Under the pieces are notes generated by a model, which saw nothing but the letters and a program-made list of their open reading frames with translations, had not been told where the DNA came from and searched no databases. From the NCBI GenBank assembly GCA_964457525.1, contig CAYWGS010000098.1, positions 1 to 5,704 of the forward strand: a stretch of DNA of 5,704 nucleotides, in the 5' to 3' direction. Numbering within the stretch: the first letter of the stretch is position 1; the number at the start of each line of letters is the position of its first letter. The translations under genes were made by a program, and so were the position numbers. Source of the stretch: an uncultured Erysipelotrichaceae bacterium (lineage in GTDB: Bacteria; Bacillota_I; Bacilli_A; Erysipelotrichales; Erysipelotrichaceae). This document shows, piece by piece, positions 1 to 5,704 of the stretch.

Positions 1-237
1 TCCTAGTATCATCGGTTTCTTAGGTAATTTGTAACCTGATTTAAAGTATAAATTCAAACAAACAGTAATAAAACAATAAACGATAAATATTAGACTGTTA
101 TGTAAAGCAAAAGAAGTAGATTGATTAAATGCATTATAAAAGTCTAAATCTAAAACAATCGATAAAAACACAAAAAACAGTATCGCAAATAATTGCGTTA
201 AAATGATAATCATTAATGATTTAGATAATTTCATCAT
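1..237 (-). CDS. Hypothetical integral membrane protein, N-terminal fragment (3' end runs off the left window edge)
   Basis: Manual minus-strand translation. ATG at 237-235 overlaps the aminotransferase TGA stop (236-234) as ATGA, and a second ATG follows at 234-232. The frame stays open for 79 codons to position 1: MMKLSKSLMIIILTQLFAILFFVFLSIVLDLDFYNAFNQSTSFALHNSLIFIVYCFITVCLNLYFKSGYKLPKKPMILG. It has two hydrophobic segments of about 20 aa followed by a basic loop. It is missing from the ORF track, presumably because no stop lies inside the window. I recognise no family. Confidence 0.55.
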   Translation of the reverse strand, partial: MMKLSKSLMIIILTQLFAILFFVFLSIVLDLDFYNAFNQSTSFALHNSLIFIVYCFITVCLNLYFKSGYKLPKKPMILG

Positions 238-1382
238 TTTCTTAAATCAGTAACCATTTGAACAAAACGGTTTAAACCTTCAAATAAATCTGATTCTTTT
301 ACTGCATAGGAAATACGTAGATAATTATCGGTTAAATCACTAAAATAAACGCCTGGAACTAGTGCGACTTTATATTCGTTTAGTGCTTTTAAACAGAAGT
401 CTTCACTATTCATCTTAAATTCACCAATATTAATAAATAAATAGAATGCTCCTTCTGGATTAACATATGGGATATTATTCTTATCCAATATTTCTTTACA
501 ACGATTGAGTCGATCAAAATAAATACGTTTTATTTCAGTTGTATCTTGTTTAAGAGCATCAATTGCGGCTCTTTGAATAAAACTTGTTATACCAGTTACG
601 AGATAACTATGTATGCTATTAATGTGTGTTGCAATCGGTTGATCTGCCATTAAATAACCAATTCGCCATCCTGTCATAGCATACGGTTTCGAATAGCTTT
701 GTGCCACAATCAATAAATGACGAATGCTTGGATCATCACTCAATTTATGGAAATCATTTGTATATACTAATTGATGATAAACATCATCACTTAAGATAAA
801 AATACGATGTTTAAGTGCAACTTTTTTAACTGCTTCTAAACTATCCTTCGTATAAACCACACCTGTTGGATTATTTGGAGAAGTTATCACTATCAACTTA
901 GTTCTTTCACTAATACATGAATTAAGCGCATCTTCATCTATTTGAAAATTCGTTTTAGTTGTATCTAACTGAACTAACTTAGCTTTACAATATTGAATCA
1001 TTGGTAAATACGAGACATACATTGGAGCCGGGATAATCACTTCATCCCCTTCATTTAATAGAGCTAAAAATGTGGAAGCTAAACCTTCAGTAGAACCATT
1101 GGTAATGATTATTTCATCACTCGTGTAATTCATCACATTATTCTTTGATTCAAACTCAGAAATGGCCTTTCTAAGTTCTGGTAAACCTTGTCCAGGAGGA
1201 TAATGTGTCACATTATGATCAAGTGCTAATTTAGCGGAATTCTTAATAAGATCGTCTGTATTAAACTCAGGTTCACCAATGGTGAGTGAAACGACACCAT
1301 CGATTTTAGCTGCAGCTTCTGCAAATTTACGAATTCCACTTTTTTTAAACTTTAATACTTGTTGATTGACTCGATCTAGCAT
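234..1382 (-). CDS. PLP-dependent class-I aminotransferase (AspB/PatA-like)
   Basis: 382-aa ORF. SD GAGG (complement of 1390-1393) lies 7 nt upstream of ATG 1382-1380. Class-I aminotransferase hallmarks occur in canonical order: SGIRKF near the N-terminus, LTIGEPEF, SPNNPTG, LSDDVY, the PLP-lysine motif SYSKPYAMTGWRIGY (K232) and a C-terminal LRISY arginine. Overall it is collinear with my recollection of B. subtilis PatA. Substrate cannot be assigned from sequence alone. Confidence 0.93.
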   Translation of the reverse strand: MLDRVNQQVLKFKKSGIRKFAEAAAKIDGVVSLTIGEPEFNTDDLIKNSAKLALDHNVTHYPPGQGLPELRKAISEFESKNNVMNYTSDEIIITNGSTEGLASTFLALLNEGDEVIIPAPMYVSYLPMIQYCKAKLVQLDTTKTNFQIDEDALNSCISERTKLIVITSPNNPTGVVYTKDSLEAVKKVALKHRIFILSDDVYHQLVYTNDFHKLSDDPSIRHLLIVAQSYSKPYAMTGWRIGYLMADQPIATHINSIHSYLVTGITSFIQRAAIDALKQDTTEIKRIYFDRLNRCKEILDKNNIPYVNPEGAFYLFINIGEFKMNSEDFCLKALNEYKVALVPGVYFSDLTDNYLRISYAVKESDLFEGLNRFVQMVTDLRK

Positions 1383-1402
1383 AGTTTTACCTCATTTATA
1401 AA

Positions 1403-2068
1403 TTAATCATCAAATCTGAATCGATAATGACCTGTGATCCCCATCGTATAATACCCATATTCTAAACGATCTTCTTCTCGAACTGGTTGATCATTGTTAT
1501 GGATTAAGAATGGAATATCATTATCATTACGAATATCTGAAACAATTCCAATATGTTCATCATTACCAAACACTACAATATCACCTGCTTTCCATTCAGC
1601 TGTATCATATATGTCGGTTGTCAATACTTCTGCATGATTCTTAAAATAGACTGTTAAATTTTGAACTCTTCTAAAATCAATATTAGGATCACGGTACTTA
1701 ATATGATCGTAATTTGATCGATTATTCTTAATATCTTCATCAACTAAATCCTTTAATAATATCCCAGCTTCTTTAAAAGCTCTCCATACTAAATCTGTAC
1801 AAGTACCCTCATTATCTGGTGGATATCCTCCTGAATAATAAGCACTGATATACGCTGGCATTGCTAGAGCATCCTTACGCGCCCCAAGAATTAGTTTTTC
1901 AACTTGTGTTAGTTCTTTAACTTCAACAATCGGTTCTTCAATAACTACTTCTTCTTTATCTTGGTTTAAAAACATATAACCAAAAAAGCCCCCTACTAAC
2001 AAGATAAATAATAGTAAGAACCATTGAAATTTAAGTTTTAGTTTTTTCTTTTTCTTAGTGTAAATCAT
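1403..2068 (-). CDS. Membrane-anchored DUF1287 (YijF-like) protein, putative NlpC/P60-like papain-fold enzyme facing outside
   Basis: 221-aa ORF. The N-terminus is a Lys-rich stretch plus one hydrophobic helix (TKKKKKLKLKFQWFLLLFILLVGGFFGYMFL), which reads as an N-in signal anchor. The remaining roughly 150 aa match recalled DUF1287 blocks: GTCTDLVWRAFKEAG, NIDFRRVQNL, GDIVVFGNDEHIGIVSD, LIHNN and ITGHYRF. The Cys...HIGIV His...H/N pattern resembles NlpC/P60 catalytic architecture. An in-frame TGA at 2083-2081 prevents any upstream start. Confidence 0.85.
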   Translation of the reverse strand: MIYTKKKKKLKLKFQWFLLLFILLVGGFFGYMFLNQDKEEVVIEEPIVEVKELTQVEKLILGARKDALAMPAYISAYYSGGYPPDNEGTCTDLVWRAFKEAGILLKDLVDEDIKNNRSNYDHIKYRDPNIDFRRVQNLTVYFKNHAEVLTTDIYDTAEWKAGDIVVFGNDEHIGIVSDIRNDNDIPFLIHNNDQPVREEDRLEYGYYTMGITGHYRFRFDD

Positions 2069-2074
2069 GGCATT

Positions 2075-2083
2075 AGTATATCA
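2075..2083 (-). promoter_or_regulatory. Candidate extended -10 promoter (TGATATACT) for the DUF1287-aminotransferase-membrane protein operon
   Basis: The minus strand reads TGATATACT (TGnTATACT). Only 6 nt (AATGCC) separate it from ATG 2068, and no SD lies between. No convincing -35 is present (ACATCA at 17-nt spacing). Confidence 0.35.
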
Positions 2084-2121
2084 TTTTTATTATTATTTGA
2101 TGTGGTTTTATTATTGTAATT

Positions 2122-2130
2122 TGATATAAT
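2122..2130 (+). promoter_or_regulatory. Candidate extended -10 promoter (TGATATAAT) for rubredoxin
   Basis: TGnTATAAT lies at 2122-2130. SD AAAGGAAG (2142-2149) follows, with 7 nt from the AGGA core (2144-2147) to ATG 2155. The only -35-like hexamer, TTGATG (2097-2102), is too far away (22 nt), so this would be a -35-independent extended -10 promoter. Confidence 0.5.
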
Positions 2131-2154
2131 TTGAATATAAGAAAGGAAGATATT

Positions 2155-2316
2155 ATGAAAAAGTATGCTTGCTTAGCTTGTGATTACATCTATGATCCTG
2201 CTGTTGGCGATCCAGACAGTGGAATTGCTCCTGGTACAGCCTTCGAGGATATTCCAGATGATTGGTACTGCCCACTATGTGGCGTAGATAAAACAAGTTT
2301 CGTTCCTGTTGATTAA
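2155..2316 (+). CDS. Rubredoxin (53 aa)
   Basis: [53 protein letters not shown]. It has both iron-binding knuckles (CxxC = CLAC, CPxCG = CPLCG) and the conserved [16 protein letters not shown] and K..F blocks. I start it at ATG 2155, which has a good SD, rather than the ORF-track TTG at 2131, which would sit inside the promoter/leader. It ends in tandem stops TAA TAA at 2314-2319. Confidence 0.93.
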
Positions 2317-2321
2317 TAAAG

Positions 2322-2345
2322 AAAAGCGGCGTTATAGCCGCTTTT
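2322..2345. terminator. Bidirectional rho-independent terminator shared by rubredoxin (+) and the flavodiiron gene (-)
   Basis: AAAAGCGGC (2322-2330), GTTATA loop (2331-2336) and GCCGCTTTT (2337-2345) form a perfect 9-bp stem with a GCGGC core. A U-run follows on both strands: TTTT on +, TTTTCTTTATT on -. It begins 5 nt after the rubredoxin stop and overlaps the flavodiiron stop codon (2344-2346). Confidence 0.75.
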
Positions 2346-3555
2346 AACTATTTAGGATTGATTCTGATATTACTTTAGCTAAATCATCTAATGCTTGCAT
2401 ATTATCTTCTTTAAGCGTTGATTTGATTAATAGAGGTTCTCCAATAATCTCAACGTTTTTCATCTTCTCTATCATTGTTTGAAGTTGTTCAAGTGTTTGA
2501 CCACCCCAAGTAGAATTAACAACCAATGAGAATTTACGATTTTGTAGATTCAAACTAGCAAATTCATGTAATAGGTTATTAATCTTATAAAATACATTTG
2601 TGTTATAGGTTGGTGTCGCAATAACAATATGACTGTATTTCCATGCTTCAGAAACTAAGTAAGAAGGATCTGTTTCAGAAACATCATAGACACGCATATC
2701 ACGTACACCATATTGGCCCATTCGAGTCGCAAGTGTATCCGCAACACTTTCAGTATTGTTATACATCGTCGCATAAATAATAAGTGCACTCTTTGTCTCA
2801 GGTACATAATGAGACCATTTATCATATTTATCTAAAATAAGTGCTAACTCTTCATTTCTGTACATCGGCCCATGTAATGGGCATATCATATTAATTACTT
2901 CATTGGATAGTTTTTTCATAATTCCTTGTACAGGAACACCAAACTTACCAACGATATTTGAATAATAACGTCGTGCTTCATCTAAATGATCTCTACGATA
3001 ATCCATCTCATCCGCAAAATAGGTTCCATTATGAGCTCCAAATGTACCAAATGCATCTGAAGAGAATAAGATATGATTCGTAAAATCAAGTGTCATCATA
3101 ACTTCTGGCCAATGAACCATTGGGGCGGTATAAAAACGTAATTTACGTGAGCCTAAATCAAGTTCATCTAAATCCTTCACAATCATGTAATTTTTCTTTG
3201 CGTCAAAATCATAAAACTGTTCAAAGAACTGAAATGTTTTTGCATTACCAATAAATTTAACATCTGGGTAACGACGAATAATTGTTTCAATATTCCCACA
3301 ATGATCCGGTTCCATATGATTAACAACCAAATAATCTAAGTTTCTTCCATTAAGCACTGCTTCAACATTGTCAATATAAAGTTGACTTATTGAACTATCC
3401 ACTGTATCGAGTAAACAAGTCTTTTCATCTACAATTAAATATGAGTTATAAGCTACTCCAAAACGTAATGGGAAAAGATTCTCAAAACGTTGAAGTCTTC
3501 TTTCGTTTCCACCTACCCAATGAAGTTTAGGCGCAATTTCATGTGTATTCTGCAT
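2344..3555 (-). CDS. fprA: Class-A flavodiiron protein (FprA-type O2/NO reductase; metallo-beta-lactamase-like diiron domain + flavodoxin-like domain)
   Basis: 403-aa ORF. SD AAAGGAG (complement of 3564-3570) lies 8 nt upstream of ATG 3555. The full diiron ligand set occurs in canonical order: H-x-E-x-D-H (NHMEPDHCG), PMVHWPE (His), SSDAFG (Asp) and CPLHGP (His). The C-terminal flavodoxin-like FMN domain is present (ALIIYATMYNNTE, ATPTYN, NSTWGG). Confidence 0.93.
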   Translation of the reverse strand: MQNTHEIAPKLHWVGGNERRLQRFENLFPLRFGVAYNSYLIVDEKTCLLDTVDSSISQLYIDNVEAVLNGRNLDYLVVNHMEPDHCGNIETIIRRYPDVKFIGNAKTFQFFEQFYDFDAKKNYMIVKDLDELDLGSRKLRFYTAPMVHWPEVMMTLDFTNHILFSSDAFGTFGAHNGTYFADEMDYRRDHLDEARRYYSNIVGKFGVPVQGIMKKLSNEVINMICPLHGPMYRNEELALILDKYDKWSHYVPETKSALIIYATMYNNTESVADTLATRMGQYGVRDMRVYDVSETDPSYLVSEAWKYSHIVIATPTYNTNVFYKINNLLHEFASLNLQNRKFSLVVNSTWGGQTLEQLQTMIEKMKNVEIIGEPLLIKSTLKEDNMQALDDLAKVISESILNS

Positions 3556-3581
3556 ATTCCATTCTCCTTTACAACGTTATG

Positions 3582-3587
3582 ATTATA
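3582..3587 (-). promoter_or_regulatory. Candidate -10 box (TATAAT) of an internal promoter for the flavodiiron gene
   Basis: The minus strand reads ...TCGAATCGTTGTATAATCATAACGTTGTAAAGGAGAATGGAATATG. It has a perfect TATAAT with TG immediately upstream, about 26 nt before the ATG. The -35 is weak (AGGTAA at 17-nt spacing). No terminator hairpin separates it from the gatD-like stop (3627), so read-through from upstream is also likely. Confidence 0.45.
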
Positions 3588-3626
3588 CAACGATTCGAAC
3601 TAAATTACCTTTGGTTTACATCACGA

Positions 3627-4340
3627 TTATGGATAATTAATATTCTTCTCATCCTTGAATTCTATTACTCTTTTATAATAGGCTTCTAATAAATCTTCTT
3701 CAAATGGTATTACTTCATTCTTATAGCCTATATCTTTTAAGAATGCTTTAGTAAATATTGGATTCATAACTAGAATCGGGCCTAAGCAATGTGTCCCATA
3801 AAAATTGTAATACTTAATTCCTTCAGGATCTAAGTCTTTATTAAACCCTATTCCACGTTTTAAGGTCAACCAAACAGGTAAATCACTTGTTGGATAAACA
3901 CGTGTAAATTGACTCTTAAATCCAACAAATTCATAACCATTATAATCAGCTAAAACATAAGAATTAAATCGATGCATTAAATCTTGTTTGCTATAAAAAG
4001 GAAAGATATCAAGTGCTGGAATTTCATTTCCATCTTCTTCAATTATCTTAGTCCCAAATAGTTCAAATGCATTTCCAGTTATTAGAAAATGAACATTATT
4101 CTCAATGAGTTCAATCAATCGTTTTTTATACGGTAATAATTTCTCAATAATAATCTTCTGAAAACGTTCGGTTGTAGGACCCATAAAAATCAAATCCACA
4201 TCATGATCGACAAAATAGGGTTTAGAATTCATATCTGTTTCGATAAATTTCGCATCTTTAAATGCTAGTTTAAGATAATCAATATTCCCCTTTTCGCCAT
4301 ATAAGGCCGCAACACATGGATAAAGTAGTTCTATTATCAT
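3627..4340 (-). CDS. gatD: GatD-like protein (CobB/CobQ-type GATase fold, partner of MurT); predicted catalytically inactive glutaminase
   Basis: 237-aa ORF that starts 2 nt after the murT-like stop, the canonical murT-gatD order. It is collinear with recalled S. aureus GatD: ALYGEKGNIDYL ~ NLYSDIGNIIAL, DLIFMGPTTERFQ ~ DIFFIGGGSDREQ, FLITGNAFELFG ~ GLTICGGYQFLG, VGFKSQFTRVY ~ VGFENHGGRTY, EGIKYYNFYGTHCLGPIL ~ EGIHYKNLLGTYLHGPIL. The fold-defining hydrophobic pattern is kept but the active-site residues are not (see findings). Confidence 0.85.
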   Translation of the reverse strand: MIIELLYPCVAALYGEKGNIDYLKLAFKDAKFIETDMNSKPYFVDHDVDLIFMGPTTERFQKIIIEKLLPYKKRLIELIENNVHFLITGNAFELFGTKIIEEDGNEIPALDIFPFYSKQDLMHRFNSYVLADYNGYEFVGFKSQFTRVYPTSDLPVWLTLKRGIGFNKDLDPEGIKYYNFYGTHCLGPILVMNPIFTKAFLKDIGYKNEVIPFEEDLLEAYYKRVIEFKDEKNINYP

Positions 4341-4342
4341 AC

Positions 4343-5704
4343 TTAAACTCTACTTTCTATTTTTCGAATTAAACGTTCACGAATAATCTTAGCTTCAGGA
4401 ATATTCTTTGTACCATTTAAAATATATATCGCATCAACGATATCCAGATTAACACAATCAACTGTCCCTAATTCTTCATAAGAATAGGAATATTTACTTA
4501 CATCAATACCTGCCATCTGAACACGAATCTTTAAATCTAGAACACGTTCACCACCACCAATGATTTGTTTAATATAATCCTGATTTAAATACTCAAAATC
4601 CGTATCAAAGTACCAAGCATTATTTTCACTTAAGGTATGATGTTCTGTATTCTCATTAATAAGTATAACAGCTGATTTTTGATGATTCTGTTTTCGAATA
4701 TAATCAAATACACGTGATGTCGCAACAGGATTCTGATCCTTAGTCATCATGATAATAATTTTCTTATCTTTTACTGTTACTTCATCAAATCTTGACTTAA
4801 CAATCTTCAACTTATTCAGCTGATCATTAATTTGACGTAGATTCAAACCAATTTTATACAAGAAAGTAATGCATGAAAGCAAATTATAATGATCTGTTAT
4901 ATTATCGCCAATTGTTTTAAAACGAACAATATTATTATCCAATTGAACTAATAATTCATTTTTATTGATATCAAGTTTAGCACTTACATCAGCTGAGATA
5001 GACTTAAAATCACAATTTGGACAATACACACGACCAATATGATGGTAACGGTTGAAATCATAAACTAAAGTATGATTGCACTTTGGACAGTTTACAAGAT
5101 CTTTAATTCGACTATCTTTTATTTCAATTTCATTTTCTATAGGTTCTAAACCAAAACTAATTCGATCATTCCCTTTACATAAAAATGAACTAAGTGGATC
5201 ATCCGCATTTACAATCAACTTCGTCTCTTTTGGAATATACTTCTCTAAAATATCAGTAATAAACTCCACATGCGCATTCCGGCGATAAGAATCTCTAAAC
5301 AAGTTTGTAACAATTAATGTATCCGGTTTAATATGTGGATAAATATACGGTGAAACGCGCTCATCTACTTCTAAAACAATATAATCTGGTTTGATTTTAT
5401 TACCCATAAGATTTGTTGCATTTACCATTGTCGTAATAATACCTTCACGAATATTACTACCCATAAGATTACTAACTACAGAGAAATTCGATTGAACTAA
5501 AACATCACTGATTAAATTTGTGACTGTTGTTTTTCCATTTGTTCCTGTAATAGCAACAAGATTATTCGGTTTTGGTACATACTTCAAAAAATTAGGACAA
5601 ATACGCATTGCAAGTGCACCTGGAAACTGAGTTCCATTCCTACCTAATTTCTTTAATAAAAATACAGATGATTTTGCGCCATATAAGGCAATATAGTATC
5701 GAAT
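4343..5704 (-). CDS. murT: MurT-like Mur-ligase family protein (lipid II isoglutaminyl synthase ligase-subunit homologue), 5'-partial at window edge
   Basis: The frame is open from the stop at 4343-4345 to position 5704. Manual translation upstream of the ORF-track Met (5608) gives IRYYIALYGAKSSVFLLKKLGRNGTQFPGALA-MRICPNFLKYV... This aligns with the S. aureus MurT N-terminus (AIHLAKLARKASRAVGKRGTDLPGQIARKV), so the real start lies a few codons beyond the window. Motifs present: P-loop ITGTNGKTT, LEVDE, TNLFRDSYRR (~TNFFRDQMDR) and NADDP. The MurT-specific Zn ribbon is also present: CPKCNHTLVYDFNRYHHIGRVYCPNCDF. The C-terminal DUF1727-like region (WYFDTDFEYL ~ WIYDADFEKL) is also present. Confidence 0.9.
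   Translation of the reverse strand: MRYYIALYGAKSSVFLLKKLGRNGTQFPGALAMRICPNFLKYVPKPNNLVAITGTNGKTTVTNLISDVLVQSNFSVVSNLMGSNIREGIITTMVNATNLMGNKIKPDYIVLEVDERVSPYIYPHIKPDTLIVTNLFRDSYRRNAHVEFITDILEKYIPKETKLIVNADDPLSSFLCKGNDRISFGLEPIENEIEIKDSRIKDLVNCPKCNHTLVYDFNRYHHIGRVYCPNCDFKSISADVSAKLDINKNELLVQLDNNIVRFKTIGDNITDHYNLLSCITFLYKIGLNLRQINDQLNKLKIVKSRFDEVTVKDKKIIIMMTKDQNPVATSRVFDYIRKQNHQKSAVILINENTEHHTLSENNAWYFDTDFEYLNQDYIKQIIGGGERVLDLKIRVQMAGIDVSKYSYSYEELGTVDCVNLDIVDAIYILNGTKNIPEAKIIRERLIRKIESRV

Follow-up and report, generated by a model that had tools for sequence, protein, structure and literature searches.

The window analysed here, a stretch of 5,704 nucleotides from an uncultured Erysipelotrichaceae bacterium (GCA_964457525.1 CAYWGS010000098.1:1-5704), carries on its minus strand a murT-like gene (4343..5704), which encodes a Mur ligase middle domain and a MurT C-terminal domain, and a gatD-like gene (3627..4340), whose 237-aa product has a class-I glutamine-amidotransferase fold without the catalytic residues and is referred to here as a pseudo-glutaminase (all features below lie on the same, minus strand). 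The two frames are separated by 2 nt (TAA-GT-ATG); the gene positions and tight coupling given in a first-pass annotation of this DNA were confirmed from the coordinates. That annotation had also taken both frames to be full length, which does not hold for the murT-like gene, as its frame is open up to base 5704 and is cut by the window end. Because the frame runs open to this point and a 99%-identical protein (P0121) has 456 residues, we take the true length of the MurT-like protein to be 456 aa, with the first 3 codons outside the window, which begins at codon 4. In the full-length numbering used below, Met1 and Asn329 of the first-pass annotation become Met36 and Asn364. Current annotation of these genes says nothing of their function ('hypothetical protein') or states it wrongly ('glutamine-hydrolysing').

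The MurT-like protein has the layout of the Mur ligase superfamily, with a P-loop-containing central ATP-binding domain and a C-terminal Rossmann-like domain, and it lacks the UDP-binding N-domain, as is the case in the MurT architecture. It matches the Pfam models MurT_C (64 bits, cut-off 25, 1.2e-17) and Mur_ligase_M (36.6 bits, cut-off 24, 5.8e-9), and by phmmer it aligns with residues 2-390 of S. aureus MurT (6gs2_B, 3e-45); models of MurC/D/E/F, pMur ligase and cyanophycin synthetase also match, ranking under MurT. The scores against the NCBIfam models NF045635/NF052464 are 173-174 bits (cut-off 800). The P-loop GTNGKT (5528..5545), which binds ATP, the Gly-Ala-Asn loop residue N87, E115 (the counterpart of Glu108) and the pair D117-E118 show 100% conservation among 117 clade members and match three canonical MurT sequences exactly, and the ligase residues N137, R308 and N328-P329 are present as well. 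The Mg-binding acids (PMC6085368) are kept in Glu115-Val-Asp117-Glu118-Arg119 (5357..5371), where the next residue, Arg119, does not vary within the clade and is Gly or Ala in canonical MurT. All four cysteines of the Cys4 zinc ribbon (C209, C212, C231 and C234; 5012..5089) are 100% conserved. The ligase half is predicted from these residues to be catalytically complete, and the intact P-loop, Mur-ligase motifs and Zn ribbon reported earlier were found again in the 117-member alignment.

As opposed to the ligase residues, the acid that MurT donates to the glutaminase triad is replaced. S. aureus Asp349 corresponds to Asn364 (SENNAW in the variant vs GRDTSW), in the segment Ser362-Glu363-Asn364-Asn-Ala-Trp367 (4613..4630), where Glu363 takes the place of Arg/Ile348. 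The register is fixed by an invariant Trp, to which Asn364 stands 3 residues ahead, and is gap-free through to the DxDFE motif; pairwise, profile and structure-based comparisons concur on this substitution, which the first-pass annotation had proposed. Asn occupies the Asp349 column in 119 of 120 MurT partners, and among 117 MurT-like sequences E363 is conserved in 100% and N364 in 99%. Glu363 as a stand-in for Asp349 was ruled out by the register and by the lack of a His to polarise. Canonical MurT has a GatD-facing loop alongside the proposed ammonia path (FRDQMDRFGE; PMC6085368); in the variant this loop is rewritten as Phe139-Arg-Asp-Ser-Tyr-Arg-Arg-Asn-Ala-His148 (FRDSYRRNAH; 5270..5299), with S142, R145 and N146 conserved at 100%, A147 at 98% and H148 at 92% in the 117 clade members. 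H148 thereby joins R119, R334 and D337 as clade-specific conserved residues near the active site, a set judged against three Lys-type canonical sequences only, so that some of its members may mark the stem-peptide type.

The GatD-like protein retains its fold. An AlphaFold model of the window protein (pLDDT 95.9) is intact, and its top 9 Foldseek matches are all GatD structures (TM 0.77-0.84, full length), with S. aureus GatD 6gs2_A as the best match (TM 0.83 over 237 columns) and human CPS1 (5dot_A) as a distant one. GatD chains were recovered at 1e-15 by phmmer and at 1e-24 with a 15-sequence variant profile. The closest Pfam family is the CobQ/CobB-type GATase_3 (PF07685), which the window protein matches over residues 11-183, stopping before the His region, with 24 bits (E 3.3e-5), under the 27-bit gathering cut-off; unlike active members of that family, it is devoid of the defining catalytic Cys and His. 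A precomputed PF07685 match is nevertheless present in many clade members, including many of the more distant ones. Scores against NCBIfam NF045636/NF052463 reach 65-69 bits, with equivalog cut-offs of 400-450.

Comparison with the S. aureus, S. pyogenes and S. pneumoniae proteins by pairwise, profile and structure-based methods gave the same substitutions in both subunits. For GatD, phmmer searches of PDB chains, the 15-sequence variant profile run on those chains and MAFFT alignments that included 120 or 269 homologues all placed Gly89 at S. aureus Cys94 (LITGNAFE in the variant vs LTICGGYQ) and Leu186 at His189 (GTHCLGP vs GTYLHGP), as had been claimed from the sequence alone. The model has Gly89 in the nucleophile elbow, where strand passes into helix (E84-88 / H89-95), within Thr88-Gly89-Asn90-Ala91 (4068..4079), and the Cys column reads G250/S14/N3/A1/C1 across 269 family members. 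Leu186 lies in Gly182-Thr-His-Cys-Leu186-Gly-Pro188 (3777..3797), where the subsequent Gly-Pro is retained; the His column reads L176/I59/V11/T8/M4/H1, with Leu, Ile or Val in 246/269 members, and Cys and His occur together in none of the 269 at the triad columns of the MAFFT alignment. The oxyanion glycines Gly60 and Gly95 are replaced by Pro55 and Asn90, the former in Gly54-Pro55 (4176..4181), at the second Gly of the canonical GGG oxyanion strand. The G60 column, whose oxyanion role was described for S. aureus GatD (PMC5871853), reads P138/S67/A24/T15/G9 at its most frequent residues in the 269-member alignment, and Asn is found at the Gly95 column in 256/269. Where canonical GatD lines its glutamine pocket with the GFENHG strand, the family has the signature Val139-Gly-Phe-Lys142-Ser143-Gln144-Phe145 (3906..3926), invariant in clade alignments A1 and A2 and with column counts of K227/S209/Q227/F255 among the 269. 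The lid or gate loop Tyr14-Gly-Glu16-Lys-Gly-Asn19 (4284..4301; gate role, PMC6085368) is kept, with equivalents of S. aureus Y17, D19 and N22 (Y/F in 237/269, D/E in 260/269 and N in 238/269). Two substitutes for the missing residues were rejected. Thr88 as a nucleophile shifted by 1 aa, the alternative offered in the first-pass annotation, is backed by no alignment and occupies the position of the buried Ile93 of the elbow; the idea of His184-Cys185 beside Leu186 as a shifted catalytic pair fails because most clade members have Tyr-Leu there.

All three triad positions are thus changed on two polypeptides, as first proposed, with alignments and family-wide columns in agreement. Judged by these alignments, the GatD half lacks the nucleophile, the base, the MurT-donated acid, both oxyanion glycines and the ENH strand that contacts the substrate; its fold and its pairing with MurT are retained. 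New polar residues have become conserved in the pocket (TGNA, E/D for Q98, D63->E and VGFKSQF), and the glutamine-capturing Arg is retained in the clade.

The same triad-less pattern was found in 269 relatives, and the clade comprises at least 316 clusters (50% identity) at E<=1e-30. A scan of genome contigs for the VGFKSQF signature, derived from a 9-sequence alignment, located triad-less loci in at least 170 GTDB species, a lower bound as the pattern is strict. The carriers are Erysipelotrichaceae and many Clostridia MAGs, and Oscillospiraceae, Acutalibacteraceae, Lachnospiraceae and 'Clostridium' MAGs are represented. Cluster records and homologue searches aimed at cultured carriers yielded MAG labels or no names; almost all carriers are uncultured (80/80 record titles denote MAGs or metagenome-derived assemblies), and the sources named among these 80 records are human, rabbit, goat, sheep, roe deer, chicken or mouse gut. 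murT lies directly upstream of the gatD-like gene in 78/80 loci, and natural MurT-GatD fusions exist in which the triad is missing too (fusion model: pLDDT 91.6, pTM 0.89). With dN/dS values of 0.15-0.19 for the gatD-like and 0.08-0.12 for the murT-like gene, both genes are clearly under purifying selection, which maintains the triad-less state across a large group of anaerobic Firmicutes from gut and rumen. Clade size and purifying selection, along with the intact fold and ligase residues, the fixed gene order and the fusions, argue for a conserved different state and not for decay, in keeping with the repurposing put forward at first. The first-pass annotation had added that its proposal would fall if the variant were simply the standard form in many organisms with ordinary D-iGln peptidoglycan; the analysis bore out the first half of this statement, as the form is widespread, and its carriers may or may not have such peptidoglycan.

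Most gene neighbourhoods are housekeeping rather than cell-wall genes, and no conserved third partner gene was found across 80 loci. In one lineage, the pair is placed between rodA and minCDE-PBP2-mreCD, and an rlmN-stp-pknB cluster adjoins it in about 25 loci. Published work calls the MurT/GatD triad highly conserved in known and predicted homologues alike (PMC6113224, PMC5871853), and the enzyme is treated as one uniform and essential drug target that depends on glutamine; we found nothing in the open-access literature on a triad-less GatD or on a tie of MurT to group-B walls. The present analysis reveals a large, coherent clade of gut and rumen Firmicutes in which the glutaminase is dead by every known criterion and both subunits are maintained.

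As every glutamine-splitting residue has been lost yet the pair is strictly conserved, the nitrogen or another amine would have to be obtained in another way. We put at about one half the probability that the pair is a glutamine-independent complex that amidates the alpha-carboxyl of D-iGlu in lipid II with free ammonia, and that GatD is its obligatory non-catalytic partner. Ammonia is plentiful in gut and rumen habitats and would be the nitrogen donor. The pseudo-GatD would be retained since MurT is inactive without GatD: it may hold the MurT C-terminal domain and loops in position and would probably form an entry or gate for NH3/NH4+ toward the acyl-phosphate, the product being ordinary D-iso-glutamine peptidoglycan. 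This is the best-supported reading, and the first-pass annotation had anticipated it in the form of an ammonia-dependent enzyme with a scaffold pseudo-glutaminase. Mutants of S. aureus provide an experimental precedent. GatD C94G abolished glutamine-dependent amidation and left NH3-dependent amidation at pH 8.5 unaffected, and MurT alone was inactive with any nitrogen donor, GatD being always required (PMC3266927); likewise, MurT D349N abolishes glutamine-dependent activity (PMC6113224). The retained equivalents of gate residues Y17, D19 and N22, and the rodA/minCDE-PBP2-mreCD and rlmN-stp-pknB contexts, also point to amidation with ammonia. However, ammonium at pH 7.5 is no substrate for the canonical enzyme (PMC3266927), so the variant would need an adaptation. 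Counted against this reading are also the clade-specific MurT residues R119, H148, R334 and D337, and the pocket, which appears to be re-conserved beyond a scaffold's needs; 'mere scaffold' is in this respect too weak a term. If free ammonia is used, the pair would be a bacterial cell-wall counterpart of CPS I and a natural experiment on MurT's need for GatD.

The re-conserved pocket could instead bind or present an amine of another kind, for example glycine, a diamino acid or a polyamine, which the ligase would then place on the D-iGlu alpha-carboxyl. We consider this unlikely, although the pocket has become more acidic (Q98->E/D, D63->E) with its carboxylate-binding Arg kept, R119 lies beside the Mg-binding acids, R334 and D337 follow the N-P loop, and a loop position that is Glu in canonical MurT is His (92%), as is the Mg-binding residue at this site in the Mur ligases that add amino acids. 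These MurT residues stand out against three Lys-type sequences only, so that some of them may reflect the stem-peptide type, and the GatD pocket is far from the MurT ATP site in solved complexes (PMC6085368, PMC6113224). Some carriers are labelled Erysipelotrichaceae or Eubacteriaceae, families with classic group-B taxa (B2-alpha peptidoglycan in Eubacterium, PMC11382707), but the same motifs occur in MAGs of Oscillospiraceae, Acutalibacteraceae and Lachnospiraceae, lineages without known group-B walls. Erysipelothrix itself was reportedly assigned B1-delta peptidoglycan by Schleifer and Kandler in 1972; the cultured relatives of the carriers in the three other families have, where known, meso-DAP type-A walls (partly PMC11382707). 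Polyamines on the same carboxyl are known in nature (PMC10628300), and speD and speE of the source genome are found immediately upstream of the pair on the same strand; the polyamine link was rejected, since this arrangement is confined to one Erysipelotrichaceae group whose whole neighbourhood is syntenic. In the neighbourhoods of the 80 loci, no extra ligase, racemase, decarboxylase or Fem-type gene was conserved beside the pair across lineages. With no accessory genes conserved and a clade that spans several families, the more speculative proposal of the first-pass annotation, another amine and a link to group-B walls, gained no computed support. If true, it would identify the long-missing enzyme for D-Glu alpha-carboxyl substitution and give the first gene assignment for such substitution, or for group-B-type bridge initiation, in Firmicutes. 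Whether gut peptidoglycan carries D-iGlu or D-iGln affects its cross-linking and its sensing by host NOD.

That the module no longer modifies peptidoglycan precursors, being an inactive or regulatory remnant, a ligase for another carboxylate or a paralogue beside a canonical murT-gatD, is in our view improbable. Scores far under the NCBIfam equivalog cut-offs (69 vs 400-450 for GatD, 174 vs 800 for MurT) and the mostly housekeeping neighbourhoods would fit such a role, but selection on both genes is strongly purifying, the ligase has retained every residue that contacts ATP, Mg or the acceptor, and one lineage has the rodA / mreCD / PBP2 / minCDE context; moreover, no second murT-gatD copy was present within ±10 kb at 87 loci, and MurT is single-copy in most MurT-bearing bacteria of a published survey (PMC11915815). 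Continued glutamine use through a non-canonical set of residues in the GatD-like subunit, such as Ser143/Lys142 or Thr88, is highly improbable. To our knowledge, no class-I amidotransferase works without a nucleophile at the elbow, which is Gly in 250/269 members; Ser takes the Cys position in 14/269, but S. aureus C94S is inactive (PMC6113224). The strand lining the glutamine pocket carries an invariant Lys142-Ser143-Gln144, yet adjacent Lys and Ser on a beta-strand (136-144 in the model) face opposite ways, and the near-invariant Thr88, the Arg that captures glutamine and the retained lid residues are offset by the absence of a conserved His or other general base at the triad site and by the Gly-to-Pro change on the oxyanion strand in about half of the members, which removes one backbone NH.

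In light of known systems, we note that the pair resembles MurT/GatD of S. aureus, S. pneumoniae, S. pyogenes and M. tuberculosis in its two-gene operon of murT-gatD order, in the Mur-ligase middle domain, Cys4 ribbon and MurT_C domain of its MurT-like protein, in the GATase_3-type fold with an extra C-terminal helix of its GatD-like protein (TM 0.83), and in its conserved ATP, Mg and acceptor residues and lid loop. It differs in that Cys94, His189, Gly60/Gly95, Gln98, the ENH strand and MurT Asp349 are all replaced, and identity to the canonical proteins is only about 25% for GatD, with a bit score of 158 for MurT. Two of its substitutions are those engineered in S. aureus as GatD C94G (Munch 2012, PMC3266927) and MurT D349N (Noldeke 2018, PMC6113224), but these are single changes in a canonical pocket, whereas the natural variant has what reads from the sequence as a whole alternative conserved pocket. 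The preferred, ammonia-dependent reading would also liken the pair to an ATP-dependent, ammonia-using synthetase that keeps a class-I amidotransferase fold as a non-catalytic part. Vertebrate CPS I has a glutaminase-like domain without the catalytic Cys and uses free ammonia; it belongs to another synthetase family and is a single eukaryotic polypeptide, whereas the dead subunit of the variant is a separate, translationally coupled gene or, in some lineages, a fusion partner. As in MurC-F and the enzymes that substitute the D-Glu alpha-carboxyl, an acyl-phosphate is predicted to form on a peptidoglycan carboxylate and to be attacked by an amine, and the variant MurT shares with MurC-F a His in an active-site loop; unlike MurC-F, it has no N-terminal UDP-binding domain and is paired with a GatD-like subunit. 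The alpha-carboxyl substituents in those systems are glycine and diamino acids in group-B cross-bridges, and cadaverine or putrescine in Negativicutes.

In a phmmer search of all PDB chains, the close relatives of the MurT-like and GatD-like proteins (genes at 4343-5704 and 3627-4340, both on the minus strand) were confined to the MurT and GatD chains of S. aureus, S. pyogenes and S. pneumoniae. In these alignments, in those that a profile built from 15 sequences of the variant family gives with the same PDB chains, and in MAFFT alignments of the homologues (sets of 120 and 269), all of which agree, S. aureus GatD Cys94 is replaced by Gly89 and His189 by Leu186, while MurT Asp349 corresponds to Asn364, the Asn329 of the first-pass annotation, and is preceded by Glu in place of Arg/Ile; the register at Asn364 is secure since an invariant Trp lies three residues further on. 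An AlphaFold model of the GatD-like protein (pLDDT 95.9), whose best structural matches are the nine PDB GatD chains (TM 0.77-0.84, full length), has Gly89 right at the elbow between strand and helix. The concordant alignments and the model thus confirm that all three triad positions are replaced, as the first-pass annotation had proposed. The loss is wider than the triad alone: oxyanion Gly95 of S. aureus GatD has become Asn90, Gly60 of the oxyanion strand Pro55, Gln98 Glu93, and Glu147-Asn148-His149 Lys142-Ser143-Gln144.

The GatD-like protein keeps the lid/gate loop (equivalents of Tyr17, Asp19 and Asn22), Gly59, Asp63 (as Glu), Gln66 and the Gly-Pro after the former His, as well as an Arg that, when aligned with S. 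pyogenes and S. pneumoniae GatD, falls on the position of the glutamine-capturing Arg142. On the MurT side the P-loop, the Mg-binding Glu and Asp-Glu pair, the Asn that contacts the acceptor, the Arg of the hinge, the Asn-Pro loop and the four zinc-ribbon cysteines are all kept and ~100% conserved in the clade (roles of the kept residues from PMC6085368 and PMC6113224). At the sequence level these comparisons show a ligase half predicted to be complete and a glutaminase half predicted to be dead. The module descends from MurT/GatD and would work like it, but it fails five defining features of the glutamine-hydrolysing form (Cys, His, Asp, oxyanion glycines and the NCBIfam cut-offs), and the pair should not be annotated as 'glutamine-hydrolysing'. 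Database labels for clade members (P0050, P0132, P0169; P0255, P0101) are discordant between sources: JGI names some of them 'lipid II isoglutaminyl synthase (glutamine-hydrolysing)', contrary to their sequences, and NCBI labels the clade's GatD-like proteins 'hypothetical protein'. The open-access literature yielded neither a description of a triad-less GatD nor a link of MurT to group-B walls.

The triad-less module, originally described from the window, could be extended to 269 relatives, at least 316 clusters and at least 170 loci. By MAFFT, the Cys column is occupied by Gly in 250 of the 269 GatD-like relatives and the His column by Leu, Ile or Val in 246/269; Cys and His occur together in 0/269, and the Asp349 column holds Asn in 119 of 120 MurT partners. 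The 316 clusters (E<=1e-30, profile search of 1.84 billion representatives) include several MurT-GatD fusions, likewise triad-less. Natural single-chain proteins of this kind are P0236 (737 aa), P0305, P0318, P0321 and P0411; the AlphaFold model of P0236 (pLDDT 91.6, pTM 0.89) has a disordered linker at residues 476-495. A GTDB scan of one genome per species found 170 loci carrying the signature [EDQ][IFV]VGFKSQF. Among the 80 of these listed, which range in GC content from 25 to 59%, the taxa are Erysipelotrichaceae, 'Clostridium sp. CAG', Clostridia, Oscillospiraceae, Acutalibacteraceae and Lachnospiraceae MAGs, every named source is animal or human gut, and murT lies immediately upstream of the gatD-like gene in 78. 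In comparisons with three relatives, the gatD-like gene gave dN/dS values of 0.15-0.19 and the murT-like gene values of 0.08-0.12. Such a conserved clade, with purifying selection and intact ligase residues, bears out the earlier view that the module was repurposed rather than decaying.

Across lineages, the 80 loci listed show no further gene that consistently accompanies the pair. Many low-GC genomes have aspS-mnmA on one side of the pair and rlmN-stp-pknB-rsgA on the other, and in the lineage of the relative P0206 (labelled Eubacteriaceae; locus L085:4682-13368) it sits between rodA-M23 peptidase-M50 protease and minE-minD-minC-PBP2-mreD-mreC, a clear cell-wall setting. The GatD-like partner in that lineage carries TGTA, HKTQF and a Thr at the former His position. 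In the source genome (locus L081:5733-8586), speD and speE (for AdoMet decarboxylase and spermidine synthase), a HAD hydrolase gene and a gene for a MamF_MmsF-type small membrane protein stand directly upstream of murT-gatD in the same orientation, no overlap or gap exceeding 41 nt; this order recurs upstream of murT at L002, L003 and L005, but synteny there extends to the whole neighbourhood (fab genes).

The S. aureus GatD mutant C94G loses glutamine-dependent lipid II amidation, NH3-dependent amidation at pH 8.5 being unaffected, and S. aureus MurT alone is inactive with any nitrogen donor (PMC3266927); in MurT, the D349N exchange leaves the protein folded but removes glutamine-dependent activity (PMC6113224). 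The natural variant combines the equivalents of both changes. Because the ligase appears complete, the glutaminase appears dead and these mutants offer a precedent, we infer, with a probability of about 0.5, an ammonia-dependent complex that would amidate the D-iGlu of lipid II using free ammonia, the GatD-like subunit being retained as an obligatory structural partner of MurT and probably as the place where ammonia enters or is gated. The gut and rumen, where all the carriers live, are rich in ammonia. Our confidence goes no further because several points oppose a mere scaffold: the former GatD pocket is rebuilt, not relaxed, its polar residues (TGNA, E93, VGFKSQF) being invariant; MurT has a new sequence in the loop that faces GatD (FRDSYRRNAH); and close to its active site the variant MurT has invariant Arg, His and Asp residues peculiar to the clade, a signal that may in part reflect stem-peptide type, since the comparison comprises three Lys-type canonical sequences only. 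Of the ammonia-dependent ligase with a scaffold pseudo-glutaminase suggested initially, the ammonia dependence is plausible from the mutants, whereas the mere scaffold sits poorly with the rebuilt pocket.

That the ligase uses a different amine (an amino acid or a polyamine) seems unlikely. Such a use would fit a pocket that is rebuilt and more acidic and a MurT His resembling that of Mur ligases. Group-B peptidoglycan walls occur in the Erysipelothrix family. Some carriers belong to families with such walls, which are also described for Eubacterium (PMC11382707); however, no conserved accessory genes accompany the pair in the 80 loci listed, and carriers there spread beyond group-B taxa. The group-B ligase of the first-pass annotation finds no support. 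That the module is inactive, acts outside peptidoglycan or is purely a paralogue is improbable in view of the purifying selection, the intact ligase residues and the rodA/mreCD context; moreover, one murT per genome is usual in bacteria (PMC11915815), and no second murT-gatD copy was present within +-10 kb of 87 loci. Still harder to credit is a cryptic glutaminase with another nucleophile, given the Gly at the elbow, the Pro in the oxyanion strand and the absence of a general base at the triad site in the 269 relatives.

Gene calling gave six genes in the window. The gatD-like gene (237 aa) lies 2 nt downstream (TAA-GT-ATG) of the murT-like gene, whose product matches Pfam MurT_C and Mur_ligase_M, and there is no terminator-like site within or between the two in the window. 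As the MurT frame is open through the last window base and 99%-identical proteins have 456 aa, the window lacks the first three codons; the 421-aa ORF earlier taken as full length begins at internal Met36, the true start lying outside the window. The C-terminus of one 99%-identical protein, P0121, reads ...IIREQKKKKIESRV versus ...IIRERLIRKIESRV in the window MurT, a local difference (4343-4390, minus strand) for which strain variation or misassembly of an A-rich run may account. The window comes from an uncultured Erysipelotrichaceae-like species, and proteins identical to the pair also occur on contigs up to 126.7 kb. Several conserved residues of the variant MurT are specific to the clade: Cys39-Pro40 (96-97%; 5594-5599, minus strand) occupies a position where the canonical protein has Asp, Arg119 (100%; within 5357-5371, minus strand) directly follows the Mg-binding Asp-Glu, and His148 (92%; 5270-5272, minus strand) lies at a place in the active-site loop that holds a Mg-binding His in MurC-F but Glu in canonical MurT. 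A 70-aa ORF antisense within murT (5076-5288, plus strand), without homology support, is most likely spurious.

Downstream of the pair are genes for a flavodiiron protein, a rubredoxin, a DUF1287 protein and an aminotransferase. The DUF1287 protein (1403-2068, minus strand) begins with a poly-lysine stretch and is predicted to have one membrane helix, and from a sub-threshold CHAP-domain match (24.7 bits vs a cut-off of 26) it may be cell-wall hydrolase-like. The rubredoxin gene (2131-2316, plus strand), which probably starts at the ATG at 2155 because source contigs call it as 53 aa, forms a divergent pair with the flavodiiron gene (2344-3555, minus strand; metallo-beta-lactamase-like and flavodoxin domains); strict anaerobes typically use such pairs to detoxify O2/NO. 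A perfect TATAAT stands in the 71 nt that separate gatD from the flavodiiron gene.

Follow-up and report, generated by a model that had tools for sequence, protein, structure and literature searches.

An uncultured Erysipelotrichaceae bacterium carries, in the 5,704 nt stretch of DNA analysed here (the window), a pair of genes related to murT and gatD in which the whole inter-subunit Cys-His-Asp triad of the glutaminase is gone from both proteins. The product of the open reading frame at 3627..4340 on the minus strand (237 aa), the strand on which all features described below lie, is a distant GatD homologue without the Cys-His glutaminase dyad. Homology, the AF2 fold, dN/dS and the family-wide loss of the dyad make it highly probable that this protein is a glutaminase-dead structural subunit of a MurT-type ligase.

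GatD was the top match of the GatD-like protein in NCBIfam, the PDB and Foldseek. The GatD chains 9sq9_C, 5n9m_A, 6gs2_A and 6fqb_E were matched with E-values of 1e-15 to 3e-13, and identity to canonical GatD is about 25 %. The scores of 68.9 and 65.1 bits for the NCBIfam GatD equivalogs NF052463 and NF045636 did not reach the cut-offs of 450 and 400, and Pfam PF07685 (GATase_3, CobB/CobQ-like) scored 24.0 bits, under the gathering score of 27. A precomputed PF07685 match is present in many more distant members of the GatD-like family. The AF2 model (pLDDT 94.7, pTM 0.92) contains the extra C-terminal helix typical of the GatD fold (residues 214-229), and its best Foldseek matches were S. aureus GatD 5n9m and 6gs2, with a TM score of 0.84-0.86 over about 240 columns. 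Superposition on GatD crystal structures, which the earlier note on this DNA had proposed as a check, is thus in agreement with its expectation that the fold is kept. Promoter and terminator scans of the region gave no signal over background.

For the former active site, three independent HMMER alignments to solved GatDs agree in every column, and MAFFT and hmmalign concur. Family counts are based on 188 non-redundant GatD-like members and, for the ligase, on 79 MurT-like sequences. At the former nucleophile elbow (4053..4082), I87-T-G89-N-A-F-E93-L-F-G96 aligns with T-I-C94-G-G-Y-Q-F-L-G, which places Gly89 in the Cys94 column and Glu93 in the Gln98 column. The nucleophile column holds Gly in 167/188 members, Ser in 15 and Cys in 1, and other elbow positions are conserved as T88 (155/188), N90 (175/188) and E/D at position 93 (185/188). 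The former oxyanion strand (4167..4181) reads G54-P-T-T-E58 against G59-G-G-S-D63, the G-G-G-(S/Q)-D motif, so that only the first Gly of GGG is retained (G54 176/188, E58 177/188). The catalytic His189 of G-T-Y-L-H189-G-P-I-L is replaced by Leu186 in G182-T-H-C-L186-G-P-I-L190 (3771..3797), a column occupied by L, I, V, T or M across the family, while the GP(I/L)L interface loop persists with G187 and P188 in 186/188 members. The strand G140-F-K-S-Q-F-T146 (3903..3923), aligned with G-F-E-N-H-G-G, stands out as the most conserved of the family's new motifs (K/R142 164/188, S/T143 147, Q144 143, F145 176).

Some elements of the canonical site are retained. The lid loop L13-Y-G-E-K-G-N19 (4284..4304) corresponds to L16-Y17-S-D19-I-G-N22 of S. 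aureus GatD, with the Tyr plug and Asp of canonical GatD, and the family shows Y/F at position 14 (168/188), D/E at position 16 (185/188) and N at position 19 (156/188). The counterparts of this Tyr and Asp in S. pneumoniae GatD are Tyr30 and Asp32, whose roles have been described (PMC6085368). The segment H123-R124-F-N126-S (3960..3974) combines a retained Arg (R124, 176/188) with a family-specific Asn (N126, 151/188). Arg124 aligns with the Arg of NRF in streptococcal GatDs and is one residue off Arg128 in the S. aureus alignment; by alignment, it is the retained equivalent of the glutamine-sequestering Arg128.

The earlier note had read most of this from the translation: an elbow without Cys, GPTTE in place of the GGG(S/Q)D loop, GFKSQF in place of the GFENH block, Leu in the column of the catalytic His, and a possibly surviving glutamine-binding Arg in HRFNSY. 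Each of these readings holds in the alignments, and the per-column inspection it proposed places Gly in the nucleophile column and Leu in the His column. Its view that every motif is lost was slightly overstated, since the lid loop LY-x-(D/E)-x-G-N, Arg124, the GP(I/L)L..NP interface loop and an EG motif remain, although the glutaminase dyad is indeed gone. Likewise, the elbow was correctly located, but the nucleotide range assigned to it (4053-4088) corresponds to residues 85-96 and not to 87-96.

A search for conserved Cys or His columns over the 188 members found no Cys column above 46 % and no His column above 27 %, which argues against a relocated dyad and against Cys and His at equivalent positions elsewhere, the finding that the earlier note had named as speaking against it. 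His184 and Cys185 of the window protein were considered as such a dyad and rejected, as both are clade-specific, with Tyr and Leu in most members. In canonical GatD, each of the exchanges C94A, H189A and R128A abolishes glutaminase activity (PMC5871853), and C94G and C94S mutants no longer amidate lipid II from glutamine (PMC3266927, PMC6113224). By these mutagenesis precedents, the GatD-like protein is predicted to lack glutaminase activity. A pseudo-glutaminase with a retained fold, as originally proposed, is therefore supported by the alignments, the predicted structure, dN/dS and published mutagenesis.

The partner is a MurT-like Mur ligase (4343..5704) whose stop codon lies 2 nt before the GatD-like ATG. 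The window edge cuts its open frame short by the first 3 codons; complete, the gene encodes 456 aa. Both MurT_C (DUF1727, 64.3 bits, gathering score 25) and Mur_ligase_M (36.6 bits, gathering score 24) passed the Pfam thresholds, and PDB MurT structures were matched with E-values of 1e-39 to 8e-45. Identity to canonical MurT is about 30 %. The scores of 151.9 and 146.1 bits for the NCBIfam MurT equivalogs are below the cut-off of 800; nevertheless, MurT is by far the best NCBIfam ligase match, with 152 bits versus 67 for the next family.

The ligase core is intact. The ATP-binding P-loop TGTNGKTT (5525..5548) retains its Lys in 78/79 sequences, and the G-S-N motif (5453..5461) holds, in 79/79, the Asn that corresponds to Asn85 of S. 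pneumoniae MurT, a residue that touches the acceptor carboxylate and whose exchange in N85A leaves a dead enzyme (PMC6085368). The Cys4 zinc ribbon CPKC ... CPNC (5012..5089), a MurT-specific insertion, is also intact, with its four Cys in 78-79/79. Taken together, the core residues K59, N85, E108 (Mg-binding), D134 and R138 and the four Zn-binding Cys are found in 78-79/79 sequences. Other regions have changed. In the segment INENTEHH..SENNAW (4613..4660), which aligns with DNAAD-GRD-TSW, Arg348 is replaced by Glu (79/79) and the triad residue Asp349 by Asn, so that the third, MurT-supplied member of the triad is lost as well; its column contains Asn in 69/79 sequences, Thr in 6, Val in 2, Phe in 1, Arg in 1 and Asp in 0. 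The loop F-R-D-S-Y-R-R-N-A-H (5270..5299) corresponds to the MurT 135-143 loop and conserves D and R (both 79/79), with His for Glu143 in 75/79. In MurT, this is the putative ammonia-channel and GatD-interface loop (PMC6085368). The remodelling of this loop and of DNAAD, a proposed stem-peptide binder, suggests that the substrate or the nucleophile may differ from those of MurT.

The loss of the glutaminase site is no peculiarity of the window gene but is family-wide, ancient and sharply bounded. The GatD-like family comprises about 327 clusters at 50 % identity (E<=1e-30) and was found in 326 GTDB species. All members score at least 220 bits with the family profile, the next proteins score at most 126 bits and have complete canonical motifs, and this scoring found no intermediates between canonical GatD and the family. 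The GTDB locus search was built on a 9-sequence alignment, and among the 80 loci listed all carriers are uncultured gut or rumen Firmicutes and Coriobacteriales. The titles of many of these loci name gut or rumen metagenome-assembled genomes (MAGs), from Hadza gut, rabbit, chicken, mouse, goat and deer, and family members occur in MAGs of Clostridia-type, Oscillospiraceae, Acutalibacter and Coriobacteriales affiliation. Purifying selection despite the motif loss, which the earlier note had suggested looking for among orthologues, is evident from dN/dS values of 0.06-0.19 for the GatD-like and 0.04-0.15 for the MurT-like proteins. The former active site is not degenerate, but has been rebuilt with new, strongly conserved residues: 16/28 pocket positions are within the 45 most conserved (p=1.4e-6), and the conserved, acid-rich set consists of D/E16, E58, T88-G-N90, E/D93, R124, N126 and K142-S-Q-F145. 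For this reason, the term pseudo-enzyme is apt for the chemistry that was lost, but probably does not cover everything the pocket does. No description of a GatD without Cys and His, of a MurT paralogue or of a pseudo-GatD was found in the literature. The archaeal 'MurT-like' protein of the pseudomurein papers was considered as the same system and rejected, as it has no GatD partner.

The two genes are tightly coupled. A MurT-like gene lies directly upstream of the GatD-like gene on the same strand in 79/79 loci with upstream sequence, and four MurT-like::GatD-like fusion proteins were found. The typical neighbourhood, seen in most of the 80 loci, is a housekeeping synteny of AspRS-MnmA-[pair]-RlmN-PP2C-PASTA kinase. 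Clustering of the neighbours over the 80 loci, as a search for a conserved operon partner that would name the substrate, gave lineage-specific synteny only, mostly housekeeping. Cell-wall neighbours recur, namely a PgdA-like deacetylase (12 loci), a PASTA kinase cluster (16) and MBOAT+GDSL (2). Genes for AdoMet decarboxylase (SpeD) and spermidine synthase (SpeE) lie upstream in the clade of the window only and are absent in the loci L006 and L007, so that this adjacency serves as no more than a lead. Sparse neighbours include an arginase-family gene directly downstream (3 loci) and, directly upstream, a class-III aminotransferase (2) or an ATP-grasp ligase (4). An Asp/Glu racemase gene adjoins a divergent subfamily. 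A second GatD homologue was not found within 85 loci (~1 Mb), a sample limited to the loci and uninformative at genome scale. If a canonical murT-gatD pair is present in carrier genomes, plain amidation by the new pair would be redundant.

The closest known system is the MurT/GatD lipid II isoglutaminyl synthase of S. aureus, S. pneumoniae, S. pyogenes and M. tuberculosis (PDB 6GS2, 6H5E, 6FQB, 9SQ9, 5N9M). Both systems are two-gene operons with murT followed by gatD, and they share the GatD fold with the extra C-terminal helix, the GP(I/L)L interface loop, the lid loop and Arg128, as well as the MurT central domain (P-loop, Asn85, Glu108), the Cys4 zinc ribbon and MurT_C. In contrast to MurT/GatD, the new family has other residues in place of the whole Cys94-His189-Asp349 triad and of the GGG oxyanion strand, GFENHG has become GFKSQF, DNAAD is lost, R348 is changed to E and E143 to H, and the clear score gap without intermediates is accompanied by scores far under the equivalog cut-offs. 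Two of the replacements, Cys to Gly and Asp to Asn, occur naturally here and equal those of the S. aureus laboratory mutants GatD C94G and MurT D349N. However, the latter are single changes in a canonical enzyme that are crippling at neutral pH, whereas here they are part of co-evolved, conserved replacements in both subunits.

The explanation favoured here, at a little under an even chance, is a glutamine-independent ligase acting on the D-Glu alpha-carboxyl of lipid II, with a non-catalytic GatD-like subunit and a nucleophile taken from solution, the likeliest being NH3. The GatD-like protein is very probably a non-catalytic GatD paralogue that forms the second, obligate subunit of an ATP-dependent ligase of the MurT type, one that has diverged but is catalytically intact; it would be kept because MurT is inactive without GatD. 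The D-Glu alpha-carboxyl of a lipid-linked precursor is, on balance, the probable substrate. The nucleophile would be drawn from solution; free ammonia is the leading candidate, put forward tentatively at somewhat less than an even chance, and the product would then be D-iso-glutamine. Free ammonia is abundant in gut and rumen, the habitats sampled for carriers. The remodelled pocket, facing MurT, could serve as an interface locked 'on', as an entry or binding site of the incoming nucleophile, or as both. In S. aureus, GatD C94G can no longer support amidation from glutamine, but amidation from NH3 persists at pH 8.5 and still needs GatD, and MurT alone is inactive with any donor (PMC3266927). 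Activity is abolished or severely reduced in MurT D349N and GatD C94S (PMC6113224). Since S. aureus MurT/GatD takes NH3 at pH 8.5 only and not at pH 7.5 (PMC3266927), an NH3-dependent enzyme would need adaptations that are not visible in the sequence. An analogous case is the ammonia-dependent CPS1, whose GATase domain is still present but inactive, with Ser in place of Cys, and which uses external ammonia (PMC4655335). Like the GatD-like protein, this nucleophile-less class-I GATase module persists in a structural role within an ATP-dependent synthetase. NH3 use by the new pair, without use of glutamine, is predicted from the triad loss and from the C94G mutant. Unlike the Mur ligase pair, CPS1 is an ATP-grasp enzyme, eukaryotic and built of fused domains, and it retains the triad His and Glu with Cys to Ser as the sole change, so that the likeness is one of function and not of homologous systems.

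A different nucleophile is the main alternative. The same two-subunit ligase could activate the D-Glu alpha-carboxyl and join an amine or amino acid instead of ammonia, which is considered rather unlikely. The group joined on could be glycine or a bridge amino acid, like those of type-B or Micrococcus-type peptidoglycan, or a di- or polyamine of the kind found in Selenomonas and Veillonella. The acid-rich GatD-like pocket, which lies where this subunit meets the MurT C-terminal domain, would help to bind the nucleophile; in other Mur ligases, the incoming amino acid is bound by the C-terminal domain. The more specific form, in which the glutaminase pocket was turned into a nucleophile site, is unlikely; the ligand would be glycine, a di- or polyamine, or the residue that starts a 2-to-4 interpeptide bridge. 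This alternative would account for a glutamine pocket rebuilt with conserved D/E16, E58, E/D93, N90, N126 and Q144 in addition to R124 and K142, and for the remodelling in step of MurT DNAAD, R348 to E and E143 to H. The binding of a larger ligand fits the new conserved polar and charged residues better than a pure scaffold or an entry site for a small gas, which gives no obvious reason for them. Substitution of the D-Glu alpha-carboxyl with glycine or polyamines, known from Micrococcus luteus, Selenomonas, Veillonella and Anaerovibrio, concerns the same stem-peptide position that MurT activates, and older biochemistry places these activities on lipid-linked precursors. In Micrococcus luteus, glycine was reportedly added to lipid intermediates in an ATP-dependent and tRNA-independent manner (Katz et al. 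1967). Polyamines at this carboxylate are established in Negativicutes, with no enzyme named there (PMC10628300, PMC12826042). The scattered, lineage-limited neighbours that make amines or add amino acids (SpeD/SpeE, arginase-family, class-III aminotransferase, ATP-grasp, Asp/Glu racemase) point in the same direction, but an association with amine genes is missing family-wide, with housekeeping synteny at most loci. The link to Micrococcus luteus, Selenomonas, Veillonella and Anaerovibrio is hypothetical; no labelled carrier belongs to these taxa, and Negativicutes and known type-B taxa are absent from the labelled carriers as a whole. Erysipelothrix peptidoglycan is type-B, but as a general explanation this is unsupported, since the family spans Clostridia-type, Oscillospiraceae, Acutalibacter and Coriobacteriales MAGs. 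A further objection is that the GatD site is 20-40 A from the ATP site in MurT/GatD structures (PMC6113224), so that a nucleophile bound there could not attack directly without a large domain closure.

Other explanations were considered as well. The GatD-like protein could still release ammonia from glutamine or another amide donor, as a hydrolase or amidotransferase whose catalytic machinery was built anew from replacement residues such as Thr88 or Ser89 together with Lys142 and Ser143. Conservation of T88, N90, K142, S143 and Q144 at active-site level, the Ser in the nucleophile column of 15/188 members, and the retention of Arg124 and the lid loop, elements that serve GatD in glutamine capture, are consistent with this. 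It is nevertheless improbable, because a Gly, as in 167/188 members, cannot be a nucleophile, the general base His and its partner Asp are both missing, and K142 and S143 are adjacent on a beta-strand, where their side chains should face opposite ways, as inferred from the secondary structure of the model. To our knowledge, no class-I GATase fold has such a mechanism. The exchange C94S leaves GatD dead (PMC6113224). It is very improbable that the pair no longer modifies peptidoglycan precursors and ligates onto a different carboxylate (that of a small metabolite or of a peptide linked to capsule or teichoic acid), or that the GatD-like protein is a metabolite sensor regulating the ligase. Scores far under the NCBIfam equivalog cut-offs for both proteins (69 vs 450; 152 vs 800) and the loss of the stem-peptide-associated DNAAD motif would fit such a departure. 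The conserved MurT-specific C-terminal domain, zinc ribbon and acceptor-carboxylate Asn85, the rank of MurT as by far the best ligase match (152 bits vs 67), and the recurrent cell-wall neighbours (PgdA-like deacetylase, PASTA kinase cluster, MBOAT+GDSL) speak against it. That the gene is a decaying, functionless gatD remnant, as the missing catalytic residues alone might suggest, is extremely improbable and refuted by the conservation data, namely an intact frame in hundreds of species, dN/dS of 0.06-0.19, invariant replacement residues, fusions with the partner and a model pLDDT of 94.7.

In current annotation, members of the family appear as 'hypothetical protein', 'glutamine amidotransferase' or 'lipid II isoglutaminyl synthase (glutamine-hydrolysing)', and the last of these labels is almost certainly wrong for them. 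MurT/GatD is essential and drug-targeted in Gram-positive cell-wall synthesis, and the coupling of glutaminase and ligase is held to be its defining feature. The family described here is a large and sharply separated sister family that has discarded the entire inter-subunit triad, while both subunits and the ligase chemistry persist, together with a pocket that was rebuilt and is conserved. Modification of the cell-wall precursor without glutamine, by an undescribed route, is thus probable in a large group of uncultured gut bacteria. If free ammonia is used, the complex would be a natural, optimised counterpart of the C94G mutant and would explain why MurT cannot do without GatD as a structural partner. 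If another nucleophile is used, this would be the gene family behind the long-known but genetically orphan substitutions of the D-Glu alpha-carboxyl, whose genes would become searchable. Hundreds of uncultured gut Firmicutes and Coriobacteriales would then carry a peptidoglycan modification not yet seen in them, with a bearing on NOD1/NOD2 sensing and on lysozyme and antibiotic susceptibility.

The 237-aa protein encoded at 3627-4340 on the minus strand (GatD-like) is a remote homologue of GatD. It scores 69 and 65 bits against the NCBIfam GatD equivalogs (cut-offs of 450 and 400) and 24 bits against Pfam GATase_3, slightly under the gathering score of 27. It also matches the structurally solved GatDs from S. 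pyogenes, S. aureus and S. pneumoniae, with E-values of 1e-15 to 3e-13. The motif columns agree across the HMMER alignments to these structures, MAFFT and hmmalign, and therefore all that the earlier note had taken from the translation proved correct. The column of the nucleophile Cys94 (S. aureus numbering) in TICGGYQFLG is occupied by Gly89 of ITGNAFELFG, and that of the catalytic His189 in GTYLHGPIL by Leu186 of GTHCLGPIL. In the alignments to the solved GatDs, the glycine-rich loop GGGSD is replaced by GPTTE and the GFENHGG block by GFKSQFT, while Arg124 (HRF) matches the glutamine-sequestering arginine, which the earlier note had thought might persist. No Cys or His was found relocated elsewhere, with Cys reaching at most 46% and His at most 27% in any column of 188 family members (non-redundant at 60% identity). 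His184 and Cys185, beside the His column, were rejected as a displaced dyad because they are a peculiarity of the window's clade. In the N-terminal lid region, column 11 is Cys in 46% of members and A11 in the window protein, and the former nucleophile column is Ser in 15 of the 188. An AlphaFold2 model from 120 relatives (pLDDT 94.7, pTM 0.92) supports the suggestion that the fold is retained: its best structural matches are GatD crystal structures (TM 0.84-0.86), followed by other class-I glutaminases (HisH, PdxT; TM about 0.55).

The loss of Cys and His is a family trait and not decay. All 183 relatives from a word-indexed search, down to 41% identity, lack both residues. A profile search of 1.84 billion cluster representatives returned 327 clusters at E<=1e-30, and at the dyad columns none of the best 150 combines Cys with His. 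With a profile from the most divergent members, scores fall from at least 220 bits for family proteins to at most 126 bits for proteins with the complete canonical motifs GGG(S/Q)D, CGGYQLLG, GFENHGG and GTY(I/L)HGPLL, and this search yielded no intermediates between the family and canonical GatD. The family boundary is therefore sharp. Scanning one genome per GTDB species revealed relatives in 326 species. The best 80 are all metagenome-assembled genomes (MAGs), most of which come from the guts of humans, rabbits, chickens, mice and ruminants. Their labels are Erysipelotrichaceae, Bacilli, Tenericutes, Clostridia, Clostridium sp. CAG:245, Lachnospiraceae, Eubacteriaceae and Acutalibacteraceae. 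Further named members are Oscillospiraceae and Coriobacteriales MAGs, and all labelled carriers are uncultured. Members are labelled 'hypothetical protein', 'glutamine amidotransferase' or 'lipid II isoglutaminyl synthase (glutamine-hydrolysing)' at source.

Among the window's closer relatives, the GatD-like gene has a pairwise dN/dS of 0.06-0.19 (the adjacent MurT-like gene, 0.04-0.15; the nearby flavodiiron gene, 0.02-0.09), which bears out the purifying selection proposed despite the motif loss. Decay of gatD is excluded by the conservation data. Judged by its conservation, the former active site is under no relaxation: of the 28 positions that correspond to the GatD oxyanion strand, elbow, Arg128 region, GFENHG strand and His loop, 16 rank within the 45 most conserved of a 37-sequence set (non-redundant at 70%), versus about 5.3 expected (hypergeometric p=1.4e-6). 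Only the His column and the two preceding positions are variable there. The new family consensus comprises D/E16, N19, G54, E58, T88-G89-N90-A91, E/D93, R124, N126, G140-F-K142-S143-Q144-F145, T183 and G187-P188, and position 93, where CGGYQ has Gln, is acidic in 185 of 188 members.

The MurT-like Mur ligase lies directly upstream on the minus strand, from 4343 to the window edge at 5704, with 2 nt between its stop codon and the GatD-like ATG. Its frame is open up to the edge; the ORF listed as 4343..5608 (421 aa) starts at an internal ATG. The full protein of 456 aa (MKPIRYY...), whose first three codons fall beyond the window, is found on longer contigs with an identical GatD-like protein (8628-9998 on L081). 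In each of the 79 relatives' loci with upstream sequence, a MurT-like ORF directly precedes the GatD-like ORF on the same strand, and both halves are fused in four proteins of 698-758 aa (P0137, 728 aa; P0156, 730; P0160, 698; P0254, 758). In the fusions a low-complexity linker joins the halves, P-loop and zinc ribbon are present and the triad is missing; P0254 seems to be high in G+C and probably originates from a different phylum. By its sequence, the partner ligase is clearly of the MurT type: it scores 64 bits against MurT_C (cut-off 25), MurT is its best NCBIfam family (152 bits, the next 67), and PDB MurT chains match it at E 1e-39 to 8e-45. Mapping 79 family ligases onto S. aureus and S. 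pneumoniae MurT numbering showed that the P-loop Lys59, Asn85, the Mg-binding Glu108, Asp134/136, Arg138/140, the four zinc-ribbon cysteines and Trp352 are kept in 78-79 of them. Asn85 contacts the acceptor carboxylate, and N85A is dead (PMC6085368). On the GatD-facing side the residues have changed: Asp349, which completes the inter-subunit triad, is Asn in 69/79, Thr in 6/79 and Asp in none, Arg348 is Glu in 79/79, His replaces Glu141/143 of the putative ammonia-channel loop in 75/79, and the DNAAD motif is not conserved. Thus, the ligation machinery is preserved and the glutaminase machinery has been removed coordinately from both subunits.

Known mutants place these replacements in context. 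No glutaminase activity is left in S. aureus GatD after C94A, H189A or R128A (PMC5871853), and with MurT-D349N or GatD-C94S activity is lost or severely impaired (PMC6113224). MurT/GatD-C94G, which carries the same Cys to Gly change as the family, loses glutamine-dependent lipid II amidation but keeps the ammonia-dependent ligase reaction at pH 8.5, and MurT without GatD shows no activity whichever nitrogen donor is supplied, which makes GatD a structural requirement (PMC3266927). The wild-type state of the family therefore consists of replacements that experimentally uncouple the enzyme from glutamine. Mitochondrial CPS1, which keeps a dead glutaminase module (Cys to Ser) and takes up external ammonia (PMC4655335), is a general precedent for such retention in an ammonia-using synthetase. 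The ligase half of the pair resembles MurT/GatD, its glutaminase half the C94G mutant or CPS1. Since GatD-like falls below the curated cut-off and lacks the Cys, His and oxyanion glycines of GatD proper, and MurT-like falls below the MurT cut-off and lacks DNAAD-GRD with Asp349, the pair is best treated as a variant of MurT/GatD and not as a family member. Full-text literature searches turned up no account of a GatD family without Cys and His, nor of a MurT paralogue that pairs with such a protein. Pseudomurein archaea have genes called 'MurT-like', but these come without a GatD partner and do not bear on the matter.

The window has a G+C content of 30-35% and six ORFs of more than 60 aa with a Pfam match, five on the minus strand. 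An aminotransferase (234-1382, minus) is followed by a DUF1287 protein (1403-2068, minus) with a hydrophobic N-terminal segment and weak CHAP (E 3e-5) and NlpC-P60 (E 0.04) similarity, which may be a cell-wall peptidase or amidase and is syntenic with the pair in Erysipelotrichaceae-type loci only. A rubredoxin gene (2131-2316, plus; gene callers start it 8 codons later, giving 53 aa, than the TTG-initiated ORF) converges with a flavodiiron gene (2344-3555, minus; ODP metallo-beta-lactamase and flavodoxin domains), a typical O2/NO detoxification pair of strict anaerobes. Most loci show the housekeeping synteny AspRS-MnmA-[pair]-RlmN-PP2C-PASTA kinase-RsgA; in 16-22 Clostridia-type loci among L008-L078, the pair lies between an AspRS-MnmA-small coiled-coil block and an RlmN-PP2C phosphatase-PASTA Ser/Thr kinase-RsgA block. 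Twelve loci have a divergently oriented PgdA-like polysaccharide deacetylase gene upstream, and MBOAT/GDSL genes adjoin the pair in some. This synteny fits a cell-wall role and does not identify the nucleophile. A divergent subfamily (P0384-P0391; motifs WFGNS and GHKS(T/S)FS; L084, 7903-12601) lies in an S6-SSB-S18 / GdpP / DnaB region, flanked by an IspD-like nucleotidyltransferase and, convergently, an adjoining Asp/Glu-racemase-family gene and a 395-aa protein without Pfam match.

The main rival, which we consider rather doubtful, is that a larger amine or amino acid serves as nucleophile. Two features speak for it: the strictly conserved GatD-like pocket, rebuilt and acid-rich as far as charge can be read from residues, and the changes that the ligase shows in DNAAD and the channel loop. 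A third argument is that amino-acid addition is the ancestral Mur ligase activity, and the Mur ligase C-terminal domain that binds the incoming residue also holds GatD. The gene-neighbourhood hints in this direction are scattered and lineage-limited; the Asp/Glu-racemase-family gene next to the divergent subfamily is one of them. In the window's clade, AdoMet decarboxylase and spermidine synthase genes are upstream of the pair; with a HAD hydrolase and a MamF_MmsF-family small membrane protein they lie directly 5' of MurT-like on the same strand, overlapping or with short gaps (L081, 5733-8586; L002, L003, L005). SpeD-SpeE is missing on this side in L006, L007 and all Clostridia-type loci. An arginase/agmatinase-family gene is directly downstream of the pair in three loci (L040, L056, L071) and a class-III aminotransferase 33 nt upstream in two (L014, L020); both families can make diamines or diamino acids. 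In four MAGs of Lachnospiraceae, Emergencia and Eubacteriaceae (L023, L059, L060, L080), an ATP-grasp ligase (Pfam ATPgrasp_ST, 126 bits) precedes MurT-like by 20-43 nt and could perform a second ligation step on the same substrate. Putrescine or cadaverine on the D-Glu alpha-carboxylate is documented in Negativicutes by two papers that name no enzyme for it (PMC10628300, PMC12826042). A new hydrolytic site formed by Thr88, Lys142 and Ser143 is unlikely, as 167 of 188 members have Gly in the nucleophile column and the S. aureus C94S mutant is dead.

We conclude that the pair appears to be a glutamine-independent MurT-type ligase. Its substrate would still be the alpha-carboxyl of D-iso-Glu on a lipid-linked precursor, GatD-like would be required in a structural or allosteric role, and the nucleophile would be supplied from solution. 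The most economical candidate for it is free ammonia, because C94G sets a precedent and the carriers come from gut and rumen, and we give this reading a little under an even chance.
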